Part shown: positions 1-64,000 of the stretch, piece after piece
Layout of the letters: every line of letters begins with the position of its first letter
Numbering within the stretch: the first letter of the stretch is position 1
Assembly (NCBI GenBank): GCA_026709025.1
Contig: JAPOTT010000011.1
Span: forward strand, 128-64,127
Length of the DNA stretch: 64,000 nucleotides
Direction of reading: 5' to 3'
Source: a bacterium
Lineage (GTDB): Bacteria; Actinomycetota; Acidimicrobiia; Acidimicrobiales; Bin134
Position numbers and translations under genes: made by a program
Notes under the pieces: generated by a model
Databases searched by the model: none
Told to the model about the DNA's origin: nothing
Seen by the model: the letters and a program-made list of their open reading frames with translations, nothing else

Positions 1-200
1 AAACCAGCTTGCGTGCTGAGATTGCCGCAGTCGAAACTAGTTTGCGTGCTGAGATGCAGGCTGGGTTCGCTGAGATTAACGCTGTGCTGCTCGATCACAA
101 TGCTGTGCTGCTTGACCACACAGACCGGCTCGCCCGCATTGAAACTGCCCTCGGCTTGCCGCGCCCCGTTGCGACCAACTCAACCCTCACCAACCCCTAA
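1..200 (+). CDS. Small coiled-coil protein, 5'-truncated by the window edge; same family as the genes at 55819, 56255, 60915 and 61476
   Basis: Frame is open from base 3. It encodes 11-aa repeats (TSLRAEIAAVE/TSLRAEMQAGF), a 7-aa repeat (NAVLLDH x2), HTDRLARIETAL and a Pro/Thr tail. Confidence 0.75.
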   Translation, partial: TSLRAEIAAVETSLRAEMQAGFAEINAVLLDHNAVLLDHTDRLARIETALGLPRPVATNSTLTNP

Positions 201-251
201 CCCACGTTCGTTTGGGGTTTCGTTATTTTGGGGAGAGTTTGGTTAGAGGGC

Positions 252-3200
252 TCAGGTGGGGAGGCCATCTAGAAAGGTTAGGGTGTTATTGGGTGTGGCA
301 GGGATGCGTGGGCCGTCAAATATAACCCCCGTAAGGTTCAACGGGTCGCAAGCAGCGATGGTGATCTGCTGGTTGATGCGGGGGGTGCGCTGTGTTTTTT
401 GGAGTTCATCAGCAGCTGCGGGCAGCGCGAACTGCTCGCCGCTTTGGCCCGTTACAAAACGACCTCCTCGCACGATGCCTCGATCTTCAAAGCGGCGTAG
501 TGCTTTGAGGATGTCCCGCCATGGAACGGCTGTAGGATGCGCCGGATGGTAGGCGAGGCTGTGAAAAACCACACCCCAGCATGCCAACATTTGTTGAGCT
601 AGGGCTTCTGCTAGGTCGTCTTTGGGTAGATCTTCAGGATGTGCCACCAGCGACCAGCGCCCCGGAGCGGCTTGGTGGGTATGCCGATTTGTGGTGCTAC
701 CTTGTTGGAGATGACCGGGCCGTTTGCTAGCGAGCCTAGGTTGGTAGCCAGAGCGCCGTGTGCCAGAGCGTTGCTTATGGCGGTGTCGGGATCTGTTGCG
801 TGTACCAAGCAGCGCTCGTATGGCAGCAAACCCATCGGCGGTGAACAGACCTAGGGCCACGCCGTTCCAAAGAGCTCGTTCTATATCGTCGGGCAGCCGC
901 TGCGTGTTGGCAGCAAGGTCGTGCATGAAGCTAGCGCCATGTTGTTTAAGGATGCCGGCTATTTCTGAGATGGGGCCAACATCTGGTGGTTCTGTAGGGG
1001 CGGTTCTTGCGGCAGCTAATAGCCATTGCAGATCTTCACGAAACACCAAGCTGATTGGCGTGGCTCGCCGTGGAGTTAAAGCGTTACTTCTAGAGGTTGT
1101 TGCTGGCACTTTGAGGCGCAGCCAGGTTAGCTCTCCTCGGTAGCAGAGTTCGTCTAGCCATAGGGGTTGGTAATCCTCAACGCGTTCAGCGAGTATCTGT
1201 TGTTCCCAAGCGGTAGCTGGGAGATCTAATCCCTGGAGCTGTTCAATGGCTTTAATCAACCCGGCTCTTCCCCGCAAAGTGGTTTCTGGAGTGCGGTGTT
1301 GCCAGCGGAGCAAAAAGCGCATGAAATCTTGAACTGAAGCTGCTTTAACCGAGGCCCGTTTTTGGCGGCGGCTTAGGTATGCCATTCGAATAAGCAACCG
1401 TCGCGAGCACCAAAGCTCTGCTGTTTCTTCTGTAACATCACAGCCGTTGGCATCGTGGCGGCTGGCATCACAGCTGGTGGTGCTATTTTTGCTAACCCCG
1501 TTACCGCTGACGGCTAGGTTTGGGCACACCATGGCAGCACCTTCAGCTTCTAGCACTGCTAAGGCTTGATGTATTTCCGCAACGCTTATCCCTGCTGTTG
1601 TAGATAACTGTTGTGGGCTTATGGGCCCAGCAACGTCTAGGTGACCCCGAACCCTGGCTAGATTTTGGCTAGGGCTAAGCGCAGCAGCGCCTAGTTCCGC
1701 GGTGGCCCACACCACATCGCTGTTTGATGTGGCCCCATCTAAAGTTGTACCCGCGATAGATAGCGTGCAGACGCGATTACGAGATGCAAGGCTGTTGTAT
1801 AACTCCTGCCATTCTGGGCGAGGTGTGGTGCATACCAACAAGGTGAGCACGTCGTGCAGCTCATCGGGGTTACGAGGATTGGGTGTAGCTTCGGCAACTA
1901 CTTGGGCTATGGCATCAGCTGTTATTTGGGAGACGCTTGGGGCATCAACACCGATGGCGCTAGCACCAGAGCCAGAACCAGCAAAAGCCCCTTGTTGGGG
2001 TAGCCGTAAGCCGCGTGGGGTGGCTACCGCGTTGGTGCGGCGGTCGGCAATTTCGGCATCATCCAAAAAGGCATAGGGCTTAGCGTTGATCACCTCATGG
2101 CTAAAGGGTGATGGCTCGGCGGTGTCGCAAAAATGAGCCTTTATCTCGCCATCTCGGATGTTTTGCAATAGTTTTTTGAGCCCCGCTACATCTAGGGCTT
2201 CGTGGAGGGTGTCGTGCAGTGTTTGGCGAACTAGCAGATGATCGGGGATTTGGATGGGCCCAGCTAAGTTTTCTTGACAAGCTGCAGCCTGAGGGAACAC
2301 GGCTGCCATGATGTCGTTGGCTTCCATGCGCTGGATTGCAGGGGGCTTGCGCTTACCACCCCTGTTACGCAATACAACAAGGGCTCGATTTAGGTTCCAA
2401 CGCCAGCGGGCCAAAAACATGGGTGAATCTAAAACGGCTTGTTCGAGGACTTCCTCTAGTGAATCGGGATGCAGAAATTGCGGCACGTCGCTGAGGGGGA
2501 AGCTGTGATGCGGGCCTAGCGATAAAACGATGGCGTTGTCTGTGGCTGCTGCTTGCAACTCAAAATCAAAGCGTCTGCAAAAGCGTTTGCGTAGGGCCAA
2601 GCCGAAAGCTCGGTTGATGCGCCCTCCATAGGGGGAATGCACCACGAGTTGTTGCCCACCTGTTTCGTCAAAAAAGCGCTCAAACACGATGGTTTGATGG
2701 GTGGGAGTTGCACCAAGGGCTGAGCGCCCCGCGGCAATGTAGGCAACGGCTTGTTCAGCAGCTGCCTGAGATACGTTGTGCTGGCGGGCGAAGTTGCTAG
2801 CGGCGTTTTGCGGCAGGGTTTCTGGGTTGCTTGCGGTGTGGTTGTTAGCGCCAGAGGCGGTGTTATCGCTGGCCAAGTTGGGTTGGGTGCTGCTAGGTGT
2901 AGATGCAAACAACAGCTCGTCAAGCTCTGTGCGAATAGCCGACACTTGCTCTGAAAGCTCTGCGCTGCGAGCCGGTGCTTCACCTAGCCAAAAAGGTACG
3001 GTTGGTGCGATGTCGCCAGCATCGGTAACCCTGACGGTGCCTGCTGCTACCTGTTTGATCCGCCAAGAATGCGATCCCAGCAAGAAGATATCCCCAACCA
3101 TGGATTCCACTGCCCAGTCTTCGTTAACGGTGCCGATGAAGGTGTCATCGGGTTCTGCCAGCACTCGGTAGTCGGCGTTTTCGCCGATGGCACCTCCCGA

Positions 3201-4787
3201 GGTGATAGCAGCTAGGCGAGCTCCTCTTTTGCCTCGTACCTCATCGTTGATGGTGTCGTGGTGCAGGTGGGCACCACGGGGGCCTCTACCAGTGGTTACG
3301 CCTTTGCTGGCTTGTGTTATGGCTTGTTGAAATTGGGCCTTTGTTAGGGCTGCGTATGGCGCTGCGGATGTGTACATGTTGTAGAGGCCACTGGTGGTGT
3401 GCGTGTTGTCGGCCGCGGCCTCGGCTACGATCTGTTGCACCAATATATCCATTGGCGCAACAGGTGGGCGCACAGCATCTAGCTGGCCGTGGTGAACGGC
3501 TTGCAACAAGGCCAAGCACTCGATTAGCTCATCTCGGGTGAGCGGAAACAGCCTGCCCTTAGGAATGCCTCCGTGTGTGTGGTTAGAACGACCCACTCGT
3601 TGCAAGAAGGTGGCGATGCTGCGTGGCGATCCCACTTGACACACCAACTCCACAGGGCCTATATCTATGCCTAGCTCTAAAGAGGCGGTGGCTACTAGCG
3701 CTTTGAGTTCGCCAGCCCTGAGCCGTTGTTCGGTGTGGGCCCGTCGCTCAGTAGACAAAGACCCATGATGTGCCGCTACCACATCCGGGCCTAGCTTGTC
3801 GCCAAGTTGGTGCGCTAAGCGTTCCGCGAGCCTACGGGTGTTGACGAACACGATGGTGGTGTGGTGCTGACCAATCAGCATAGCCATGCGATCCAACATC
3901 TGTTCTGTTTGGGCTTGGGAGGCAACCGCTTCAAGTTCGTTGTCGATTAGTTCTATATCTACATCTAGGGTGCGCTTATGGCCTGTGTTGATGATGGTGC
4001 AACTGTTGGCGTTGCCGGTGAGCAGGTTGGCGATGGTTTCGATGGGGTGCTGGGTTGCAGACAGGCCGATTCGTGTAGGGCGTTTGTTAGCTACATGTTC
4101 TAGTCGCTCTAAGCTGAGGGCTAGGTGGCTACCCCGCTTATCTCTTGCGGTTGCGTGGATTTCATCCACAATTACGGTTTCAACAGTGCGAAGGTTTTCG
4201 CGGCTTTTGGCAGATGTCAAGAGCAGGTAAAGCGATTCTGGGGTAGTAATCACAAAGTTGGGAGGCCGTTTGAGCATGGCGGTTCGCTGCTGATGAGGGG
4301 TATCGCCGGTGCGGACAGCCACGGTTAGGTTGGGTGGTTCTATCCCCATGGCCGTAGCTACCTGTGCAATTTCAGCTAGCGGCCGTTGTAGGTTCTCTGC
4401 GATATCGGTGGCTAGTGCTTTTAGGGGTGACACATAAACAATCTGACTAGCGTTTGTTATGGATTCGCCTTTGGCATGGCGTTGGTAGAGGTTATCTATA
4501 GACATCAAAAACCCCGCTAGGGTTTTGCCCGCTCCAGTAGGTGCAGAGATGAGTGCGTCGCGTTTGAGGGCAATTACAGGCCAGCTTTGGGCTTGTGCCT
4601 CGGTAGGCCCGCCGGGGAAACGCTGTGCAAACCACGTAGCTATTGCAGGGTGAAACTTGTGGTTGTTGACGTGCAGCTTGGGGGTGCTAGCAGACTGGGC
4701 AGCACGGGTGGGTTGGACAGCGCGGGCGATAGACGCGCCAGATTGGGTTGTGCTGGAGGTAGAGCTGTTAGCTAGCGAAGAAGCCAC
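252..4787 (-). CDS. lhr: ATP-dependent helicase Lhr, full length with C-terminal domain
   Basis: 1511 aa; APTGAGKT, YVSPLKAL, TTPESL, DEIH, GLSAT, HHGSLS, ATASLELGIDIG, QRVGRS; C-terminal CYRGELTW and RGGRFV motifs typical of long Lhr proteins. Confidence 0.95.
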   Translation of the reverse strand: MASSLANSSTSSTTQSGASIARAVQPTRAAQSASTPKLHVNNHKFHPAIATWFAQRFPGGPTEAQAQSWPVIALKRDALISAPTGAGKTLAGFLMSIDNLYQRHAKGESITNASQIVYVSPLKALATDIAENLQRPLAEIAQVATAMGIEPPNLTVAVRTGDTPHQQRTAMLKRPPNFVITTPESLYLLLTSAKSRENLRTVETVIVDEIHATARDKRGSHLALSLERLEHVANKRPTRIGLSATQHPIETIANLLTGNANSCTIINTGHKRTLDVDIELIDNELEAVASQAQTEQMLDRMAMLIGQHHTTIVFVNTRRLAERLAHQLGDKLGPDVVAAHHGSLSTERRAHTEQRLRAGELKALVATASLELGIDIGPVELVCQVGSPRSIATFLQRVGRSNHTHGGIPKGRLFPLTRDELIECLALLQAVHHGQLDAVRPPVAPMDILVQQIVAEAAADNTHTTSGLYNMYTSAAPYAALTKAQFQQAITQASKGVTTGRGPRGAHLHHDTINDEVRGKRGARLAAITSGGAIGENADYRVLAEPDDTFIGTVNEDWAVESMVGDIFLLGSHSWRIKQVAAGTVRVTDAGDIAPTVPFWLGEAPARSAELSEQVSAIRTELDELLFASTPSSTQPNLASDNTASGANNHTASNPETLPQNAASNFARQHNVSQAAAEQAVAYIAAGRSALGATPTHQTIVFERFFDETGGQQLVVHSPYGGRINRAFGLALRKRFCRRFDFELQAAATDNAIVLSLGPHHSFPLSDVPQFLHPDSLEEVLEQAVLDSPMFLARWRWNLNRALVVLRNRGGKRKPPAIQRMEANDIMAAVFPQAAACQENLAGPIQIPDHLLVRQTLHDTLHEALDVAGLKKLLQNIRDGEIKAHFCDTAEPSPFSHEVINAKPYAFLDDAEIADRRTNAVATPRGLRLPQQGAFAGSGSGASAIGVDAPSVSQITADAIAQVVAEATPNPRNPDELHDVLTLLVCTTPRPEWQELYNSLASRNRVCTLSIAGTTLDGATSNSDVVWATAELGAAALSPSQNLARVRGHLDVAGPISPQQLSTTAGISVAEIHQALAVLEAEGAAMVCPNLAVSGNGVSKNSTTSCDASRHDANGCDVTEETAELWCSRRLLIRMAYLSRRQKRASVKAASVQDFMRFLLRWQHRTPETTLRGRAGLIKAIEQLQGLDLPATAWEQQILAERVEDYQPLWLDELCYRGELTWLRLKVPATTSRSNALTPRRATPISLVFREDLQWLLAAARTAPTEPPDVGPISEIAGILKQHGASFMHDLAANTQRLPDDIERALWNGVALGLFTADGFAAIRALLGTRNRSRHRHKQRSGTRRSGYQPRLASKRPGHLQQGSTTNRHTHQAAPGRWSLVAHPEDLPKDDLAEALAQQMLACWGVVFHSLAYHPAHPTAVPWRDILKALRRFEDRGIVRGGRFVTGQSGEQFALPAAADELQKTQRTPRINQQITIAACDPLNLTGVIFDGPRIPATPNNTLTFLDGLPT

Positions 4788-4877
4788 AAGCTCACATTAG
4801 CTACCTCGTGTGACATAATCGCTAAATCTAAGACAGCCTCCAGCGGTTAAAGTGTTTGGTGGCGGAGAGGTAGAGCT

Positions 4878-5438
4878 ATGTGGGACGGGCGTATGTCTGG
4901 GCGGGATTATGATGCGCGATGGGAACAGCTAGCTGCTCAAGGCAAGAATCCTCACGGTGAGGCTGATTTTGTGGATTCGTTGCTAGGTGGTGCTGGTCGG
5001 GTGTTGGATGCTGGGTGTGGAACGGGTCGAGTAGCGGTGGAGTTAGCTAGGCGTGGTTACGGCGTGGTCGGGGTGGATGTTGACAGCGTGATGATTGCAC
5101 AAGCTCAGACAAAGGCACCAGAGTTGGCATGGCATCAGCTAGACCTAGCTTCGTTGCACCTAGACGATACCTTTGATGCCGTGGTGATGGCTGGCAACGT
5201 GTTGTTGTTTGCTCAACCTGCTACAGAGGCAGCAATAGTGTCGTGTTGCGCTGCTCATTTGGTTTCCAACGGGGTGCTCATTGCTGGCTTTCAACTTCGC
5301 GTTGGCGGGTACGATCTTGCCCAGTACGACAGTCACTGTACAGCGGCTGGCTTGACCCTTGTTGAACGCTATAGCACTTGGGAGCGCCATTTGTTTGAGA
5401 CTGAAAACTATGCCGTGTCGGTTCATCGATTTGAGTAA
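4878..5438 (+). CDS. Class I SAM-dependent methyltransferase
   Basis: VLDAGCGTGR motif I, VVGVDVD, FDAVVMAGNV. Confidence 0.9.
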   Translation: MWDGRMSGRDYDARWEQLAAQGKNPHGEADFVDSLLGGAGRVLDAGCGTGRVAVELARRGYGVVGVDVDSVMIAQAQTKAPELAWHQLDLASLHLDDTFDAVVMAGNVLLFAQPATEAAIVSCCAAHLVSNGVLIAGFQLRVGGYDLAQYDSHCTAAGLTLVERYSTWERHLFETENYAVSVHRFE

Positions 5439-5582
5439 GTTGCTACGGTGTTCTTCGTCAGTGCCCTTGGTTAGTGCTCTTCATCAGAAAAATTATGCTT
5501 AGATATTCTCAAATCTAGGTGGGCCGAATATGGTTGACGGTGTGACGGGTTTGCAGGTTCACGGCCAGCGGGGTGGTTTGGA

Positions 5583-5891
5583 GTGCTAGGCGGGCCAGAG
5601 ATAATCACCTTTTTGTTGTTGGCTCTGGGTGGCGCGCTAGCGGTGGGCAACATAGCCGCGTTGATGAACCCCGATGGCCCGGGGGCTAAGGCAACGCCAC
5701 CGCCACCAGCGTCGCCACCGCCACCAGCGTCATCGGATAATGTGACACCACCGGTGCAAACACCGGTACCAACACCACCCGATAAGCCATCTAGTCGCAG
5801 GTTGCGGGCTGGGGCAGGGCGTAGTTTGGTTATGGTGGCAGTGGGTTTGGTGATAGTGGTTTGGGCTATCGCCAGCCTTATTGGAGGATAA
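5583..5891 (+). CDS. Small two-TM membrane protein with a Pro-rich loop
   Basis: Two hydrophobic stretches flank a PPPPAS loop encoded by an 18-bp tandem duplication (5695-5730). Confidence 0.65.
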   Translation: MLGGPEIITFLLLALGGALAVGNIAALMNPDGPGAKATPPPPASPPPPASSDNVTPPVQTPVPTPPDKPSSRRLRAGAGRSLVMVAVGLVIVVWAIASLIGG

Positions 5892-5965
5892 TCCTGGCGT
5901 AGCTGCACATTTGCAGTGAGGGGTTTAGGTATGAGTGGTGCTGCGCCATGTAATGTGCGGTGTAG

Positions 5966-6727
5966 ATGTCGCTGTTAGAAGTTGCAGGGATGACGGTACG
6001 GTTTGGGGGGGTAACCGCCCTTAGCAACCTGTCTTTTGCTGTGGAGGAAAACAGCATCTGCGGGTTGATCGGCCCTAACGGTGCTGGAAAGACCACCTTG
6101 TTTAATGTGGTTAGCAGGGTGTACAACGCTCAGGCTGGTTCGGCCACATTTGACGGAACCGACCTGCTGCAAAAGCCGGCGCACTCCATTTGTGGTTTGG
6201 GTATTGGACGCACCTTTCAGAACTTGGCTTTGTGGCCTGGCATGACCGTTTTGCAAAACGTAATGGTGGGTGGCCATCATCGCTCTCGTATTGGAGCTTT
6301 GCGAGCTGCCTTGCGCTGGGGATCGGCTCGCGAAGAGGCCGAACTACAAAGCGCAGCATGGCAAGCCTTAGAAGAGCTATCGCTTACCGATGTGGCTTTC
6401 CAACGGGCTGTGGGACTTCCTTTTGGCACACTAAAGCGGGTGGAGTTAGCTAGGGCTTTGGTGTGTCAACCACGGCTTTTGTTGTTAGATGAGCCTGCAA
6501 CCGGGCTCACTCAAACAGAGGTAGCTGAGCTGGCCGATTTGCTAACTGGTTTGGCCGATCAGCACCGCCTCACGCTTTTGTTGGTGGAACACCACATGGG
6601 GATGGTGATGGGGATGTCTGACAAGGTGGTGGTTTTGGATTTCGGGGCCAAGATTGCCGAGGGTGCGCCAGCAGAGGTGCAAAGCGATCCTGTTGTGGTT
6701 GAGGCTTATTTGGGGCAACAACCATGA
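5966..6727 (+). CDS. livG: HAAT (branched-chain amino acid-type) ABC transporter ATPase, LivG-like
   Basis: GPNGAGKTT, RTFQN, LLLLDEPA, LLVEHHM, C-terminal VVEAYLG. Confidence 0.92.
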   Translation: MSLLEVAGMTVRFGGVTALSNLSFAVEENSICGLIGPNGAGKTTLFNVVSRVYNAQAGSATFDGTDLLQKPAHSICGLGIGRTFQNLALWPGMTVLQNVMVGGHHRSRIGALRAALRWGSAREEAELQSAAWQALEELSLTDVAFQRAVGLPFGTLKRVELARALVCQPRLLLLDEPATGLTQTEVAELADLLTGLADQHRLTLLLVEHHMGMVMGMSDKVVVLDFGAKIAEGAPAEVQSDPVVVEAYLGQQP

Positions 6728-7488
6728 GCCCACCTAGCGCAGCAACAACAAGCACCCCTACCGCAAGAGAGCATGCTGCATGCGAGTATCTACAGGTGAG
6801 AGGACTTAAGGCGGCGTATGGCAACTTTGAGGTTCTTCACGGCATTGATTTCACGGTAGCTAAGGGCCAGATTGCGGTGATATTGGGAGCAAATGGGGCA
6901 GGTAAAACCACAACCCTGCGGGCGCTCACCGGCATGGTTGTTACTAGGGGCTCTGTGAAGCTTGCTGGCGAAGAGCTAGTTGGGAAAAGCACTGCCGATA
7001 TCGTGCGTTGTGGGGTTGCCCATGTGCCACAAGGCCGCGGCACCTTTGGGGATATGTCGGTTGAAGAGAACCTTTTGGCGGGAGCGTTTGCTCGCAAAGA
7101 TGCCGAGGTGCGTGCTGATATTGCCAAGTGGTACCAAACCTTCGGCGTGTTAGGCGAACGGCGTAACCAACTAGCGGGCAGCCTTAGCGGAGGCGAACAG
7201 CAGATGCTAGCCATCGCTAGGGCTTTGATGTTGCGCCCCGCGTTGTTGCTTTTGGATGAGCCTTCTTTAGGGCTTGCCCCTATGGTTACACGGCTCTTGT
7301 TTGAGCAGTTAGCGGCTGTTAACGCTACGGCGGGCACCACCATGTTGGTGGTAGAACAAAACGCTAGCTTGGCTCTCGATGTGGCAAGCCAAGCCTATGT
7401 ATTAGAGGCCGGTGAGGTGGCACTAGCTGGCTCTGCAGACGAACTTGGGGCCGACGAAGGCGTGCGCCGCGCTTATTTGGGTTATTGA
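6724..7488 (+). CDS. livF: HAAT ABC transporter ATPase, LivF-like
   Basis: GANGAGKTT, LSGGEQQM, LLLDEPSLGLAP, VVEQN; 4-nt overlap with the upstream gene. Confidence 0.92.
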   Translation: MSPPSAATTSTPTAREHAACEYLQVRGLKAAYGNFEVLHGIDFTVAKGQIAVILGANGAGKTTTLRALTGMVVTRGSVKLAGEELVGKSTADIVRCGVAHVPQGRGTFGDMSVEENLLAGAFARKDAEVRADIAKWYQTFGVLGERRNQLAGSLSGGEQQMLAIARALMLRPALLLLDEPSLGLAPMVTRLLFEQLAAVNATAGTTMLVVEQNASLALDVASQAYVLEAGEVALAGSADELGADEGVRRAYLGY

Positions 7489-7501
7489 GGGTTATTGAGC
7501 C

Positions 7502-8449
7502 ATGTTTTTGGAAGTTTCAGTTGGCATCATTGGCACCTTTAACATCTCTTTAGACAAGCTCTCTAACGGCGAGCTTTGGTTGGCGCAATTCTTTAGAGGG
7601 CTAAGCGATGGGGCTACTTACGCCTCGTTGGCTTTGGCCTTGGTAATGATCTACAAGTCCACTGGCTTTATCAACTTTGCCCAGGGTTCTTTAGCGCTGC
7701 TTGGGGTTTATCTGGCCTATGTTTTTAGCGTAGAGCAGGGTCTGCCTGTGGCGTTGGCGGTGGTTTGCGCGATGGCTGCTAGCGCGTTGGTGGCTTTAGG
7801 AATTGAACGTATCTTCATTCGTCCGTTTCCTCCTAACCGTGTGTTGCCATTAGTGATCGTCACCTTAGGTTTGTTGTTGATTATTGACTCTTCTGTGGGC
7901 ATTGTGTGGCAGTTTCGTACCCGTAATCTGCCTAGCATGTTCCCAGACGGTGCGCCCATTGAATGGGGTATAGCGCAGCTCACCTGGCGTACCATCGGCA
8001 ACCTCGGCACGGTTTTTTTGGTGGTTGGCTTGTTGTACTTATTGCTATCACGCACCAAGATTGGTTTGGCTTTTCGGGCAGTTTCTTCAAACCTGGAATC
8101 GGCTCAGCTAGTGGGTATTAGGGTTGGCCCTACTTTGGGTTTTGGCTGGGCGTTAGCTGCTGCTATAGGCACGTTGGGGGGTTCTTTGGTGGTGCCCGAC
8201 CTGCTGTTAGAACCCTCGGTAATGTTGCGGGTGCTCATCTTTTCTTTGGCCGCAGCTGCTTTGGGTGGGTTGGATTCTATGGTAGGTGCGGTGTTAGGCG
8301 GGTTGGTGGTTGGTTTGGCGCGCAACCTGTTGGTGACCTTTTTAGATCTAAGTGAATTGGCTTTGGCCACCGCAGTGGCCGTGATCTTGGTGGTGTTGTT
8401 GGTACGCCCCACAGGGTTGTTAGGTTCTACTCACCTAGAGCGGGTGTGA
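7502..8449 (+). CDS. livH: HAAT ABC transporter permease, LivH-like
   Basis: YASLALALVMIY, INFAQG, GLAFRAVSSNLESAQLVGI, LGGLDS; multiple TM helices. Confidence 0.9.
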   Translation: MFLEVSVGIIGTFNISLDKLSNGELWLAQFFRGLSDGATYASLALALVMIYKSTGFINFAQGSLALLGVYLAYVFSVEQGLPVALAVVCAMAASALVALGIERIFIRPFPPNRVLPLVIVTLGLLLIIDSSVGIVWQFRTRNLPSMFPDGAPIEWGIAQLTWRTIGNLGTVFLVVGLLYLLLSRTKIGLAFRAVSSNLESAQLVGIRVGPTLGFGWALAAAIGTLGGSLVVPDLLLEPSVMLRVLIFSLAAAALGGLDSMVGAVLGGLVVGLARNLLVTFLDLSELALATAVAVILVVLLVRPTGLLGSTHLERV

Positions 8450-9597
8450 TGGCACTAGCGCCTGTGGTAGCCAACGGTGTTCAACACCGCCGCCGCCAGA
8501 TCATTGGTTGGGTGCTGTTTGGGTTGTTGGTGGCGCTGATCCCGTTCCTTATTGCTGATACCTATAGCCCCACTATTTTTGGTAACCGTTACACGGTTGG
8601 TTTGGGCAACCTTAGCCACGCCATAGCCTTGATGGTAGCCATTTTGGGTCTCAACATTGCTACTGGTTATAGCGGGCAGCTTTCTTTGGGGCACAGCTTT
8701 TTTGTGGGTTCGGGAGCGTACTTAACTGCTGTGCTGGTGAACGACTTTCACTGGTCTTACTTCTCCACTTTGGTGGTGGTAGTGCCAGCGCTGTTTTTGT
8801 TTGGGGTTGTGTTTGGGCTGCCTGCGTTGCGTATTCAGGGCCTTTATTTGGGTTTGTTAACCTTTGCTGTGGGGGCGGTGTTCCCATCCATCGTTCGCTT
8901 AGAGGAGATAGCCGACCGTACTGGTGCTAGCAACGGTTTGTTGATCGATAGCGATTTAGTTGCACCCTCATGGGCACCCCTAGACACTCTAGCGCGTTGG
9001 TTGCATTCGGTTCCGGGGCTATCAGGGCGTGTACCAGATGGCTTGACATCTCGTCAATCAGAGGCGGTGTACAAGTATTTTTTGTTGATCATCGTGGCGC
9101 TGGGGTGCTTTTGGTTAGTGCGTAACATCTTGGCTGGTCGGGTGGGGCGGGCTTTGATGGCCGTGCGCGATAACCCACTAGGTGCGGCAGCTAACGGCAT
9201 TAATCTACCTGCCTACAAAACCTTGAGCTTTGGGCTCAGCGCGGCGGTGGGAGGGGTTGCAGGAACAATGTATGCCATGCAATCCGGGTTTTTGGGGCCT
9301 GATGAGTTTGGCTTCAACCTAGCAATCTTGTTGATAGTAGGGATGATTGTGGGAGGCTCAGCCACCCTGCATGGTGCTGTTGCGGGAGGGCTAGTAATTC
9401 AGTTTGTGCCACACTGGGCTAGCCAAACTCAAACCGTGCCCGGCACCGACATAGCTCTGCAAGGACCTTATGGTGGAGTGATTTTGGGTGCGTTGTTGGT
9501 GGCTATCGTTTTTGCCTTGCCGGGTGGTGCAGCTACTGGTTTTGGCAGGATCAAAGCGCGTCTTATGCCTGTGGTACACCAACCACCGCACCGTTAG
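8446..9597 (+). CDS. livM: HAAT ABC transporter permease, LivM-like
   Basis: GLNIATGYSGQLSLGH, GRALMAVRDNP, IVGG; multiple TM helices. Confidence 0.9.
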   Translation: MMALAPVVANGVQHRRRQIIGWVLFGLLVALIPFLIADTYSPTIFGNRYTVGLGNLSHAIALMVAILGLNIATGYSGQLSLGHSFFVGSGAYLTAVLVNDFHWSYFSTLVVVVPALFLFGVVFGLPALRIQGLYLGLLTFAVGAVFPSIVRLEEIADRTGASNGLLIDSDLVAPSWAPLDTLARWLHSVPGLSGRVPDGLTSRQSEAVYKYFLLIIVALGCFWLVRNILAGRVGRALMAVRDNPLGAAANGINLPAYKTLSFGLSAAVGGVAGTMYAMQSGFLGPDEFGFNLAILLIVGMIVGGSATLHGAVAGGLVIQFVPHWASQTQTVPGTDIALQGPYGGVILGALLVAIVFALPGGAATGFGRIKARLMPVVHQPPHR

Positions 9598-9751
9598 ATG
9601 TGTTTTGGTAGGTGATCTGAGAAAGCTAGGTGCTCATCACACGGTGGGGGCTTGGGTTGCAAAGTTGGCTCAGGGTGAAATTGTCGCTGCGATAGCGTAG
9701 AGTAGGTTGGCCTCGTCAAATGGCGCGGCAGCCTTAAGAGGGGAAGTGCCC

Positions 9752-11236
9752 ATGGCGAAGTCTTGGCGAACCTTGTTTGTGTTATTGCTCTGTTTAGCGC
9801 TGGTTGCTGCTGGTTGCGGTAACGATGATGATAACGATGCCAGCCCCCCTGCTGGGCAAGTGCCCACTGGCGAAGCCAATCCCACAGCTGAGGCAACAGC
9901 CATGGCCACTGAGCAAGCACCTGCTACAGAACCTGAGCCCACAGAGATGGCTACCGAGAGCCCAGAGCCTGAGCCCACAGCCATGGCCGACACACCTGCT
10001 GAACCTGCTGACCCAAACATAATTGAGCTGGGTGGAGGGGCCGCTATCAACTTGGCCGACTGCCCCGCTGAGTGGGAAAACAACACGGGCCTTACCGATA
10101 GCCAAATTAGATTTGGCATTAGCTTGCCGCAATCAGGCCCTGCTGGGGGTTTTGGAACCATAGCTGAGGGCATGAGCCTCTATTTTGCAGATCAAGAGCC
10201 CATTGATGGTCGTGAGGTTGTGATTGATGCGCGAGACGATGGCTATGTGCCTGCTCGCACAAAGGTGAACGTGGAAGAGATGATTGATGCTGCCAACTTG
10301 TTGGGGTTTGTGGGCATTTTGGGAAGTCCCAACAACAAAGCGGTGCATGAAGAGCTAAACGACAACTGCATTCCGCAGTTGCTCAACCTAACCGGTTTGC
10401 CCCAATGGGGCGACCCAAACAACTTCCCGTGGACTTCTGGCGGGTTGATGTCTTATGAAACCGAAGCGTTTGTGTGGTGCCAACACATCGCAGATGAGTT
10501 TGGCGAAGGAGCTACTGCTGCTGTTTTAGCGCTGGGCAATGATGCTGGTGAAGCCTGGCTGGGGGGCTTTCAAGATTGCGCTGGTGATTACGGCATTGAG
10601 GTGGTGGATGAGCAGAGCCACGATCCGCAAGCCGACGGTGTGGGAAGCAACATAACCACTTTGGCCGCTAGCGGCGCAGACGTGTTGGTTATTGCTTCCA
10701 CTGGGGCCTTTTGTCCACAGTCGGTTGCTGCTGCTGCGGTGCTTGAATGGGATCCGCTTATTTTGGTGGCTAATGGATGTCAGAGCATCGCGTTGTTCTG
10801 GAACCCGATTGGGCCTTTGGCCAATGGAATCCGCATGATCAACACCCAAAAGGATGTGTCCGATTCTTCTCTGGCAGATGATGAGTGGGTGCAGTGGGTA
10901 CGAGGTTCGTTGGAGGGTGCCGGGGTTGATCCTGAGGCTGCCTCTCACGCCTTGGGCTACGGCTTTGCTGAGATTCTCCACGAAGTGCTGCTAGCGGCTA
11001 ATGAGATGGACGGTGGTATCAACCGTACCAACGTGATGCAAGCCATGTGGCAGGTGGATTTTGAGGCACAAGGTGCCATTGGCAACTCCCTTCGCAAGAT
11101 GGACGGTGCAACCGACTCTTATTTGGTGGAAGCTGGTCGCATGGAAGAGTTGGTGGTAGATGCTGACGGAGCGCGCTATGTACCGGTTAGTGAGCTAATC
11201 AACCTTGAGGGCGAAACCGGCACTTTCGGCGGTTAA
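9752..11236 (+). CDS. HAAT-family ABC substrate-binding lipoprotein
   Basis: SD (AAGAGGGGA) before ATG 9752; lipobox LVAAGC; acidic Pro/Thr linker; SLPQSGP, DDGYVP, GILGSPNN. Confidence 0.85.
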   Translation: MAKSWRTLFVLLLCLALVAAGCGNDDDNDASPPAGQVPTGEANPTAEATAMATEQAPATEPEPTEMATESPEPEPTAMADTPAEPADPNIIELGGGAAINLADCPAEWENNTGLTDSQIRFGISLPQSGPAGGFGTIAEGMSLYFADQEPIDGREVVIDARDDGYVPARTKVNVEEMIDAANLLGFVGILGSPNNKAVHEELNDNCIPQLLNLTGLPQWGDPNNFPWTSGGLMSYETEAFVWCQHIADEFGEGATAAVLALGNDAGEAWLGGFQDCAGDYGIEVVDEQSHDPQADGVGSNITTLAASGADVLVIASTGAFCPQSVAAAAVLEWDPLILVANGCQSIALFWNPIGPLANGIRMINTQKDVSDSSLADDEWVQWVRGSLEGAGVDPEAASHALGYGFAEILHEVLLAANEMDGGINRTNVMQAMWQVDFEAQGAIGNSLRKMDGATDSYLVEAGRMEELVVDADGARYVPVSELINLEGETGTFGG

Positions 11237-12089
11237 TGCTGAGCGTTTTGGCAGTGCAAGCTTGCTAGTTGCTTCGTCTGGGGGTGCCCGGGTAGCCCTG
11301 CATGATCTGGGTGGGCGTGGGCCTGTGGTGTTGTTTACCCATGCCAATGGCTTTTGTGGGCAGATGTGGCAACCCGTTGCCCAACAGCTAAAGGAGCTTG
11401 CAAGGTGTTGGGCTCTGGATTTTCGAGGACACGGCGACAGCATCGCCGGGCCTGAAGAAACCTACAACTGGGCTAACTTGGCCGATGATGTGCTGACCGC
11501 TGTTGGCGCGCTAGACCCACAACCGCGGTTGGCAGTAGGGCATTCGGTTGGTGCTGCATCGATTCTCGCAGCAGAGCTAGCCTGCCCCGGTACCTTTGAT
11601 CGGGCGTGGCTGTATGAACCGGTTACCGTGCCAAAAACTGCAATGCCAAAAGAGGGTGTAGAGGCGTTAGCTCAGATAGCCCGAATGCGCCAAGATCGCT
11701 TTGAGTCTCGCCAAGCAGCCTACGATCGCTACTTTAGCAGGCCACCGCTAAGCCTGCTTGATCCAGAAGTGCTAAGAGCTTACGTGGATAGCGGCTTTCG
11801 CACCCTTTCTGATGGAACGGTAACCATGAAGTGCGCCCCTGAAGTTGAAGCCGCAGTGTTTGAGAACGCCGATACCAGTTTGTTTAGCCAACTTGGCAGC
11901 ATTAGAGCCACCGTAACGGTGTGTGGGAGCCCAGACACCGATCCCCCAGCGCAGTTTGCAGCAAAGGTGGCTGAGGCTCTACCCAACGGCGGCTATGAGC
12001 ACTTTGCAGAGCTAACCCACTTCGGCCCGCTGCAAGCCCCAAAACCAATAGCAGCCTCTATCACCAAAACCCTCTTCCCCGCACCCTAA
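11205..12089 (+). CDS. Alpha/beta hydrolase (start uncertain)
   Basis: HANGF oxyanion region, DFRGHGDS, GHSVG nucleophile elbow, C-terminal HFGP. Confidence 0.88.
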   Translation: MRAKPALSAVNAERFGSASLLVASSGGARVALHDLGGRGPVVLFTHANGFCGQMWQPVAQQLKELARCWALDFRGHGDSIAGPEETYNWANLADDVLTAVGALDPQPRLAVGHSVGAASILAAELACPGTFDRAWLYEPVTVPKTAMPKEGVEALAQIARMRQDRFESRQAAYDRYFSRPPLSLLDPEVLRAYVDSGFRTLSDGTVTMKCAPEVEAAVFENADTSLFSQLGSIRATVTVCGSPDTDPPAQFAAKVAEALPNGGYEHFAELTHFGPLQAPKPIAASITKTLFPAP

Positions 12090-12125
12090 CCGTCATCACC
12101 TCTTAAATATCCCCACCCGTTGGGC

Positions 12126-12830
12126 CTAATTTGCGTTTGTTTTTAGCACTAGCCCTATTTCTGCGGTTAGCCGCAGCTCGCTGTTAGCGCCGTGCTTCAT
12201 GCTTGGTACGCCTACAGCTAGCAAGTCCACTAGTTCGCCGTGCTGTTGTAATTGATTCATAGTCCACGCTGCTACTGCTTGGCGTTCGCCTGAGCGTATG
12301 TGGTCTTTTACCCAGACAACTACTAGCCCACCGGGCACGACCACGCGAGCTATTTCGCTGTATATGCGGCTCATTGTGCTGCGGTAGTTGTCGCTCCACT
12401 GCATAGCTGCTGCGCTACCATCTGCTAGCATTCGCCCCGCAGCGTTGGCGTATGTGTGCCTGCGGGTGCCGTCTAGCAGCAGCTTGTCTGCCATACGATT
12501 GCCATAAGGTGGGCTAGTTACCACTGCGCTAAACGAATGGTTAGCGTGTGGCAGTGCCCTAGCGTCTGCCACCACTACTCGGTTGTCACCGTTAGCCCAT
12601 GTGGTGGGTGGCTCGATGTCGCTAGCGGTAATGGTGCCAGTGTGCCCATGTTGTTGCAGCTCAAATATGCCGCCAGCACCAGCCATAGGGTCTAGCACGC
12701 TAGCGGTGGTCTCAAGCACGCTAGCGGTTAGCGCCATCATACCCACGCTGTAGCGTGCCGGGTGAGGAGACAGTTTGTTGCCTAGTTCGGATTCACACCG
12801 CTCTGTGCTGCGGGTAGCAGCTTGCATCAT
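12126..12830 (-). CDS. Orphan amino-DNA methyltransferase (N4-C/N6-A type), phage-like
   Basis: HPARYS, VLDPMAGAG (motif I), VVTSPPYGNRMAD (motif IV), VKDHIRSGE. ATG 12830 is preferred because the longer ORF overlaps the upstream gene. Confidence 0.7.
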   Translation of the reverse strand: MMQAATRSTERCESELGNKLSPHPARYSVGMMALTASVLETTASVLDPMAGAGGIFELQQHGHTGTITASDIEPPTTWANGDNRVVVADARALPHANHSFSAVVTSPPYGNRMADKLLLDGTRRHTYANAAGRMLADGSAAAMQWSDNYRSTMSRIYSEIARVVVPGGLVVVWVKDHIRSGERQAVAAWTMNQLQQHGELVDLLAVGVPSMKHGANSELRLTAEIGLVLKTNAN

Positions 12831-12880
12831 CTGAATACCCGACAAAGTAGCAGAGATGGTAACGGCTTGGCGCGCGATGG

Positions 12881-14128
12881 TTAGAGGATTGCGCCGGATT
12901 CTTTCATGGCGGCTATTTCTTCCCACTCGAAACCAGCATCTAGCAGTACCATCTCGGTGTGCTCACCGTGCTCTGGTGCTCGTTCAACCGTTACCGGTTG
13001 TTCGTTGAACTGAGCCGGATTGGCCACTAGCTGCATCTCATCGCCGCTGCTGGCCATCATGGATGGCAAGTAGCCGTTGGCAATTACCTGAGGATCTTCG
13101 TAGAGCTCTTCTAGGGTTTGGTATGGGGTCCACACCCCGCCGAAGTTAGCCAAGGCTTCTCTCCAGTGAGACATGGGTTGAGACCCAAACACCTCATCCA
13201 ATATGGAAATGCACAGCTCGTTGTTTTCAGCCCGTGCTTTGATGTCTACAAAGCGGGGATCGGTAATCAAATCTGGCCTGCCGATGCATTCACAAAGTTC
13301 GCCCCAGAACCTGTCGGCTTGAAGCAGGATAATGATTAGAAACCTGCCATCGGAGGTGCGGTAAGTGTTTACCACCGGGTTAGGTGCTTTGGAGCGGTCA
13401 CCTTGAGGCATCCTGTCCATGCCGTGCAACTTGGCAGCAATTAGCAGTGGCGACATCTGCCACATAGCAGTAGACAAAAGCGAAACATCTACGATAGAAG
13501 GCATTCCAGTAACCGACCGCTGGTATAGAGCAGCTGCTATAGCGCCAGCGGTGGCCATGCCTCCCATAACATCGCCATAGGCAGGGCCAAGCTGCCCAAT
13601 GGGGTATCCATCAGGGCCTGGTCGAGCTGTGGCACCGTGCCCACCTCGGGCCCAATAAGATGTGCCGTCGTAGCCGCCTACATCGGCATCAGGGCCTTTT
13701 GATCCGTGACCTGAGCCTCGAGCAATGATGAGTTGAGGGTTGCGTTCGCGTAGGTCTTCGGTGTCTATCCGCAGCCTGCGCCGCATAGCACCCAAATAGT
13801 TAGTGAGGAACACATCTGCGGTTTCTACCAGCTTCAGCAAAGCTTCCCGGCCGTCCTCATGCCTTAGATTGATTCCAACCGAGCGCTTGCCTCTGTTGGG
13901 CTGTTCCCACATGAAGTTCGGGCCTTCGCTGCCACTAGTTCCAGGCACAATTCCCAATGTTCTCAAGCCTCGTTGCGGATCGCCGGTATCCGCAGGCTCC
14001 ACCTTGATCACATCGGCACCCCAGTCCACTAGCACCGAACCCCCAGAGGGGATAAACATCCAGCTGGACACCTCAATAACTCTTGCCCCTTCTAGGGGGC
14101 GGCTAGACAGGTTGGATACATCAGTCAT
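12881..14128 (-). CDS. CaiB/BaiF family (class III) CoA-transferase
   Basis: PLEGARVIE, GADVIKVE, NRGKRS, ADVFLTNY, GGYDG, PEHGEHT. Confidence 0.93.
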   Translation of the reverse strand: MTDVSNLSSRPLEGARVIEVSSWMFIPSGGSVLVDWGADVIKVEPADTGDPQRGLRTLGIVPGTSGSEGPNFMWEQPNRGKRSVGINLRHEDGREALLKLVETADVFLTNYLGAMRRRLRIDTEDLRERNPQLIIARGSGHGSKGPDADVGGYDGTSYWARGGHGATARPGPDGYPIGQLGPAYGDVMGGMATAGAIAAALYQRSVTGMPSIVDVSLLSTAMWQMSPLLIAAKLHGMDRMPQGDRSKAPNPVVNTYRTSDGRFLIIILLQADRFWGELCECIGRPDLITDPRFVDIKARAENNELCISILDEVFGSQPMSHWREALANFGGVWTPYQTLEELYEDPQVIANGYLPSMMASSGDEMQLVANPAQFNEQPVTVERAPEHGEHTEMVLLDAGFEWEEIAAMKESGAIL

Positions 14129-14132
14129 TGTG

Positions 14133-14330
14133 TTAATCTCCAATTAATAAGATGGCGTCTTCGGGACAGTTTGATGCGGCTTTGCGAGCTTGATCTTCCA
14201 ACCCTGCGGCAACATCCCGCTCTACTGTAGGCTGACAGTAGCCGTAATCGTCTGTGTCAAACAGGTCGGGGGCCAAGATGTAGCAGCGTCCGTGGCCCTG
14301 GCAGAGGTCGGTGTCAACACTTATTCTCAT
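14133..14330 (-). CDS. Ferredoxin (3Fe-4S, P450-partner type), 65 aa
   Basis: MRISVDTDLCQGHGRCYILAPDLF...AASNCPEDAI; CxxHxxC...CP pattern; TAAACT -10 box 8 nt before the ATG. Confidence 0.9.
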   Translation of the reverse strand: MRISVDTDLCQGHGRCYILAPDLFDTDDYGYCQPTVERDVAAGLEDQARKAASNCPEDAILLIGD

Positions 14331-14417
14331 GTTTAGGGAGTTTAGAACAACAGTGCTATTTGGCATAGTTGCCACAATGAGAATTGTGTGTCTTGTGGGT
14401 GGGAGAATGGCCGCACG

Positions 14418-14795
14418 ATGAGCTTGGATGTTACCGCAGCCCCAGAAAAAAGCACTTTGCCTGCTACAGCACAAGCTACTGAGCAGGTTACAGAACAGGC
14501 TGTTGAACTCACAGCAGAACGTCGCTTCAGCCAATCTATGGTGGTTTCGGGGGTTCGCTGTATGTTGGCCTATGGGGTGTTCCCGTTTTTGTTGCCCTTG
14601 CTGGGCTTGGCCGAATCGGTAGGCCCAGCGGTAGGTGTTGTAATTGGGGTGGTTGCCATAGCGTTCAATGGGTTTAGCATCCGCCGATTTTGGCAGGCTG
14701 ACCATCGATTCAAGTGGCCAGTAATCTGTGTGAACGTAGCCGTAATCGTGCTTTTGTGCTACCTCACGGCCGGAGATGTAGCAGAGTTAGCGTGA
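14418..14795 (+). CDS. Small membrane protein of unknown function
   Basis: SGVRCMLAY motif followed by three hydrophobic segments. Confidence 0.65.
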   Translation: MSLDVTAAPEKSTLPATAQATEQVTEQAVELTAERRFSQSMVVSGVRCMLAYGVFPFLLPLLGLAESVGPAVGVVIGVVAIAFNGFSIRRFWQADHRFKWPVICVNVAVIVLLCYLTAGDVAELA

Positions 14796-14815
14796 GTTGT
14801 GTTGCATCAACGGTT

Positions 14816-15487
14816 TTATGGGGCGCTCACTAGGATTCGTTGACTAGCAAAACTGCCTATGCCTACGTGGTTGCCTGCAATCGCCAACGTCATGGTGCCA
14901 TCTGGTGAGGTAGCGGTGATAGAGCCGGTGGCACCAGGGACAACCGAGGCGTTTTCTAAGTACTCCAGCAGGCCATCGGCAAACTCCAGTTCTTCGGTGA
15001 TGCGGGTGATCACAAAGCGCTCGCCCACCTCCACTGTAGCTAGCGATTTGGTTGGTGGTGCCTCATATTGGGAGCCTGGAATGGGGTTGCCATGAGGACA
15101 AGTTGTTGGGTTGTCCAGCATTTGGATCATGGCTCGTTCTACCTTGGGCGAGATTACATGTTCCCATTTTCCTGCTTCTGCATGGGCATCAGCCCACGAC
15201 AACCCCAAAACTTGGGTGAGGAAAACCTCTGCTAGCCGGTGCCGGCGTACCACCTTTTCGGCCAGGTTAAGCCCTTCAGAAGACAGCTCAATGCTGCGAC
15301 CCTTGAGCGTAACAAGACCTTCTGAGGCTAGCCGGTGGATCATCTCAGACACTGCAGGGCGCGACACCTCAAGGCGTTCAGCTACGCGGGCTTGAATTAC
15401 ATCCACATCGTCTTCGGCCAGCTCAAAGATGGTTTCGCAGTACTCTTCAGCCGCCGGATGCCATTCGGGGGTTTTATAGTCGGCCAT
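14816..15487 (-). CDS. DtxR/IdeR/MntR family metal-dependent repressor with a FeoA-like C-terminal domain
   Basis: EEYCETI, VSRPAVSEMI (HTH), RRHRLAEVFL, EAGKWEH, TCPHGNPIP; TAGACT -10 box 7 nt before ATG 15487. Confidence 0.92.
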   Translation of the reverse strand: MADYKTPEWHPAAEEYCETIFELAEDDVDVIQARVAERLEVSRPAVSEMIHRLASEGLVTLKGRSIELSSEGLNLAEKVVRRHRLAEVFLTQVLGLSWADAHAEAGKWEHVISPKVERAMIQMLDNPTTCPHGNPIPGSQYEAPPTKSLATVEVGERFVITRITEELEFADGLLEYLENASVVPGATGSITATSPDGTMTLAIAGNHVGIGSFASQRILVSAP

Positions 15488-15497
15488 AGCAGTTAGT

Positions 15498-16400
15498 CTA
15501 GCGAACCTCTGATAGCTCCCGCAGCCGCTCTTGCAAAGCCACAGGAGCCACCAGCTCAAAGGCGTGCGAATCTAAGCGTGCATAAGGTGCTAATGGGTGT
15601 TCGGGGCGCCACCAAAGTGCATTGGGGCTTACTGAGTTGGGCCCATCTAGGTAGAACAAGTAGCTAGCTGCAAGCATGGCAGCCGAAGCATCCACAAAGT
15701 GGTTGCTTTCTAAAACCGGACAAGCGATCACCATCTGTGCTGTGGGCACTGCCACCACAGCGCCCAACGCGCCTACATCGGGTAGCAACCGACAAAAGTC
15801 CAGCAAGTGCCCCGAGGCAAACAATGAGTCCCCGCTAAACACCAAGAACTTCTCTTGGGGTGTGTAGTCGGTAGAGATATTTAGGGGTTCTTGGGTGAGG
15901 GTGTTTTTTAGCCCCACCTGCATGGCTGTGGCTTGTGGCACGTCCCAGCTGTTCAGATATGAGCGGTCTATTGGGCAACAAGCCCCGTTTAGGTCTACCG
16001 ACAAGCTCGCAAACAACCCTAATGGGAGTGGATCGCCCACAGCATCAACATGGCTTAGGTGTTGTGGGCCAACTATGCGTACGCGCAAATCCTCGCGCAC
16101 TTGTTCGTAGTTGCTTAGCCGCTCGGCCAATATGTCGGGAGAAAAGTCTTCCAAGCGAGCCACGTGGCTGTAGATGGCCAAGCGCCATTGCTCGGGATCT
16201 AGCGCCCGACAGGTTTGAGCTAGGTTGGACAAGCCCAGCACGCAGTGGTTGTTGGAGATGCTCACCGTGCCCTCAGCCTCGTTGATTGTGTGTGCGCCGT
16301 AGCGGGCTTGCACGATTTTTGTGGTGTGCGTCAAAAAGCAAGACACCTGCTCAGGTGTCCACCATGGTGCCCAGCTATGGGAAACGGTTGATGTGGTCAA
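15498..16400 (-). CDS. Hypothetical protein, possibly DUF1444/YtpQ-like
   Basis: 300-aa clean ORF. LSVDLNG...YLNSWDV...GLKNT and GAVVAVPT recall DUF1444-type proteins (by eye only). Confidence 0.55.
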   Translation of the reverse strand: MTTSTVSHSWAPWWTPEQVSCFLTHTTKIVQARYGAHTINEAEGTVSISNNHCVLGLSNLAQTCRALDPEQWRLAIYSHVARLEDFSPDILAERLSNYEQVREDLRVRIVGPQHLSHVDAVGDPLPLGLFASLSVDLNGACCPIDRSYLNSWDVPQATAMQVGLKNTLTQEPLNISTDYTPQEKFLVFSGDSLFASGHLLDFCRLLPDVGALGAVVAVPTAQMVIACPVLESNHFVDASAAMLAASYLFYLDGPNSVSPNALWWRPEHPLAPYARLDSHAFELVAPVALQERLRELSEVR

Positions 16401-16596
16401 GGGATTCTCCCCTCATATAAGTTGGCCGTTGGAAAGCCGTAGCTAATGGAACTTACGGTTAGAAACCGATATAGAGGGAAGATTACTTATAGTTTACACA
16501 GATTGAGTTGGGAAACGCTCGCGGAAATGTTGGGGTTGTCAGTGTCTGTTGTGTCTGTTGCTGTTGAGCCTCACAAGATGCGGCTAACCTGCCAAC

Positions 16597-17271
16597 ATGT
16601 CTAACTTGGATATGTCTAATGCAGTTGTGTCTAACTCAGGTGCAGCGAGCCCAACTGTGTCTGAGCTAACCGCATCTAATCCGAAGCTCATTGCAGATCT
16701 CACAGCTGTCATCGCTGGGCGCGGGTTGTTGCGCCTGCAAGAGCCGGTACGGTTGGCTAGCGGTGCAATGTCGCAGGATTTTATTGATATAAAGCGGGCT
16801 TTGTGCGAATGGGAGGCTTTGCGGCTGGCTTGCCAAGTTATTGCCGAAGGGGTTGAGGCTGCGGGCATTAGTTTTGATGCGGCTGGGGGGATGACGATGG
16901 GGGCCGATCCTTTGGCAGTTGGAATTGCGGCTGTTTGTGGGAGCGGGTGGTTTTCGGTTCGTAAGACCCCCAAAGCGCGTGGCACTAACAAGCTCATTGA
17001 AGGCACGCCGCTAGGTGTTGGCCAACGGGTGTTGTTGCTGGAAGACACCACCACCACGGGGGGTTCGGCGCTGCGGGCGCTAGAGGTGGTGCGAAAGACT
17101 GGGGCTGAGGTGGTTGCTTTTGCCACTGTGGTTAATCGGGGTGATAGCGCTCAACGCAGTTTTTCTGAGGCGGGAGTTGCTTTTTTTGCTGCTCTCACAT
17201 ACGAACACTTAGGGATTGACCCGGTTGTGCCACCTGATGTGCCGGGGAGTGGTGCAGGGCCGCTTGCTTAG
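16597..17271 (+). CDS. pyrE: Orotate phosphoribosyltransferase
   Basis: LASGAMSQDFID, GGMTMGADP, VRKTPKARGT, LLEDTTTTGGS (PRPP loop). Confidence 0.92.
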   Translation: MSNLDMSNAVVSNSGAASPTVSELTASNPKLIADLTAVIAGRGLLRLQEPVRLASGAMSQDFIDIKRALCEWEALRLACQVIAEGVEAAGISFDAAGGMTMGADPLAVGIAAVCGSGWFSVRKTPKARGTNKLIEGTPLGVGQRVLLLEDTTTTGGSALRALEVVRKTGAEVVAFATVVNRGDSAQRSFSEAGVAFFAALTYEHLGIDPVVPPDVPGSGAGPLA

Positions 17272-18227
17272 TCGTTGGCCGTGATGCTGGCTAAGAAGGG
17301 CTCTACTGCGGCTAAGAAACCGGCTGTGTTTTGACCGTGAACGTTGTGGCTACAATCTGGCACCGTAACAAGCTGTCCACGGGGTAGTGCTTCCACAAAC
17401 CGTTGGGCGGCATCAGCTTCGAGCACCCATGAATCGGCACCTCGCACCAACAGTGCTGGTGGGGTTATGTGCTCAGCATCGCTGAGGCTGAACCTGTCGC
17501 TGTTACGGCGCTGCTCCGCTCCGTGTGCTAGACGGGGCCCGTGGTCAACCTTGGAGATGTAGATACCGTCTGTTCGTTGCAAAAGGTTGTACTTAACGGT
17601 GCGTTCAATGTGCTCGCGGCTTCGGTAGGGGTCGTAGGCTAAAACGGCGGCTACAAAATCGTCTATGTCGGAAAACTCTTGGTTTTCGATGATGAAGTTG
17701 CGGACAATGTTCACACCTACCTCTGAAATCTCAGGGCCCATATCTACCAACACGATGGCCTTGGGCAAGTTGGGCTCAACAAGCGTGACCCGAACCGTGT
17801 TAAACCCTCCCATGGAGTGTCCCATGATTATGGGCTCCATTAAGCCGAGTGCCTCGCAGAATGCCACAACGTCGGCAGCCATGGCCTGTGAGGAGTAGTC
17901 GGCATCTCTTGCCCATTCGCTATCGCCGTGACCTCTTTGGTCGAGTGCCACAATGTGGTAGCGATCTTGCAGAGCCAGGCTTACCAAATCCCAAGAGTGG
18001 GCGGATTGGTTGCCCCCGTGCAGGAGCAAGATTGTGGGTGCCGCAGCGTTACCCCACTCCAAAAAGTGAAACCGATGATGTCGGGCCACCAGATTGCGTG
18101 ACACGTAGCGAATTGGCAGGCGGTAAGCAATGTTTAGGTCTGAAGCGCTGGCGCAGAGGCTGTCAAACTCTGCTGTTTGGGTCATGTCCATCGGGTTGGT
18201 GGTAGAAGCAAACTCATTGAGGTGCAT
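17268..18227 (-). CDS. Alpha/beta hydrolase
   Basis: LLHGGNQSAHSW, LDQRGHGDS, GHSMGG, HNVHGQN. Confidence 0.9.
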   Translation of the reverse strand: MHLNEFASTTNPMDMTQTAEFDSLCASASDLNIAYRLPIRYVSRNLVARHHRFHFLEWGNAAAPTILLLHGGNQSAHSWDLVSLALQDRYHIVALDQRGHGDSEWARDADYSSQAMAADVVAFCEALGLMEPIIMGHSMGGFNTVRVTLVEPNLPKAIVLVDMGPEISEVGVNIVRNFIIENQEFSDIDDFVAAVLAYDPYRSREHIERTVKYNLLQRTDGIYISKVDHGPRLAHGAEQRRNSDRFSLSDAEHITPPALLVRGADSWVLEADAAQRFVEALPRGQLVTVPDCSHNVHGQNTAGFLAAVEPFLASITAND

Positions 18228-18232
18228 AGGCG

Positions 18233-18305
18233 AGCCCGAGAGGAGAATCGAACTCCTGACCTATTCATTACGAGTGAATCGCTCTGCCGACTGAGCTACC
18301 CGGGC
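18233..18305 (-). tRNA. tRNA-Thr(CGT), CCA not encoded
   Basis: GCCCGGG acceptor stem; anticodon arm ATTCA-CTCGTAA-TGAAT; T arm AGGAG-TTCGATT-CTCCT. Confidence 0.96.
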
Positions 18306-18354
18306 GTAGCTAGATAAGGTTAGCAGTGCTGGGCGCGATAGCTAGTTGAGGGAG

Positions 18355-19416
18355 TTAGTTGAGGGGCTGCTGGATGGCAGGTAAAGCCAGAAACAGTGCT
18401 TGGAGAAGCAAGGCTTCGTTGGGATTGCGTATCAAGCTGGCGTGTGCTTGTCTGATACGGCCTATTGCTGTTACGGCTTCTTTGGCTTCTTTAGCAGTGC
18501 GTTGATCTGCTTGCGGGTTGGCACCAATTTGGCGGCGATAGATTTCGGCTAAGGTTGCCATGCCGAATCGTAGTTCGTCGGTACGCAGCAAGCGTTGTTC
18601 GCGGCGGTGACGAGCATCCATCTCGCGGCGCTGGCGAGCTTGCTTGCCAATGTTGGCTTCAATCTCAGTGAGCTGTGCGGCTTCGGTTGTTTGACGTTCC
18701 TCTAAGGGTGCTTGGGCTTGGTCAATCAAGCCCCGCAGCTCTTCCACCAGCTTTGCCACCGTGTAGCCGCTTCCATCTAAGCGACCTAAGGCTGCGGCCC
18801 AGGCTTGGCTTCTTTGAGCCAGCCCCTTATCTGTAGCCAAGAGCCTGGCTCGGCTCAAATCTCCACTTGCCGCCGCCACGATGCTATCTAGAGCTTCAAG
18901 TGGGACACCTTCTGCTTCCAGAATGCGCCGTATTTCAGCATCGGGAACCGGATCAAACTCCACCACCACACAGCGTGAGGCAACCGTGACATGGCTAGGC
19001 GGTATCTCTTCGCTGAGGAGCAGGATTACCGCTCCAGCGGGCGGCTCTTCGATGGTTTTGAGCAGGGCTGCTACCGCTTCGGGTTCGGCGGTGTGGAACC
19101 TTTCGCAAATTACTACCTTGCGGTTGGCTTCCACCGGGCTGCGTGACACCTCAAAGATGATGTCATCAGCTTCAGCTACCCGCAGGCTGCGTCCTTCTGG
19201 GGAGTGAATGGACAAGTCGGGATGTTGTCCAGCTAAAGCTAACCTGCGGCCCCGTTCATTTGAGCCAATAATCTCTGCTGCAAAAGCTAGTGCTCCAGCC
19301 CTTTTGCCGGTGCCGCGTGGCCCATAAAATAAGTACGCATGTACCGGTTGTGTGGCGGCACCGGCTAAGACCTCGGTGGCCCGGGGTTGCGCCTCTAGCT
19401 TAAGTGGTTCAGACAT
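18355..19416 (-). CDS. holB: DNA polymerase III subunit delta-prime
   Basis: HAYLFYGPRGTGK, HPDL, LLKTIEEPP, TVASRC; lies between tmk and tRNA-Thr. Confidence 0.9.
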   Translation of the reverse strand: MSEPLKLEAQPRATEVLAGAATQPVHAYLFYGPRGTGKRAGALAFAAEIIGSNERGRRLALAGQHPDLSIHSPEGRSLRVAEADDIIFEVSRSPVEANRKVVICERFHTAEPEAVAALLKTIEEPPAGAVILLLSEEIPPSHVTVASRCVVVEFDPVPDAEIRRILEAEGVPLEALDSIVAAASGDLSRARLLATDKGLAQRSQAWAAALGRLDGSGYTVAKLVEELRGLIDQAQAPLEERQTTEAAQLTEIEANIGKQARQRREMDARHRREQRLLRTDELRFGMATLAEIYRRQIGANPQADQRTAKEAKEAVTAIGRIRQAHASLIRNPNEALLLQALFLALPAIQQPLN

Positions 19417-19458
19417 TCAGTGGTTCAGACATTCAGGCGTTCAGACATTTAGGCGTTC
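19403..19458. repeat. 16-bp tandem repeat (about 3.5 copies) spanning the tmk stop and holB start
   Basis: agtggttcagacattc x2, aggcgttcagacattt, aggcgttc; each full unit reads ATGTCTGA on the minus strand. Confidence 0.9.
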
Positions 19459-20070
19459 CTTTACGGCCACATAGACAGCTTCGGCCACTTCGTCCACATT
19501 GCCCATCCCGTTGATCACCACCCAGTGCTTTGGGTCTTGGGCAGCTAGCGTGCGGTAGCCCTGCATCACCCGGTGGTGGAAGCCGTTGCCCTCGGCTTCG
19601 ATGCGGTCGCTTGGTGCTGCTTGACGCTGTAGTGCTGTGTGGCTATCTACCTCTAACAACACCGTGAGATCGCATGTAAGGCCCGCAGTGGCGAACTCAG
19701 ATATGGCAAGAATCTCGGTGGTTCCTAGCTGCCTAGCGATGCCTTGATAGGCCAAAGAGGAGCCAATGTAGCGGTCGGTAACCACGTGGGTGCCACCATC
19801 TAGGGTTGGGCGGATTACCTCGGCTACGTGTTGGGCTCTGTCGGCTGCAATCAACAAAGCCTCGGCACGCGCAGTAGGTTGCGGCCCGCTGGAGTTCAGC
19901 ACTAAGGAGCGAATGTGGTTTCCTAGCTCAGTAGCGCCCGGTTCAAAGCTAAGTTGTGCGCCAATGCGCTCGGCTAACAGGCGCGCTTGGGTTGTTTTTC
20001 CAGCGGCCTCTCCGCCTTCGAATGCTATTAATCGCCCTTTGGCTGCTGTGTTCGTGGCTGCTGTGTTCAT
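19441..20070 (-). CDS. tmk: Thymidylate kinase
   Basis: IAFEGGEAAGKTTQ, FEPG, AADRAQH, VVTDRYIGSSLAYQG. Confidence 0.96.
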   Translation of the reverse strand: MNTAATNTAAKGRLIAFEGGEAAGKTTQARLLAERIGAQLSFEPGATELGNHIRSLVLNSSGPQPTARAEALLIAADRAQHVAEVIRPTLDGGTHVVTDRYIGSSLAYQGIARQLGTTEILAISEFATAGLTCDLTVLLEVDSHTALQRQAAPSDRIEAEGNGFHHRVMQGYRTLAAQDPKHWVVINGMGNVDEVAEAVYVAVKERLNV

Positions 20071-21467
20071 CGTGAAACCTCTGAGGCTGGTGCTGGCGAT
20101 TTACGCATCGAGGTTAACGTCAGCAATCCTGCAGCCACTATAATCAGAGCAGCCAACCACATTGTGAGGCGCACTCCAGGGATGATGATGTGAAAACCAA
20201 AGATGTTCACATCTTTGTCGAAGAACTTGTCGGACAGTCCATTTAAGAACAGTGCTAAGGCTGGCCCCACCAGCAATGCCATCATCACCGATGACCGAAC
20301 TAGCGTAAACAGCCCAGCAAACACTCTAGCCCGTAGGTCTTCTGTGGCGTGTTCTTGGAGCAATGTGAAGCCCAACACATACACAGTGCCAGCACACACG
20401 CCCAAACCACCAACCAACAGCGCTGCGCCTAGCAGCGTCCACATAGAAGTAGCCAAAAACAAGCACACCCCTGCTCCAAATACGGCGGCCACAAACACTC
20501 GTTCTTTTTGGAGCTTGTTTTGGCGGGCGGTTAGCAGGGCAACCCCCCAAGCTACGCCAATGCCTAATGCCACCATGAAAGCTCGGAAGCCATCGCCTTG
20601 GTCTACCTTTAGAACGTCTTCGGCAAACACAGGTCCCAGGGGAATAACCATACCGCCGCCTATCAGCCCTACTGCTAGGGCGATGTTTACCATCCGTACT
20701 GTGGGGTTGATGAAGATGTAGCTCCAGCCTTCGCGTAAATCTCCAAATACCTCAGACGGCGACCATACCTTCGTAGCTTCAGCGTCGCTTACGCGATATA
20801 TGCGATGGTCTGTTTCTGATAACAAAGCACGGGGTAGGGCTAAGGTGGCGATGATGGCTGCAGAGGTTGCAAAGGTGAGCGCATCAATGTAAAAAGCCAA
20901 CGACTCGGCATCTATGCGCAAAACATCTAGCACAGCTATGTGCTCTAAAACAGACGCTAAGCCTGCTAAGCCAATGGATACTGCCGCGGCAACGGGGAAG
21001 GTGCCATAAGCGGCCACTAGTGAGAGCGAGTTTACTGCGGTGAGCTTTTCAAGCGGTACTAGGTTTGGCACTGAGGCTTCTTTGGCTGGTGCCCATAACA
21101 AAGCAAACACCTCCAACAACAAAGAGGCCAGAACAAGCTGCCACACAAAATCTACAAAAGGCAACCACAGCAAGGTGGCTGCACGGCCTATGTCGCAAGC
21201 TATCATGGTGCGTTTGCGATCCCAGCGATCTACCAGCACGCCTGCTGCTGATCCGAAGATGAGCCCGGGAAAAAAGCGCGCAATCATCACATAGGCCACA
21301 GAAGCCTCTGGTGTGCCCCCGCCGATGCGCTCGGCTGTAATCAATATGGCAAAGAGCCCCAACCAGTCGCCACATGATGACAGCACCTGAGCAATCCATA
21401 GCCTGAAGTACTGCGTGCTGCCGAACACCCTTTGGGTGCGGGTTTCTAGCGGCCCTTCACTTTCCAT
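20067..21467 (-). CDS. MFS transporter (the type found upstream of or fused to tmk in actinobacteria)
   Basis: About 12 hydrophobic segments; GVLVDRWDRKR MFS motif A; 4-nt overlap with tmk. Confidence 0.88.
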   Translation of the reverse strand: MESEGPLETRTQRVFGSTQYFRLWIAQVLSSCGDWLGLFAILITAERIGGGTPEASVAYVMIARFFPGLIFGSAAGVLVDRWDRKRTMIACDIGRAATLLWLPFVDFVWQLVLASLLLEVFALLWAPAKEASVPNLVPLEKLTAVNSLSLVAAYGTFPVAAAVSIGLAGLASVLEHIAVLDVLRIDAESLAFYIDALTFATSAAIIATLALPRALLSETDHRIYRVSDAEATKVWSPSEVFGDLREGWSYIFINPTVRMVNIALAVGLIGGGMVIPLGPVFAEDVLKVDQGDGFRAFMVALGIGVAWGVALLTARQNKLQKERVFVAAVFGAGVCLFLATSMWTLLGAALLVGGLGVCAGTVYVLGFTLLQEHATEDLRARVFAGLFTLVRSSVMMALLVGPALALFLNGLSDKFFDKDVNIFGFHIIIPGVRLTMWLAALIIVAAGLLTLTSMRKSPAPASEVSR

Positions 21468-21534
21468 GCTGCGCCACCTTCGTTGTTTTTAGGCACTTGC
21501 CTAAGGTTAGTGGGGTGCTAGGTTTTCTGGCCCA

Positions 21535-24342
21535 CTAGGATTTTTTGCTCTGAGGCTGCTTCGCTTTAGCAGGCTTTTTGGCTTTAGTGGGCTTTTTGGT
21601 GCGCCCTGAGGTTTTGCGGGCGGGCTTTTTGGGGCCGCCATCTGCTGCGATCCTGTCGCGGCGCCGTTGTAATAGCTCGGCGGCCCTTTCTATGGTTAGA
21701 GATTCCACAGCATCGCCTTTGTTTAGCGATGCATTGACGGTTCCGTCGGTAACATAGGGGCCGAATCTGCCATCTTTCACCACCATTGGTTCTTCGGTAT
21801 TTGGATCTGGGCCTATAACCCGCAACGGTGGCTTGGGGGTTTGCCCCCGGCGGCGGCGGGGCTGTGCCAACAAGGCCAAGCATTCCTCTACGGTGACATC
21901 AAAAATCTTGTCCTCAGAATCTAGGCTGCGGGTTTCTGTGCCTTTGGTGATGTAGGGGCCGTAGCGACCGTTTTGCGCCAAGATCTCTTCTTGGTCTGTT
22001 GGGTCTGTGCCCACAACTCGGGGTAGCGACAACAGCTTGAGGGCATCTTGCAGGGAAACCTCATCAAGCAACATAGAGCTAAACAGGGAAGCTCGTTTGG
22101 GTTTCTCAGCAACACTTTTTGAGCCTTTGTCTGTGCTAGAGGCGGTGGTATCGGGATCTCTGCCTAGCTGCACATAGGGGCCAAAACGGCCGTTACGTGC
22201 TAGCACCACCAAACCGGTTTCGGGGTCTTCGCCTAGTTCTCTGTCGCTTGTTGGTGCGGCGATGTACTCAAGAGCTTTCTGCACGGTTAACTCGTCTGGG
22301 GGCAGGTCGTCGGGCACGTTGGCTCGGTCTTCGCCGCATTGCACATAAGGGCCGAAGCGTCCCACTCTTGCTACCACTGCTTGGCCGTTGTGTTCTCCTA
22401 TTGGAATGGTGTTCACGGCGCGGGCATCAATCTCAGCTAGTCGATCAGATACAGCAGTGCGGAGTCCGTACTTGGCTACTCCGTGAGCCGAAGTGTTTTC
22501 TGCTTCGTCTTTGTTGGGCCCGAAATAGAAGCGACTCAACCATGGTATGGCTTCATGGTTACCGGCAGCTATGGCATCTAGGTCGTCTTCCATCTGCGCG
22601 GTAAAGGTGTAGTCCACCAGGTTGGGAAAGTGCTTTTCCAACAGGTTGATAACCGAAAAAGCTGTGAAGGAAGGTACCAAAGCAGCGCCCTTTTTCCACA
22701 CGTAGCCCCTATCTACGATGGTGTTCATTATTGCCGCGTAGGTAGAAGGCCGGCCCACGCCTAGTTCTTCTAAGCGTCGCACCAGCGATGCCTCAGTAAA
22801 ACGCGCCGGGGGCTGCGTGCTGTGACCCTCAGGCATCACGGCTACCACGCCTAGCTTATCTTGGGCTTGCAGGGCAGGCATTCGGCTCTCTTTTGTGGCA
22901 TCGGCAGAGCCGTTCGATGGGGTGTTGGCATCTTGGGCGTTGTTTGCCTGTTCGGTTTCTTCGTCGTTGCCTTCGCTATAGACACGCCTAAAGCCTTCAT
23001 GGCTGATCACCGTGCCAGCAGCCTTGAACAACACGTCTTGGCCCGCTTGAGTTGTACCCCCAAAATCCACGTGAGCGGTTTCGCCAACCCTATCGGTCAT
23101 CTGCGAAGCCAAGGTGCGCTGCCAGATCAGCTCATACACTTGCGCTTCTAGCCGAGGCACTTCTGCGGCAACCTCTGTTGGTGATCTAAAACGTGCCCCA
23201 GATGGGCGAATAGCTTCGTGAGCTTCTTGGGCATTTTTCACCTTCTTGGCGTATCTGCGGGGCTCATTGGGCAGATACTCTTTGGAAAATCGCTCTAGCA
23301 CCGCTGCTCTAGCAGCTTGGAGGGCATCATCAGACAAGGTGGTGCTGTCGGTACGCATGTAGGTGATGTAGCCCTTTTCATATAAGGACTGTGCTGTTCG
23401 CATTGCCATAGCCGCCGACAGACGCAGCTTTCGCCCCGCTTCTTGCTGAAAGGTGGAGGTCATAAAAGGTGCAGCAGGTCGGCGACGATAGGGTTTTACC
23501 TCCACGTTGCGAACTTGTAGCTCTTGGCCTTCCAACCCCACAGCCACAGACCGCGCTAGCTCTTCATCTAGGCAGATCAGATCATCACTGCGGAGTTGGC
23601 CCTGGGCATCAAAGTCTCTACCGGTTGCTACCTTGATGTTATCTATGGCGCTTAGCGAGGCTGAAAACTGCTTGGGGTCGCCATCTGTGCGTGGATTTAG
23701 CACCGAGAACTCTCCCACCAACCCCCAGTAATCGGCCTCGTTGAACGCAATGCGCTCTCGTTCACGATCCACCACAATGCGAGTAGCCACGCTCTGTACG
23801 CGCCCAGCAGATAGCTTGGGCAGTACCTTGCGCCAGAGCACCGGCGACACTTCGTAGCCGTACAGACGATCCAGCAGGCGGCGCGCCTCTTGAGCATCTA
23901 CGAGGCGTCTATCTAGCATGCGAGGCGACTCAATGGCCGACTGAATGGCTGAGGGGGTAATTTCGTGGAACACCATCCGCTTCACAGCCACGTTGGGTTT
24001 GGGAGACAGTACCTCTAGGAGGTGCCAAGCGATGGCCTCGCCCTCGCGATCTTCGTCAGTAGCAAGGTACAGCTCATCGGATGTCTTCAACAGGTCTTTC
24101 AACTTTTTGATTTGCTGTTTTTTGTTAGAGGGCACCACATAGAGCGGCTTGAAGTCGTTGTCTACGTCTATGCCGAGGCGCGCCCAGCTTTCGTTGCGAT
24201 AGGCAGCTGGGATTTCGCTGGCCTTTCCCGGTAGATCCCGTATGTGGCCGATGGAGGATTCCACCTTATAGCCATCACCTAAATAACCCGCGATGGTTTT
24301 AGCCTTGGCGGGAGATTCAACAATTACTAGCGCGTTAGGCAC
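21535..24342 (-). CDS. topA: DNA topoisomerase I (type IA)
   Basis: LVIVESPAKAKTI, ATDEDREGE, SAGRVQS, ITYMRTDS (catalytic Tyr), GRFGPYV C-terminal repeats, Lys-rich tail. Confidence 0.98.
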   Translation of the reverse strand: MPNALVIVESPAKAKTIAGYLGDGYKVESSIGHIRDLPGKASEIPAAYRNESWARLGIDVDNDFKPLYVVPSNKKQQIKKLKDLLKTSDELYLATDEDREGEAIAWHLLEVLSPKPNVAVKRMVFHEITPSAIQSAIESPRMLDRRLVDAQEARRLLDRLYGYEVSPVLWRKVLPKLSAGRVQSVATRIVVDRERERIAFNEADYWGLVGEFSVLNPRTDGDPKQFSASLSAIDNIKVATGRDFDAQGQLRSDDLICLDEELARSVAVGLEGQELQVRNVEVKPYRRRPAAPFMTSTFQQEAGRKLRLSAAMAMRTAQSLYEKGYITYMRTDSTTLSDDALQAARAAVLERFSKEYLPNEPRRYAKKVKNAQEAHEAIRPSGARFRSPTEVAAEVPRLEAQVYELIWQRTLASQMTDRVGETAHVDFGGTTQAGQDVLFKAAGTVISHEGFRRVYSEGNDEETEQANNAQDANTPSNGSADATKESRMPALQAQDKLGVVAVMPEGHSTQPPARFTEASLVRRLEELGVGRPSTYAAIMNTIVDRGYVWKKGAALVPSFTAFSVINLLEKHFPNLVDYTFTAQMEDDLDAIAAGNHEAIPWLSRFYFGPNKDEAENTSAHGVAKYGLRTAVSDRLAEIDARAVNTIPIGEHNGQAVVARVGRFGPYVQCGEDRANVPDDLPPDELTVQKALEYIAAPTSDRELGEDPETGLVVLARNGRFGPYVQLGRDPDTTASSTDKGSKSVAEKPKRASLFSSMLLDEVSLQDALKLLSLPRVVGTDPTDQEEILAQNGRYGPYITKGTETRSLDSEDKIFDVTVEECLALLAQPRRRRGQTPKPPLRVIGPDPNTEEPMVVKDGRFGPYVTDGTVNASLNKGDAVESLTIERAAELLQRRRDRIAADGGPKKPARKTSGRTKKPTKAKKPAKAKQPQSKKS

Positions 24343-24408
24343 GGTGAGAAAGTAGGGGCTGAAGTGGTACTGATGTCAAGCAGAAAGAACATTTGTGTTT
24401 AGCTTGGC

Positions 24409-25803
24409 TCATGGTTTTGGTTTCTCTGGGTGCTTGGGGGGTTGGGTTTTGGGGTTGTTTTGAGGTTGGTGTTGGAGGCTGTTTTCGGGCCGTTTTTGGG
24501 TGCGCGCTAAGATTACCAAGCCTGCCACGGCTGCAATTAGCGAGCCCATCAATATTCCGATCTTAGACTCGTCGGCAATTGCCTGTTCGCCAAAGGCTAG
24601 CCGGGAGATGAACAGCGATACCGTGAAGCCTATGCCCGCTACCATCGCTACTCCTAACATGTGCGTTCCAGCTAGAGACTTAGGAATGGTCACCCAGCCT
24701 AAGCGATGGGCAACCCATGAAAATAGGGTAATCCCCACCGTTTTGCCAGCAACTAGCCCTACTGCCACGCCAAGCGTGATGGGTGAGGTGACAGCATCTG
24801 CCAAGAGGTCGCCCGAAAGCTCCACGCCCGCAGCCGATAGGGCAAAAACCGGAATGATGATGTAGCTGGTGATGGGTTGCAGCAGTTCTTGAATCCGCAG
24901 GCTCACCGGTTGAGACTCGCGAATATGAAAGCCCACCCGGCGCACTTCATCTAAGTGAACCACATCTTGCATCTGTAGCCAGCTTGCCCAGCGTCGCGCA
25001 TCGTCTTCGGATTCCAACGGCTTAGCAGGAGTAAGCAGCCCTAAAATCACCCCTGCAATAGTGGCGTGTACTCCCGACTCCAGCACTGCAAGCCAAAAGG
25101 CCACTCCGATTACCATGTACACGGGCAGGTACCACACATGCAGTTGGCGCAAAATCAAGATGCCGCCTAGCAAGATGCCCGCAGTTAGTAGCCAGTTGCC
25201 CGATAGGTCGCTGGTGTAGTAGGTAGCGATCACCAAGATGGCACCTATGTCGTCTACGATGGCCAAAGTTAACAAGAAGACCTTCATCTGACTAGGGATA
25301 CGATTGCCTAACAGCGACAAAACACCTACGGCAAAAGCAATATCGGTAGCCATGGGTATGCCCCAACCATCTTGGCCTTCGCCGCCAGAGTTAAACGCCA
25401 AGTAGATGAGCGCTGGTACCACCATTCCGCCTAAGGCTGCCACCGCAGGTAACGCGGCAAAGCGAGGGTCGCGCAGCTGCCCAACCACTAGTTCTCTTTT
25501 TATCTCTAAGCCCACCACAAAAAAGAACACGGCCATGAGACCGTCTTGAACGACGTGTTCTAGGTCGTGTTCAAAGTGGTAGTCGGCCACTGAGAACGAA
25601 ATATGAGTGTGCCAGAAGTCGTAATAAGAGCCTTGCCATGGAGAGTTCACCCACACCAGCGCAGCTACTGTGGCGATCAGCATCAGCACTCCACCGGTGG
25701 CTTGGATGGCGGCAAAGTGATGGATGGGTCTGCCGATATATTTGGCTAACCTGCTAGAGCCGCCTAAGAAAGTCAGGTCGCTTAGCGGGTTTCTATCGGG
25801 CAT
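24409..25803 (-). CDS. nhaA: Na+/H+ antiporter NhaA
   Basis: DGLMAVFFFVVGLEIKRE, GWGIPMATDIAF, LAIVDDIGAI, GIGFTVSLFI. Confidence 0.96.
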   Translation of the reverse strand: MPDRNPLSDLTFLGGSSRLAKYIGRPIHHFAAIQATGGVLMLIATVAALVWVNSPWQGSYYDFWHTHISFSVADYHFEHDLEHVVQDGLMAVFFFVVGLEIKRELVVGQLRDPRFAALPAVAALGGMVVPALIYLAFNSGGEGQDGWGIPMATDIAFAVGVLSLLGNRIPSQMKVFLLTLAIVDDIGAILVIATYYTSDLSGNWLLTAGILLGGILILRQLHVWYLPVYMVIGVAFWLAVLESGVHATIAGVILGLLTPAKPLESEDDARRWASWLQMQDVVHLDEVRRVGFHIRESQPVSLRIQELLQPITSYIIIPVFALSAAGVELSGDLLADAVTSPITLGVAVGLVAGKTVGITLFSWVAHRLGWVTIPKSLAGTHMLGVAMVAGIGFTVSLFISRLAFGEQAIADESKIGILMGSLIAAVAGLVILARTQKRPENSLQHQPQNNPKTQPPKHPEKPKP

Positions 25804-25874
25804 CGGCCAAAAAAGGTAGTGGCTACAGCGCTGTATTGCTCAACTAAGCGCTGTATTGCTCAAATATAGGACAA

Positions 25875-26303
25875 TTACTGCACTTGAATGACCAAAGTCA
25901 CTCTTGTGCCGTCTGGGCTGCTGTGGATTTCTACCTCGTCTGTTAGCACCTTCATAAGGTAGATGCCGAGCCCACGTTCAAAGCTCAAGCGCTGCGGATC
26001 GTCGGGTTCGGGCAGTTTTTGCACCTGATCTGGGTAGAACCCCTTCCCTTTGTCTGTGATGTGGAACTCAATGCGACCGGGGCTGATGATGCAGTGAATC
26101 TTTATGGTCTCTTTGCTGCTAGCTCTGGTATGAGCTTCGATTGCATTGGTTGTGGCTTCAGATACTGCGATCTTGAAATCTTCAACCCGCGCGCGGCTGA
26201 GGGTGGTTTTGTTCTCGGCGGCTTCGGTTACTAGAGAGCGCACCATCGATAGGTATTCGGGCTTAGCTGGAATCTCAATATCAAAGCTGCTGGAGTCGTT
26301 CAC
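25875..26303 (-). CDS. rsbW: Anti-sigma factor / Ser kinase (RsbW-like HATPase)
   Basis: KIAVSEATTNAIEA, DKGKGF, ERGLGIYLM, GTRVTL. Confidence 0.88.
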   Translation of the reverse strand: MNDSSSFDIEIPAKPEYLSMVRSLVTEAAENKTTLSRARVEDFKIAVSEATTNAIEAHTRASSKETIKIHCIISPGRIEFHITDKGKGFYPDQVQKLPEPDDPQRLSFERGLGIYLMKVLTDEVEIHSSPDGTRVTLVIQVQ

Positions 26304-26309
26304 GGGGGC

Positions 26310-26768
26310 TTAGTTTTGTGCTTGTTCTGTGTGGGTGGGAGGCATGTTTTCGGTGTGGCCGGGAGTTTCGGGTAATGCATGGGTAGCGTCGGCCACCGAG
26401 CTAAAGACGCTGATTGCCTTGTTGAGCTTGGTTATCTCTAACAGCTCGGCAACTCTAGAGTTGCCCTGAACTAGGCGGATATCTCCTTTGGCGCTGCGTA
26501 CTCGCTTGACAGCACCTATAAGCACGCCTAGTCCTGTGGAGTCCATAAAGTCCACCTGCGAGAGATCTAGTACCACGTATGGATGTCCAGCATTGATCAC
26601 CTCCAACAGCTGTTGGCGAAAGCGCGGCGCGGTGGCCATGTCAATTTCACCTACAACAGATAGCACCTGCCATCTGTTAGGCGATGTCTTTTCACAAGAG
26701 GTGTCTTTGCCACCCGTAGCGTTTGTGGGCGTAGTTTCGCTTGATGTAACCGTAACGCTGAAGTCCAC
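26310..26768 (-). CDS. Anti-sigma factor antagonist (STAS; RsbV/BldG-like)
   Basis: GEIDMATAP, DLSQVDFMDSTGLGVL; position matches the actinobacterial bldG locus. Confidence 0.9.
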   Translation of the reverse strand: MDFSVTVTSSETTPTNATGGKDTSCEKTSPNRWQVLSVVGEIDMATAPRFRQQLLEVINAGHPYVVLDLSQVDFMDSTGLGVLIGAVKRVRSAKGDIRLVQGNSRVAELLEITKLNKAISVFSSVADATHALPETPGHTENMPPTHTEQAQN

Positions 26769-26826
26769 AGTATGAGCCTAGTGGCAGCTAGCTTGTTGCT
26801 TCGTTGCTCAAGCGCTGTTGGTTTGC

Positions 26827-27204
26827 TTATTCCACCCTTACCGTGAGTGCTTCGGTAATGGTTATGTTGGGGAAAAACCGCCCCACAACCGGTACTGTTG
26901 TTTTGGGTTTGTAGCTTACTTCTACTCGCAGGTGTTGGCCTGTGGCGCGCCCGCCTGAGGTAGTTACCGTGAGCCTGTTGGCATCTAGTGCAGATGCTGT
27001 TGCGGCAGCTGTTGTGGCCGCTTTCGTAGATGGCGTGATGGCGGCGGCACGGCCAGCTTCGCGGGCTGCATGCACCACCAAGATATGGTCGCGCACCAAA
27101 AGGCCCACTTGCACCAGCATAAGTATCACCGCCGCTAGCAGAGGCAACACCAGAGCTGTCTCTACCGCTGCTTGTCCTCGGTTGAGATGGTTGCAGTCAC
27201 TCAG
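26827..27204 (-). CDS. TadE-like pseudopilin (start approximate)
   Basis: RGQAAVETALVLPLL class III signal, HAAREAGRAAA. The longer 273-aa ORF call overlaps the pilin and tadC genes. Confidence 0.8.
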   Translation of the reverse strand: MSDCNHLNRGQAAVETALVLPLLAAVILMLVQVGLLVRDHILVVHAAREAGRAAAITPSTKAATTAAATASALDANRLTVTTSGGRATGQHLRVEVSYKPKTTVPVVGRFFPNITITEALTVRVE

Positions 27205-27263
27205 TTGATGGTTACCGGTGGTCAGCCGGTGCTTGTGGGCCGCTTGTTGGTGTTTTTGGGCAG

Positions 27264-27500
27264 CTAGCCGATGAGACCGGTTATGTGGCGAAACACCGCG
27301 TCTAGCAGGTTGGATATCCTGTTGGTGCCGGTTACCCAAGACACCAACAGCATTGCAACCGCAGCTGCACCCAACAGCACTAGGGCGTACTCGGCGGTGG
27401 CTTGCCCTCGCTGAGCTTTGTGGGTTTGGGCTTTGCACAGTTGGGCGTGGGCCTTGTGCAGCCAAGTGTGTAGTAGCAACAGCAACTTCAGCATCATCAT
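27264..27500 (-). CDS. Flp-type major pilin (DUF4244-like)
   Basis: RGQATAEYALVLLGAAAVA Flp signature, 78 aa. Confidence 0.85.
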   Translation of the reverse strand: MMMLKLLLLLHTWLHKAHAQLCKAQTHKAQRGQATAEYALVLLGAAAVAMLLVSWVTGTNRISNLLDAVFRHITGLIG

Positions 27501-27559
27501 TATTTGATCCTTTCGTTTGGAGTTTGGTCATAAGGGTTGTTGAACAGGGGCAGGGCAGC

Positions 27560-28384
27560 TCATAGCTCACTTCGCAGCATCGAGATTGTGTCGGCCAATA
27601 CCGGTGCCAATGTGAGCAACACAAAGGCCGGGAGGATGCAAAACACAAGCGGGCCTAGCAGCCGTAGGGGAAGCTTGCGGGCTAACTCCTCGGCGCGCCG
27701 CCTCCGCATCAGGCGGCTGTCTGCGGCGAGCTGCGCTAGAGCTGGCTCTAGGTCGGTGCCATAGCGGTCGCTGTCGATGAGCACTCTCACTAACGGGCGT
27801 ATCGGCTCGCCGACGGTGTGGGGCAAGGTTTCTAGGGCTTCCCCCAAGCGTTTGCCGCTGTCTACCTGTTGGGCTACGGAAGCCAAACCTCTGCCAACTG
27901 GCCCGAAAAGACGCTTGGCTACCGCCACCACCGACTGATGAATGTTCAAGCCCGAAGAGATAGCTAAACGCAGCAACTCGGTGGCTTCAGGCAACTCGTT
28001 GGTTATAGCTGCTTGTGCTTTGCGGTGTTGCTGAGCCCGTCGGCGCTGCGGCACAACCCAACAAGCAATGGCCATAGCTATCCCTAGAACGGGTTGAATA
28101 GCCATTACTGCTATTGCTGTTACTGCCAAAGCCACGGTGGCTGGTTTGATGGTTAGGGCCTTGTTGGAGTTTTTAGCGAGGGCCACCTCGTTGGCGTTGT
28201 AGGCATCGTGTGCATCGTGGGCGCTGCTGGCACTGTAGGCACTGTGGGCGCTGCTGGCACTGTGGGCATGATATGTGCTGTAAGCATCGTTAGCAGGTTT
28301 GCGAACTTGTTTGGGGCGGGCTTGCCAGCCCCAAAGCAGCACAATTACTACCCAGAGCAGGCCCAGAACAACAGGCAGGCTCAT
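27560..28384 (-). CDS. tadC: TadC-like T2SSF platform protein
   Basis: ELPEATELL, RYGTDL, RAEELARKLPLRLLGPLVFCILPA; His/Ser/Ala low-complexity insert from tandem duplication. Confidence 0.85.
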   Translation of the reverse strand: MSLPVVLGLLWVVIVLLWGWQARPKQVRKPANDAYSTYHAHSASSAHSAYSASSAHDAHDAYNANEVALAKNSNKALTIKPATVALAVTAIAVMAIQPVLGIAMAIACWVVPQRRRAQQHRKAQAAITNELPEATELLRLAISSGLNIHQSVVAVAKRLFGPVGRGLASVAQQVDSGKRLGEALETLPHTVGEPIRPLVRVLIDSDRYGTDLEPALAQLAADSRLMRRRRAEELARKLPLRLLGPLVFCILPAFVLLTLAPVLADTISMLRSEL

Positions 28385-28385
28385 G

Positions 28386-29177
28386 TCAAACTTCAGTACA
28401 CACAATCCGGCGCATCCAGAAAGCGCCGATTGCATCTAAGCCGAGGCCCAGCAACAATATGATGAGGCCAATTCGGGTGGTGAACAAAAAGCTGCCAGCA
28501 CGTTCGCCCGCAGAAGCGGACACTGTCAAAAAGCCCACCGGTAGTAGGGCAATTAGCCAAGCGGAGGCTTTGGCTTGTGAGGTAAGAGAGCGGGTTTCTG
28601 CTTCTAGGGCAATGCGGTCTCGCAGTGTTGTTGCCACAGCATCTATGGCTCGGGCCCTCGCTCCGCCTGCTGAGGCTGCAAAAGATATGGCCGCAGCCGC
28701 AAGCTGTGTTCCGCCTTCAGGTCTGCGACGGGCCCAGCGTTCGAACACATCAGAGTTACGTAGCCCCTGCTGTAAATCTGTAGCTAAAGGAGCTACCTCA
28801 GTTGCCAGAGGGGCTGGGCTGGTTGCAGCGGCTTCCACCGTAGCTGGGCCCAACTGCAGCCCGGTGCGTAACCCTCGGGCGATAGCTTCTAGAAACCCAG
28901 GAAGCTGTGCCTCAATCTTTTGGTCGCGGCGATGACGGTTCCCCCATAGCGCTGCTACTGCTGCAGTTTCTAACACAACAGCACCTAGCAGAGCTCCCAC
29001 CAGTCCAGCTTGCAATGCACCATATCCAGCGCCCAAGAGTGCTACAGCAGCTAAGCCTTGCCACAGCCGCGCCGGGGGCAGGTTAAGATCGGCTGCTTCG
29101 GCCATGGTCTGCAGCCGGTGGGTAGCCTGTGTAGCTAGCCAAGCCATTTTGGATCTGGTTTGGGGGTTTGGGGACAA
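28386..29177 (-). CDS. tadB: TadB-like T2SSF platform protein
   Basis: QLPGFLEAIARGLRTG, GGARARAIDAVA, LTSQAKASA. Confidence 0.85.
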   Translation of the reverse strand: MSPNPQTRSKMAWLATQATHRLQTMAEAADLNLPPARLWQGLAAVALLGAGYGALQAGLVGALLGAVVLETAAVAALWGNRHRRDQKIEAQLPGFLEAIARGLRTGLQLGPATVEAAATSPAPLATEVAPLATDLQQGLRNSDVFERWARRRPEGGTQLAAAAISFAASAGGARARAIDAVATTLRDRIALEAETRSLTSQAKASAWLIALLPVGFLTVSASAGERAGSFLFTTRIGLIILLLGLGLDAIGAFWMRRIVCTEV

Positions 29178-30157
29178 CGACCAAACACGGTAGGTAGGCT
29201 CAACAAGCCTTGTTCGTTAGCTAACTGCTCTAGTTGCGGCTTGGAACCGCTTGCGCGATTCGCGGCGCGATGCATTTCTGCAACCGAGGTGATGCGTCTG
29301 GTTCCGTTAGGGCGCCGGGCTACGTGTACGACCAAGTCGATAGCAGCGGTAATCTGCTCGCGCACAGCCGCTAGTGGTACCGCACCTCCATCAAAGAGCA
29401 CCATGGTTTCTAACCTGCTTAGAGCATCGGCGGGGGAGTTGGCATGGCATGTAGACAGCGACCCTTCGTGGCCAGTGTTCATGGCTTGGAGCATGTCTAG
29501 GGTTTCTGGCCCGCGAACTTCGCCTACAATGATGCGGTCTGGTCTCATCCTCAAGGCGTTGCGTACTAGCTGTCTAATTGTTATGGCCGTTACCCCGTCA
29601 GTGTCGGACGGTCGAGCCTCTAAGCGCACAACATGGCTGCTAGCTAAGCTCAACTCGGCAGCATCTTCTACCGTTACTATGCGTTCGTCGGCTGCAATAG
29701 CCCCCGCTAGAGCGTTCAACAAGGTGGTTTTGCCAGCGCCAGCGCCACCTGAGACCACCAAGTTGCAACGAGCCGCAACTGCCCAACGCAGCGTGCTTAC
29801 CACGCCTGGTGGGGCGAACCCATCTAGGGCTATAGGGCGTACAGAGAACCGGCGAATGGTTACATAAGGGCCGTCTACTGCTACTGGAGGTACCACGGCG
29901 TTGAGGCGCGATCCGTCGTTAAGGCGGCCATCTACCATTGGGGAGCTGCGGTCGATGCGCCTTCCTAGCGGGGCGACCGTTTGTTCGATGAGCAACTCAA
30001 TGGTGGCTGTGTCCAAGATGGTGCTGGTGGGTTCTACCCGTCCGTTGCGTTCTACCCATACTGGGCCAGCGCCGTTTATCATCACCTCTGTTACCTGAGG
30101 GTCGTGCAAGTAGGGTTCTATTGCGGCTTTGCCATTGCTAGCGCTATTCCACCCCAT
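29135..30157 (-). CDS. tadA: TadA/CpaF pilus assembly ATPase
   Basis: DPQVTEVMING, SGGAGAGKTT, TVEDAAEL, LRMRPDRIIVGEVRG, MNTGHEGS. Confidence 0.95.
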   Translation of the reverse strand: MGWNSASNGKAAIEPYLHDPQVTEVMINGAGPVWVERNGRVEPTSTILDTATIELLIEQTVAPLGRRIDRSSPMVDGRLNDGSRLNAVVPPVAVDGPYVTIRRFSVRPIALDGFAPPGVVSTLRWAVAARCNLVVSGGAGAGKTTLLNALAGAIAADERIVTVEDAAELSLASSHVVRLEARPSDTDGVTAITIRQLVRNALRMRPDRIIVGEVRGPETLDMLQAMNTGHEGSLSTCHANSPADALSRLETMVLFDGGAVPLAAVREQITAAIDLVVHVARRPNGTRRITSVAEMHRAANRASGSKPQLEQLANEQGLLSLPTVFGRCPQTPKPDPKWLG

Positions 30158-30162
30158 GACAC

Positions 30163-30918
30163 TTAGTTGCCTTGTGTTAGTTCGCTGAGGGCGCGCATGG
30201 CTTTTTTGGGTACCCGCGTGCGTAGCATCCCGGCATCTACTGCCCTAGCTATATCTGGATCTATTGCGACGGTGGCAATAACGGGTGCTCCGATGGCCCG
30301 TTCACAGTCGAGGCGGGTAAGAGCCCGACCAGCTTCGGCCACCAGCACCACACCGGTGGGGCGAAAAGGCAGCTTGACAGCTTTGCGTAGTGATAGATAG
30401 CACGCACGGGTGACAAGGATGGATCTATTGGCACCACAGATCAGCTGCGTGGGCAGATCGTGTTGTTGTTGGGGGTTATCACTGGCTGCTTGGGGTTTGT
30501 TGTAGCTATTTGCAAGCCATGTTCCCGCATCTACAACTACCAATGGTTCGCTAGCAACCGATTTGTTTGGTGGCGCACCAGAGGTTGGTGGCGCACCAGA
30601 ACTTAGCCACTCCAGCAGCGCATCGGTTCTGCGAGGGTTTAGCTGTCCGCTTCCTCTAGGTAAAAGCGAAAGGTTATCGGTGAGTTCTTGAAGGGTTCGC
30701 TGCAAAGAACTGGAGTTCAGATCTCCGTTTAGCCAATCAGCCAAACCAGATTCGGGCTCAGGATTGCCAAAGGCAGCAGGAAGATCGCCGCAAAGGTCTA
30801 CCAGCAAAGTTGGCCGGGTTGAATCCCTTGCGGTTTGTAAGCTCAGCAGCGCAGCCACCACCGTGGTGCCAGCTCCCCCTTTGGTTGACCAACAGGTGAG
30901 CAACATGAGTATCTCCAC
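30163..30918 (-). CDS. Ssd/CpaE-like ParA-MinD-family protein heading the tad operon
   Basis: WSTKGGAGTT deviant P-loop, LLVDL, VVVDAG, DPDIARAVDAG. Confidence 0.8.
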   Translation of the reverse strand: MEILMLLTCWSTKGGAGTTVVAALLSLQTARDSTRPTLLVDLCGDLPAAFGNPEPESGLADWLNGDLNSSSLQRTLQELTDNLSLLPRGSGQLNPRRTDALLEWLSSGAPPTSGAPPNKSVASEPLVVVDAGTWLANSYNKPQAASDNPQQQHDLPTQLICGANRSILVTRACYLSLRKAVKLPFRPTGVVLVAEAGRALTRLDCERAIGAPVIATVAIDPDIARAVDAGMLRTRVPKKAMRALSELTQGN

Positions 30919-31085
30919 GACAAACGTCGTTTGTTTGACTTAGGGGGAAGCCAAAAGCAACTTATATTGAAAACTTTTAAAAAGCAACAGATAGTTCAAA
31001 AAAGTTTTAAAAAGGTTGTTGAACTATATCTTTGAACCTGTAGCTGAAGCAGTAGAGCTGAAGCAGTAGGCTGTCTTTTGATTAA

Positions 31086-31178
31086 GGAGGTGTCTGAGTA
31101 CCTGGTGGGCTCCCCCGCCTTCAAAGCGGGTGGGACGGGCGACCCCCGTCCGGCGGGTTCGATTCCCGTCCACCTCCG
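31086..31178 (+). tRNA. selC: tRNA-Sec (UCA)
   Basis: 93 nt; anticodon arm CCCGC-CTTCAAA-GCGGG; long variable arm GGACGGG-CGACC-CCCGTCC; G discriminator; selA and selB are in the window. Confidence 0.95.
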
Positions 31179-31198
31179 CGCACCTAGCTGTTGGGGTG

Positions 31199-32164
31199 CT
31201 ATACAGCTAGGAGGTCACGGGCTCCAGTGTCGCTGCTTGGATGGCGCAGCTTAGACATGGCTCGGGCTTCAATTTGGCGAATTCGTTCTCTGGTAAGGCT
31301 AAAGTGCTCGCCCACTTCTTCTAGGGTGCGGGGCTCGCCACGATCTAAGCCAAATCGCAGCTTGAGTATTTCTCGTTCTCGTTCGTCTAGAGGCCCCAGT
31401 AGTCGGCTGATCTCTTCTGGTAGCAAGGTGGTGGCGGCTACCTCAAAGGGTGATTCCACCGAACGATCTTCCACAACGTCGCCCAACTCGGCATCGCCGT
31501 CCTCGCGCAGTGGCTCGCTTAGCGATAGGGGTTCTGCGGCAAAGCGCAGGGCCTCGGTTACCTTATCTTCGGGTAGTTCTACTTCTCGGGCCAGTTCGGT
31601 TAGCGCTGCAGGTCGGCCTAGCTTCTTTTCTAAGCTGGCTCGGGCCTTTTGTAATCTGGCCAAGGTGTCGCCTGCATGCACGGGCAAACGGATGGTGCGT
31701 CCGGTGTTGGCGATGCCCCTAGTGATGGCTTGGCGAATCCACCAGGTGGCGTAAGTGGAGAACTTGAAGCCCTTACGCCAATCGAATTTCTCTACCGCGT
31801 GCATTAGCCCGAGGTTGCCTTCTTGAATCAAATCCAAAAGCGGCAAACCCGAAGCTTGGTATTTTTTGGCGATGGACACAACCAAGCGGAGGTTGGACTG
31901 CACAAAGCGCCTTTCGGCTGTTTCGCCTTCCTTCACCTTTCTGCGCAGCGTGCGACGCACCGCAGGCGATAGCCGGTTGGGGTTGCCGGGCGCGTTGTTT
32001 TTGTCTAGCTCTAGGGCAGATTGAGCTTCCTTGCCTTCCTCAATGGCCTGAGCCAGAATTACCTCGTCGTCTTTGGTCAGCAGCTCGTATTGGCCGATGT
32101 CGGTTAGGTACAAACGAACGAGATCCTCATCATCTCGTTCAACACGCTCCTTAGGCACTGTCAC
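31199..32164 (-). CDS. RNA polymerase sigma-70 factor, RpoD/SigA family (short form lacking region 1.1)
   Basis: VRLYLTDIG, SNLRLVVSIAKKY, DLIQEGNLGL, KFSTYATWWIRQAI, RTLEEVG..F.LTRERIRQIE. Confidence 0.95.
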   Translation of the reverse strand: MTVPKERVERDDEDLVRLYLTDIGQYELLTKDDEVILAQAIEEGKEAQSALELDKNNAPGNPNRLSPAVRRTLRRKVKEGETAERRFVQSNLRLVVSIAKKYQASGLPLLDLIQEGNLGLMHAVEKFDWRKGFKFSTYATWWIRQAITRGIANTGRTIRLPVHAGDTLARLQKARASLEKKLGRPAALTELAREVELPEDKVTEALRFAAEPLSLSEPLREDGDAELGDVVEDRSVESPFEVAATTLLPEEISRLLGPLDEREREILKLRFGLDRGEPRTLEEVGEHFSLTRERIRQIEARAMSKLRHPSSDTGARDLLAV

Positions 32165-32278
32165 AACCTCCCGTGTTTGTGAGCCAGTGGTCGCACCATT
32201 GAACCGATCTACGTTGACCGGCAGAGACCAAGATGGTTACTGCGGGCTAACGATACCCGTTCAATTCCAAATGTGGCA

Positions 32279-32779
32279 TCAGGCGCGCAATTCTTTTCTG
32301 GCAACCTGTTCAGTGGCTAGATCGGCCAGCACCATTTGCGCCACTCGCATGAAAGCTTCCTCGCTGATTGGCGATGCCAATTCCAGCAGTTTTTCTATGT
32401 GCATACGCAGCTCATCTAGCACTTCGGTATGCAGGTTTGTCACAGCTTCGCTAGGCGACACATCACTAAGTTGGTTGAAGGTATCAGCCCATTGTTGTGT
32501 GGGTGGCCCAATCCGGCTAGCACTGTTAAGTGCTGGCGAGTCGGGCAGCAGGTCTCTCCACCAGCCACCATGCTGGGCATAGCGCCTACTAGAGAGCGCT
32601 AGCAGAGCGATGGTACTATCGTCCAACGCCCCGGGTGTGCTCTCATCTACCCCGGTAGCGAGCGAGCCAGCACTGAGCTTGTCTAATTCAGCCATAGCCA
32701 AGCTCCGTTGGGCCAGCATCATCTGTTCAGAGATCCAAACCAACCCCCCACAAGCATCAGCCAACCGTTCAATATCCAC
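32279..32779 (-). CDS. Hypothetical helical protein (possibly a ferritin-like bundle)
   Basis: 166-aa ORF with an amphipathic helical pattern and RRYAQHGGWWRDLLP; no recognised catalytic motif. Confidence 0.55.
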   Translation of the reverse strand: MDIERLADACGGLVWISEQMMLAQRSLAMAELDKLSAGSLATGVDESTPGALDDSTIALLALSSRRYAQHGGWWRDLLPDSPALNSASRIGPPTQQWADTFNQLSDVSPSEAVTNLHTEVLDELRMHIEKLLELASPISEEAFMRVAQMVLADLATEQVARKELRA

Positions 32780-32782
32780 ACT

Positions 32783-33532
32783 TCACCCCGACTTACCCTC
32801 TAGCAGAGAACTAACGTCAGATCGCTCATCCATGAAAACAACCAGCCCGCTTACCGTGTCCGCAACAGAACCGAACCGCAACAGCAAGGTCTCACGGCGG
32901 TTAGTTTTCATTAAAACCTCTACCTCCGATATTCGGCTCTGTACCGATTCACCGGTATCTTCCAAAATATCCACGACTGATGTTATGAGCCTCGGCATAA
33001 TGGCATTGGTTAGTGCATTAGCTAAGTTGGCCTTCCCGTTTTCACTGAGAGAATTGAAGGCTTGCAGCGATCTAGTTGGGGTCAGCCGGTCTTTTTCTGC
33101 CCAGTCAAACTCCACTCCGTAGCCTTCCAAGACATCCACCATCGTGGAGAAATCTTGGACAATAACTTCTATGCCAAAGCTCTCGATCAGCGCTAGCGAT
33201 GTTTTAGACCAGTTCCCTGCAAGCACTGCGGTGGTCTTGCGTATTGTGGGATAGGTTTTACGAAGGTTGTAGTGGGCGACACACAGCCAACTGCCCTTGT
33301 CGCGGTTGTGCTTCTTGTAGCGTATGTACTTCGGATCCAGGATCATCACCGGTTGTCCTGCCGGGTTAGAGATGACGGCATCGATTTGGTAGATGTTGTC
33401 CGTTCCATTCACCATGCGCTGTGGGTTGATTGTGTAACCTCTCGCCTCCACTTCGGGACGCAGGCGTTCCACGATTGAGGCTTCAAATAGCTTGCCGATT
33501 TCCTGGCCGAGTGCTGCTGCTGGATTCGACAT
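32783..33532 (-). CDS. Putative type II restriction endonuclease (PD-(D/E)xK)
   Basis: GKLFE, YQIDAVI, ILDPKY..YKKH pattern; translationally coupled (TGATG) to the upstream DNA methyltransferase. Confidence 0.65.
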   Translation of the reverse strand: MSNPAAALGQEIGKLFEASIVERLRPEVEARGYTINPQRMVNGTDNIYQIDAVISNPAGQPVMILDPKYIRYKKHNRDKGSWLCVAHYNLRKTYPTIRKTTAVLAGNWSKTSLALIESFGIEVIVQDFSTMVDVLEGYGVEFDWAEKDRLTPTRSLQAFNSLSENGKANLANALTNAIMPRLITSVVDILEDTGESVQSRISEVEVLMKTNRRETLLLRFGSVADTVSGLVVFMDERSDVSSLLEGKSG

Positions 33533-34797
33533 CAGCGGATTACAGTGACGATGCTCTCGCGGAGAGGAACCTTGTGACGCTGGGAATTACCTGCCCACTT
33601 GTCGCCCCTAGTGCGGATGACTTCGATTTGGTAAGAGGAAAAGCCCGCACCCACGGCCAATCGTCCGATTATCTCATCTGTAGGAACATGGACACCGTAG
33701 GGGGCCGAATCTCCTAGCACCAAGATCATCGGACAGCCGGGCTTGGTGGCTTTATAGGCCTGAACAATTACTTTGGCCATATCCTCGAAATAACCAGCGG
33801 TCATCATGTCGTAAGACTTTTTTCCCGACTTTTGCTTACGGAGTTCTCCAAGGCGTGATACGGCATCTTGTAGCCCTGTATGCACTTTTGAGTCCAGAGA
33901 CTTTACAAGTGGCATCTTTGATATTGCAGCCATTTCGTTTCTCCGGACTTGAGTCGTGGCTGCCATCATTAGCTTGTCGCGTACTTGGGTTGTGATGTCG
34001 GCCCAACTGTTGTAAAGCCCCCAGAAGTAGGTCTCCAGTCTGGTGCGGTCGGCGTAGTCGTAGTTATTTAGATATGGGGGAGATGTGAGAACCATATCCA
34101 CACAACCCTTCCCAGTGAATGATGCTAGGTTTCTGGCGTCGCCTTTAACGAGGTTGTGGTTTGAGCTAGCAGCGGCGAAGGCTGTTACGTCTGCTGCCAT
34201 CAGAACGCAGCGTTTGGAGAACTCATCAAAGGCGTTACGCTTGATTTTGCGTTCAGCGAACTTGCTGGGGGCTATGTATGGCCAGCCAGCACCTGCTGAA
34301 GTGGTGTCTCGCAGCGCTGCTGTTAGTGCTAGCTTGAAGAAATCTTGGCGCTCTGATGAAAGTAACAGTATTGCGGCTCGCAGGGAGTACAGCCTGTCTA
34401 AGTTTTCGCGATCAAAGCACTTATGCACTAAATCAGGCCATTCTGCTTCGGTGAAGCATCCTTCGGACAGCAAATCTCGTGCCTCGTCCATGATGATCAC
34501 CGCTTCTTTTTTCAAAAGGTCGGTATCAAGTTCATGGTTTATCTTGGTTTGGGCTACCCAGTGGACGAATGGGTGGGCCTCCACTCCCACAGAGTTGATT
34601 CCCAGTGATTTCGCGGCCAGAGAGGTAGTTCCTGTTCCAACGAACGGATCGGCTATAAGGCTGCCTGCACCTAGCGAGAACTGGGAGCATTTGGCTTCCA
34701 CTAGCTTGTGGGAATACCCAGCGGGGTAGGTGAACCATCGATGAATAGGAGCACTCAGACTGTCTTTGAAAGTGCCATAGGCAGATACCTGCGTCAT
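33532..34797 (-). CDS. Site-specific DNA methyltransferase (probably N4-cytosine)
   Basis: HRWFTYPAGYS, DPFVGTGTT (motif I), LTSPPYLNNYDY (motif IV), VLGDS; strong SD AAGGAGGAG. Confidence 0.9.
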   Translation of the reverse strand: MTQVSAYGTFKDSLSAPIHRWFTYPAGYSHKLVEAKCSQFSLGAGSLIADPFVGTGTTSLAAKSLGINSVGVEAHPFVHWVAQTKINHELDTDLLKKEAVIIMDEARDLLSEGCFTEAEWPDLVHKCFDRENLDRLYSLRAAILLLSSERQDFFKLALTAALRDTTSAGAGWPYIAPSKFAERKIKRNAFDEFSKRCVLMAADVTAFAAASSNHNLVKGDARNLASFTGKGCVDMVLTSPPYLNNYDYADRTRLETYFWGLYNSWADITTQVRDKLMMAATTQVRRNEMAAISKMPLVKSLDSKVHTGLQDAVSRLGELRKQKSGKKSYDMMTAGYFEDMAKVIVQAYKATKPGCPMILVLGDSAPYGVHVPTDEIIGRLAVGAGFSSYQIEVIRTRGDKWAGNSQRHKVPLRESIVTVIR

Positions 34798-34966
34798 ACT
34801 GTCAGCTCCTCCTTCTTGCTACGGGCGCACATCAGTTGTGATGGTGATGACGATAGTCTTACCGACAGAGCCGTTGGTGGCTTTTGGTGGGTTGGCGTTT
34901 TCTTGGTTACCCATGTCCTACATATTGTCTGGTAGTGGTGACAATTTGTTTAAGGGGTGGTACACC

Positions 34967-36664
34967 TTATGGGTGGTAGTGGTTGGTTATTGGTAGGCGG
35001 CGATCGCGGCCGAAGGCTTTGGCTGTGATCCGCACACCGGGAGGGCTTTGGCGACGCTTGTACTCGGCTTTGTCTACCAGCGTGGTAATTCGCGCTACCA
35101 ACTGCTCATCGAACCCTTGCTGACACAAATCCAAAGGCGTGAGATCGGCTTCCACGTAGGCTTCTAGCAGCGGGTCTAGCACTTCATAGGCAGGCAGACT
35201 TTGATCGTCACGCTGATCGGGTCGTAGTTCTGCGGAAGGCGGTTTTTCCAGCACGTTAACAGGTATCAGCTCTCGGTTTGCTTGAGCGTTACGGTAACGG
35301 GCAAGCGCATACACCTGTGTCTTCCACAGATCCTTAATGACGGCATAAGCTCCTGCGGTATCTCCATACAAGGTGGAATAACCCACCGCGCTTTCGCTCT
35401 TGTTGCCGGTGGTTAGGATCAACCAGCCCAACTTGTTGGACAACGCCATTAGCAAGGTGCCACGAATACGAGACTGTAAGTTTTCTTCGGTTAGGTCGGA
35501 GGTTAGCCCTACAAAAGATGGGGCTAACATGTCCAGAAAAGCCTGATGCCCGGGCTCAATTGGAATAACCCGCTTGGAGATGCCGAGGTTCTGACACAGT
35601 GTTTCGGCATCCACCACAGAGTGATCGCTGGAATAGCGCGAAGGCATTAGCACCCCGTAAACATGGTTAGCGCCAACAGCGTCGGTAGCTATCGCAGCTA
35701 CTAAGGAGGAGTCGATGCCCCCTGAAAGCCCGATGCCCACATCGGTGAAGCCATTTTTGTGTACATAGTCGCGGGTAGCTAGCACTAGGGCTTCGTACTG
35801 TTCGCCTATTTCGCCCAAGCCGGGGTGTATCTGGTTGATCGCTGGCAACCGGTTAGGAGGCAGTGATGTCTTATCTTGGGATGCCTCATCTTGGGGTACC
35901 TCACGTTGGGTGGCCATCTCATGTTGGGTGGGCATCTCTAGTTCGGCTAGTAGCAAGTGTTCACTAAATGGGGCTGCTTTAGTCAGAACACGGCCATCAG
36001 ATTCCATAACCAGCGAGGAACCGTCAAACACTAACTCGTCTTGTCCGCCAACCAGATTGGTGTACACAACAGGAACGCCGGTTTCTGCTACGCGCTGGCG
36101 GAGAATATCTAGACGTTGGTCTGCTTTGCCAACATGATAGGGCGACGCATTCAAGTGGAAGATCACCTTTGCTCCAGCCGCAGCCACCTGAGCCATTGGG
36201 CCAGCAGCTACCCAGCCATCCTCACAGATAGATATACCAAAGGGAACTCCAGCTGTGTTGTACACAACGGCAGCGCCGTCAGCAGGCTCAAAGTAGCGAC
36301 GCTCGTCAAACACGCCGTAGTTGGGGAGTTCCCGTTTGTGGTAGATGCCCAGCAAATCACCGTTAGCTGCTATGCCCGCGGCATTTCGACAGCCTTGGGC
36401 ATCGTCCACAAAACCTACCACCGCAGTACAAGCTCCAGAGCACGCAGCAATGTGTTCCATTGCTTGGCGACTGTCTTGGATAAATCGCTGTTTGAGTACT
36501 AAATCCTCAGGCGGATAGCCGGTAATCGCTAATTCTGGGAAAACTGCCACATGGCAGCCAGCGTTTTCGGCACCAGCTAGCCACTCCAGCACTTTTTGGG
36601 TGTTGTGGGAAATGTCGCCAACAATGGAGTTGATCTGACACAGCGCCACTCGCAGTTTGCCCAC
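34967..36664 (-). CDS. nadE: Glutamine-dependent NAD+ synthetase
   Basis: Nitrilase domain (FPEL, YHKRELPNYGVFDE, ICED) followed by GLSGGIDS, ENLQSRIRG, KPPSAELRPDQ. Confidence 0.97.
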   Translation of the reverse strand: MGKLRVALCQINSIVGDISHNTQKVLEWLAGAENAGCHVAVFPELAITGYPPEDLVLKQRFIQDSRQAMEHIAACSGACTAVVGFVDDAQGCRNAAGIAANGDLLGIYHKRELPNYGVFDERRYFEPADGAAVVYNTAGVPFGISICEDGWVAAGPMAQVAAAGAKVIFHLNASPYHVGKADQRLDILRQRVAETGVPVVYTNLVGGQDELVFDGSSLVMESDGRVLTKAAPFSEHLLLAELEMPTQHEMATQREVPQDEASQDKTSLPPNRLPAINQIHPGLGEIGEQYEALVLATRDYVHKNGFTDVGIGLSGGIDSSLVAAIATDAVGANHVYGVLMPSRYSSDHSVVDAETLCQNLGISKRVIPIEPGHQAFLDMLAPSFVGLTSDLTEENLQSRIRGTLLMALSNKLGWLILTTGNKSESAVGYSTLYGDTAGAYAVIKDLWKTQVYALARYRNAQANRELIPVNVLEKPPSAELRPDQRDDQSLPAYEVLDPLLEAYVEADLTPLDLCQQGFDEQLVARITTLVDKAEYKRRQSPPGVRITAKAFGRDRRLPITNHYHP

Positions 36665-36738
36665 GTCAACAGATTAGCGGCACCTAACAGGCCATGCGGC
36701 AGTACAGGTTTAGGGGCAAAGGTTTAGACGATAAAAGC

Positions 36739-38163
36739 CTAGATGGAGTAGTACATCTCGTACTCAAGTGGGTGCGGCCTGAGGCTGATCGCATCAACTT
36801 CTTCACGCTTTACCTCTAGGTACGATTCAATGAGCGCACTGTTGAACACATCGCCTGCCAACAGGAACTCATGGTCTGCTTCTAGTGCGTTTAGTGCATC
36901 GGCTAGCGATCCCGGTACGGTGGGAATATTGGCAGCCTCTTCTGGTGGCAGATCGTAAATGTTCTTGTCTAGGGGATCACCAGGGTTGATTTGGTTTTGG
37001 ATGCCGTCTAGTCCCGCCATCAACATGGCCGAGAATGCTAGGTAGGGGTTGGCGCTAGGGTCGGGACAACGGAACTCCAAGCGCTTGGCTTTGGGGTTAT
37101 CCGACAAAAGCGGGATGCGAATTGCTGCTGAGCGGTTTCGTTGTGAATAGGCCAAATTAACGGGCGCTTCGTATCCGGGTACTAGCCGCTTGTAGGAGTT
37201 GGTGGTGGGCGCTCCAAACGCCAAAATCGTAGGTGCATGCTTTAGCAAACCGCCGATATACCAAAGGGCCAAATCTGACAAGCCAGCGTAACCCCGCTCG
37301 TCGTACATGAGCGTCTGGCCTTCTTTCCATAAAGACATGTGCGTGTGCATCCCCGAGCCGTTATCACCGTAGATTGGTTTTGGCATAAAGGTAACGGTTT
37401 TGCCGTGGGCTAAGGCCACGTTCTTTACTACATACTTGTAGAGCTGCACTTTATCGGCCATTTGCAACATGGCATCAAAAACCATATCGATTTCGGCTTG
37501 ACCGGCGCTGCCAACCTCATGGTGTTGAACTTCAATGGGAATACCCACCGATTCCAAGGCCACCACCATCTCAGAGCGTAGGTCTTGGAAGGTGTCCACC
37601 GGCGATAGAGGGAAATAGCCACCCTTGTAGGGCACCCGATGGCCCAAGCTGGGCATGTTATGCACCGAAGCACGGCTGCTTTCAAAGATGCCCTCTACCG
37701 AACGAATCTGGAAGCCAGCCACATCGGGTTGGTTTTGGAAGGCCACGCTGTCAAAGATGAAGAACTCCGCCTCAGGCCCAAAGAATGCTGCGTCGGCAAT
37801 GCCAGTGCTGGCCATGTATGCCAAAGAGCGCCGCACTACCCCACGAGGGTCTTTGCCGTACATCTCACCGGTTACTGGGTCTTTCACATCGGCTAGCAGC
37901 ACAAGGGTCTTGCGTTTGTTGAAGGGATCGTAGAAGGCAGAGTCTGGGTCTGGGATTAGCACCATGTCTGAGGCATCAATGGGCTGGAACCCGCTTACCG
38001 AGGAGCCGTCAAAGCCGAGGCCGTCTTCAAACACCGTTTCTGTGAGCTGGCTAATGGGCAGAGAAAAATGGTGCTGTGTGCCCGGGAGGTCGGTAAAGCG
38101 CACATCAAAGAACTCAGCGCCCTCCGATGTAGCGTGGGCTATTAATTCTTGTGGCGTGGTCAT
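36739..38163 (-). CDS. glnA: Glutamine synthetase type I-beta (adenylylatable)
   Basis: FDGSS, HHEVG, FMPKPIYGDNGSGMHTH, NRSAAIRIP, LDKNIYDLPPEE with the adenylylated Tyr. Confidence 0.97.
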   Translation of the reverse strand: MTTPQELIAHATSEGAEFFDVRFTDLPGTQHHFSLPISQLTETVFEDGLGFDGSSVSGFQPIDASDMVLIPDPDSAFYDPFNKRKTLVLLADVKDPVTGEMYGKDPRGVVRRSLAYMASTGIADAAFFGPEAEFFIFDSVAFQNQPDVAGFQIRSVEGIFESSRASVHNMPSLGHRVPYKGGYFPLSPVDTFQDLRSEMVVALESVGIPIEVQHHEVGSAGQAEIDMVFDAMLQMADKVQLYKYVVKNVALAHGKTVTFMPKPIYGDNGSGMHTHMSLWKEGQTLMYDERGYAGLSDLALWYIGGLLKHAPTILAFGAPTTNSYKRLVPGYEAPVNLAYSQRNRSAAIRIPLLSDNPKAKRLEFRCPDPSANPYLAFSAMLMAGLDGIQNQINPGDPLDKNIYDLPPEEAANIPTVPGSLADALNALEADHEFLLAGDVFNSALIESYLEVKREEVDAISLRPHPLEYEMYYSI

Positions 38164-38262
38164 GGTGGGTTCTCTCCCGTTCAACTGGTTTGTTTCGTTG
38201 CTTGTTTCAGCCTTCAAATCTCCCACAAGACAAGGAGATGTAAGGCATCATGGCATAGTTAG

Positions 38263-38300
38263 GTTTCCAATGCTTTTCCCGATTGTGACATTCTTGTAAA
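38263..38300 (-). promoter_or_regulatory. GlnR box upstream of glnA (divergent glnA/glnA2 intergenic region)
   Basis: Minus strand reads TTTAC-n6-GTCAC-n6-GAAAA-n6-GAAAC, matching the 11-bp-periodic actinobacterial GlnR consensus gTnAc-n6-GaAAc. Confidence 0.7.
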
Positions 38301-38355
38301 CACTGTGGGAATAAAACTATATCTGCAAAGTGCTACGGCACCCTGAGAGATCGTT

Positions 38356-39690
38356 ATGGAACCTCAAAAAGATTATGTACTGCGAACGGTAGAGGAGCGC
38401 GGTGTGCGCCTCATCCGCCTCTGGTTTACCGATGTGTTGGGCCAACTCAAGTCGGTGGCTATCTCCCCGGCGGAGCTAGCCGATGCCTTTGAAGAGGGCT
38501 TGCAGTTTGATGGTTCGGCTATAGACGGTTTTTCTCGAGTGCAAGAGAGCGACGTTTTGGCCGTGCCCGATGCATCTACCTTCGAGCTGCTGCCATGGGC
38601 CGACCCCGATGAACCTTCAGGCCGTATTTTTTGCGATATCCGCAACCCAGACGGCACTCCTTTTGCAGGCGATCCTCGCTGGGTGTTACGCCGCACGCTA
38701 GCTAAAGCGGCTGAGATGGGTTACACCTTCTACACCGCGCCCGAGGTGGAGTTCTTTTACTTTCAAGACAGCAACCCAAATGCGCCTCTTGTGCCAGTGG
38801 ACAACGCCTCATATTTCGATCTGACCACCGCCGATGTTGCTAGCCCGCTGCGCAAGCGCACCATCGGCATGTTAGAGGCTATGGGCATCCCTGTGGAGTA
38901 CTCCTTTCATGAGGACAGCCCTAGCCAACATGAGATAGATTTGCGCTACACAGAAGCTCTTAGCATGGCAGACAACGTAATGACCTTGCGCTTGGTGGTG
39001 AGAAAGCTTGCGTTGGATCGCAACCTACACGCTACCTTTATGCCAAAACCGCTAAACGGGGTGCAGGGCTCGGGCATGCACACTCACATGTCTTTGTTCG
39101 AAAACGACGTGAACGCCTTTTACGATGCGGGCCACAGTTATGGCTTGTCAAAAACGGCCCAAAGCTTCATTGCCGGGCTGCTGATTTATGCACGGGAGAT
39201 AACTGCGGTAACCAATCAGCTAGTTAACAGCTATAAGCGCCTTGTGGTGGGCGATGAGGCACCTACTTTTGTGTCTTGGGCCCGTAACAACCGGTCTGCG
39301 CTAGTGCGAGTGCCGGTGGTAAAGCCTGGCAAGGAGTCGTCCACCCGCATTGAGTACCGAGCCCTAGATTCGGCTGCCAATCCCTATTTGGCTTTTTCTG
39401 TTATGTTGGCCGCAGGGCTAAAAGGTGTTGAGGAAGGCTACGAACTGACTCCTGAGGCTGCCACCGATCTTTACACCACCTCTAAAGAAACAGCGCGCGC
39501 TACTGGTTTAGAGGAGCTTCCCATGTCGTTATCTGAAGCTTTAGATGCGTTGGAGTCGTCGCCGCTCATGGCAGAGGTTTTAGGAGAGCACATTCACGAA
39601 TGGTTCCTGCGTAACAAGCGGGCTGAGTACAGCGAGTTTCGTCAAGAGGTTACTGCTTTTGAGTTGCGTCGCTACCTGAATACTTGGTGA
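38356..39690 (+). CDS. glnA2: Glutamine synthetase family protein (GlnA2, GSI-alpha-like)
   Basis: IRLWFTDVLG, FDGSAIDGF, FMPKP..GVQGSGMHTH, NNRSALVRVP; lacks the adenylylation-loop sequence. Confidence 0.9.
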   Translation: MEPQKDYVLRTVEERGVRLIRLWFTDVLGQLKSVAISPAELADAFEEGLQFDGSAIDGFSRVQESDVLAVPDASTFELLPWADPDEPSGRIFCDIRNPDGTPFAGDPRWVLRRTLAKAAEMGYTFYTAPEVEFFYFQDSNPNAPLVPVDNASYFDLTTADVASPLRKRTIGMLEAMGIPVEYSFHEDSPSQHEIDLRYTEALSMADNVMTLRLVVRKLALDRNLHATFMPKPLNGVQGSGMHTHMSLFENDVNAFYDAGHSYGLSKTAQSFIAGLLIYAREITAVTNQLVNSYKRLVVGDEAPTFVSWARNNRSALVRVPVVKPGKESSTRIEYRALDSAANPYLAFSVMLAAGLKGVEEGYELTPEAATDLYTTSKETARATGLEELPMSLSEALDALESSPLMAEVLGEHIHEWFLRNKRAEYSEFRQEVTAFELRRYLNTW

Positions 39691-40364
39691 TGGCAGATCC
39701 ACTTTTGGTTTACCCCGATCCGCCGCCGCCTGAGTTGGTAAGGACTTTGGATCTTGGCTGCTTCAACTGGATGGTGGTTGATAGTGCCAAAAGCCCTGAG
39801 GGGCGTTACGTAGGCGCGGTGGTGTCGGTAGATGAGAGCCCTGAAGATGCGTTTGCTTTTTGTCGTGCCCTGAATCGACGTGGCTTGGATATTCCAGTTT
39901 TGATGTTGGTGTCGGGCAGTTTGTTGCAAGAACTTGATTTGCGTGACGATCTCTTTACGGATTTCTGCATCACGCCGTTTCATCAAAGGGAGTTAGAGGC
40001 CAGGCTAGCTCACCTTGTATGGCGTTCTGGTACCCCACTGCGTCCTGAATTAATTGAATACGGCCCCCTAATGCTCAACGTGGAAACCTATCAGGCATCC
40101 ATAAACGGCAAACCCTTAGATCTCACCTACATGGAGTATGAGCTGTTGAAGTTCTTAGCTAGCTCCCCGGGCAAGGTATTCACCAGAGACACGCTTTTGA
40201 GCCGAGTGTGGGGTTACGACTACTTTGGCGGTGCCCGAACTGTAGATGTGCATGTTCGACGCCTCAGATCCAAACTTGGCGAAGAGCACGCCAGCCTCCT
40301 AGCGACAGTCCGGTCGGTAGGCTACCGCTTTGGCCTCTCCCGCTGGGACAGACAAGCAAGCTAA
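39690..40364 (+). CDS. glnR: OmpR-family orphan response regulator, GlnR-like
   Basis: Degenerate receiver domain; LDLTYMEYELLKFL...VWGYDYFGGARTVDVHVRRLRSKLG; TGATG coupling to glnA2. Confidence 0.8.
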   Translation: MADPLLVYPDPPPPELVRTLDLGCFNWMVVDSAKSPEGRYVGAVVSVDESPEDAFAFCRALNRRGLDIPVLMLVSGSLLQELDLRDDLFTDFCITPFHQRELEARLAHLVWRSGTPLRPELIEYGPLMLNVETYQASINGKPLDLTYMEYELLKFLASSPGKVFTRDTLLSRVWGYDYFGGARTVDVHVRRLRSKLGEEHASLLATVRSVGYRFGLSRWDRQAS

Positions 40365-40401
40365 AACTCCCCTGTGTGCTATATCTATGTTTGTGCGTGG
40401 T

Positions 40402-40459
40402 GGGTTGAGGATTGGGGGGTTAGGAGTTGGTGGGGTTAGGAGTGGGGGGGGGGTTAGGG
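40402..40459 (+). repeat. G-tract repeat (GGGGTTAGG-like x3, with a G10 run); potential G-quadruplex
   Basis: GGG-n9-G6-n12-G4-n8-G10-TTA-GGG between convergent glnR and ridA. Confidence 0.7.
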
Positions 40460-40801
40460 TTTGTGTGCCCAGAGTTCTACCTCAACTGCTGCACCTAGGG
40501 GGAGGGCTGCTACGCCCACTGCTGAGCGGGCCGGGCGGGCTTCGCCAAAGCATTCCATGTACATCTCGTTCATGGTGCCAAAATCGTCCATGTCAACCAA
40601 GAACACCGTCACCTTCACCACATCGTCTAGCGTTGCTTGGTGTGTAGCTAGAACAGCTTCAGCATTGGCCATGGCTTGGCGGAATTGAGCTGGCAGCCCT
40701 CCTGCTACAAGCGAGCCTTGGGCAATGCCAATTTGGCCCGAACAGATAAGCAGGTCGCCTGAGCGAACTATGGGAGAATACGGGCCAACTGGAATGCTCA
40801 T
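40454..40801 (-). CDS. ridA: RidA/YjgF/UK114 family enamine deaminase
   Basis: GPYSP, CSGQIG, VVKVTVFL, MNEMY..F...RPARSAVGVAALPLGAAVEVE. Confidence 0.92.
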   Translation of the reverse strand: MSIPVGPYSPIVRSGDLLICSGQIGIAQGSLVAGGLPAQFRQAMANAEAVLATHQATLDDVVKVTVFLVDMDDFGTMNEMYMECFGEARPARSAVGVAALPLGAAVEVELWAHKP

Positions 40802-40911
40802 AGTATGAGATATTATGAAACCTGAACACTCCAGCCCGCACAATAGCGAAAGTCACAGCCACGAGATTCGCCCCCACTAGTTTCATAGCCACGAAAGTTA
40901 CAGCCGAGCCC

Positions 40912-43689
40912 ATGCCCAGCCAAGATGTCTACACCCAAGATATTGAATCCCTAATCGCTGCTAGCCCGTGGCCAACCGAAGCTCGTAGCTTGATTGAGCA
41001 CTTGGGTGTTACCAGCGAACGTCAGGCCCGAGCTGTGGCAATGTTGGCCGGGGCTTCACGTAGCATGAGCAGCGCTCTGCGGCGCGATCAGAGCCTGCTC
41101 GGCGTTTTAGATCCTCCCGCCGAGTTCTCCGCAGAAAAAACAACCCTGAAGGCTCCCCAAGATGTCGATTCCCTAGACGGTTTGCGTCGGTGGAAGCGTC
41201 GCCAACTGATGCGTATAGCTCTGCGCGACCTGCTGGGCGAGGCCGACCTAGCAACCGTGGGCAGGGAGCTGTCTGTGTTGGCTCAAGCTTGCTTTGCTCG
41301 TGCGCTAGAGATAGCTAACGAAGGCCCACCTCTGGCCATAATCGGCATGGGCAAGCTAGGTGGCAGCGAGCTGAACTATGCAAGCGATGTGGACATTGTG
41401 TTTGTGCATGACGGTAACACTGCTGATGCGGTGCGTAGGGCACGCAAGGTGGTGCAGACCTTAACCGACTTCACCAGCGAAGGGATTGTGTATCGGGTAG
41501 ACACAGATTTGCGCCCAGACGGGCAAACCGGTTCTCTCAGCCTGCCCCCAGAGGCGTATCAGCACTACTTTGAGCAGCGTGCCCACGCATGGGAGAGGCA
41601 GGCTTACATTAAAACCAGCCTTTGTGCGGGCGATTCTCAAGTTGCAAACGCTTTTTTTGATGCCATCCGCCCAGGGGTGTGGGAGGAGAACTTGGCCGAG
41701 GGCACGGTTGGGTCTCTACAGACCATGAAACAGCGGGTGGAGGAGTCTGCTAAGCACAAAGGTGATCGCGAGCTCAAAAAAGGCCCTGGCGGTCTTAGAG
41801 ATATTGAGTTCACTGTGCAGTTGCTGCAACTTGTACATGGCCGCACCGACCGCACTATCCGCTCTCCAAACACCTTGACTGCGCTGCGTCAGCTGAGCTG
41901 GGGTAACTACATCGACCAAGCCGATGCTGTGCATTTCACCACCGCTTACATCCACCTACGTACCGTAGAGCACAGGTTGCAGTTGCGCGATGAGCGACAA
42001 ACCCACGAACTACCCACCGAAACCGCAGATATGCAATGGGCTGCTCGAGCCGCAGGGTTTGCCAACTTAGAGGAGTTTCAAGCCTCACATAGTCGCCATC
42101 AGGCTTCGGTGCGCGAGATACACGAGCGCGTCTTTTACCGTCAAACCCTCAACAGGATGCACAATACCGGCTTGGTTACAGAGCTGCGTCCAGCTCGTTT
42201 GGCTCAGCTTGGCTTTGACGACCCCGATAGGGCTGCTGGCACCATCGAGCGTTTGACCCAGAATCTAGGTCGCCGAGCCAACGTTATGCAGCAGGTGTTG
42301 GTGATAATGGTAGAGGCTTTAGCCACCACTCCAGACCCCGACCTTGGCCTAGTGCGACTGGCCTGGTTGCTAGACGGCAACTATAGGGTGAGCGCCATCT
42401 TGCCGGTGTTGCGCGATTCGCCCATTGCTATTAGCGGTATTGCCCGCTTGTTGGGTTCCAGCAAGGTTGCTGCGGGTTTGTTGCGCAACACCCCCGATTT
42501 TGCCCGAAACCTTATGGGCGCCGATGCCTTAGCGGAACCCCGTGTAGCCAAAGAATTAGCTGTTGAGGCAATCCAAGCCATCGCCAGCCCTGCTAACGCT
42601 GCTGGCTCTGCCTCCAACCAACCTGCCAGCCCTGCTAACGCTCAAGTCAACACTCAACCCTCTGATAAAGCGGATATCCAAGCTATGCAGATGGCTGAAC
42701 TGCGCCGTTTTGTGTGCTACGAACAGCTAAGGGTGGCAGCCAGAGATATCTTGGGTTTGGCTTCAGTGGTGCAAATCCCCGAAGAACTATCGGTGTTGGC
42801 CGATGCTGCGGTGGCAGCAGCCATCGAGTCTCTACAGCCAGAGGTGCCGTTTGCGGTGATTGGGCTAGGTCGCTATGGCGGATTAGACCTCTCGTATGCT
42901 TCAGATCTAGATGTGATTTTTGTATATCACGGCACTGGCGCCGAAGAGGCCCGGAGTGCTGCTCGCACCGCTCGGGGGTTGCTTCAGCAGATAGGTGCCC
43001 AAACAGCCCAAGGGCGAGTGTGGGAGATAGATGCTCGATTGCGTCCTGAAGGCGAAAACGGCCAGCTCGCTCGCTCTGTAGGAGGGTACGAACGGTACTA
43101 CAAAGAGCGTGGGCAACTCTGGGAGCGTCAAGCCCTGCTCAAGCGCCGTTTTGTGGGAGGCGACCCAGCATTGGGCGAGCGTTTTTTAGAGCTTGTAGAT
43201 GGGTGGTGCTACCAGCCGAGCTTTAGCGATACTGAAGTAGCTGAGGTGCGCGCCATGAAGCGAAGAATTGAATCTGAACGGCTGGGCATCGGTAGCAAAG
43301 CCAAAGATGTGAAGCTAGGTGCTGGTGGCCTTAGCGACATTGAGTTCACCGTTCAGCTTCTGCAACTCCAACATGGCTACAACCACCCCTTAGTACGCGA
43401 CAACCGTACCCTCGCCGCATTAGCTGCACTGGCTAACCACGATCTGCTATCGGGTGGAGATCGAGCAACTTTAGAGGTGGGCTACCGCTTTTGTCAGCGA
43501 TTTCGTAACGCTCGCTATCACCTGTCGGGTTTGGCTTCTGATGTGTTTCCAACAGATGCCCACGAGGAGAGATTGTTAGCTCGTAGGCTTAACTATGACA
43601 CCGTGGCCGACATGCAAGCCGATTACGCCGACATCACAGCTCAAGTAAGAGAGGCAACACAGCGGCTCTTCTACGGTAGTGCGGAGTAG
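40912..43689 (+). CDS. glnE: Bifunctional glutamine synthetase adenylyltransferase/adenylyl-removing enzyme
   Basis: Two nucleotidyltransferase domains (GMGKLGGSELNYASDVD; GLGRYGGLDLSYASDLD), DLRPDG/RLRPEG, GGLRDIEF/GGLSDIEF. Confidence 0.96.
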   Translation: MPSQDVYTQDIESLIAASPWPTEARSLIEHLGVTSERQARAVAMLAGASRSMSSALRRDQSLLGVLDPPAEFSAEKTTLKAPQDVDSLDGLRRWKRRQLMRIALRDLLGEADLATVGRELSVLAQACFARALEIANEGPPLAIIGMGKLGGSELNYASDVDIVFVHDGNTADAVRRARKVVQTLTDFTSEGIVYRVDTDLRPDGQTGSLSLPPEAYQHYFEQRAHAWERQAYIKTSLCAGDSQVANAFFDAIRPGVWEENLAEGTVGSLQTMKQRVEESAKHKGDRELKKGPGGLRDIEFTVQLLQLVHGRTDRTIRSPNTLTALRQLSWGNYIDQADAVHFTTAYIHLRTVEHRLQLRDERQTHELPTETADMQWAARAAGFANLEEFQASHSRHQASVREIHERVFYRQTLNRMHNTGLVTELRPARLAQLGFDDPDRAAGTIERLTQNLGRRANVMQQVLVIMVEALATTPDPDLGLVRLAWLLDGNYRVSAILPVLRDSPIAISGIARLLGSSKVAAGLLRNTPDFARNLMGADALAEPRVAKELAVEAIQAIASPANAAGSASNQPASPANAQVNTQPSDKADIQAMQMAELRRFVCYEQLRVAARDILGLASVVQIPEELSVLADAAVAAAIESLQPEVPFAVIGLGRYGGLDLSYASDLDVIFVYHGTGAEEARSAARTARGLLQQIGAQTAQGRVWEIDARLRPEGENGQLARSVGGYERYYKERGQLWERQALLKRRFVGGDPALGERFLELVDGWCYQPSFSDTEVAEVRAMKRRIESERLGIGSKAKDVKLGAGGLSDIEFTVQLLQLQHGYNHPLVRDNRTLAALAALANHDLLSGGDRATLEVGYRFCQRFRNARYHLSGLASDVFPTDAHEERLLARRLNYDTVADMQADYADITAQVREATQRLFYGSAE

Positions 43690-45366
43690 TTACGGTGTTG
43701 AGGGGTAGTGCTTTAGCCCATCGCTTGCCAATTCGCCGGTAGGCCAATCGGCGAGGTAGCCCCCGGCACGCCATGTTTCAGCAGCTACGGCTGTAAAAAC
43801 AGCATCGGAGCCGTTTACTGGACGACTCTGGCTTGGCTCAATCTCCACTTCAACCGGCGGCATCTTAGCTGCTGAAACAATTCCAAAAGAGCGTACCGTG
43901 AGGTCGTGTACCTCACCGGTTGTGTCCACGCAAAGCGCCTCTGAGGTAACCCAGCTATAGGCCATGTGCGCCGCGCCCACACAGTAAGAACGCAACACAA
44001 CCTCATCTAGCACTACCCCACAACGCACTCTTACTTGCAACTTACCGTTATGCCATTGTGCTGTGGCCTGGCCACCGCCGGGTGAAGAGAACCACCGTTC
44101 GTCGGCACCTTGTTCTGTAGCCCCCAAAGCACTTAAAGCCACAGCGGCCTCAACCCAACCGGCACCTCGAAGCGCGCACGATGTGGGTGGGCCCGCAACA
44201 TCTGCTTCTTCTATCTGTAGCTGCGGCGCAACCGCTGCTACAGCTTCGGCTATTTCGGCCGTGCGAGCAACCCTCATTACACCGTAGCCATCGCTAGCAA
44301 TACCAATAGCCACAGGCGGACGCTTAGGGCCGAAACGCACGGTATCTTCGCGTGACCACAAAACCCGAACCGCTCGTCCATGCGTGTTGGCCAAGCTACG
44401 AGCCACCTCACCTACAGGCGAAATAGTCTTGCCGCCAAATGCACCACCATTGGCTAGCGGGCTAGCTGGCTCTGCGCCCGGTACACACCAAGCAGCATCT
44501 GTTTCTAGATAGGCAGGCTCAACCCAAGATGTGCGAAGCCGCACAGCCCAATCACCTTCGGGAAACTCCAGTGGCATCTTATGAGCAACAGGGGTGCGCC
44601 GCCCTTGTATGCGGCCAGCCAATGCGCGGGCTTCGCTGAGCGTTTCTCCCACAACCCATCGGCCTTGGCCATTCAATAGAGCAACCAAAGCATTGTCGGG
44701 CGCAGCATCAGCAGCAAAGCCAGCTTGCCCTAGCGCTACCTGTGGCCCTACCGTTTGTGGGGTGCCACCTTCAAGCTGCGCCCGCTCGCTAGCTGTCGCC
44801 CAGTCTCGTTTGGCACTGCTGTGCTTTGTACCTGCTTCAATTTGGTTGCCTAAACCCGCTTTAGCATCTTTAGCGCCGCCACCGTTGTTCTCCAAGCCTG
44901 CTTCAAAGCAATCCCAAGCATTCAAGATGGTGCGCCAACCGGTGCAGCGACACAGATGTGCGGCTAGAGCATTGTTTATTCCATCCACATCGGGCGATGG
45001 TGTTGCGGTGTGCTGTGATTTGGTGTGTTGTTTGCGTAATCCTGCTAGGCGCATGATGATGCCTGGAGTGCAAAACCCGCATTGGCTAGCGCCGCTACCA
45101 CAAAACGCTTCAGCCCAAGCTGCTCGCTCGGTGGCCTCAAGCCCCTCTATGGTGGTTATTGCACGCCCGGCCACCCGCCGCGCTGGCGTTACGCACGAAA
45201 CTCGGGGTTTGCCATCTACCCAAACGGTGCAACAACCGCATTGTCCTTGTGGGCTACAACCATCTTTTACCGAACATATCCCAAGCTGTTCTCGCAGCAC
45301 ATCCATAAGCGAGGCACCCTTATCGGTCACCTCAACGGCTACATCGTTTATGGTGAAATGCAACAA
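43690..45366 (-). CDS. Xanthine dehydrogenase/aldehyde oxidoreductase-family fusion: two 2Fe-2S domains plus a much shortened molybdopterin-binding subunit
   Basis: KDGCSPQGQCGCCTV..SC, QCGFCTPG, CRCTGW; AYLETD, NGGAFGGK, SREDT..KR, ALRGAG. Confidence 0.8.
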   Translation of the reverse strand: MLHFTINDVAVEVTDKGASLMDVLREQLGICSVKDGCSPQGQCGCCTVWVDGKPRVSCVTPARRVAGRAITTIEGLEATERAAWAEAFCGSGASQCGFCTPGIIMRLAGLRKQHTKSQHTATPSPDVDGINNALAAHLCRCTGWRTILNAWDCFEAGLENNGGGAKDAKAGLGNQIEAGTKHSSAKRDWATASERAQLEGGTPQTVGPQVALGQAGFAADAAPDNALVALLNGQGRWVVGETLSEARALAGRIQGRRTPVAHKMPLEFPEGDWAVRLRTSWVEPAYLETDAAWCVPGAEPASPLANGGAFGGKTISPVGEVARSLANTHGRAVRVLWSREDTVRFGPKRPPVAIGIASDGYGVMRVARTAEIAEAVAAVAPQLQIEEADVAGPPTSCALRGAGWVEAAVALSALGATEQGADERWFSSPGGGQATAQWHNGKLQVRVRCGVVLDEVVLRSYCVGAAHMAYSWVTSEALCVDTTGEVHDLTVRSFGIVSAAKMPPVEVEIEPSQSRPVNGSDAVFTAVAAETWRAGGYLADWPTGELASDGLKHYPSTP

Positions 45367-45405
45367 ATCACTGCCACCAAGCCACTTTATGCGGCTACCT
45401 CAGAG

Positions 45406-45480
45406 GCTGCTTCGACAGTGATTTGCTTCGGCAGTGATCTAGCTGCTTCGACAGTGATCTGCTTTAGCAGTGATCTAGCT
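45406..45480. repeat. 36-bp tandem duplication (with 16-20-bp subunits) including the iscA stop codon
   Basis: gctgcttcgacagtgatttgcttcggcagtgatcta / gctgcttcgacagtgatctgctttagcagtgatcta. Confidence 0.85.
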
Positions 45481-45801
45481 GAAGCTCTGCCCGCAACCGC
45501 AGGTGCGTTCGGCGTTGGGGTTGGTGATGGAAAACCCTGCGTCTACAAGGCCATCTTTGTAATCCAGCACTGCTCCTTGCAGTAAAACAGCGCTCGATGA
45601 ATCCACAACCACCTTCACATCTCCAAACGAAACCTCTTCGTCTTCGGCCCCTACATCTGCGTCAAAGTACATCTCGTAGCTGAACCCCGAGCAGCCACCG
45701 GGCCGCACAGCCACCCGAAGCGCTAAGCTCTCATCGTCGGCTTGTTCTTGGCGAACCAAATCACCAACCTTGCTAGTGGCTGCATCTGTGAGCGTGATCA
45801 T
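45475..45801 (-). CDS. iscA: A-type Fe-S carrier (IscA/ErpA/HesB)
   Basis: LRVAVRPGGCSGFSY, NPNAERTCGCGQSF; TATTAT -10 box 8 nt before ATG 45801. Confidence 0.93.
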   Translation of the reverse strand: MITLTDAATSKVGDLVRQEQADDESLALRVAVRPGGCSGFSYEMYFDADVGAEDEEVSFGDVKVVVDSSSAVLLQGAVLDYKDGLVDAGFSITNPNAERTCGCGQSFS

Positions 45802-45909
45802 GGCTGCCCATAATACCGGCTTAGGGGGCTTGCAACACATCTCCTAGCGAACCCTTTTAGCCCTGTAGTTCATCTCGGCACCCACTCGCCATAATTAGAG
45901 CCCGATAGC

Positions 45910-47178
45910 ATGGTTTTGGTGAGCAACCCAACACCTGTAGTGAGCAGTCCAACCCCCGGTCAAACTCCAACGTCTCAGCCACTCGAAGCCAGCACACAAG
46001 GCCCCACATCTTTGCCTGGTGTAGAAGATGTAATGGGGGTGCTGCGTGGGGTGATCGATCCTGAGCTAGGCAGCGACATTGTAGAACTTGGCATGGCCCG
46101 CGGCGCGGTTGTGCAGCCCGATGGTTTGGTGGAGGTAAATGTGGCGCTCACCACTTCGGGCTGTCCGCTTAGGGCGCAAATTCAAAGAGATGTTCGGGCT
46201 CGAGTGGGCAACCTACCGGGGGTTACAAAGGTGAAGATTCACTGGAGCGAGCTAACTCAAGAACAAAAGGCCACAGCCATGGCTAAGGCCCGCTTCAACG
46301 TTTCTCAGAACGCTCCCGATACAACGGTGCCCACCACCACCAAAGTGGTGATGGTGGCCTCTGGAAAAGGCGGAGTTGGCAAGTCTTCCATCACCGTGAA
46401 CCTAGCTGCGGAGCTAGCTCAACGCAAGATGCGCGTGGGGGTTATGGATGCCGACATTTGGGGTTATTCAGTGCCCCGAATGCTTGGCGTAGAGGGGCGT
46501 TTGGCTGGTGTGGAGGGCGAGAAGAAGATCGTCCCTAACGAAAAGCAGGTGGGCGCTGGCGTGCTGGAGGTTGTATCCATGGGCTTTTTGGTAGACAAAG
46601 AGGAAACGGCGCTGATGTGGAGGGGCCTTATCTTGAACCGCGCTGTGAAGCATTTTTTAGAAGACGTGCGCTGGGGTCAACTAGATTACCTTTTGATTGA
46701 TATGCCTCCGGGCACTGGCGATGTGCAGATGGGTATTGCCAAGATGCTTCCTCAGGCCGAAATGGTGGTGGTAACCACGCCTGCTCGCAGCGCCCAAAAG
46801 GTAGCAGCCCGGGTGGCTTCTATGGGTCGCTCTAACTATCTGCGTATCGCCGGGGTGATAGAGAACATGAGCGAGTTTGTGGATCCGCAGGGCAATTCCT
46901 ACCCCATATTTGGTAGTGGCGGAGGCAAAGAACTGGCCGAAGAGCTAGGTGTGTCTCTGTGGGGGCAAGTGCCTATTGACGGTTCGGTGGCAACTGGCGG
47001 CGACGAGGGAACGCCTACGGTTTTGGGACAAGGCTCAGGCCCAGCCGCCCAAGCATTGCGTCAAATCGCAGATCGCCTTTTGGAAGAAATCCCGAAGATA
47101 GATATGGCGGGTTGTACGGCGCGTATCTTTGAAGCGGCTAACGAGGCTCTGGCCAACCTTGAGATTACAGCTAGCTAG
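45910..47178 (+). CDS. mrp: Mrp/ApbC/NBP35 Fe-S carrier ATPase with an N-terminal DUF59 domain
   Basis: VIDPELGSDIVELGM, TTSGCP, SGKGGVGKS, DADIWGYSVP, DMPPGTGD. Confidence 0.93.
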   Translation: MVLVSNPTPVVSSPTPGQTPTSQPLEASTQGPTSLPGVEDVMGVLRGVIDPELGSDIVELGMARGAVVQPDGLVEVNVALTTSGCPLRAQIQRDVRARVGNLPGVTKVKIHWSELTQEQKATAMAKARFNVSQNAPDTTVPTTTKVVMVASGKGGVGKSSITVNLAAELAQRKMRVGVMDADIWGYSVPRMLGVEGRLAGVEGEKKIVPNEKQVGAGVLEVVSMGFLVDKEETALMWRGLILNRAVKHFLEDVRWGQLDYLLIDMPPGTGDVQMGIAKMLPQAEMVVVTTPARSAQKVAARVASMGRSNYLRIAGVIENMSEFVDPQGNSYPIFGSGGGKELAEELGVSLWGQVPIDGSVATGGDEGTPTVLGQGSGPAAQALRQIADRLLEEIPKIDMAGCTARIFEAANEALANLEITAS

Positions 47179-47187
47179 CACGTTAAG

Positions 47188-48492
47188 TTGAGGGCTGTGA
47201 GACCTCCGTCTGTAGATGCCCTAGCACGATCTCTAGTCGATACTGGTCTGCCTCACCCCTTGTTGGTGGCCGCTGCCCGCAAAGCCATCGCCGAAGCTGC
47301 TTCAGACCACGTATCGGATCACCACATAGTAGACAGAGCTCGCCAGCACGCTTTTGTGTCAAAAAGGGCTATGTTGCAGCCGGTTATCAATGCCACCGGG
47401 GTTTTGCTGCACACCAACTTGGGTCGTGCCCCTTTAGCTACAACCACCGAAGCGGTATACACCAACCTAGAGCTAGATCTGGTTTCCGGAGAGCGTGGTT
47501 CTCGTCATGCCCATGCAGCATCTTTGCTAGCGCAGCTTTGTGGGGCTGAAGATGCCATCGTGGTGAACAACTGTGCTGGTGCGGTGATGCTTGTGTTGGC
47601 CGCTTTGGCCAACGGGCGCGGCGCGGCGGTTTCTAGGGGCGAGCTAGTTGAAATCGGTGGAGGTTTTCGAGTACCAGAGGTGATGATGCAATCTGGAGCA
47701 CACCTAGTGGAGGTGGGCACCACCAACCGCACACGCCTAGGTGATTTCACCACAGCACTCAACAACCCCACCCACAACATTGCCCTAGCGCTGAAGGTAC
47801 ACCAATCTAACTACCGTATCGTGGGCTTTACCCAACAAGTTTCGGTTGCTGAGATGGCCTCTTTGGAGGTACCAGTAGTGGCAGACATAGGTTCGGGCCT
47901 AATAGATGCAGCTTGCCCGTGGTTAGAAAACGGGCCTCCAATATGGCTAGAGGGCGAACCCGCCGCCCGTCAGTGTTTAGATGCTGGAGCAGCTTTGGTT
48001 ACCTTCTCTGGCGACAAGTTATTTGGAGGCCCCCAAGCAGGCATTATCGCTGGTCAGGCTCACCTAGTTCGCCAATGCGCGCAACACCCCTTAGCACGGG
48101 CTCTTCGTCCGGGCGGCCTGGTGCTAGGTGCGGTGCAACAGGTGGCTTTGGCTTATCTCAACCGCAACCCTCAAGCCATTGAGTTTTGGCGAATGGCTTG
48201 CATTAGCCCGGCGCATTTACAAGAGCGAGCCGAGGCCATTGCCAACCGCGCCAACCACACTACAGCTATTCGGCCAACCCCAACCACCGCCATCACAGGC
48301 GGAGGCACCTTGCCTGGGGTGGAGATACCTTCGTTTGGTCTTGTGCTAGATGGCAATCATGCAGCCGCTTTGCGTGCCCACAGCCCCCCTGTAGTGGCTC
48401 ATGTGCGAGACGATTGCACCTGGTTAGATCTACGCACGGTGGCCCCTTCGCAAGATGAGCCGTTAACCCAAGCTCTGCGAGCGATGGCTTGA
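47188..48492 (+). CDS. selA: L-seryl-tRNA(Sec) selenium transferase
   Basis: VINATGVLLHTNLGRAP, VNNCAGA, SRGELVEIGGGFR, VGTTNRT, FSGDKLFGGPQAG (PLP Lys). Confidence 0.96.
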   Translation: MRAVRPPSVDALARSLVDTGLPHPLLVAAARKAIAEAASDHVSDHHIVDRARQHAFVSKRAMLQPVINATGVLLHTNLGRAPLATTTEAVYTNLELDLVSGERGSRHAHAASLLAQLCGAEDAIVVNNCAGAVMLVLAALANGRGAAVSRGELVEIGGGFRVPEVMMQSGAHLVEVGTTNRTRLGDFTTALNNPTHNIALALKVHQSNYRIVGFTQQVSVAEMASLEVPVVADIGSGLIDAACPWLENGPPIWLEGEPAARQCLDAGAALVTFSGDKLFGGPQAGIIAGQAHLVRQCAQHPLARALRPGGLVLGAVQQVALAYLNRNPQAIEFWRMACISPAHLQERAEAIANRANHTTAIRPTPTTAITGGGTLPGVEIPSFGLVLDGNHAAALRAHSPPVVAHVRDDCTWLDLRTVAPSQDEPLTQALRAMA

Positions 48493-50219
48493 GCCTTACT
48501 ATCGCCACGGCTGGCCATGTGGATCATGGTAAGTCCACTCTGGTTGAAGCTCTAACCGGCAGCCATCCCGACCGCCTCGCCGCAGAGGCGGCCCGCGGTC
48601 TTACCATCGATTTGGGTTTTGGTGCAGCGCAGCTACCCTCAGGGAGAACCCTGTCTATTGTTGACGTGCCTGGGCATGAGCGTTTCATTCGCAACATGTT
48701 GGCCGGGGTAGGAGCCATAGATGCCTGTTTGTTTGTTGTGGCCGCCAACGAGGGTTGGATGCCCCAATCCGAAGAACACTTGCGTATCTTGGAACTTCTC
48801 GGCGTATCGCAAGGTGTGATAGCCCTCACTAAGGTAGCCATCTGCGAACCCGATATCGCCCACCTAGCACATCTAGAGGTTACAGAAAAAGCAGCCGGAA
48901 CCTTCCTAGCTGATGCTCCTGTTGTGCCTACCGATGTACCTACTGGTATAGGTCTCCAAGAGCTACGCAGCGAGTTAGACCGTCTTTTAGATCGCACTCC
49001 AGTAGCAGCAAACAACCAGCGTCCTCGCCTGTGGGTAGATAGATCTTTTGCCGCTAAGGGTGCAGGCACTGTGGTAACCGGCACTCTAGGCGGCGGGCCT
49101 CTGCACATTGGCGAAGAACTGCTGTTACATCCCAACAACCACATGGTGCGTGTGCGGGCCTTACAAACTCACCACCAGGAGTACGCCAGCATTGCGCCCG
49201 GCAATAGGGTAGCGGTGAACCTAACCGGCATTGGGTATCAACAGATAAATCGTGGCCATGTGCTTGTCAAACCTGCCCAATGGCACCTTACGAATTGCTT
49301 CGATGCCTCTGTTGCCATACTTAGCACCCTCAACCACCAGGTTTCGCGCCGCGGGGCACACACCATATACATCGGCACCAGCGAGTTGCCTGCCAAGATG
49401 CGTATTTTGGGCCAACAAACCATTGAACCGGCCGACACTGGCTTGGTTCGTCTGTATCTACAGCGCAAACTTCCGTTGCTGCCCGGCGACCGCTTCGTGC
49501 TACGAGAGAGCGGAAGAGCCGAAACCATTGGCGGTGGCACAGTGCTAGACGTGGCACCTGTGTTGGCAGCTTCAAAAGCAAACCCCGATGGGTCAATCCA
49601 CAGGCTTATTGCCGAACGAGGCTGGGTGGAAGCAAAAGAACTAGCCCTGCTAACCGGCCAAAACCACCAACCTACTGTAGGGCGCTGGCTTGTGAGTCCA
49701 TCTTTGCTGGAACAAACAAAGATCAAGTTGCGCCAGGCTGTGGCTGATGCTGGCAGCGTGGGTCTAGACATCGCTACTTGTAGCGACAAAGAACGCGCTG
49801 TGCTGGGGTTGCTTGCAGAGGTTGTTATATCCAACGGTCGGGCCCGCAATAGCGCTCAGCCCGACCCTTTTCAAGATCACCCCTACATCGTTGCTTTGCA
49901 AAGTGCGTTGTTTGCTCCGCCTAGCCCTGTAGATGTTGGTGTGGAGGTGCTTGAAGCGCGTGAGCTAACCAAACGAGGTTTGGCGATAGAGCAAAACGGC
50001 ATCTTTTTTGCCGCTGAAGCAGTTGTAGAAGCCCAAGGCGTGCTCACAGAGATGCTGCACAACAAACCCGAGGGCATAACCGTAGCGGAGATACGCCAGC
50101 GTTTGGGCACCAGCCGCAAGTACGCCCTAGCGCTTTTGGCCTATCTAGATGCCAACGGTATTACCCGCCGCCGCGAAGACGTTCGCATCGCTGGACCTCG
50201 TCTTACAGGCCCTGCTTGA
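48489..50219 (+). CDS. selB: Selenocysteine-specific elongation factor
   Basis: TAGHVDHGKST, GLTIDLGF, DVPGHERF, VAANEGWMPQSEEH; C-terminal SRKYALALLAYLD...RREDVR winged helix. Confidence 0.96.
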   Translation: MSLTIATAGHVDHGKSTLVEALTGSHPDRLAAEAARGLTIDLGFGAAQLPSGRTLSIVDVPGHERFIRNMLAGVGAIDACLFVVAANEGWMPQSEEHLRILELLGVSQGVIALTKVAICEPDIAHLAHLEVTEKAAGTFLADAPVVPTDVPTGIGLQELRSELDRLLDRTPVAANNQRPRLWVDRSFAAKGAGTVVTGTLGGGPLHIGEELLLHPNNHMVRVRALQTHHQEYASIAPGNRVAVNLTGIGYQQINRGHVLVKPAQWHLTNCFDASVAILSTLNHQVSRRGAHTIYIGTSELPAKMRILGQQTIEPADTGLVRLYLQRKLPLLPGDRFVLRESGRAETIGGGTVLDVAPVLAASKANPDGSIHRLIAERGWVEAKELALLTGQNHQPTVGRWLVSPSLLEQTKIKLRQAVADAGSVGLDIATCSDKERAVLGLLAEVVISNGRARNSAQPDPFQDHPYIVALQSALFAPPSPVDVGVEVLEARELTKRGLAIEQNGIFFAAEAVVEAQGVLTEMLHNKPEGITVAEIRQRLGTSRKYALALLAYLDANGITRRREDVRIAGPRLTGPA

Positions 50220-50234
50220 AGCTCAAACAGGTGC

Positions 50235-50498
50235 TTAGAAAAACTGTTCTCCTAAGATGTCTTGGCGCTCTAGTTCGTTGAGCCCACCCCAAATGCCATG
50301 GCGTTCTCGAATCTCCAAGGCATACTCGCGACATTCTGTCATCACACTGCATTGCTTGCAGATAGCTTTGGCTCGTCTCTCCCGATTTATCTTGTCGTTC
50401 TTGCGTTCAAAAGATGTCGGCGGGAAGAATACCGCCGCATGCGGCCCTCTACAGGCCGCTCTCGTTTGCCATGCCCCCAAATTGGTTAAAGCGCTCAC
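50235..50498 (-). CDS. whiB: WhiB family Fe-S transcriptional regulator
   Basis: AACRG, AKAICKQCSVMTEC, GIWGGLNELER. Confidence 0.95.
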   Translation of the reverse strand: MSALTNLGAWQTRAACRGPHAAVFFPPTSFERKNDKINRERRAKAICKQCSVMTECREYALEIRERHGIWGGLNELERQDILGEQFF

Positions 50499-50570
50499 TT
50501 TTCCCTACCCCCTTTGGGGTGACCTTATATCCACAACCGCTGCGCGCACAAGATGCAACCTGTGATTTGA

Positions 50571-51998
50571 TTAGCTGCGCCGCTCCCGATAGTCGCGTGC
50601 GGCACCTTCGGTGGGCTCTACTTGTAGCCACAGCCCGTCAATCTCAACCACCTTAACTTGGCTGCCTGTGTGTACTGGAGTAGCTCGATTTACCCGCGCT
50701 CGCCATAAGGCTCCTCGTATTTTCACCACCCCATCGGGCGATACGTCTTCAACAACGGTGCCCAACTCGCCGATCATCCAATTTCGTCCGATGGTGGGCG
50801 TGGAAAACCGTGTCCGCACCATCGAGGGCATTCCCGAAATCATGGCCACCCCCACAGCGCCCATCATCACCACCATCGGTATCCAGCTCATGGATACCTC
50901 TCTGTACAGCCACCAAGTACCTGCGCCAAACATCACTAGCCCAGCTCCAGTCCAAAACCGTGGCACAGAGGTTTGGATGTCAACCCCAAACGCCACCATG
51001 GAACCTGCCAACAAGCCTAAAGCCCACGCATTAAACGGCAGCACCGACAGTCCGTAGCCTCCCAGCACAAACAGCAGTGCTCCCACCACTCCCGCTACAC
51101 CCACCCCTGCGGTATAGAACTCAAACAGCATCAGGCCCATGCCCAAGGTTAACAAGATGTAGGCGATGGGAGGGCTTGCTACGGTGTGGAACAGCTGATC
51201 TGCTAGCGATAAGCCCCGGAACTCTACTTGCGTGATGGGCTCTAGGCGCGGCTGATTGTCTCCAGCAACTATTTGAGATGCAAAGCCTAGATGGTCTAAG
51301 TCCACCAGGAAGTCGCCTATAACCGGTGCCACGCATTGCTCTTCGATTGGCGGCACCCGTACCTCGGCAGGGTTAAAGGCAATACCCGCTTCTTGGTAGC
51401 GCACGGCTAGATCGTCTAATTCTATTTGCTCGCATCCGATTACCTCAGAGGCAATTAACTCTCGCCAACTCAGCTTGTGGTTGCGCAACAGTTCTTGGTT
51501 AGACCACACAACCGGGTGCTGTTCAATGCCCGAAAGAGCAGGCCCAAGTTTGCCTATCTTTATGCCCGGCGCAATGCCTAGCGCATCGGCTACCCCGAAA
51601 GTTTGCGCCACCTTGCCTTCTAGCGCAGATCCGTTAGGCCCCACCCATACCGCAATCGGCACAGCAGAGTTAGCAATGGTGTTGGCTAACTCCACCAACC
51701 GCTCATCAGATACCACGGCCTGCGTGCTGTCCACCCGAAAGGCCAGCAGAACGGCATCTCTGCTAGATGCCTCTGCAATGGAGTTCTCAATCAGCTCAGC
51801 CATTACCGGGTCTAGCAGCCCAGTAACCTCCACAACCACAGCGGGCGCACTCGTGCTGATTGGGGGGTTTGGCAAATCATCTTCAGCTCCTGCCCAACTG
51901 CTGCCTATTGCTAAAGAGGTCAAGATGCCAGCCCCAACCAAGCAGGCTGTTGCTACCTTTAGTGTTTGTAGCCGTACATTTGTTACGTCTAGCTGCAT
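50571..51998 (-). CDS. nfeD: NfeD-family membrane protein (ClpP-like domain, TM bundle, OB-fold)
   Basis: Signal peptide; VPIAVWVGP, LFEFYTAGVG, GELGTVVEDVSPDGVVKIRGALW. Confidence 0.85.
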   Translation of the reverse strand: MQLDVTNVRLQTLKVATACLVGAGILTSLAIGSSWAGAEDDLPNPPISTSAPAVVVEVTGLLDPVMAELIENSIAEASSRDAVLLAFRVDSTQAVVSDERLVELANTIANSAVPIAVWVGPNGSALEGKVAQTFGVADALGIAPGIKIGKLGPALSGIEQHPVVWSNQELLRNHKLSWRELIASEVIGCEQIELDDLAVRYQEAGIAFNPAEVRVPPIEEQCVAPVIGDFLVDLDHLGFASQIVAGDNQPRLEPITQVEFRGLSLADQLFHTVASPPIAYILLTLGMGLMLFEFYTAGVGVAGVVGALLFVLGGYGLSVLPFNAWALGLLAGSMVAFGVDIQTSVPRFWTGAGLVMFGAGTWWLYREVSMSWIPMVVMMGAVGVAMISGMPSMVRTRFSTPTIGRNWMIGELGTVVEDVSPDGVVKIRGALWRARVNRATPVHTGSQVKVVEIDGLWLQVEPTEGAARDYRERRS

Positions 51999-52045
51999 TG
52001 TTTAGTTGCTGTTTAGTTGCCACACACCACTAGCTAGGCGGTTAG

Positions 52046-52402
52046 CTAGTTGGCTTGCGAGGTGTTGGTTCCCAACAAAGACTCTAGGGCTTGTTCCGCG
52101 GTTTCAGTTACCGGCACAATCCGATCAAACCCGGTGGTATGAAGCAGCCGGTGCAATGCTCCCTCGCCGCAGGCCACCACCACCTCACCCTCAGAGTCTC
52201 TAATTCGCCGGATACCTCCTATCAGAGCTCCTAATCCTGCTGAGTCCATAAACGGTACTGCTTGAAGGTCAATCAGCAGCCGTGGCTCCAAAGCGAGTTC
52301 GCCAATTTGTTCCCTAAACTGTGCCACGGTGTAGGCATCCACCTCTCCAGCGGGGCGCAGCACCGTATGGGTGTCTAGCTTTTCGATTTTGATCTCCAGC
52401 AC
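52046..52402 (-). CDS. Second anti-sigma factor antagonist (STAS)
   Basis: SD AAGGAGAGG before GTG 52402; GEVDAYTV, DLQAVPFMDSAGLGALIGG. Confidence 0.9.
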   Translation of the reverse strand: MLEIKIEKLDTHTVLRPAGEVDAYTVAQFREQIGELALEPRLLIDLQAVPFMDSAGLGALIGGIRRIRDSEGEVVVACGEGALHRLLHTTGFDRIVPVTETAEQALESLLGTNTSQAN

Positions 52403-52487
52403 GGTGCCTCTCCTTGGCTCTGTAGCCGACTCCGATGTTATCTCCCAAACAGGCAAAACCGGTAGCCGGTTGAGTACCATCATCTAT

Positions 52488-52865
52488 ATGACTCGAGTGT
52501 TGCTAGCCACAGACAGCGATTCTGTGCATCAAACCATAGATGCCGCGCTGAGAGGTTATGCCTCTCACATTTTGAGGGTTAGTTCAGGAGCAGAGGTGCG
52601 CCACGCAGTGCAGGCTCACAGCCCAGATGTGGTGATTTGCGACCTACAAATAGCCAACATGGGGGGTGTGGCAACCAGCTTAGATTTGCGTATGGAAGCT
52701 GATATGGGCAGGCTCCCCAACACCCGCATCTTGTTGCTCTTAGATAGAGAGGCCGATATTTACCTAGCCCGCCAAGCCAAGGTTGATGCTTGGTTGCTGA
52801 AGCCTCTAGATGCGGTTCGGCTCCAACAAGCCCTTGCCTCATTAGCACCAGAGCCTGCACCCTAG
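52488..52865 (+). CDS. Stand-alone response regulator receiver domain
   Basis: RVLLATD, PDVVICDL, LDREAD, WLLKPLD; TACCAT -10 box 7 nt before the ATG. Confidence 0.85.
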   Translation: MTRVLLATDSDSVHQTIDAALRGYASHILRVSSGAEVRHAVQAHSPDVVICDLQIANMGGVATSLDLRMEADMGRLPNTRILLLLDREADIYLARQAKVDAWLLKPLDAVRLQQALASLAPEPAP

Positions 52866-52942
52866 CCTGCTCTGGTTTAGCCAACCCTTAAGTTAATCTC
52901 AGTACTCACGGCGTAGTGAAGCCGCTATATTACAACTTGCAA

Positions 52943-53016
<74 letters not shown>

Positions 53017-53072
53017 CCCGCAGTGCTTGTCTCGTGTTTGTCCTTAGAGGGCATACGGGTATCCTGTCGGCT

Positions 53073-55703
53073 ATGAGGTTGCGCTCCATTTGTTTGAGTG
53101 TCGGTGTCGCTGTAGCACTGTTAGCACCCACCTTTGTCGTTCCTGTGGCGTTGGCTCAATCCAACAACGATCCTCCCGACGCTGATGCCGGGTTAGATTA
53201 TGCCGTTACCCCAGGCCAAGACACCACCGGCAAGCTAGATGCATCTAACACCTTCGACACCGAAGATAGAGCCAACGAACTTGCCTATTCTTGGAAACCC
53301 ATCACCGATGCATATAGCTGGATTGAAGTAATACCGAGGGGCAGCCCTCGAGGTCGCACCGCAGAATTTGATGTGCCCCCTCTCAAACTCGTCAACCAAC
53401 GAGGCGTTTATCACATAGATTTTGAACTCACCGTTGTAGACACAGACGGAGCCTCTAGCACCGATATAATCCGCGTAACCCTCAACCAGCCTCCCCAAGC
53501 TCAGATAGCCTTGTCGGCTAAGCTCCCGCATCCCAATCCCACAGATGCCAACCAAAACGGTGTGATAGATGACGAAGAGAAGTACACGGTTGACGCTGTT
53601 ATAGATGCCCCACTTGAAGGTGGCAATGATGCCAACGATTGGGACATCCAAGAAGGCGCCCGTCTCACCCTCACCGGTTCATCAAGCACCTCGGGTGAGG
53701 AAAACCCAAAGCTCACCTACACTTGGGAGCGTCGTGCGGTCCGTCCCAACAACTTACCTGTTTTCGCCAACAGCCCTGCTCGCACACGGCGGCAGTCCAT
53801 TACCATTGATCTGCCAGACACCCTTCAAAATAATGCCACAGCTTATGTGCAGTATCGTCTGGTTGTTACCAATCAAAGCGGTGTAACAGATAGCGCGCTC
53901 GTTAACATCACCGTGCGCGATCAACCCTCAGCTCCTACCGTGCAGGTGTCGCTGCGTAGCGCTAATCAGCCAGCTCAGGTTGCCTATCAAGTTGATCCAA
54001 ACCAGCTAAACCAGCCAGCCCGCTTTGTGGTAGCTCCGGGCCAAGCGGTACAGCTCATCGCCACAGCCGAAGACAAAGACGGCACCCAAACTCGCCGCTT
54101 GTCTCACCTCTGGGCTGCTGGTGATACAGGCCAAGCAGCAGCTATCCAACTAACGCAGGTTGCTCCCACACGCAGAGGCGCTACCTCTCGCGCCACCTAC
54201 ACTGCCCCCGCGCAGCTTCCAGAAGATACCAGTGCCGTTACCCAAACCCTCACCGTCACCGTTACAGACGACACCGAACGAACGGCCCAAACCACAGTTA
54301 CCTTCATAACCGCCAACAACCAAGCCCCTCAAGCTGTAGCTCCAGCCAACATAATCAGCGAGGACGGTGCTCAAGGTGGTGATGATCAATCAGGCACAGT
54401 GCAGGTTCGTGGCCTTGGTATCGACTCTGCAGACGACACCCTCACCTACCAGTGGCGCTTTGTGGATGCTCAAGGCAACCTTCTAGACCCTACAGATGCA
54501 CCAGTTACCCTTGTTGATCCAACCCAACCAACCACCTCATTTGATGTTCCAGAACTTCGCGGCGGTAACTTGCTAGTGCATCTTCAACTAGTCGTTACCG
54601 ATTCGTGGGGTGTGTTTGATACCGACACTGTTACCATCACCATTTTTGGCCGCAACGATGCTCCTACTGCCAGCGCTGGTGCTAATCAAACCGTTGTAAC
54701 CCGAACTCAGGTAACTTTAGATGCCACAGCCTCCACAGACCCAGACCCAAACGAACAACTTAACTACTCTTGGGCCTACACCGGTATTACCCTCAATCCC
54801 CCAGCACGTGTCACTCCGCTAACTCCCCAAGACAGCAACGATCTCAGAGCCTTTTGGCCAACTGCCAATAACGAATATCCTACAGTGCTCACTTCTGCGC
54901 GCTCGGTAAAGCCCACCTTCTTAGCTCCCAAATTCACCCACCTGCGAAGCGTGCGCCTCACCTTCACGCTTACCGTTACAGATTCAGCTAACAGCACTAG
55001 CCAAGACGAAGTTCACATCACTGTGGTAGGCCGTTTCTTCTCTGGTGAAATTGACCACCCAGATTTTTGCCGTAACAAGAGCCTCGGCGGTCAGCGCACC
55101 TACCCTCACGACAGCACTAAAGATGGTGTGGCTGATGTGTGTTCTTTACGATCTACCCGTCGCGAGGCTGTGGTTCGTCAGCAAGCTCTTACTACTTTGG
55201 CTAGTATCAATCGTGGCGACTTTGTGAGACAGGTCAACCAAGCCTGCAGAGGTATCGGCGACGAGGACTATACCCAGTATGGTGATAAACCTGAGGATCT
55301 AAAGAAGGATGTGTGCTCTACCGGCCAGATAGCCGCACCGCCAGAACCCCCCAATCCAGAAGCCAACCCAAAGTTTTATTCTGGCCCTGTTATCACCGGT
55401 CCCAACTTCTGTGTCAACTTCAGTTTGGGTGGTGCGCTTACCTATCCCCATGATGGCGATGGTGATGGCATCGCCGAGGTCTGTGCCCTTCCATATACCC
55501 GTCGTGAGGCTGTGGCTCGTCAGATAGCCCTAGATACCTTTGCATCGCATTCTCAGTTTCGAGGTCTGCTCGCTGTGTCTTGTCAGGCAAGCGCAGGTAC
55601 ACAGTTCGGAGGTGACAAACCCGAAGATCTGAAAACGGATGTTTGTGCCACAATCGCCTCAACCACTTCCCAAGAACGCACAGGCACCGCTCTCCCGTCT
55701 TAG
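53073..55703 (+). CDS. Large secreted protein 1: PKD/Ig-like beta-sandwich repeats plus two C-terminal 4-Cys DxDGDG domains
   Basis: Sec signal MRLRSICLSVGVAVALL..ALA; NDAPTASAGANQTV..VTLDATASTDPD, LTYQW, FTLTVTD repeats; TATCCT -10 box 7 nt before the ATG. Confidence 0.8.
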   Translation: MRLRSICLSVGVAVALLAPTFVVPVALAQSNNDPPDADAGLDYAVTPGQDTTGKLDASNTFDTEDRANELAYSWKPITDAYSWIEVIPRGSPRGRTAEFDVPPLKLVNQRGVYHIDFELTVVDTDGASSTDIIRVTLNQPPQAQIALSAKLPHPNPTDANQNGVIDDEEKYTVDAVIDAPLEGGNDANDWDIQEGARLTLTGSSSTSGEENPKLTYTWERRAVRPNNLPVFANSPARTRRQSITIDLPDTLQNNATAYVQYRLVVTNQSGVTDSALVNITVRDQPSAPTVQVSLRSANQPAQVAYQVDPNQLNQPARFVVAPGQAVQLIATAEDKDGTQTRRLSHLWAAGDTGQAAAIQLTQVAPTRRGATSRATYTAPAQLPEDTSAVTQTLTVTVTDDTERTAQTTVTFITANNQAPQAVAPANIISEDGAQGGDDQSGTVQVRGLGIDSADDTLTYQWRFVDAQGNLLDPTDAPVTLVDPTQPTTSFDVPELRGGNLLVHLQLVVTDSWGVFDTDTVTITIFGRNDAPTASAGANQTVVTRTQVTLDATASTDPDPNEQLNYSWAYTGITLNPPARVTPLTPQDSNDLRAFWPTANNEYPTVLTSARSVKPTFLAPKFTHLRSVRLTFTLTVTDSANSTSQDEVHITVVGRFFSGEIDHPDFCRNKSLGGQRTYPHDSTKDGVADVCSLRSTRREAVVRQQALTTLASINRGDFVRQVNQACRGIGDEDYTQYGDKPEDLKKDVCSTGQIAAPPEPPNPEANPKFYSGPVITGPNFCVNFSLGGALTYPHDGDGDGIAEVCALPYTRREAVARQIALDTFASHSQFRGLLAVSCQASAGTQFGGDKPEDLKTDVCATIASTTSQERTGTALPS

Positions 55704-55736
55704 GCACCTCCACTAGAGCTTTCCTAAAATTGTCTC

Positions 55737-55765
55737 TTGCTAAACCTGTTTTGGTCGGCTAGGTT
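55737..55765 (+). promoter_or_regulatory. Sigma-70-type promoter of the 55819 gene (duplicated at 56173-56201)
   Basis: TTGCTA-17 nt-TAGGTT; copy 2 TTGCCA-17 nt-TAGGTT; SD AAGGGGA before each ATG. Confidence 0.55.
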
Positions 55766-55818
55766 GAGTTCATGCTTCCCCATTTAGTTTCATTCACTAG
55801 CATTAAGGGGAATCTCTT

Positions 55819-56106
55819 ATGGAATCAGTTTTAAGTTCGTCCATCGTGGGCGCATTCTTAGCCGTCCTGATCGGCTATGTGATCTACACAGTGCGCGACA
55901 AGTTCGACAAGGTGGATGCTCGCTTCGACAAGCTGGAAGCCATTCTCTTGAACCATGCAGAGCGCATATCTCTTAACCATGCGGAGCGGTTAGCTCGCAT
56001 TGAAGCGAAGCTAGATATCGTGCCTGCGGTTGCCCCCGTCACTCCGCCCACCGAGTTCGTCGACCCCCCCGAACCAGCCGCACTAACCCAAACCACCTCA
56101 AGCTAA
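55819..56106 (+). CDS. Small N-anchored coiled-coil protein, short variant (95 aa)
   Basis: TM IVGAFLAVLIGYVIY, DKFDKVDARFDKLE, HAERLARIEAKL, Pro/Thr tail. Confidence 0.8.
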   Translation: MESVLSSSIVGAFLAVLIGYVIYTVRDKFDKVDARFDKLEAILLNHAERISLNHAERLARIEAKLDIVPAVAPVTPPTEFVDPPEPAALTQTTSS

Positions 56107-56254
56107 GCCCTTCTCAGCGCAGGACGAGGTTCTTGCCTTGCACCTCCACTAGAGCTTTCCTAAAATTGTCTCTTGCCAAACCTATTTTGGTCGGCTAGGT
56201 TGAGTTCATGCTTCCCCATTTAGTTTCATTCACTAGCACTAAGGGGAATCTCTT

Positions 56255-56833
56255 ATGGAATCAGTTTTAAGTTCGTCCATCGTGGGCGCATTCTTAGCCG
56301 TCCTGATCGGCTATGTGATCTACACAGTGCGCGACAAGTTCGACAAGGTGGATGCTCGCTTCGACAAGCTGGAAGCCATTCTCTTGAACCATGCAGAGCG
56401 CATATCTCGCATTGAGACCATTCTTGTTAGCCAAGAGAACCAGTTAGCAGCGATTGATGCCCGCTTCCAAGCGATTGATGTCCGCTTCCAAGCGATTGAT
56501 GTCCGCTTCCAAGCGATTGATGCCCACTTCCAAGCGATTGATGCCCGTTTTCAGGAGGTCAATGCTCATCTCGATAACATTGAGGCGACGCTCGCCGACC
56601 ATGGTGAGCGCCTTATTCGTATTGAGGTCACCCTGACGAATCACGATGCCCGCTTCGATACAATCGATGTCCGTTTGAATAAGGTGGAAGTCATTCTCTT
56701 TAATCATGCGGAGCGGTTAGCTCGCATTGAAGCGAAGCTAAATATCGTGCCTGTGGTTACTCCTGTCACCCCGCCCACCGAGTTCGTCGATCCCCCCGAA
56801 CCAGCCGCACTAACCCAAACCACCTCAAGCTAA
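56255..56833 (+). CDS. Small N-anchored coiled-coil protein, long variant (192 aa)
   Basis: Same N- and C-termini as 55819; extra 97 aa including the AID(A/V)RFQ heptad x5. Confidence 0.85.
   Translation: MESVLSSSIVGAFLAVLIGYVIYTVRDKFDKVDARFDKLEAILLNHAERISRIETILVSQENQLAAIDARFQAIDVRFQAIDVRFQAIDAHFQAIDARFQEVNAHLDNIEATLADHGERLIRIEVTLTNHDARFDTIDVRLNKVEVILFNHAERLARIEAKLNIVPVVTPVTPPTEFVDPPEPAALTQTTSS
56450..56554 (+). repeat. 21-bp coding tandem repeat x5
   Basis: gcgattgatg(c/t)ccgcttccaa units, each encoding exactly one heptad. Confidence 0.95.
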
Positions 56834-57284
56834 GCCCTTCTCACTAGCTCACTAGCCCCCCCTAGCGCCACACAACCCCGGCACCGGACAAACCCAGCCG
56901 TGCTGACCCGTCGTTAGACATCACGTCAACTTGCGCTTGTGTGTCTGCAGCTACGCACCTCTCATAACAAACATCTGCAACGGGTCGGTGGATGAGCACA
57001 TGGCCCGATCCTCAAGCTCACCTGGATCCTCAAGCTCGCACCACCCAAACCTGCAACCTCCCCAAACTGCCCTACCGCTAGTCCCATACATGTTGCCGCA
57101 CTACACCCTTGCTGCCTTCCAATGTGAGGGCTACAGATGCTAGTTTCAGTACCCTTGAGGACATCTTCCGTATGGCTACTCACACCCCTGCGGTGCCCCC
57201 TCAAAATTGGCCCCTAAATTTCTTCTCAAAAAAATTGTCTTACTGTGTTTGAAATTGGTGCCGCAACCTGCAAGACTTACCGAA

Positions 57285-57354
57285 GCACTGAGTCAGGGTC
57301 GGCTCAGTGTCACTAAGCGGGCTGTTCGGCCCACTAGCACCACATGGTGCTAGT
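57285..57354 (+). promoter_or_regulatory. Three adjacent hairpins upstream of large secreted protein 2
   Basis: gcactgagtc/ggctcagtgt (10 bp, 2 GU), gggct/ggccc, actagcacc/ggtgctagt (9 bp perfect). Confidence 0.45.
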
Positions 57355-57396
57355 CATCTGATATAGTTTCAACATCCAGGCCCGTCTGATAGAAAG

Positions 57397-60300
57397 TTGT
57401 CCATGATTATGCTTCACTCGGTTTGGTCCGGCGAAGAGAGTGCTAACGCTCGTCGGAAAGTCATGACCATGTTGGCAGTGCTGGCTTTGCTAGCAAGTGT
57501 CCTGATGTGGGCCACCCCCCAAGCAGCGGCGCAGAGTGGTAATGATGTGGTAGCTGTTACGGCTACTGTTAGTAGGTCATCAGATGACGCTAGTGCTACT
57601 GATGAGGTGACTGTTGAAGCGGGTCAGCGGGTTTATCTTGATGGAACGGCGACTCTTATTAACGGTGATGATCCTCCAGCTACTTCTTATAAGTGGGAGA
57701 TAGCCGATGGCCCTTATGATTGGTTGACTATTAATCAGGACGCAGAGACGTCCACAGATAATGATAGTGATATAGAAGCTAGTTTTTTGTTGCCTAATCA
57801 GAATTATGTTGATGGTGTAACTGGTAGTGACGATCAGAAGTATAAGATTCAGGTTACTTTGACTGCGACGCGTAATGGTTCTTCAGAGAGTGATACTGTG
57901 ACTATCACGATTGCTCGTCCGCCTGTTGCTGATATTACGGTTTTTGCTGGTTTGCCTGATTCGGCTTTTGCAGATGATGTGAATGCAACTTTTGAAGAAA
58001 TCTTTGGTGAGGATGCGATTATTGATGGGCCTGGTGAGAACGGTAACCGTGATAATGAGTGGGATATTCGTGAGAAGGCTTATCTCCGGTTGGATGGTTC
58101 TGGGAGTACTGTGCCTGGTGGGAAAGTAGATCGTTATCGGTGGGAACGGCTTTCGCCACCTAACCTGCCTACCGGTGTTACGCTTACTTCTGCTCCTATC
58201 ATTTCTGGTCCTTTAGCAGATACCGACATTAATCCTATTTTTGTGGCTGGTAATAACGATTTTACTGCTGAGGCTGCTTCTGGTACTTACACTATTCTTC
58301 CTGATCTAAATGCTGGCGAAATTTCTGTTAAGCGGTTGACTTTGATTTATCAGTTGTCTGTGCAGTCTGGAGGGGGTACGGCTAAGACTTCTCGGGTTCG
58401 TATTGTGGTGCATGATAGTCCTGCTGAAGCAGATCCGATTGGTGTGAGTGTTAGTTTGGCTGCGGGTAGTCAGGGAAGCGCTCCTCAGTCTACTTTGTCT
58501 GCTTTGAATGGTGGGGTTGAGAATCAGTATCTTGTGAGTGCTGGTTCGGTAGTTCAGTTCACTGTGACTGGTTTGTTGAATGAGAAACTTACTTGGACGG
58601 GTGCTACTGCGAGAGGTGATGTTGATCTATTGCCTCCTAATAATCCTGATGGTACTGATGATAGTGGTACTGCTACTCGTAGGGTTCCTTCTGGTGTGAC
58701 TGCTGGTACTACTTATGATGTGACTGTCACTGATGGTGATCGCACTACGACGGTTCAGTTGTTGGTTGGTGCTAATCAGGTGCCTACTGCTAGTCCGATT
58801 GCTGGTGTTAGTCTTGCCGAAGGTCAGACTTTGGATAGGATTTCTGCTGGTCAGTTTGATTTAGCTGTGTTGAGTGTGAATGATGGCGTGCAGTCAAATA
58901 GTAAGCCGATCACTTTGCGTGGTGTGGGTAACGATCCTGATGGTGGCGCGATAATTCAGGCTTGGACGTTGCGTCATGTGCCTGCTGACAGTGAGTCTGC
59001 TGTGTTGGGTGCGATTGATACTTGGCTTGACCCTGATGGTAATAATAAGTCAACAGCAGGAAATGGTGATGTAGCTGGAGTGGTTGGCCCTGTTCTGCTT
59101 CAGTTGTCAGCTGATGATCCAGCTGATCCTCTAGTTGAGTTGATTAATCCGATTGGTGATGGTGAGGTGTCTTTTGAGGTGCCCCAGGTTAGAGCAGATA
59201 CTGGGGTGTTCCTTACCTATTCGGTGGTTGATTCGGCGAATGTTCTTGCAGCTAGGGTGTTGTACCTGCGTATTGAAGCTGATGATGATAAGCCGGTGGC
59301 TAATGCTGGTACTGGTCAGCAGGTTGCTTCTGGTGCGTTTGTTCGTCTAGATGGTTCTGGTAGTGCTGATCCTGATCCTGGTGACAGTATTGCTGGTAGC
59401 CATAGTTGGACTTATGTTGGTGCCAATATGAGTCCTCTGCCTGATGCACGTAGGGCTTTGTCTGATGCGGAGATTGGCCAGTTAGACGGTTGGGTGCTCC
59501 GCCAGGTTACGACTGATAATCCTTTACCTGATGGGGATACTCGTAAAACCTTTAAGGATTCCGAAGGCAATGATTATGTTTACATTGTTGATGCTAAGGG
59601 TGATTTAGTTGCTAGCGAAGTTCCTGAAGGTGGGCATACAGGTAAATTGATGGAATCAGGTTCTGCTTACCCGTATTTCACTGCGCCTAAGTTAACTGGT
59701 TTCAATAATCTTGGTCTTACGTTCCATTTGACTGTTACTGATGGGCAAGGAACCACTACCGGGGATGATCCTACTGCTGATGATGATAAGTCAGATCCGT
59801 CTCCTGTGACTATTACTGTGGCTCGGGTTGCTAGTAATGAGTTTTATAGTGGTGTGATTACTGGCCCTGGTTTTTGTACTAATCTGGCGTTTGGTGGGCC
59901 GATGTTGTTTGCGCATGATGGTGATGGTGATGGTGTTGCGGAGACTTGTTCTTTGAACACTACTCGTCGTGCGACTATTGCCCGTCAGAATGCTTTGGAG
60001 GCTATCGCTGCGTTGAATCCAACTGCTTTGGATAATGCGATAGACGCTGAGTGTGGGAAACTTGTTGCTGGTAATGCTAGTTATGAGGGTGATGAGCCTG
60101 CTGATTTAGCTGGTGATGCTTGCGCTGATGCTAGTAACCCGGTTGCGGTTATTCCTGTGTTGAGTGGTGCGACTGCGTATGGGCCTACGGTTAATGGTCC
60201 TGCGTTTTGTTCTAACTTTAGCCTTGGCGGGCCGATCATGTATCCGTATGATTCTGATGGTGATGGTGTGTACGATATTTGTTCGTTGAACAGTACTCGC

Positions 60301-60714
60301 CGTGAAGCAGTAGCACGCCAAACAGCTCTAGCCATCTCCTTTGAGGTGTCGTTTAGTGCTGGTGATCAGACTCGTCACGATGAGTTGGTTGAGTTGCGTG
60401 AGCTTCAAGAACTAGGTGATGATCGAACTGACGATCAGGACACCCGGCATATTGATCTTATCACGAAGTATGAAGGCGGTTTTACCGATAGCACTGACGG
60501 TGCGTTAGATAGTGATGAGATCATTGCTTTGTCAGCAGAGATTGATAGTCTTGCTGCTGCTAAGTCTGCTGCTGCTCGTTATGCTAATGCTTTGGCTGCG
60601 GCGTGTCGTGCGTTGGCTGGTCAAGTCTTTGAGGGTGATAAGGCTGCTGATCTTGCAACAGATGAGTGTGTGCGGCCTACTACTTCTGGTATTGCGCTTC
60701 CGTCTGGTAGCTAA
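57397..60714 (+). CDS. Large secreted protein 2 (paralog of 53073)
   Basis: Signal peptide RRKVMTMLAVLALLASVLMWATPQAAA; KPVANAGTGQQVASGAFVRLDGSGSADPD PKD motif; two C-terminal 4-Cys domains; ends GIALPSGS. Confidence 0.85.
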   Translation: MSMIMLHSVWSGEESANARRKVMTMLAVLALLASVLMWATPQAAAQSGNDVVAVTATVSRSSDDASATDEVTVEAGQRVYLDGTATLINGDDPPATSYKWEIADGPYDWLTINQDAETSTDNDSDIEASFLLPNQNYVDGVTGSDDQKYKIQVTLTATRNGSSESDTVTITIARPPVADITVFAGLPDSAFADDVNATFEEIFGEDAIIDGPGENGNRDNEWDIREKAYLRLDGSGSTVPGGKVDRYRWERLSPPNLPTGVTLTSAPIISGPLADTDINPIFVAGNNDFTAEAASGTYTILPDLNAGEISVKRLTLIYQLSVQSGGGTAKTSRVRIVVHDSPAEADPIGVSVSLAAGSQGSAPQSTLSALNGGVENQYLVSAGSVVQFTVTGLLNEKLTWTGATARGDVDLLPPNNPDGTDDSGTATRRVPSGVTAGTTYDVTVTDGDRTTTVQLLVGANQVPTASPIAGVSLAEGQTLDRISAGQFDLAVLSVNDGVQSNSKPITLRGVGNDPDGGAIIQAWTLRHVPADSESAVLGAIDTWLDPDGNNKSTAGNGDVAGVVGPVLLQLSADDPADPLVELINPIGDGEVSFEVPQVRADTGVFLTYSVVDSANVLAARVLYLRIEADDDKPVANAGTGQQVASGAFVRLDGSGSADPDPGDSIAGSHSWTYVGANMSPLPDARRALSDAEIGQLDGWVLRQVTTDNPLPDGDTRKTFKDSEGNDYVYIVDAKGDLVASEVPEGGHTGKLMESGSAYPYFTAPKLTGFNNLGLTFHLTVTDGQGTTTGDDPTADDDKSDPSPVTITVARVASNEFYSGVITGPGFCTNLAFGGPMLFAHDGDGDGVAETCSLNTTRRATIARQNALEAIAALNPTALDNAIDAECGKLVAGNASYEGDEPADLAGDACADASNPVAVIPVLSGATAYGPTVNGPAFCSNFSLGGPIMYPYDSDGDGVYDICSLNSTRREAVARQTALAISFEVSFSAGDQTRHDELVELRELQELGDDRTDDQDTRHIDLITKYEGGFTDSTDGALDSDEIIALSAEIDSLAAAKSAAARYANALAAACRALAGQVFEGDKAADLATDECVRPTTSGIALPSGS
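59806..60046. repeat. 241-bp near-identical inverted block (partner 62743-62983) within the large paralogs
   Basis: Manual alignment found one synonymous mismatch (TTGAAT/TTAAAT). Confidence 0.85.
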
Positions 60715-60757
60715 CTTTTAGAGAGTTTCAGGTTTAGCCTGGACAACCCAAACCACC

Positions 60758-60792
60758 GGGGCCCGGCCCTCCCACAAGGGGGGCCGGGCCCC
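60758..60792 (+). terminator. GC-rich hairpin after large protein 2
   Basis: ggggcccggccctcc-cacaa-ggggggccgggcccc (15-bp stem), followed within about 15 nt by a long T-rich tract. Confidence 0.75.
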
Positions 60793-60875
60793 ACCGCGTT
60801 AACCGTTATTTCTTCTTTTAGTGTTCTTCTGCTTAGTTATTTGTTTTTATTATTTTTCAATATTTTCAACAAATT

Positions 60876-60908
60876 AGGGTTGCAAACCCTCCACGCACTT
60901 TGTATTGT
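60876..60908 (+). promoter_or_regulatory. Sigma-70 promoter of the small gene, with an AT-rich UP element and a palindrome over the -35 box (mirror copy 61947-61979)
   Basis: TTGCAA-17 nt-TATTGT, ATG 6 nt downstream (leaderless); AGGGTT-gca-AACCCT overlaps the -35 box. Confidence 0.6.
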
Positions 60909-60914
60909 TATCTC

Positions 60915-61349
60915 ATGACCGGTTTTGAACTAGCCCAGTTCATCGCAATCATGCTGTCGTTGATGGGCATTGTCTTACACCAACAAAGAAGTAACTGGTA
61001 CCAACAACGAAGCATCGACCAGCTCCGCTCCGATATGAACGCTGGTTTCGCTGAAGCCCGCGCCGACCGCCAAGCCATCCGCAACGAGATAAACCAACGC
61101 TTAGCCGAGGCCCGTAGAGAAACCACACAAGGGTTTTCCGATGCTCAGGCTGCATTAGACAAAGCCCGCACCGAAAGCCGCGATGGGCTAGATACCCTAC
61201 ACTCTGACACTAACAAGAGTTTCCAACAGGTGTGGGCCGAACTATACAAAATAGTTCAACGCTTAGTCCGCATAGAAAGCCGCCTAAAAATCGAACCACC
61301 CCCAGAAGACTCCACTCCACCCCCCGCTACTACTCCACCAACGCCATAA
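60915..61349 (+). CDS. Small N-anchored coiled-coil protein (144 aa)
   Basis: TM FIAIMLSLMGIVL, helical repeats, RLVRIESRLKI, Pro-rich tail. Confidence 0.8.
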   Translation: MTGFELAQFIAIMLSLMGIVLHQQRSNWYQQRSIDQLRSDMNAGFAEARADRQAIRNEINQRLAEARRETTQGFSDAQAALDKARTESRDGLDTLHSDTNKSFQQVWAELYKIVQRLVRIESRLKIEPPPEDSTPPPATTPPTP

Positions 61350-61475
61350 CCTCACCGATAGAATACGAACACTCCTAATCTAAAAAATTCACTCTCCACA
61401 AAATCACACTTTGGCCTACAGACCTTGCTCAGGTGAGTGTTGAGTTTGATACAAGTTGAGGGGTTAGGTTATGGT

Positions 61476-61940
61476 TTAGGATTGGTTTGATCCTTCGGAG
61501 GGTGGTCCAATTTTTAGGCGACTTTCAATGCGAATAAGGCGTTGAGCAACCTTGGATAGTGCAGCCCACACCTGTCGGAACCCCCGATTTGTTTCAACAC
61601 GATGCACTTCCATCGTATTACGGATTTCCGCAAAACAATTATTAGTTTCTTTACGAGCCTCATCGAAGCGCTGGTTAGTATCAGAGCGTAGGGTATCTAG
61701 CCCATCGCGACTTTCAGTGCGGGCTTTGTCTAAAGCAGCCTGGGCATTAGAAAAGCGTTGGTTTATCTCGTTGCGGATGGCTTGGCGGTCGGCGCGGGCT
61801 TCAGCGAAACCAGCGTTCATATCGGAGCGGAGCTGGTCGATGCTTCGTTGTTGGTACCAGTTACTTCTTTGTTGGTGTAAGACAATGCCCATCAACGACA
61901 GCATGATTGCGATGAACTGGGCTAGTTCAAAACCGGTCAT
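61476..61940 (-). CDS. Small N-anchored coiled-coil protein (154 aa), inverted paralog of 60915
   Basis: First 62 codons identical to 60915; RLIRIESRLKI. Confidence 0.8.
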   Translation of the reverse strand: MTGFELAQFIAIMLSLMGIVLHQQRSNWYQQRSIDQLRSDMNAGFAEARADRQAIRNEINQRFSNAQAALDKARTESRDGLDTLRSDTNQRFDEARKETNNCFAEIRNTMEVHRVETNRGFRQVWAALSKVAQRLIRIESRLKIGPPSEGSNQS

Positions 61941-62281
61941 GAGATAACAATACAAAGTGCGTGGAGGGTTTGCAACCCTAATTTGTTGAAAATATTGAAA
62001 AATAATAAAAACAAATAACTAAGCAGAAGAACACTAAAAGAAGAAATAACGGTTAACGCGGTGGGGCCCGGCCCCCCTTGTGGGAGGGCCGGGCCCCGGT
62101 GGTTTGGGTTGTCCAGGCTAAACCTGAAACTCTCTAAAAGTTAGCTACCAGACGGAAGCGCAATACCAGAAGTAGTAGGCCGCACACACTCATCTGTTGC
62201 AAGATCAGCAGCCTTATCACCCTCAAAGACTTGACCAGCCAACGCACGACACGCCGCAGCCAAAGCATTAGCATAACGAGC
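61753..62281. repeat. Right arm of the 529-bp inverted repeat
   Basis: Reverse complement of 60574-61102. Confidence 0.93.
62063..62097 (-). terminator. GC-rich hairpin after large protein 3 (copy of 60758-60792)
   Basis: Same 15-bp stem on the minus strand. Confidence 0.75.
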
Positions 62282-64000
62282 CGCATTAGCTGCAGCTATC
62301 GCTTCAAGCTCGCTAATCTCTTTAGCAACAGCAGCAGTCAGGTCGTCGCCAGTCAAAGCATTCCCATCACCATCATTGATAATAACTGGAGTGTCGTCAT
62401 GAGCCTTCAAATCAGCTAGCCTACCCATCTCTCTTGGTGTCAAAGCATCCTCAAAGGTGGCTAGAGCTGCTTGGCGTGCTACTGCTTCACGGCGAGTGCT
62501 GTTCAACGAACAAATATCGTACACACCATCACCATCAGAATCATGCGGATACATGATCGACCCACCAAGGCTCCGGTTAGTGCAAAACGCAGGACCAGTA
62601 ACCACAGGCCCATACTGAGTAGCACCACTCAACACAGGAATAACCGCAACCGGGTTACTAGCATCATCGCAAGCATCATTAGCTAAATCAACAGGCTCAT
62701 CACCATAACTAGCATTAGCAGCAACAAGGCGCTTGCACTCATCGTCTATCGCATTATCCAAAGCAGTTGGATTTAACGCAGCGATAGCCTCCAAAGCATT
62801 CTGACGGGCAATAGTCGCACGACGAGTAGTGTTCAAAGAACAAGTCTCCGCAACACCATCACCATCACCATCATGCGCAAACAACATCGGCCCACCAAAC
62901 GCCAGATTAGTACAAAAACCAGGGCCAGTAATCACACCACTATAAAACTCATTACTAGCAACCCGAGCCACAGTAATAGTCACATCAGCAGTAGCAAATT
63001 CTGCGACCCCATCATCAGACTCACCATCTTTCAACGCTACACCATTAATCTCAGAAGCACTGCTATCAGCACTATCTGTCACAGTGAGACGGAACTTGAG
63101 ACTAATGTTGTTAAAACTAGTCAACTTAGGAGCAGTAAAATATGGATAACGAGAAGCTACACCCTTCAAATGAGCTGGTGTGTTATCTTTGTTGTCTAGC
63201 AAATCACCAGCAGCGTTAACTATCCACACATAATGCTTACCAGCAGAATCTTGGAATCTCCCTGCCGCTGGATCATTATCTGTAGCCTCCCGCAGCACCC
63301 AACCATTCAGCTCCTTGATCTCCGCATCAGACAAAGCCCTACGAGCATCAGGAAGCGGACTCATAGTAGCACCAACATAAATCCAACTATGACTAGCAAT
63401 ACTATCATCAGGATCAGGATCAGCGCTAGCAGAACCATTCAGGCGGACACGCGAACCAGAAGCAACTTGCTGATTAGCACCAGCATTAGCTACCGGCTTA
63501 TCATCCTCGGCAGTGACATGAATGTACACAGGCTGTGCGGCAACAACATGAGCTGAATCCACAACAGAGTACAAAAGAATAAAACCAGTGTTCTCTCTTA
63601 CTTCTGGCACCTCAAAAGAAACCTCACCATCACCAAGCGGGTTAATAAGTGTCACCAAAGGATCAGACGGATCATCAAGCTCCCCTAAGCGATTATAAAA
63701 ACCAGCTATATCGCCAGCTTTAGTAAGATCAGGAGTATCACCTACTAAATCTTCAACATCTGAATTCAAATTGTTTGCATCATCACCAGCAAACTGCCGC
63801 AAAGTCCAAGCTTGAATTATCGCGCCACCATCAGGATCATTGCCTACACCACGCAAAGTGATTAAAGCGCCACCTTTTTGTTTTCCATCACGGACACTGA
63901 AAACAGGAATGCCTGGAATACTTGATGCAGAGTCAAGATTACTATCCCCAATGCTAGCAGAAATCCCACCAGCAGTAGGCGCTTGATTAGTGCCAACTAA
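62141..64000 (-). CDS. Large secreted protein 3 (paralog of 57397), 5'-truncated by the window edge
   Basis: Frame is open to 64000 (LVGTNQAPTAGG...ITLRGVGNDPDGGAIIQAWTLR); same PKD motif, two 4-Cys domains and identical C-terminus. Confidence 0.88.
   Translation of the reverse strand, partial: LVGTNQAPTAGGISASIGDSNLDSASSIPGIPVFSVRDGKQKGGALITLRGVGNDPDGGAIIQAWTLRQFAGDDANNLNSDVEDLVGDTPDLTKAGDIAGFYNRLGELDDPSDPLVTLINPLGDGEVSFEVPEVRENTGFILLYSVVDSAHVVAAQPVYIHVTAEDDKPVANAGANQQVASGSRVRLNGSASADPDPDDSIASHSWIYVGATMSPLPDARRALSDAEIKELNGWVLREATDNDPAAGRFQDSAGKHYVWIVNAAGDLLDNKDNTPAHLKGVASRYPYFTAPKLTSFNNISLKFRLTVTDSADSSASEINGVALKDGESDDGVAEFATADVTITVARVASNEFYSGVITGPGFCTNLAFGGPMLFAHDGDGDGVAETCSLNTTRRATIARQNALEAIAALNPTALDNAIDDECKRLVAANASYGDEPVDLANDACDDASNPVAVIPVLSGATQYGPVVTGPAFCTNRSLGGSIMYPHDSDGDGVYDICSLNSTRREAVARQAALATFEDALTPREMGRLADLKAHDDTPVIINDGDGNALTGDDLTAAVAKEISELEAIAAANAARYANALAAACRALAGQVFEGDKAADLATDECVRPTTSGIALPSGS

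What the first reader, a model, noticed from the sequence alone, without database searches (positions are those of the whole stretch)
53073..64000. Candidate undescribed surface system: repeated modules of a large secreted PKD/4-Cys protein followed by small anchored coiled-coil genes, next to tRNA-Pro
Seen: three paralogous large secreted proteins (53073+, 57397+, 62141-). Each is immediately followed on the same strand by one or two small N-anchored coiled-coil genes, so the pairing recurs three times with two different small-gene subtypes. The small genes carry their own promoters, so they need not be co-transcribed. Both gene types show localized sequence or length variation. I recognise no named system with this architecture. 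Inference: a diversifying cell-surface apparatus for host, matrix or phage interaction, in which a trimeric membrane stalk may display or space out the large protein, which has no obvious anchor of its own.
Basis: partly seen in the sequence, partly recalled or inferred. Interest (0 to 1): 0.85.

Follow-up and report, generated by a model that had tools for sequence, protein, structure and literature searches.

The report
Sponge-symbiont surface proteins with small coiled-coil neighbours
A sponge-symbiont bacterium carries a conserved cluster of large secreted adhesin-like proteins, each ending in an undescribed cysteine-rich domain pair, and small membrane-anchored coiled-coil genes sit beside them far more often than chance; the pairing is real, but the small proteins probably face the cytoplasm and are unlikely to be display stalks.

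Summary
Three paralogous secreted proteins (L1, L2, L3) are each followed on the same strand by small N-anchored coiled-coil genes (S1/S2, S3, S4), next to tRNA-Pro. The genome is a Candidatus Poriferisocius (sponge-symbiotic Acidimicrobiia). The large proteins are arrays of Ig-like/PKD domains ending in a tandem ~95-aa 4-Cys module. That module gives a confident model with no Pfam, NCBIfam or PDB match. It is restricted to the genus and always sits as a pair at a protein end. It is also fused to FN3, LRR, Calx-beta, SpoIID and a Ser/Thr kinase ectodomain, so it is probably the proteins' own wall or envelope anchor. The small family was likewise found only in the genus among the genomes searched. 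It has a conserved C-terminal end, HGERLARIExKLDIDPPAEAA, and variable 7- or 11-residue repeats. In 14 complete genomes, 10 of 26 strong small loci lie within 1 kb of a 4-Cys domain (0.13 expected). However, no small protein has K/R before the membrane helix and all have 2-6 after it, which predicts a cytoplasmic coiled coil. Several species have many large genes and no small gene. So this is a real, undescribed gene association, but the display-stalk model is disfavoured.

The parts
52943..53018 (+). tRNA-Pro (CGG), left border of the cluster
   Evidence: ARAGORN. No direct repeat of its 3' end of 15 nt or more exists elsewhere in the genome.
53073..55703 (+). L1: secreted 876-aa protein. It has a signal peptide (MRLRSICLSVGVAVALLAPTFVVPVALA|QS), K319L-like PKD/REJ repeats and a C-terminal tandem 4-Cys module.
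   Evidence: ORF. Pfam PF22352 scores 78.5 bits against a cut-off of 27. Full-length orthologs (42-69% identity) occur in 9 other species.
55020..55700 (+). Tandem 4-Cys / DxDGDG module of L1 (two ~95-aa copies), the conserved terminal module of the family
55819..56106 (+). S1: 95-aa small protein with an N-terminal membrane helix, a short coiled coil, the RLARIE motif and a Pro-rich tail
   Evidence: It equals S2 minus its central repeats.
56255..56833 (+). S2: 192-aa paralog of S1 with a 21-bp (heptad) array at 56449-56564
   Evidence: D1, D2, D4. The array length differs between sponge metagenomes.
57463..60714 (+). L2: secreted 1083-aa protein. About 790 aa are Ig-like beta-sandwich domains, followed by the tandem 4-Cys module (59830-60714), which has a helical insert in its second copy.
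   Evidence: The AF2 model is beta-rich over residues 30-790. Foldseek matches contactin, cadherin and DSCAM ectodomains and the SbsB, Sap and EA1 S-layer proteins.
60915..61349 (+). S3: 144-aa small membrane-anchored coiled coil of the second subtype (11-residue repeats, RLVRIE motif, Pro-rich tail)
61476..61940 (-). S4: 154-aa paralog of S3, downstream of L3 on the minus strand
62141..64000 (-). L3: paralog of L2 that runs off the window and the contig. Its first codons lie at the end of contig C14.
   Evidence: There is a 55-nt overlap between the end of C14 and the end of C13.
60570..61113 (.). Left arm of a 544-nt, 99% identical inverted repeat (right arm 61742-62285). It spans the 3' end of L2/L3, the intergenic region and the 5' part of S3/S4.
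   Evidence: the repeat finder I1.

Best explanation
This is the local copy of a conserved Candidatus Poriferisocius locus, with the core order L1-type, then L2-type, then small gene.

The large proteins are Sec-exported. They consist of strings of Ig-like/PKD beta-sandwich domains and probably bind host or matrix ligands (inferred). Each ends in a tandem, disulfide-stabilised module that probably binds Ca2+ (4 Cys plus a DxDGDG loop per copy). This module appears to be a new fold. I infer that it is the proteins' own targeting or anchoring domain for the cell wall or envelope. The inference rests on three facts: it is always a terminal pair, it is the conserved part of otherwise unrelated exoproteins, and it also occurs on a SpoIID-type peptidoglycan enzyme and on the outer part of a Ser/Thr kinase.

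The small genes encode bitopic membrane proteins. They have a 1-13-residue uncharged or acidic N-tail and one membrane helix followed by a basic flank. A variable-length coiled coil follows (7- or 11-residue repeats) and ends in an R-h-x-x-h-E motif. Most species then have the near-invariant end KLDIDPPAEAA. By the positive-inside rule the coiled coil lies in the cytoplasm.

The two families are genetically linked: they are adjacent, often co-oriented and duplicated together. I therefore infer a functional coupling at the membrane, for example in organising, localising or buffering export of these very large exoproteins. I do not infer a physical display stalk. The adjacency, families, architecture and variation are shown here. 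The anchor role, the topology and the nature of the coupling are inferred.
For: Identity and conservation:
- Genus assignment comes from record titles.
- L1 and L2 have full-length orthologs in the same tandem order in G012, G017, G020, G022, G023, G046 and other species.

The 4-Cys module:
- It is present in 25 of 25 genus genomes and in 0 of 16 other genera of the order.
- It is always a pair, either at the C-terminus or directly after the signal peptide.
- Its fusion partners are PKD, FN3, Calx-beta, LRR, Glug, RCC1 and DUF459, SpoIID in this genome, and a kinase ectodomain.
- The model is confident and has no structural or sequence neighbour.

The large-protein body:
- It is made of Ig-like arrays resembling adhesion ectodomains and SLH-anchored S-layer proteins.

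The small family:
- At E<=0.001 it is found in 15 of 15 selected genus genomes, against only 2 marginal hits in 16 other genera.
- The charge pattern around the membrane helix is uniform.
- 41 of 46 members carry R-h-x-x-h-E near the end, and 27 of 46 end in P[PS]AE[AT]A.

Linkage:
- 10 of 26 strong small loci lie within 1 kb of a 4-Cys domain (0.13 expected), and 19 of 26 within 10 kb (0.65 expected).
- 15 of 39 small genes inside clusters directly follow a large gene on the same strand.
- In G055 a short 4-Cys protein plus a small gene is duplicated as a unit.
Against: - No experiment or transcript data exists: no RNA run holds the locus.
- The topology rests only on the positive-inside rule. 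L2 and L3 themselves have signal peptides without K/R, so this organism tolerates unusual N-regions.
- The Pro/Thr-rich tails of S1-S4 look like extracellular linkers.
- Wall binding by the 4-Cys module is inferred from domain context alone.
- About half of the small-family loci lie away from any large gene (for example C31:36963-37415).
- Some small genes are convergent with the large gene rather than co-oriented.
- 11 of 40 genus genomes lack the small family.
- Coupling could therefore be loose or absent.
Confidence: 0.5

Rival explanations
1. Two-component display apparatus. The small protein is an extracellular, N-anchored trimeric stalk. Its conserved tip (RLARIE-KLDIDPPAEAA) docks the tandem 4-Cys module, and repeat-number changes tune the distance at which the adhesin is held.
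For: - Adjacency is highly non-random and often co-oriented.
- In both families the most conserved element is a terminal module next to variable parts.
- Pairs are duplicated as units.
- Stalk length varies within populations.
- The R-h-x-x-h-E motif is present.
- Both families show the same genus-limited distribution among the genomes searched.
Against: - All intact members inspected have 0 K/R before the helix and 2-6 K/R after it, up to 'RNRRKEKGDR'. This predicts a cytoplasmic coiled coil.
- Of the 11 genus genomes that lack the small family, five were also searched for 4-Cys genes and hold 6-10.
- Many 4-Cys proteins, such as C3 and C23 in this genome, have no small neighbour.
- About half of the small genes are unlinked.
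- The window's own S1-S4 lack the DPPAEAA tip.
Confidence: 0.2
2. There is no functional link. Both are fast-evolving, lineage-specific accessory families that accumulate and co-amplify in the same recombination-prone variable regions, so the adjacency reflects shared duplication history.
For: - The G012 ortholog cluster is interrupted by IS607/TnpB-like elements, VapBC-like, Fic-like, RtcB-like and AbiE-like genes.
- A 99% identical inverted repeat shows ongoing gene conversion.
- GC falls to 0.47-0.51 in the cluster against 0.54-0.57 elsewhere.
- Orientation is inconsistent, with convergent pairs.
- Presence is not obligatory.
Against: - The order 'large gene, then small gene' with gaps of 66-700 nt persists between species whose large proteins are only 37-50% identical.
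- Enrichment within 1 kb is about 75-fold, and unrelated accessory genes would rarely reach this.
Confidence: 0.25
3. The cluster is the cargo of an integrative mobile island or prophage remnant inserted at tRNA-Pro.
For: - tRNA-Pro sits at the left border.
- A tyrosine integrase and a nucleotidyltransferase lie just beyond L3, across the contig joint.
- GC is lower in the cluster.
- The small proteins hit PHROG coiled-coil families of unknown function.
Against: - No repeat of the tRNA 3' end was found.
- No phage structural or replication genes are present.
- The L1-L2-small core is conserved across the genus, and in G012 it is syntenic on the selB side.
- No tRNA lies near the clusters of eight loci from six other species.
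Confidence: 0.05

Closest known systems
SLH-anchored S-layer and S-layer-associated proteins of Gram-positive bacteria (SbsB, Sap, EA1)
   Same: A terminal repeated wall-targeting module is joined to a string of Ig-like beta-sandwich domains. The same targeting module is shared by structural proteins and wall enzymes. The L2 model matches SbsB, Sap and EA1 chains by fold.
   Different: No SLH domain is present. The terminal module here is a 4-Cys/DxDGDG pair with no fold match. Lattice formation and wall binding are untested.
Eukaryote-like adhesion proteins (FN3, cadherin, LRR, Calx-beta) of sponge-symbiotic Acidimicrobiia (PMC11706023)
   Same: Same host lineage and the same repeat classes. 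The fold resembles contactin, cadherin and DSCAM ectodomains.
   Different: That paper's text has no occurrence of 'PKD', 'coiled' or 'cysteine', so it does not appear to describe the terminal 4-Cys module or the small coiled-coil neighbours.
Excalibur / EF-hand-like extracellular Ca2+-binding loops (DxDxDG...C)
   Same: Each module copy carries D-x-D-G-D-G-[VI]-A-[DE]-x-C. From memory, this resembles the Excalibur motif.
   Different: Pfam Excalibur does not match at E<=1. The module is about 95 aa with 4 Cys and a helical second half.
Small bitopic or tail-anchored coiled-coil membrane proteins with variable repeats (XhlA, Mycoplasma DUF16, Borrelia Bdr; PspB as an N-out/C-in example)
   Same: These are short membrane-anchored coiled coils. 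S2 gives weak profile hits to DUF7310, DUF16 and XhlA. Repeat-number variation and multigene families next to surface-protein genes recall Bdr and DUF16 (from memory).
   Different: All hits fall below the curated cut-offs. XhlA and Bdr are anchored at the C-terminus, whereas this family is anchored at the N-terminus. The HGERLARIExKLDIDPPAEAA end is specific to this family.
Braun's lipoprotein Lpp as an envelope spacer
   Same: An N-terminally anchored trimeric coiled coil whose length sets a distance. This is the analogy behind the stalk model.
   Different: There is no lipobox, the organism is a monoderm, and the predicted topology is cytoplasmic.

Membership tests
K319L-like PKD domain proteins (PF22352) | Score above Pfam's gathering threshold (27 bits) | tested here: met
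   L1 scores 78.5, L2 37.8 and L3 29.7 bits.
Excalibur Ca-binding domain | Match to the Pfam Excalibur model | tested here: not met
   It is not among the Pfam hits at E<=1 for L1-L3. Only the short DxDGDG..C loop resembles it.
SLH-anchored S-layer proteins | SLH domains at a terminus | tested here: not met
   No SLH hit in Pfam or NCBIfam.
SLH-anchored S-layer proteins | Body built of consecutive Ig-like beta-sandwich domains | tested here: met
   The AF2 model is beta-rich over residues 30-790. Foldseek matches SbsB, Sap and EA1 with E around 1e-10.
Sortase-anchored (LPXTG) surface proteins | C-terminal LPXTG followed by a hydrophobic helix and a basic tail | tested here: not met
   L1 ends ...GTALPS and L2/L3 end ...GIALPSGS, with no helix after.
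XhlA (PF10779) / DUF16 (PF01519) / DUF7310 (PF23991) | Score above the curated cut-off | tested here: not met
   S2 scores 15.9 against 34.7, 24.7 against 40, and 31.2 against 40 bits. S1, S3 and S4 give no hit.
Trimeric coiled coils with the R-h-x-x-h-E trigger motif | Presence of the motif | tested here: met
   S1 has RLARIE, S2 has five copies, S3 has RLVRIE and S4 has RLIRIE. 41 of 46 family members carry it in the last 35 residues.
Trimeric coiled coils with the R-h-x-x-h-E trigger motif | Trimeric state | not testable with these tools
   No multimer prediction or experiment was available.
tRNA-integrated genomic island | tRNA border, integrase, direct repeat of the tRNA 3' end, and absence from relatives | tested here: inconclusive
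   The tRNA, the integrase and the low GC are present. No repeat of 15 nt or more was found, and the core locus is conserved across the genus.
Known anti-phage defence systems (PADLOC) | Specific match of either family to a defence-protein model | tested here: not met
   Only weak coiled-coil hits (E>=4e-5) to the tails of JetC, ZorA and LmuB. None for the 4-Cys module.

The most novel reading that the evidence does not exclude
The two families form a new kind of envelope apparatus in a monoderm. A membrane-anchored trimeric coiled coil of tunable length carries a conserved tip (RLARIE-KLDIDPPAEAA). The tip docks a new Ca2+/disulfide tandem domain and so sets how far interchangeable adhesins (PKD, FN3, LRR) are held from the cell. 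Repeat slippage and gene conversion would diversify both the reach and the ligand specificity inside the sponge host.
Probability: 0.15. Interest if true: 0.8.

Novelty: new variant of a known kind. Interest (0 to 1): 0.55.

Why it matters
Sponge symbionts are uncultured, and how they attach to or are recognised by the host is largely inferred from 'eukaryote-like' repeat proteins. This work defines two things:
- the conserved terminal module shared by a whole set of such exoproteins in one symbiont genus, which is a confident model with no known fold and a candidate new cell-envelope anchor;
- a second, equally lineage-restricted family of variable-length membrane coiled coils that is genetically tied to them.

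Both are concrete, expressible targets for structure, wall-binding, topology and interaction tests. Those tests could turn a genomic correlation into a mechanism for surface display in symbiotic Actinomycetota.

Tried and rejected
- A word-based homolog search with S3 found only a 97% twin and S4.
- A pattern-based scan of genome contigs with the L2 C-terminus found nothing.
- A Pfam scan of a 60-aa fragment of the integrase was a wasted call; it was repeated with the full sequence.
- PADLOC gave only generic coiled-coil hits. PHROGs gave repeat-region hits to families of unknown function (best phrog_12015, E 2.3e-12 for S2) plus weaker coiled-coil hits.
- The PDB profile search with the small family gave only weak hits to coiled-coil-rich proteins such as haemagglutinin HA2.
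- I looked for att repeats of tRNA-Pro and found none.
- I tested whether the unlinked small gene on C31 (between the ORFs I read as ligA and ruvC) is a conserved 'core' copy. It is not syntenic in four other species.
- I looked for RNA-seq support. No RNA run holds the locus.
- The promoter and terminator scan was uninformative.
- The full-length L2 model predicted the 4-Cys part poorly (pLDDT 30-50), so only the separate tandem-module model was used for that region.
- I considered a prepilin-like reading of the small proteins' N-termini and rejected it. There is no G|F-x-x-x-E pattern at a fixed position and no basic leader.


Full report
**1. Observation**

- L1: 53073-55703 (+), 876 aa.
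- S1: 55819-56106 (+), 95 aa.
- S2: 56255-56833 (+), 192 aa.
- L2: 57397-60714 (+). The likely start is the ATG at 57463, which gives 1083 aa.
- S3: 60900/60915-61349 (+).
- S4: 61476-61940 (-).
- L3: 62141 to beyond 64000 (-).
- tRNA-Pro(CGG): 52943-53018.

L1 and L2 are 29% identical over about 996 aa. L2 and L3 are 56% identical over 1130 aa.

L3 runs off the contig. The last 55 nt of contig C14 overlap the end of contig C13, and a roughly 108-nt stretch is identical at the 5' ends of L2 and L3. C14 therefore joins here. Beyond L3 lie a nucleotidyltransferase gene and a tyrosine-integrase gene. An in-frame TAG upstream forces L3 to start at MTMLAV..., so L2 and L3 have signal peptides without K/R.

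L2-S3 and L3-S4 form an inverted duplication. A 544-nt inverted repeat, 99% identical, covers the large gene's 3' end, the spacer and the small gene's 5' part. The window therefore offers two independent pairs.

S1 and S2 form a tandem duplication that includes the 115-nt upstream region. S2 carries a 21-bp array.

GC falls from about 0.55 to 0.47-0.51 across the cluster.

**2. Organism and distribution**

A neighbouring gene, selB, finds its closest relatives in MAGs named Candidatus Poriferisocius and in sponge-derived Acidimicrobiia. The locus itself is present in sponge metagenomes from several studies.

**3. The large proteins**

Pfam finds only K319L-like PKD and REJ repeats. The full-length L2 model is beta-rich over residues 30-790. 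By fold it resembles multi-Ig or cadherin adhesion ectodomains and the SbsB, Sap and EA1 S-layer proteins.

The C-terminal roughly 220 residues hold two copies of a ~95-aa unit. Each copy has four near-invariant Cys and a D-x-D-G-D-G-[VI]-A-[DE]-x-C loop. This part gave no Pfam or NCBIfam match.

A profile of this pair found only 139 representative clusters among 1.84 billion proteins. It occurs in 25 of 25 genus genomes, at 1-58 copies each, and in 0 of 16 other genera of the order.

The module is always a pair. It sits either at the C-terminus (PKD proteins) or directly after the signal peptide (FN3 proteins).

Its fusion partners are:
- PKD, FN3, Calx-beta, LRR, Glug, RCC1 and DUF459;
- a SpoIID-type peptidoglycan enzyme in this genome, at C3:48664-51792;
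- a divergent copy in the extracellular part of a Ser/Thr kinase.

A conserved, promiscuous, strictly terminal pair that is shared by adhesin-like arrays, a wall enzyme and a kinase sensor behaves like a wall or envelope-targeting module, as SLH, LysM and PASTA domains do. This is an inference.

**4. The small proteins**

No curated family matches. XhlA, DUF16 and DUF7310 all score below their cut-offs. PADLOC and PDB give only generic coiled-coil hits. PHROGs gives stronger hits over S2's repeat region, but only to families of unknown function (best phrog_12015, E 2.3e-12).

Sequences collected from 14 species show a clear family:
- a 1-13-residue N-tail with no K/R, often starting MN.., ME.. 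or MD..;
- one hydrophobic helix;
- 2-6 K/R immediately after the helix, for example AVRNRRKEKGDR;
- variable 7- or 11-residue repeats;
- a conserved end. In most species this is HGERLARIExKLDIDPPAEAA-COOH. 27 of 46 members end in P[PS]AE[AT]A, and 41 of 46 have R-h-x-x-h-E in the last 35 residues.

The window's S1-S4 keep the RLARIE or RLVRIE motif but have longer Pro-rich tails.

At E<=0.001 the family is found in 15 of 15 selected genus genomes, against two marginal hits in 16 other genera.

By the positive-inside rule this charge pattern predicts N-out/C-in, so the coiled coil would be cytoplasmic.

**5. Is the pairing more than chance?**

In 14 complete genomes, 26 small loci scored E<=1e-10. 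Of these, 10 lie within 1 kb of a 4-Cys domain (0.13 expected from random placement). Nineteen lie within 10 kb (0.65 expected).

In clusters from 13 species, 15 of 39 small genes directly follow a large gene on the same strand with a gap of 700 nt or less. Six more follow another small gene in tandem.

L1 has full-length orthologs in nine species, and each is followed by an L2-type or related large gene. Small genes follow the L2-type gene in G012, G017, G020, G023 and G046. In G055 a short 4-Cys protein plus a small gene is duplicated as a unit.

Several results cut against an obligatory system:
- About half of the small loci are unlinked.
- Some pairs are convergent rather than co-oriented.
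- The C3 and C23 4-Cys proteins in this genome have no small neighbour.
- 11 of 40 genus genomes lack the small family at E<=1e-8, and five of them were also searched for 4-Cys genes and hold 6-10.

**6. Variation**

Contigs from other sponge metagenomes show one 21-nt unit fewer in S2. One contig has a single S1/S2 copy and an array 63 nt shorter.

The ortholog cluster in G012 carries 3-5 copies of the S1/S2 type and an S3-type gene expanded to 261 aa. It also holds IS607/TnpB-like and toxin-antitoxin genes, and genes I read as Fic, RtcB and AbiE-like.

**7. Interpretation**

The association is real and both families are undescribed. The stalk-display model conflicts with three results: the predicted topology, the non-obligatory co-occurrence, and the presence of a plausible anchor on the large proteins themselves.

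My best reading (0.5) has three parts:
- The large proteins are wall- or envelope-anchored adhesin-like exoproteins with a new terminal module.
- The small proteins are cytoplasm-facing membrane coiled coils of tunable length.
- The two are functionally coupled at the membrane in a way not yet defined.

The rivals are the true display stalk (0.2), co-amplification without a functional link (0.25), and mobile-island cargo (0.05). No transcript data could be found, and the promoter scan was uninformative.

**8. Novelty and score**

The large proteins belong to a known kind, the eukaryote-like adhesins of sponge symbionts (PMC11706023). They carry a terminal domain that appears to be new. The small family and the pairing are new. 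I rate this a new variant of a known kind, with interest 0.55.

Noticed in passing
window 60570-61113 and 61742-62285: A 544-nt, 99% identical inverted repeat spans the L2/L3 3' ends and the S3/S4 5' parts. Further mosaic blocks show 92-96% identity. This suggests recent gene conversion. One metagenome contig shows an opposite-strand joint inside the repeat.
   Followed up: partly
G000 contig C14:61499-63398, which adjoins window 64000+: A tyrosine integrase (Phage_integrase, Phage_int_M) and a Pol-beta-type nucleotidyltransferase lie just beyond L3. They sit between the cluster and what I read as the men (menaquinone) genes. No att repeat of tRNA-Pro was found.
   Followed up: partly
G000 contig C3:48664-51792 (-): A 1042-aa secreted protein carries a SpoIID domain, three internal repeats of about 140 aa and the same C-terminal tandem 4-Cys module. 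It lies beside genes I read as dTDP-sugar biosynthesis genes.
   Followed up: partly
P0210 (metagenome protein, 788 aa): A Ser/Thr protein kinase has one membrane helix and a divergent tandem 4-Cys-like ectodomain that lacks the DxDGDG loop. This occupies the position PASTA domains hold in PknB-type kinases.
   Followed up: no
G007 (complete genome of the same genus): 58 matches to the 4-Cys module, mostly in open frames of about 1750-2400 aa spread around the chromosome. This is a large expansion compared with 5-14 matches in most species.
   Followed up: no
L013/L014 (G012:1524000-1556000): The orthologous cluster is interrupted by two copies of an IS607-like element (serine recombinase plus a TnpB-like 545-575-aa ORF), a PIN/VapBC-like pair, and genes I read as a Fic-domain protein, RtcB, a DNA methylase and an AbiEii/AbiEi-like pair.
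   Followed up: no
window 31086-31179 and 47188-50219: tRNA-Sec, selA and selB lie in the window, so the organism uses selenocysteine. selB-side synteny with G012 places L1 in a vertically inherited context.
   Followed up: partly
L1, L2, L3 and orthologs, extreme C-terminus: A short conserved end, G-[TIV]-A-L-P-S(-G-S), follows the second 4-Cys copy in several family members, with no hydrophobic helix after it. It may be a processing or recognition tag.
   Followed up: no
window 56255-56833 (S2): S2 and a G017 homolog match phage families of unknown function (phrog_12015 at E 2e-12, phrog_6701, phrog_9415) over their repeat regions.
   Followed up: no

What the first reader, a model, noticed from the sequence alone, without database searches (positions are those of the whole stretch)
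55819..61940. Family of small N-anchored coiled coils with an RhxxhE trimerisation motif and His-containing layers
Seen: four complete members here plus the fragment at 1-200. Complete members share an N-terminal TM helix and a variable-length coiled coil; all have a terminal RL(A/V/I)RIE and a Pro/Thr tail. Established: R-h-x-x-h-E is a known trimer-specifying motif of short parallel coiled coils. Seen: the long variant repeats (N/D)H-x-x-R-h-x-R-I-E three times (NHAERISRIE, DHGERLIRIE, NHAERLARIE). Inference: trimeric membrane stalks whose His triads could bind metal. The topology is the reverse of CCDC90/Bdr/XhlA-like proteins, which are anchored at the C-terminus.
Basis: partly seen in the sequence, partly recalled or inferred. 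Interest (0 to 1): 0.7.

Follow-up and report, generated by a model that had tools for sequence, protein, structure and literature searches.

The report
Sponge-symbiont membrane-anchored coiled-coil stalk family
The window carries five genes of an undescribed, many-copy family found almost only in sponge-dwelling actinobacteria: small proteins with one membrane anchor, a helical rod whose length changes by gain and loss of short repeats, and a nearly invariant end piece (LLDHTDRLARIE). They are probably cell-envelope stalks, but how many chains assemble and whether they bind metal are untested.

Summary
The window encodes four complete small proteins (95, 192, 144 and 154 aa) and the last 65 residues of a 196-aa one. 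Each has one hydrophobic helix, then a single long helix, then R-L-x-R-I-E and a short proline-rich tail. That motif occurs 7 times in the six-frame translation, against 0.9 expected, and only in these genes.

They belong to a real, unnamed family:
- 218 clusters (50% identity) match at E<=1e-10.
- No Pfam, NCBIfam or PHROG model reaches its cutoff.
- Named relatives are all "hypothetical protein", almost all from sponge-type Acidimicrobiia (Ca. Poriferisodalis, Ca. Poriferisocius).
- Genomes hold up to 13 or more copies, often in tandem and usually beside large secreted proteins.
- Rod length varies between paralogues and between strains.
- The membrane helix and end module are conserved through synonymous change.

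His sits at core position d in 90% of members. The window's two type B genes have Val or Ile there.

A trimer is plausible: four strict in-register R-h-x-x-h-E motifs, and weak PDB matches mostly to parallel trimers. It is unproven, and the Leu/Phe-a, Ile/Val-d core also fits a tetramer. Metal binding remains speculative. Topology is N-in/C-out for most members and ambiguous for the window's short-N types. This is a new variant of a known kind, of moderate interest.

The parts
3..200 (+). 3' end (last 65 codons plus stop) of a long-N family member, cut by the contig start. Ends ...LLDHNAVLLDHTDRLARIETALGLPRPVATNSTLTNP.
   Evidence: Identical to the C-terminus of the 196-aa protein P0252. Scores 68.3 bits against the independent family profile.
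55819..56106 (+). Type A member, 95 aa: membrane helix, short coil, LNHAERLARIE, Pro/Thr tail. It is a tandem copy of the 192-aa gene with an in-frame loss of 291 nt.
   Evidence: direct repeats D1 at 99% and D4 at 94%. 39.6 bits.
56255..56833 (+). Type A member, 192 aa: membrane helix (residues 4-25), about 136-residue unbroken heptad coil (about 20 nm), four strict R-h-x-x-h-E motifs, four His at d, disordered Pro/Thr tail (162-192).
   Evidence: 95.7 bits.
56449..56547 (+). 21-nt tandem repeat, 4.7 copies, 94% matches, encoding the IDARFQA heptads of the 192-aa gene.
60915..61349 (+). Type B member, 144 aa from the conserved MTGFEL start (the ORF opens at TTG 60900): membrane helix, hendecad-type coil, VQRLVRIE with Ile at the d position where others have His, Pro-rich tail.
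   Evidence: P0103 is a 144-aa relative with the same start. 27.7 bits.
61476..61940 (-). Type B member, 154 aa (the ORF extends to 61955), convergent with the previous gene. One helix 3-142, AQRLIRIE with Val at d, short tail.
   Evidence: (P0102). 42.9 bits.
60570..61113 (.). Left arm of a 544-nt, 99% inverted repeat. The right arm is 61742-62285. Each arm covers the 3' end of a large gene, the spacer and the first ~200 nt of a type B gene, which indicates recent gene conversion or duplication.
   Evidence: I1.
53073..55703 (+). Large secreted PKD/K319L-domain protein (876 aa from the signal-peptide Met; the longer ORF start overlaps the tRNA). It lies directly upstream of the two type A genes.
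57397..60714 (+). Large secreted PKD-domain protein, 1105 aa, directly upstream of type B gene 60915-61349. It is 49% identical to the 1107-aa protein of Ca. Poriferisocius sp., which is likewise followed by type B genes.
62141..64000 (-). Paralogous large secreted protein (619 aa or more, runs off the window), directly upstream of type B gene 61476-61940 on the minus strand.
52943..53018 (+). tRNA-Pro(CGG) at the inner border of the island. G+C falls from about 55% to 47-51% beyond 56 kb.

Best explanation
The five ORFs are real genes of an undescribed, lineage-restricted family of single-pass membrane proteins.

Architecture. Each protein is one membrane helix followed by one long helix. That helix most likely pairs with identical chains as a parallel coiled-coil rod, with a trimer the most likely state and a tetramer the main alternative. 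The rod is built from recombination-prone 7-residue units (R-F-x-x-[IV]-D) and 11-residue units. Its length therefore drifts from about 4 to 37 nm between paralogues and strains.

End module. The rod always ends in the unique, non-repetitive module [VI]NA[VI]-L-L-D-H-T-D-R-L-A-R-I-E. I infer that this module is the nucleation ('trigger') and registration site. It would fix chain number and register for a rod whose repeats could otherwise pair out of register. The buried His at d would be the polar specificity layer, and the Arg(g)/Glu(e) pair the inter-chain salt bridge.

Topology. In most members the rod lies outside the cytoplasmic membrane. These members have basic residues before the membrane helix and a net acidic flank after it. 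A short Pro/Thr/His-rich tail sits at the rod tip.

Context and role. The genes lie in variable islands, beside large secreted adhesin-like or wall-associated proteins and sometimes beside Tad pilus genes. The most likely role is therefore a length-variable stalk or fibril layer in the cell envelope of sponge-symbiotic Acidimicrobiia.

Shown: family membership, architecture, register, conservation, length variation, taxonomic restriction and gene neighbourhood.
Inferred: oligomer state, the trigger function of the end module, extracellular location of the window's short-N types, and the biological role.
For: Family and conservation:
- Independent profile scores of 27.7-95.7 bits for the window proteins, against 7.3 or less for shuffles.
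- 218 representatives at E<=1e-10 among 1.84 billion proteins. Of the best 148, 132 have the motif, 129 have it within 45 aa of the C-end, 115 have a membrane helix before it, and none has one after it.
- Logo of 79 members: R0, R3 and E5 at 100% (required by the filter), L1 94%, A2 92%, H-3 90%, L-6 82%.
- 69 distinct DNA versions of the 12-codon module, using 6, 4 and 2 codons for the invariant R, R and E, and 6 codons for L1.

Structure:
- One helix in both AlphaFold2 models.
- Heptad period of exactly 3.50 over 139 residues in type A. Ten of 20 heptads match [RK]-h-x-x-h-[DE] in one phase. Position a is F/L, d is I/V/H, e is D/E and g is R/K.
- Period 3.63-3.67 in type B and in P0158, a near-identical relative of the window fragment's full-length protein.

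Length variation:
- The 95-aa gene equals the 192-aa gene minus 291 nt, and there is a 21-nt tandem array.
- Strain variants of 196, 170, 174 and 176 aa are identical outside the rod.
- Tandem paralogues differ in repeat number.

Topology: long-N members have 2.95 K/R and 1.33 D/E before the membrane helix, and 2.40 K/R and 3.58 D/E after it.

Distribution: 42 of 44 loci in the species-representative genome collection come from Ca. Poriferisodalis, Ca. Poriferisocius or unnamed Acidimicrobiia, Acidimicrobiales or Microthrixaceae MAGs. Every named hit is a 'hypothetical protein' of such MAGs, apart from one labelled only 'bacterium' and one Gammaproteobacteria MAG.

Context: a large gene lies immediately upstream on the same strand in the window (three times), L001, L021, L052 (Peptidase_S13), L053 (no obvious signal peptide) and L054 (1669 aa, Calx-beta). 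The product has a signal peptide in the window, L001, L052 and L054, the cases examined. Clusters also lie beside four CW_binding_2 proteins (L047), a protein of more than 2415 aa with fn3 domains (L049), and Tad pilus genes (L048, L050/L051).

Oligomer hint: weak PDB profile hits are mostly parallel trimers, including coronavirus S2 HR1 ('LNDILSRLDKVE'), Lpp, reovirus sigma-1, HA2 and a short tail fibre. The definition of the motif and its trigger-site dependence are in PMC3653964.
Against: - No expression or protein data.
- Oligomer state is untested. Only monomers could be folded. The core of Leu/Phe at a and Ile/Val at d resembles tetramer-forming model peptides (GCN4-pLI, Phe-Ile zipper; my recollection). 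[quoted passage not shown]
- The window's own complete members have no basic residue before the membrane helix and have Arg/Lys after it. By the positive-inside rule, their rod could be cytoplasmic.
- The neighbouring large proteins share no common domain across loci, so no docking surface is evident.
- The genome census used a narrow peptide pattern. The invariance of R, R and E in my logo is partly by construction.
Confidence: 0.55

Rival explanations
1. Metal, anion or pH site. The His at d from each chain forms a buried His3 (or His4) layer that binds Zn, Cu or Ni, or that acts as a pH switch. The proteins would then sense or sequester metal at the cell surface.
For: - His at -3 in 90% of 79 members and in 123 of 148 representatives.
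- Always in the context L-x-[ND]-H, four times in the 192-aa protein.
- 21 of 80 tails carry two or more further His, for example AVHNDHAHTHPQL.
- His placed in the core of a designed trimeric coiled coil does coordinate Cu(II) and Ni(II) (PMC6713864).
Against: - Type B members have Val or Ile at this position and keep the rest of the module, so His is dispensable for the fold.
- A single buried polar layer is a common device for fixing register without any ligand.
- The search pattern allowed only Q or H at this site for the seed hits, which inflates the His count.
- There is no metal-related gene context.
Confidence: 0.15
2. Tether for the neighbouring large exoprotein. The small protein would be the membrane stalk that holds the large secreted protein encoded just upstream, as SlaB holds SlaA in Sulfolobales S-layers.
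For: - A large secreted protein followed by a small family gene on the same strand is seen three times in the window, and in L001, L021, L052 and L054.
- The large proteins have signal peptides and no evident anchor of their own.
- slaA and slaB are adjacent and co-transcribed, and SlaB is a roughly 20-nm trimeric coiled-coil stalk (PMC5744192).
Against: - The upstream proteins are unrelated across loci (PKD, Calx-beta, Peptidase_S13, a deacetylase-like protein without an obvious signal peptide) and share no C-terminal domain.
- Many family genes sit in tandem arrays of 5-6 with no partner each.
- The tail beyond the rod is only 7-39 residues.
Confidence: 0.2
3. Cytoplasmic membrane-tethered coiled coil. 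This would apply at least to the window's short-N types A and B. The N-terminal helix inserts N-out, and the rod stays inside the cell as a scaffold or regulator.
For: Short-N members have 0.21 K/R before the membrane helix and 3.12 K/R after it. Arg is usually the first residue after the helix.
Against: - The C-flank is equally acidic (3.17 D/E), so its net charge is about zero.
- Homologous long-N members have a clear N-in signature.
- Pro/Thr-rich tails and the neighbourhood of exported proteins fit an outside location.
Confidence: 0.12
4. Prophage lysis or tail component, such as an XhlA-like protein, an Rz-like spanin or a tail needle.
For: Weak sub-threshold matches: XhlA 15.9-25.1 bits, Rz-like spanin PHROGs at E about 4e-4, tail needle phrog_1219 at 1.5e-5, and PHROGs of unknown function matched through the DARF repeats.
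Against: - No relative in 2.9 million viral contigs.
- No phage genes in nine examined neighbourhoods.
- Up to 13 chromosomal copies per genome.
- All matches lie in the repeat region, not in the end module.
Confidence: 0.03

Closest known systems
CCDC90-like / DUF1640 (PF07798), with Bdr and XhlA (PF10779) as similar small anchored coiled coils
   Same: Small single-pass membrane proteins that are mostly one coiled coil built of short repeats. Sub-threshold profile similarity to family members (27.2 bits in a relative). Proteins sharing the DARF repeats often have this architecture.
   Different: These families are anchored at the C-terminus; here 0 of 148 are. Scores are below the curated cutoffs. 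None has the LLDHTDRLARIE end module.
R-h-x-x-h-E trimerisation motif of short parallel coiled coils (coronin-1, ccbeta, GCN4p-M3; Kammerer and co-workers, as summarised in PMC3653964)
   Same: The exact sequence pattern with Arg at g and Glu at e, with allowed residues at a and d. It occurs 1-4 times per protein in the correct heptad phase.
   Different: This is a motif, not a family. [quoted passage not shown] Here it caps very long rods whose core (L/F at a, I/V at d) differs from the model trimers.
SlaB of Sulfolobales S-layers (and the tetrabrachion stalk)
   Same: A membrane-anchored coiled-coil stalk of about 20 nm, encoded next to a large surface protein gene. The tetrabrachion stalk uses 11-residue repeats, as do type B and the majority type.
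   Different: SlaB is archaeal and C-terminally anchored, and it has beta-sandwich domains. No sequence relation was found. No common partner domain is seen here.
Braun lipoprotein Lpp
   Same: A small N-terminally membrane-attached parallel trimeric coiled coil that spans an envelope compartment. Weak PDB and Pfam matches.
   Different: Lpp has a lipid anchor, not a membrane helix. It has a fixed length of 56-58 aa and a C-terminal Lys linked to murein. Scores are far below cutoff (20.3 against 29.1).
DUF7310 (PF23991) / DUF2730 (PF10805)-type repeat coiled coils
   Same: They share the D-A-R-F-x-x-[IV] heptad repeat. DUF7310 is the best Pfam match of the 192-aa protein (31.2 bits), and both families are frequent among word-based hits.
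   Different: The score is below the cutoff of 40. The match covers only the repeats. The closest relatives with the same architecture (P0004, P0008, P0014) have no Pfam hit on record.

Membership tests
R-h-x-x-h-E trimerisation motif class | Sequence Arg-h(a: I,L,V,M)-x-x-h(d: L,I,V)-Glu | tested here: met
   RISRIE, RLIRIE, RLNKVE and RLARIE in the 192-aa protein. RLARIE, RLVRIE and RLIRIE in the others. Definition taken from PMC3653964.
R-h-x-x-h-E trimerisation motif class | Arg at heptad position g and Glu at e, within a regular heptad frame | tested here: met
   Period 3.50. All motif starts share one phase. The hydrophobic a/d pattern is continuous through the motif.
R-h-x-x-h-E trimerisation motif class | [quoted passage not shown] | not testable with these tools
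   Only single chains can be folded here. Weak PDB hits to trimers are suggestive only.
CCDC90-like (PF07798) | Score at or above Pfam's gathering cutoff of 33.5 bits | tested here: not met
   No hit for the window proteins at E<=1. The best relative scores 27.2 bits.
CCDC90-like / Bdr / XhlA architecture | C-terminal membrane anchor | tested here: not met
   The hydrophobic helix precedes the coil in all window members. This holds in 115 of 148 representatives, and none has it after the coil.
XhlA (PF10779) | Score at or above 34.7 bits | tested here: not met
   15.9 bits for the 192-aa protein. 25.1 bits for the helix-less outlier in L009.
DUF7310 (PF23991) | Score at or above 40 bits | tested here: not met
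   31.2 bits, in the repeat region only.
DUF948 (PF06103) | Score at or above 37.2 bits | tested here: not met
   20.0 and 17.6 bits in two relatives. None for the window proteins.
Rz-like i-spanin | Phage lysis-cassette context and a significant PHROG match | tested here: not met
   E of 4e-4 at best, in one relative. No viral contig encodes a relative. No phage neighbours.
SlaB-type S-layer stalk | Gene adjacent to and co-oriented with a large surface-protein gene | tested here: met
   Seen in the window three times, and in L001, L021, L052 and L054.
SlaB-type S-layer stalk | Beta-sandwich domains plus a C-terminal membrane helix; binds its canopy protein | tested here: not met
   There are no domains besides the helix, and the anchor is N-terminal. 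Binding was not testable. This is an analogy only.
Lpp (PF04728) | Score at or above 29.1 bits and a lipobox | tested here: not met
   20.3 bits in one relative. No lipobox Cys at the N-terminus of the window proteins.

The most novel reading that the evidence does not exclude
The invariant L-x-D-H-T-D-R-L-A-R-I-E cap could be a natural buried His3 site next to an Arg/Glu clamp, at the tip of an extracellular stalk. The site would bind a transition metal or titrate with pH. That event would zip or unzip a rod of tunable length, so the symbiont would change its surface coat in response to the sponge mesohyl or phagosome. I know of no natural His3-in-coiled-coil switch (from memory, not searched systematically), and it would be a symbiosis-specific surface device.
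Probability: 0.1. Interest if true: 0.75.

Novelty: new variant of a known kind. Interest (0 to 1): 0.4.

Why it matters
Sponge symbionts must persist in an animal that feeds by engulfing bacteria, and their surface molecules are largely unknown. This family is restricted to that lineage, is present in many copies, varies in length between paralogues and strains, and is encoded among large secreted proteins. It is therefore a concrete candidate for a variable envelope component.

For structural biology it offers a natural series of rods from about 40 to over 250 residues. All of them end in the same 12-residue cap, which has a buried His next to a textbook Arg/Glu motif. That makes it a good test of how repetitive coiled coils find their register and chain number.

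The kind of protein is familiar, and no function is shown, so interest is moderate.

Tried and rejected
Searches that found nothing decisive:
- Pfam, NCBIfam and PHROG scans of window and relative proteins. Nothing reaches a curated cutoff, and all matches are generic coiled-coil or repeat matches.
- The word-based homologue search with the type B protein found only itself and one close relative. With the 192-aa protein, most hits matched only the DARF repeats.
- The viral contig scan found 40 pattern matches, none of them a relative.
- The profile search against PDB sequences gave only weak hits (best E 6e-6). I did not run a fold search, because a single helix carries no fold information.
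- The promoter and terminator scan gave counts at background level, so it does not show whether the small genes are co-transcribed with the large ones.
- I looked for a shared C-terminal docking domain among the upstream large proteins. None was found across loci.
- Literature searches for Poriferisodalis, Poriferisocius and PDB entry 7O97 found nothing on this family.
- Earlier-findings look-ups by sequence and by words returned nothing.

As a result there are no whole-genome copy counts, no comparison with free-living relatives by genome search, and no expression or read-level heterogeneity data.

Spurious-ORF reading: rejected. The antisense ORFs across these genes (for example 61552-61947 +, 56444-56707 -) lack any conserved feature. 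The sense frames keep the membrane helix, the motif and frame-preserving indels across genomes.


Full report
**1. What is in the window**

The region holds four small complete ORFs and one fragment.
- Type A: 55819-56106 (+, 95 aa) and 56255-56833 (+, 192 aa). Both start MESVLSSSIVGAFLAVLIGYVIY.
- Type B: 60915-61349 (+, 144 aa from the conserved MTGFEL start; the ORF opens at TTG 60900) and 61476-61940 (-, 154 aa; the ORF runs to 61955).
- The ORF running in from the contig start (3-200, +) gives the last 65 residues of a fifth member.

R[LIV]xR[LIV]E occurs seven times in the six-frame translation of the whole 64-kb window. All seven are in these five ORFs, and 0.9 are expected from composition.

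AlphaFold2 monomer models give one uninterrupted helix followed by a disordered tail. The helix covers residues 2-161 of the 192-aa protein (pLDDT 84) and 3-142 of the 154-aa protein (pLDDT 82).

**2. Anatomy of the rods**

In the 192-aa protein, hydrophobic periodicity is exactly 3.50 over 139 residues.
- With Arg49 set to g, position a reads FFLILLFFFFFLLLLFLLLL and position d reads VVLHIQIIIIIVIHIHIVHIV.
- Position e is almost all Asp/Glu, and g is mostly Arg/Lys.
- Ten of the 20 heptads match [RK]-h-x-x-h-[DE], all in one phase.
- Four are strict R-h-x-x-h-E motifs: RISRIE 49, RLIRIE 119, RLNKVE 140 and RLARIE 154.
- Four His (46, 116, 130, 151) occupy d, always as L-x-[ND]-H.

Type B and the majority type have a period of 3.63-3.67 (11-residue units) and switch to heptads only in the end module. 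Type B has Val or Ile where the others have His.

Estimated rod lengths at 0.148 nm per residue:
- about 6 nm for the 95-aa protein,
- about 15 nm for the 144-aa protein,
- about 17 nm for the 154-aa protein,
- about 20 nm for the 192-aa protein.

**3. DNA-level dynamics**

- The 95-aa gene is a tandem copy of the 192-aa gene, 436 bp away. It is 99% identical over 269 nt, including 115 nt upstream, and 94% identical over the last 144 nt. It lacks an internal 291 nt, in frame.
- The IDARFQA heptads are a 21-nt tandem array of 4.7 copies.
- A 544-nt, 99% inverted repeat (60570-61113 and 61742-62285) covers the 3' ends of two large genes, the spacers and the first ~200 nt of both type B genes.

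**4. It is a real family**

Curated libraries. No Pfam, NCBIfam or PHROG model reaches its cutoff. The best scores are DUF7310 at 31.2 against 40, CCDC90-like at 27.2 against 33.5 in a relative, and XhlA at 25.1 against 34.7.

First true relatives. A word-based search with the 192-aa protein found relatives of the same architecture (P0004, P0008, P0014) on a 2.93-Mb chromosome. That locus holds four type A copies of 139-189 aa, a 1107-aa orthologue of the window's 1105-aa protein, and two type B-like genes.

Genome scan. A scan of one genome per prokaryotic species gave 44 loci. Forty-two are from Ca. Poriferisodalis, Ca. Poriferisocius or unnamed Acidimicrobiia, Acidimicrobiales or Microthrixaceae MAGs. 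The two outliers (L009, L023) encode proteins without a membrane helix, made of DHGxRLxRIE repeats.

About 80 distinct members lie in these loci, often as 2-6 tandem paralogues. Lower bounds per genome are 13 in OZ242363.1 and 11 in OZ244918.1.

Profile search. A profile of 69 members against 1.84 billion representatives found 3293 hits at E<=1e-3, 218 at E<=1e-10 and 44 at E<=1e-30. Of the best 148:
- 132 have the motif.
- 123 have His three residues before it.
- 129 have it within 45 residues of the C-end.
- 115 have a hydrophobic helix before it, and none has one after it.

Non-circular test. A profile built only from 63 long-N members of other genomes scores the window proteins 95.7, 68.3, 42.9, 39.6 and 27.7 bits. 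Shuffles reach at most 7.3 bits.

Annotation. All named relatives are 'hypothetical protein'.

**5. The typical member and the window's subtype**

Most members have this layout:
- a conserved start, M-[AST]-T-I-x-x-V-T-D;
- 40-100 residues of acidic, Ala/Pro-rich sequence;
- basic residues;
- a membrane helix;
- a rod of variable repeats;
- the end module [VI]NA[VI]LLDHTDRLARIE[TA]xL[GD][IV]xP;
- a tail of 7-39 residues (median 14), with 14.5% Pro and 12.7% Thr. Twenty-one of 80 tails have two or more His.

The window fragment is of this type. It is identical to the C-terminus of the 196-aa protein P0252. Near-identical variants of 170, 174 and 176 aa differ only by indels inside the rod, so length varies between strains.

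The window's four complete genes are a short-N subtype in which the membrane helix starts at residue 2-4. It was seen mainly in loci of Ca. Poriferisocius. In the three Poriferisocius-type loci that carry the large PKD-type proteins (the window, L001/L003, L021), short-N genes lie directly downstream of them.

**6. Conservation pattern**

In 79 members, L1 is 94%, A2 92%, I4 81%, H-3 90%, D-4 78% and L-6 82%. R0, R3 and E5 are 100%, but my filter required them.

The 12-codon module exists in 69 different DNA versions. Six codons are used for R0, four for R3, two for E5, six for L1 and four for A2. The conservation therefore acts on the protein and is not a by-product of recent DNA identity.

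His falls on d between Leu(a) at -6 and Leu(a) at +1.

**7. Topology**

Long-N members have 2.95 Lys/Arg and 1.33 Asp/Glu in the 15 residues before the membrane helix. They have 2.40 Lys/Arg and 3.58 Asp/Glu after it. That is a clear N-in/C-out signature, which puts the rod outside the membrane.

The 24 short-N members, including the window's, have almost no charge before the helix and a balanced flank after it. Their orientation is open.

**8. Neighbourhood**

The window's island begins right after tRNA-Pro(CGG) (52943-53018), and its G+C is lower. Each small-gene set follows a large secreted PKD-domain protein on the same strand.

The same arrangement, a large gene immediately upstream on the same strand, recurs elsewhere:
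- L001, L021 and L054 (1669 aa, Calx-beta).
- L052 (Peptidase_S13).
- L053 (a deacetylase-like protein without an obvious signal peptide).

Other clusters lie beside four CW_binding_2 proteins (L047), a protein of more than 2415 aa with fn3 domains (L049), or Tad pilus genes with HipA or AbiEii modules (L048, L050/L051).

The large neighbours share no common domain across loci. No viral contig encodes a relative.

**9. How it most likely works**

Shown: a single-pass membrane protein that is one long amphipathic helix with a regular coiled-coil core. The rod evolves by repeat gain and loss, while the anchor and a unique C-terminal cap stay fixed.

Inferred:
- Identical chains pair in parallel.
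- The cap is the nucleation and registration site. A rod made of near-identical repeats can otherwise pair out of register, and the R-h-x-x-h-E motif is known to set the oligomer state only when it lies in the trigger site (PMC3653964).
- The buried His is the polar layer that enforces register.

Chain number. A trimer is favoured by four strict motifs in phase, Arg(g)/acid(e) in most heptads, beta-branched residues at d (disfavoured in dimers), and weak PDB matches that are mostly to parallel trimers. A tetramer is a serious alternative, because Leu/Phe at a with Ile/Val at d is the pattern of tetrameric model peptides (my recollection). My rough odds are trimer 55%, tetramer 25%, other 20%.

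Biological role. A length-variable stalk or fibril layer in the envelope is inferred from topology, context and lineage restriction. It is not tested.

**10. The metal idea**

His in the core of a designed trimeric coiled coil does bind Cu(II) and Ni(II) (PMC6713864). His-rich tails add possible ligands.

Against this, type B does without His, and there is no metal-related context. I put the probability at about 0.15.

**11. Verdict**

This is an undescribed family that works like known anchored coiled-coil stalks but belongs to none of them. I class it as a new variant of a known kind, with interest 0.4.

Genome-wide copy counts, a direct comparison of host-associated and free-living genomes, and expression data are therefore missing.

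Noticed in passing
window 52943-53073: The longest ORF of the 914-aa protein starts inside tRNA-Pro(CGG); its first residues are the tRNA read as protein. The real start is most likely the signal-peptide Met at 53073 (MRLRSICLSVGVAVALLAPTFVVPVALAQ).
   Followed up: partly
window 54900-55700, 59800-60700, 62150-63000: The three large secreted proteins end in tandem copies of a roughly 95-aa unit with four Cys and an H-D-x-D-G-D-G loop (FCxNxSLGG...YPHDxDGDGxxExCxLxxTRREAxARQxAL). No Pfam or NCBIfam model matched it.
   Followed up: no
window 31086-31179: tRNA-SeC (anticodon TCA) is present, so this actinobacterium uses selenocysteine.
   Followed up: no
L009:1539-2357 and L023:5810-6370: Proteins without a membrane helix, made almost entirely of D-H-G-x-R-L-x-R-I-E units in 11- or 14-residue spacing, occur in an unrelated Actinomycetota MAG and in a Gammaproteobacteria MAG. 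The latter matches phrog_2542 (unknown function) at 3.6e-13. The His-Arg-Glu unit therefore also exists as a free-standing repeat outside the family.
   Followed up: partly
L048:1-3025 and L050:12253-18558 (also L051): In two Acidimicrobiia genomes the family clusters lie next to a Tad-type pilus locus (T2SSE, two T2SSF, SAF, Peptidase_A24), together with HipA or AbiEii modules.
   Followed up: no
L001:4633-6270: The Ca. Poriferisocius island carrying four type A copies also holds a 545-aa gene with no Pfam hit that looks transposase/TnpB-like from its sequence (not tested), plus PIN, AbiEii, Fic and an N6/N4 methyltransferase. One family copy (9420-9839) has a degraded N-terminus.
   Followed up: no
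L001:16180-16965: A 261-aa type B-like protein is built of about 15 copies of the 11-residue unit GFTEARAEREK and ends in GIARVEGYLEG instead of RLxRIE. It does not score against the majority-type profile (7.3 bits), so type B is drifting away from the family cap in that genome.
   Followed up: partly
window 56444-56707 (-), 61552-61947 (+): Long antisense ORFs run across the coiled-coil genes, a side effect of the repeat composition. They could mislead gene callers.
   Followed up: partly

Follow-up and report, generated by a model that had tools for sequence, protein, structure and literature searches.

The locus described here consists of a two-gene surface module that is duplicated tail to tail, in inverted orientation, in the genome of a Ca. 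Poriferisocius (Acidimicrobiia) sponge symbiont. Identity between its two copies is distributed in non-random tracts, and the locus occurs in alternative configurations in independent assemblies. It is probably best explained as a recombination-driven variable surface locus, in which gene conversion and inversion act at conserved anchors, and not as a proven programmed switch. The uncultivated sponge symbionts of the Sva0996/Poriferisocius group are poorly known as regards variation at the cell surface; an inverted layout of anchors and cassettes offers a concrete mechanism for such variability, with modules reassorted without gene loss.

Genomic setting

The sequence analysed (the window) is a stretch of 64,000 nt whose end lies 1359 nt from the end of its contig, and sequence beyond it on the side of gene 3 is held by the ends of contigs C13 and C14. 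The genome measures 2.2 Mb, is 96% complete and carries recA; no serine recombinase was found in this 96%-complete sequence. Chromosomal housekeeping genes surround the locus, the neighbouring genes are bacterial and the relatives are named as Acidimicrobiia or Ca. Poriferisocius, so that an archaeal origin, raised by a DUF7310 match, was dropped. An invertible phage tail-fibre segment of the Gin/Cin type was likewise set aside, given the housekeeping context, the genus-specific PKD-type proteins and the lack of a serine invertase. The flanks of the locus are 98-99% identical between assemblies and the locus itself is the most variable stretch seen there.

Organisation of the duplicated module

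The features of the locus, in window coordinates, are as follows.

57427..57535, + strand: 5' anchor block, with a perfect inverted partner at 65305-65413 (window scale), beyond the window end
57463..60714, + strand: gene 2, large secreted protein (open reading frame, 1083 aa from the ATG)
59805..60346, + strand: middle anchor block (Cys-rich domains), partner 62449-62984, 93.5% over 542 nt
60347..60569, + strand: variable C-terminal insert of gene 2, which does not align to the gene 3 insert (62286-62448)
60570..61102, + strand: arm A of the inner inverted repeat, 533 nt at 99.8% against 62285-61753
60915..61349, + strand: small gene A, 144 aa (translation)
60956..61022, + strand: polymorphic TM-anchor patch, 67 bp, mirrored at 61833-61899
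61103..61752, no strand: spacer, containing the tails (diverged 3' halves) of the two small genes, A and B
61476..61940, - strand: small gene B, 154 aa, paralogue of A (translation)
61753..62285, - strand: arm B of the inner inverted repeat, pairing with arm A
62141..64000, continuing to about 65377, - strand: gene 3, large secreted paralogue (open frame to the contig end)

The initial annotation had described the inner repeat as perfect 529-bp inverted copies, and this is exact: 60574-61102 and 61753-62281 are reverse complements with 0 mismatches in 529 nt, and the repeat extends to 533 nt with 1 mismatch (99.8%; 60570-61102 vs 62285-61753). Beyond these two places, no further copy was found in the 2.2-Mb genome. 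The 650-bp spacer does hold divergent 3' halves of two convergent small genes, as had been proposed, although these tails are homologous and differ by insertions and deletions of 11-aa units (a 74-nt block at 92% and an 89-nt block at 81%). A second block, said to contain one mismatch, indeed differs at 1 of 241 positions (59806-60046 vs 62743-62983), this stretch being nested in the 542-nt block of 93.5% identity. In the remainder of the two large genes, unalignable stretches alternate with ones of 75-92% identity, in agreement with the pattern of about 90%-identical and unrelated stretches first noted.

Within arm A lie the final 47 codons of gene 2, then a terminator hairpin (60758-60792) common to both arms, the promoter region of the small gene and the first 63 codons of small gene A. 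Promoter and terminator scans of the locus gave nothing informative except this shared hairpin, the regions upstream of both large genes are intergenic, and a search of public RNA runs found none holding the locus. The 5' anchor block comprises a 36-nt leader that includes a ribosome-binding site, followed by the ATG at 57463 and by the signal peptide MTMLAVLALLASVLMWATPQAAAQ together with its cleavage site. It matches the C14 end at 100% identity over all 109 nt, and the C13 end over 55 nt. The block is also identical in L041, L042, L048 and L051, despite differing flanks and gene bodies on either side, and is 72-85% conserved across species of the genus, in which relatives carry convergent paralogue pairs with 94-96% identical 5' blocks.

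The gene 2 protein combines PKD-like repeats (its Pfam match is K319L-like PKD) and two Cys-rich domains in its C-terminal part with a variable insert and a 47-aa tail that is conserved. Its family is confined to the genus; a sequence search of the PDB gave no match, and an exact look-up found no copy outside the source genome. The gene 3 protein, of 1078 aa, is 56% identical to it and has its start and signal peptide on the C14 end, the join of C13 and C14 through gene 3 being confirmed by the 703-kb contig L041/L044. Small gene A encodes an N-terminal TM anchor, an apparent 11-residue-repeat coiled coil (read by eye) and a Pro-rich tail, and is present as an exact copy in two other assemblies, while an exact look-up of small gene B found no copy outside the source genome.

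When the two copies are aligned globally (66% overall identity), they share perfect tracts of 527, 210 and 109 nt, compared with a longest run by chance of 34 nt in 2000 column shuffles of the same alignment. These tracts far exceed the length expected from the overall divergence, which points to gene conversion. One could suppose instead that the blocks are alike through purifying selection on protein or RNA function alone, since the signal peptide, Cys domains, terminator, promoter and TM anchor, all of them functional parts, lie within them and the 5' block is conserved across species. Such selection would, however, have to leave 0 differences in 529 nt, intergenic and synonymous sites included, beside unalignable sequence, and the same arms are only 85-98% identical in other strains, where block boundaries also vary. 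An explanation without recombination is thus extremely improbable and is already contradicted by the strain comparison. A palindromic artefact at the contig end was dropped on other grounds: the flanks of the arms differ, 4/4 junctions are found in independent runs and the 703-kb contig L041 has the same order.

Alternative configurations in other assemblies

The locus was compared across six or more independent assemblies of the same species, from different samples and mostly short-read. The contigs from public runs were k=31 Logan contigs, which are unable to span repeats of 80-530 bp, and a PacBio-filtered search of public runs for the locus returned no run. Anchors longer than k, such as a 204-nt identical outer arm, could in principle be mis-joined in short-read contigs.

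The best-documented rearrangement is an inversion of the module, about 7.9 kb long, between the 109-bp blocks, which was seen in two studies; it uses the 5' block, which has its partner outside the window and was not part of the initial annotation. The gene 2 body, small gene A and the spacer (99-100% identical over about 4.3 kb) adjoin the left flank in L041 and, inverted, the right flank in L042, with junctions that fall exactly at the 109-bp block. The right-flank junction is repeated in an NCBI MAG and a second sample and the left-flank junction in a different project, L046, L048 and L051 being the assemblies that repeat them. Both orientations therefore exist, in different samples, between unchanged flanks and with end-points in repeats, as an inversion would leave them, these end-points being placed no more narrowly than within identical blocks of 80-530 bp.

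Rearrangement is also seen at the inner repeat. In L060, sequence 100% identical to gene 2 of the window over 59106-60955 runs on into the B tail instead of the A tail, the spacer being flipped relative to the gene 2 end. The TM-anchor patch within the arms has an allele M, which is the window form on both arms, and an allele V, which differs at 15 positions. Given in the order A-tail gene, B-tail gene, the alleles are M, M in the window, V, M in L041 and M, V in L036, and so the spacer is also flipped relative to the patches between the last two. In spacer orientation, L060 and L036 stand against L041 and L039. V is further found on A in L039, adjoins gene 2 in L060 and is linked to the gene 2 end in X8; M and V occur on either arm, depending on the sample. 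A 278-bp deletion (61754-62031) has removed the 5' half and promoter of small gene B in L037, L039 and one X1 contig.

The large genes vary in a comparable manner. Within the species, the gene 2 alleles g2H and gX are only 77% and 67% identical respectively, and the proteins of alleles g2M, g2H and gX differ by 23-45%, being only 55-80% identical within the species. Exchange at the outer block had been predicted to swap the C-terminal inserts of the two large proteins, and its products are found as converted inserts: L042 has the gene-2-type insert in both large genes at 99-100% identity. In L041, gene 2 has a third type of insert. A gene-3-like patch, about 200 nt long and with 95-96% identity to gene 3, is confined to gene 2 of L041 and matches the gene 3 region of its own genome. 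Chimeric large-gene alleles thus exist in other samples. The perfection of the 529-bp arms is not kept in other assemblies, with values of 97.9% over 235 nt and 84.9% over 259 nt in the 703-kb contig L041, 93.5% over 1455 nt for the arms of L042 and 19 differences across 325 nt in arm B of L036. Tract boundaries and patch contents differ between related genomes, in line with gene conversion.

Recombination between the inverted copies, proposed from the window as the source of the mosaic identity, is borne out by these swapped, converted and chimeric forms, and comparison between strains, a check that had been suggested, brings out both alternative orientations and chimeric alleles. The tail swap proposed for the inner repeat needs qualification: swapped small-gene tails are present in other samples, but crossover between identical arms would regenerate the same two proteins, and such an exchange matters only because the real arms differ in the 67-bp TM-anchor patch. 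The near-zero divergence that had been read as homogenisation is, for the 529-bp arms, strain-specific or an assembly collapse.

Allelic recombination between strains could yield many of the same mosaics without exchange within a genome. Taken to its limit, this would mean that DNA from co-resident strains replaces cassettes by double crossover at the anchors and that the two copies inside one genome never exchange at all. Sponge samples do hold several strains, visible as bubbles and variant contigs, and the divergence of g2M, g2H and gX (23-45% in protein) amid flanks that are 98-99% identical implies import or very old allelic lineages. Yet the identity tracts lie between two copies of one genome, the gene-3-like patch in gene 2 of L041 corresponds to the gene 3 region of the same genome, and physical inversion of the spacer and of the whole module between unchanged flanks is the expected product of an inverted-repeat crossover. 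As the sole source of the mosaics, recombination between strains is therefore improbable, and at least some exchanges would appear to have taken place within a genome.

Identity of the inner arms

The perfect arms of the window may result from recent conversion or from collapse by the assembler, their perfection being a property of a short-read MAG contig. It is quite conceivable, and nearly an even prospect, that the 529-bp identity is an assembly product and that the true arms differ at the 67-bp TM patch (V/M) and at a few single bases. The assembler would then have taken the patch as a strain bubble and merged its two forms, leaving the orientation of the spacer between identical arms arbitrary; the inverted duplication itself would be real, and this account, which concerns a single feature, is compatible with a recombination-driven locus.

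The contig ends show the 55-nt overlaps typical of k=55 de Bruijn assembly. In X1, the run that holds most of the sequence, the arm contains a bubble in which M has a depth of 13.9 and V of 7.3, while the flanking repeat pieces (23.5) and the spacer (23.9) indicate that the repeat is present at about 1x, not 2x. Collapse would also fit L060, whose sequence agrees at 100% with the gene 2 end of this strain and then continues with V and the B tail, as well as L036, with M and V on opposite arms; M on both arms is seen in no other assembly. On the other side, one contig of X3 starts at 61753, covers arm B in full and continues into the flank on the gene 3 side with a single difference, and a second arm variant was not seen in that run. 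The depths of short k=31 contigs are, moreover, noisy, and the runs hold several strains. More generally, when inverted paralogues differ internally by little, short-read MAGs tend to collapse the bubbles and to orient the spacer arbitrarily, and perfect inverted repeats in such genomes call for long-read confirmation.

A tyrosine recombinase beside gene 3

The window was initially described as encoding no invertase. This is correct for the window itself, but a truncated tyrosine recombinase lies on the adjoining contig, 1.2 kb beyond the start of gene 3 and 1.2 kb from one of the two 5' blocks, and so the description of the locus as recombinase-free is unproven. If this enzyme were an invertase whose targets were the 109-bp 5' blocks and perhaps further blocks, programmed site-specific inversion would swap the large-protein body behind each upstream region, as in recombinase-driven shufflons.

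Several observations are consistent with such a role. The gene encodes the only non-Xer-like enzyme among the three tyrosine recombinases of the genome, and through loss of its arm-binding N-terminal domain it is reduced to a core-binding and catalytic layout. Four assemblies carry the gene intact, and each pair of them differs by 7-13 synonymous and 0-2 non-synonymous codon changes, compared with 6-9 and 4-8 for the neighbouring nucleotidyltransferase, which is frameshifted in one sample; judged from these codon changes, the recombinase is under purifying selection. Orthologues (71-74%) lie directly upstream of an inverted paralogue, in the same direction, in three other species, and a fourth (80%) shares a contig with a paralogue in G002. 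Every assembly has a 100% identical 5' block, within which the end-points of the inversion lie.

Against this, the orthologue is found in only 7/31 genomes of the genus, and several species with paralogue clusters have none nearby. In G003 and G044 it neighbours large genes, those of G003 being unmatched by gene 2, and the integrase loci of G044 and G003 showed no synteny with a paralogue cluster. By family the enzyme is a P4-like island integrase. Long identical blocks are a signature of homologous recombination, not of short core sites, and the inner-arm exchanges and patches require no site. We consider programmed inversion unlikely on balance. Somewhat more doubtful is a two-level system, a shufflon-like antigenic-variation device in Acidimicrobiia in which the recombinase, domesticated and lacking its arm domain, would invert the 7.9-kb module at the invariant 109-bp blocks while the nested 3' repeats would independently reshuffle TM anchors and coiled-coil tails in the partner proteins; were it true, inversion would change which large adhesin-like body is expressed from which upstream region.

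A genomic island bounded by the tRNA-Pro gene at 52943-53018, the border opposite to the integrase, was also considered. No repeat of the tRNA 3' end was found near the integrase, elsewhere in the window or on C14, and an island with attachment repeats was dropped for this reason. No tRNA genes were found near the orthologous integrases in relatives.

Discussion

The recombination-driven reading that we favour would work as follows. Each module encodes a secreted PKD/Cys-rich protein of about 1080 aa followed by a membrane-anchored coiled-coil protein of about 150 aa. Hypervariable segments alternate with three conserved anchors: one of 109 bp with the 5' leader and signal peptide, one of about 240-540 bp formed by the Cys-domain block, and one of about 530 bp that joins the large-gene 3' end, the terminator and the small-gene 5' half. 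General homologous recombination would act at these anchors. Non-reciprocal gene conversion would copy patches between the copies and so create near-identical tracts, whilst reciprocal crossover would invert the DNA between anchors; with the copies in opposite orientation, the product of a crossover is an inversion and not a deletion, so that gene content is kept. The outcome would be a population in which N-terminal bodies, C-terminal inserts, TM-anchor patches and coiled-coil tails are reassorted.

We infer that the exchanges are of RecA type and sporadic, not programmed, and the selective driver may be surface variation in relation to phage or host recognition. Should it follow phage pressure or recognition by the host, this variation would make the locus useful for marking strains and as a way into the specificity between symbiont and host or symbiont and phage.

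The sap locus of Campylobacter fetus, where RecA-dependent inversion occurs between oppositely oriented S-layer protein paralogues, offers a close parallel. In both cases opposed surface-protein paralogues have an identical 5' region in common, a crossover there inverts the intervening DNA and so changes the gene body behind an upstream region, and a dedicated invertase would not be needed. The sap genes are, however, head-to-head with a promoter-bearing invertible segment and a 5' identity of about 600 bp, whereas the genes described here are tail-to-tail, with promoters presumably outside the invertible segment, a 5' identity of 109 bp and two more anchor levels.

Recombinase-driven shufflons include the R64 Rci system, pneumococcal hsdS (ivr), and SusC/D-type inversions in Bacteroides with adjacent tyrosine recombinases; at hsdS loci the inverted repeats reach hundreds of bp. 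They share with the present locus inverted copies of gene segments whose exchange gives chimeric proteins, as well as a tyrosine recombinase gene beside the locus. Here, by contrast, the recombinase is a truncated P4-like integrase, absent from most species with the gene family, and the locus is known in alternative orientations between samples, with crossovers placed only to long identical blocks.

Concerted evolution of inverted duplicates by gene conversion is known for tufA/tufB in Salmonella and for large palindromes, which likewise have near-identical tracts produced by conversion and occasional inversion of the DNA between copies. In those cases whole genes are homogenised and conserved, while here only the anchors are, and the intervening segments are among the most variable of the species. 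Finally, cassette-based antigenic variation, as in Neisseria pilE/pilS, Borrelia vlsE and Treponema tprK, also involves segmental non-reciprocal transfer between paralogues guided by conserved flanking blocks. Those systems feed one expression site from many silent promoterless cassettes; in the symbiont locus both copies are complete genes that have their own start codon, signal peptide and upstream region, and the only cassette-like element is the 5'-deleted small gene B of some samples.

Architecture of the locus

The window occupies bases 128-64127 of the 65,486-nt contig C13, part of a 2.2 Mb genome in 56 contigs with Ca. Poriferisocius / Acidimicrobiia as its named relatives, and the sequence occurs in sponge metagenome runs. 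The locus is a two-gene module, a large gene followed by a small one, which is duplicated in inverted, tail-to-tail arrangement.

Genes of the module
57463-60714, plus strand: gene 2, secreted protein of ~1080 aa with PKD-like repeats
60915-61349, plus strand: small gene A, downstream of gene 2, encoding a transmembrane (TM) anchor at the N-terminus and an apparent coiled coil of 11-residue repeats
61476-61940, minus strand: small gene B, downstream of gene 3, encoding the same two features as small gene A
62141 to about 65377, minus strand: gene 3, secreted protein of ~1080 aa with PKD-like repeats

Gene 2 and gene 3 are 56% identical. The initial annotation had placed a perfect 529-bp inverted repeat here and its coordinates are correct, with 60574-61102 and 61753-62281 being reverse complements with 0 mismatches in 529 nt; this inner repeat reaches 533 nt if one mismatch is allowed and, across the source genome, is found at this locus only. 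The second block that it reported, of 241 bp (59806-60046 against 62743-62983), does differ at 1 of 241 positions and is nested in a 542-nt block of 93.5% identity. The large genes are also the mosaic that had been described, the remaining sequence being of 75-92% identity interleaved with unalignable stretches. Their global alignment, at 66% identity, contains perfect tracts of 527, 210 and 109 nt, compared with a maximum of 34 nt among 2000 column shuffles. Each 529-bp arm carries the final 47 codons of the large gene, a terminator hairpin with a 12-bp stem, the promoter region of the small gene and its initial 63 codons, whilst the spacer between the arms consists of the 3' halves (tails) of small genes A and B, which are homologous yet diverged.

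The large-protein family is genus-specific, being present in 24 of the 24 genus genomes searched and in none of 16 outside the genus. A 6.1-kb contig of very high coverage, binned as 'Chloroflexi bacterium' (L030; VXOZ01000335.1), does encode a full-length gene 2 relative of 39% identity and, because the family is otherwise restricted to the Poriferisocius genus, this contig is probably mis-binned.

Variation is also seen around the small genes. Gene 1 is followed by tandem small genes, of which the second (192-aa copy, 56255-56833; region 56111-56948) is missing in sequences from other assemblies (L042, L051, L052, L053, L054, L055 and L056) and is 185 aa long in L041. The region is polymorphic both for the presence and for the length of this coiled-coil gene. 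In L037 (1-79) and L039 (1-56), the sequence before the shared terminator hairpin (upstream of 60781) is unrelated to the gene 2 3' end, so that gene 2 need not be what precedes small gene A.

The 5' block and the start of gene 3

The last 55 nt of C13 match 57481-57535 exactly, as part of a block that the end of the adjoining contig C14 carries over 109 nt (57427-57535). This block comprises the leader, start codon and signal peptide, which places the start of gene 3 on C14. The join is confirmed by the same order in a 703,830-nt contig of the species (L041/L044; flanks 97-100% identical), which we take, from its size and name only, to be a long-read contig. Upstream of the gene 3 start, C14 carries a nucleotidyltransferase gene, a tyrosine recombinase gene, menC and menD.

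In X1 and X6, two contig sets of public runs, some contigs depart from the window at 57381, 46 nt upstream of the 5' block, into unrelated sequence (AATCACCTGATATGATTTCAAGAGACAAGA...), which suggests that the start of a paralogue has yet another, third upstream setting there. The nucleotidyltransferase gene (G000:C14:62427-63407; L035 3431-4408, minus strand) lies between the recombinase and gene 3 and encodes 323 aa with an MntA-like N-terminus and a long helical C-terminal part. It has a 69% paralogue on C46. In L048 a frameshift breaks the gene in two, and between strains its non-synonymous/synonymous ratio is high.

Inversions and chimeric alleles

All of our structural comparisons are between samples, and the comparison contigs are mostly short-read assemblies. 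L042 carries the ~4.3 kb of L041 that comprises the gene 2 body, small gene A and the spacer, at 99-100% identity, but in L042 this stretch is inverted and adjoins the right flank, the flanks themselves being colinear with L041. From these alignments we read the whole module as inverted in some samples. The 109-bp block joins the left flank to the large-gene body g2 (window, L041) or gX (L042, L051), and the right flank to g3 (window, L041) or g2H (L042, L046, L048), and the inversion junctions recur in an NCBI MAG, in a second sample of the same study and in another project. The most clear-cut inversion uses this 109-bp block, which lay outside the view of the initial annotation.

The chimeric large-gene alleles that had been predicted do exist: gene 2 of L041 has a ~200-nt patch that is 95-96% identical to gene 3. 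Both large genes of L042 have a C-terminal insert of the gene-2 type, and the insert in gene 2 of L041 is of a third type. Across the species the flanks are 98-99% identical, yet the large-protein alleles reach only 55-80% identity.

Divergence between the arms

Perfect arms are not conserved, with identities of 97.9% over 235 nt and 84.9% over 259 nt in L041, and of 93.5% over 1455 nt in L042; the 5' block stays at 100% over 109-111 nt in both. In L036, arm A is that of the window and arm B has 19 differences, 15 of them clustered at 61833-61899 in the TM-coding segment. This patch has two forms, M and V, seen on differing arms among assemblies.

Forms of the TM patch
Window: arm A, M; arm B, M
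L041: A tail, V; B tail, M
L039: arm A, V
L036: A tail, M; B tail, V
X8 (contigs of a public run): V linked to the gene 2 flank
X3 (contigs of a public run): M linked to the gene 3 flank

All four of the possible small proteins (V or M with the A or B tail) were observed. It had been proposed that crossover in the inner repeat would swap the small-gene tails; with truly identical arms this would regenerate the same two small proteins, but the exchange becomes consequential since the TM patch is not the same on both real arms. Over 59106-60955, L060 is 100% identical to window gene 2, after which V and the B tail (61749 down to 61400) follow in place of the A tail, by which the spacer appears flipped in this one sample. 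Together, L060 and L036 would be the expected product of a crossover in the ~80 nt of identity between patch and spacer.

L060 also bears on whether the perfect arms of the window are an assembly artefact, a collapse to which we give a little under an even chance, since it matches this strain's gene 2 end exactly and carries V with the B tail. X1 contains an M/V bubble within the arm (depths 13.9 and 7.3), and its repeat depth of 23.5 is close to the spacer depth of 23.9 rather than doubled. A k=55 assembler would take a 67-bp patch in identical flanks as a strain bubble and collapse it, and as this makes the arms identical, the spacer orientation between them would be arbitrary. A single contig in X3, however, spans all of arm B with one difference and the second variant was not seen there; genuine recent conversion is, in our estimation, somewhat the likelier source of the perfect arms. 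The inverted duplication is genuine whichever of these applies.

In L037, L039 and one X1 contig, where it shows as a joint, small gene B has lost its promoter and 5' half to a 278-nt deletion (61754-62031). The deletion ends at short CAYTARAA-like microhomologies and leaves a promoterless B tail adjoining gene 3.

The neighbouring tyrosine recombinase

The C14 recombinase gene encodes 296 aa, corresponds to the C-terminal two-thirds of a P4-like integrase (Phage_int_M and catalytic domain) and lacks the ~100-aa arm-binding domain, which orthologues in relatives (71-74%) keep. It is the sole non-Xer-like member of the three tyrosine recombinases in the genome. Intact copies occur in four assemblies and differ, pair by pair, at 7-13 synonymous and 0-2 non-synonymous codons; the corresponding counts for the neighbouring nucleotidyltransferase, which is frameshifted in one sample, are 6-9 and 4-8. 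In three other species an orthologue lies immediately upstream of the inverted paralogue, and a fourth, of 80% identity, shares a contig with a paralogue in the genome G002. Only 7 of 31 genus genomes have an orthologue, however, in two of which it adjoins large genes that were unmatched by the gene 2 search (G003) or outside that comparison (G044), and no tRNA or attachment repeat was found beside the recombinase. Nothing observed demands a site-specific role for this enzyme at the locus, and we consider one unlikely.

L016, from G017, has a 100-nt direct repeat of 98% identity (4098-4197 and 5627-5726), a duplication of the orthologous integrase gene's 3' end, with one copy on either side of a 437-aa AAA/STAND-like ATPase gene. 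Because the repeat brackets it, the ATPase gene looks like an insertion between integrase and large paralogue.

A model for variation at the locus

We favour homologous recombination between the inverted repeats, in which non-reciprocal events would give conversion and reciprocal events inversion, because conserved anchors alternate with hypervariable segments, identity-tract boundaries vary by strain with patches on either copy, and segments are found inverted between unchanged flanks. The genome encodes recA and no serine recombinase, and given the inverted orientation of the repeats, crossovers would invert rather than delete. Of the original proposal of a recombinase-free shufflon or gene-conversion cassette, recombination and chimeras are supported, whilst 'shufflon' and 'recombinase-free' are unproven. 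Taken together, these comparisons point to an uncultivated sponge symbiont in which inverted paralogous surface-protein genes vary through recombination.
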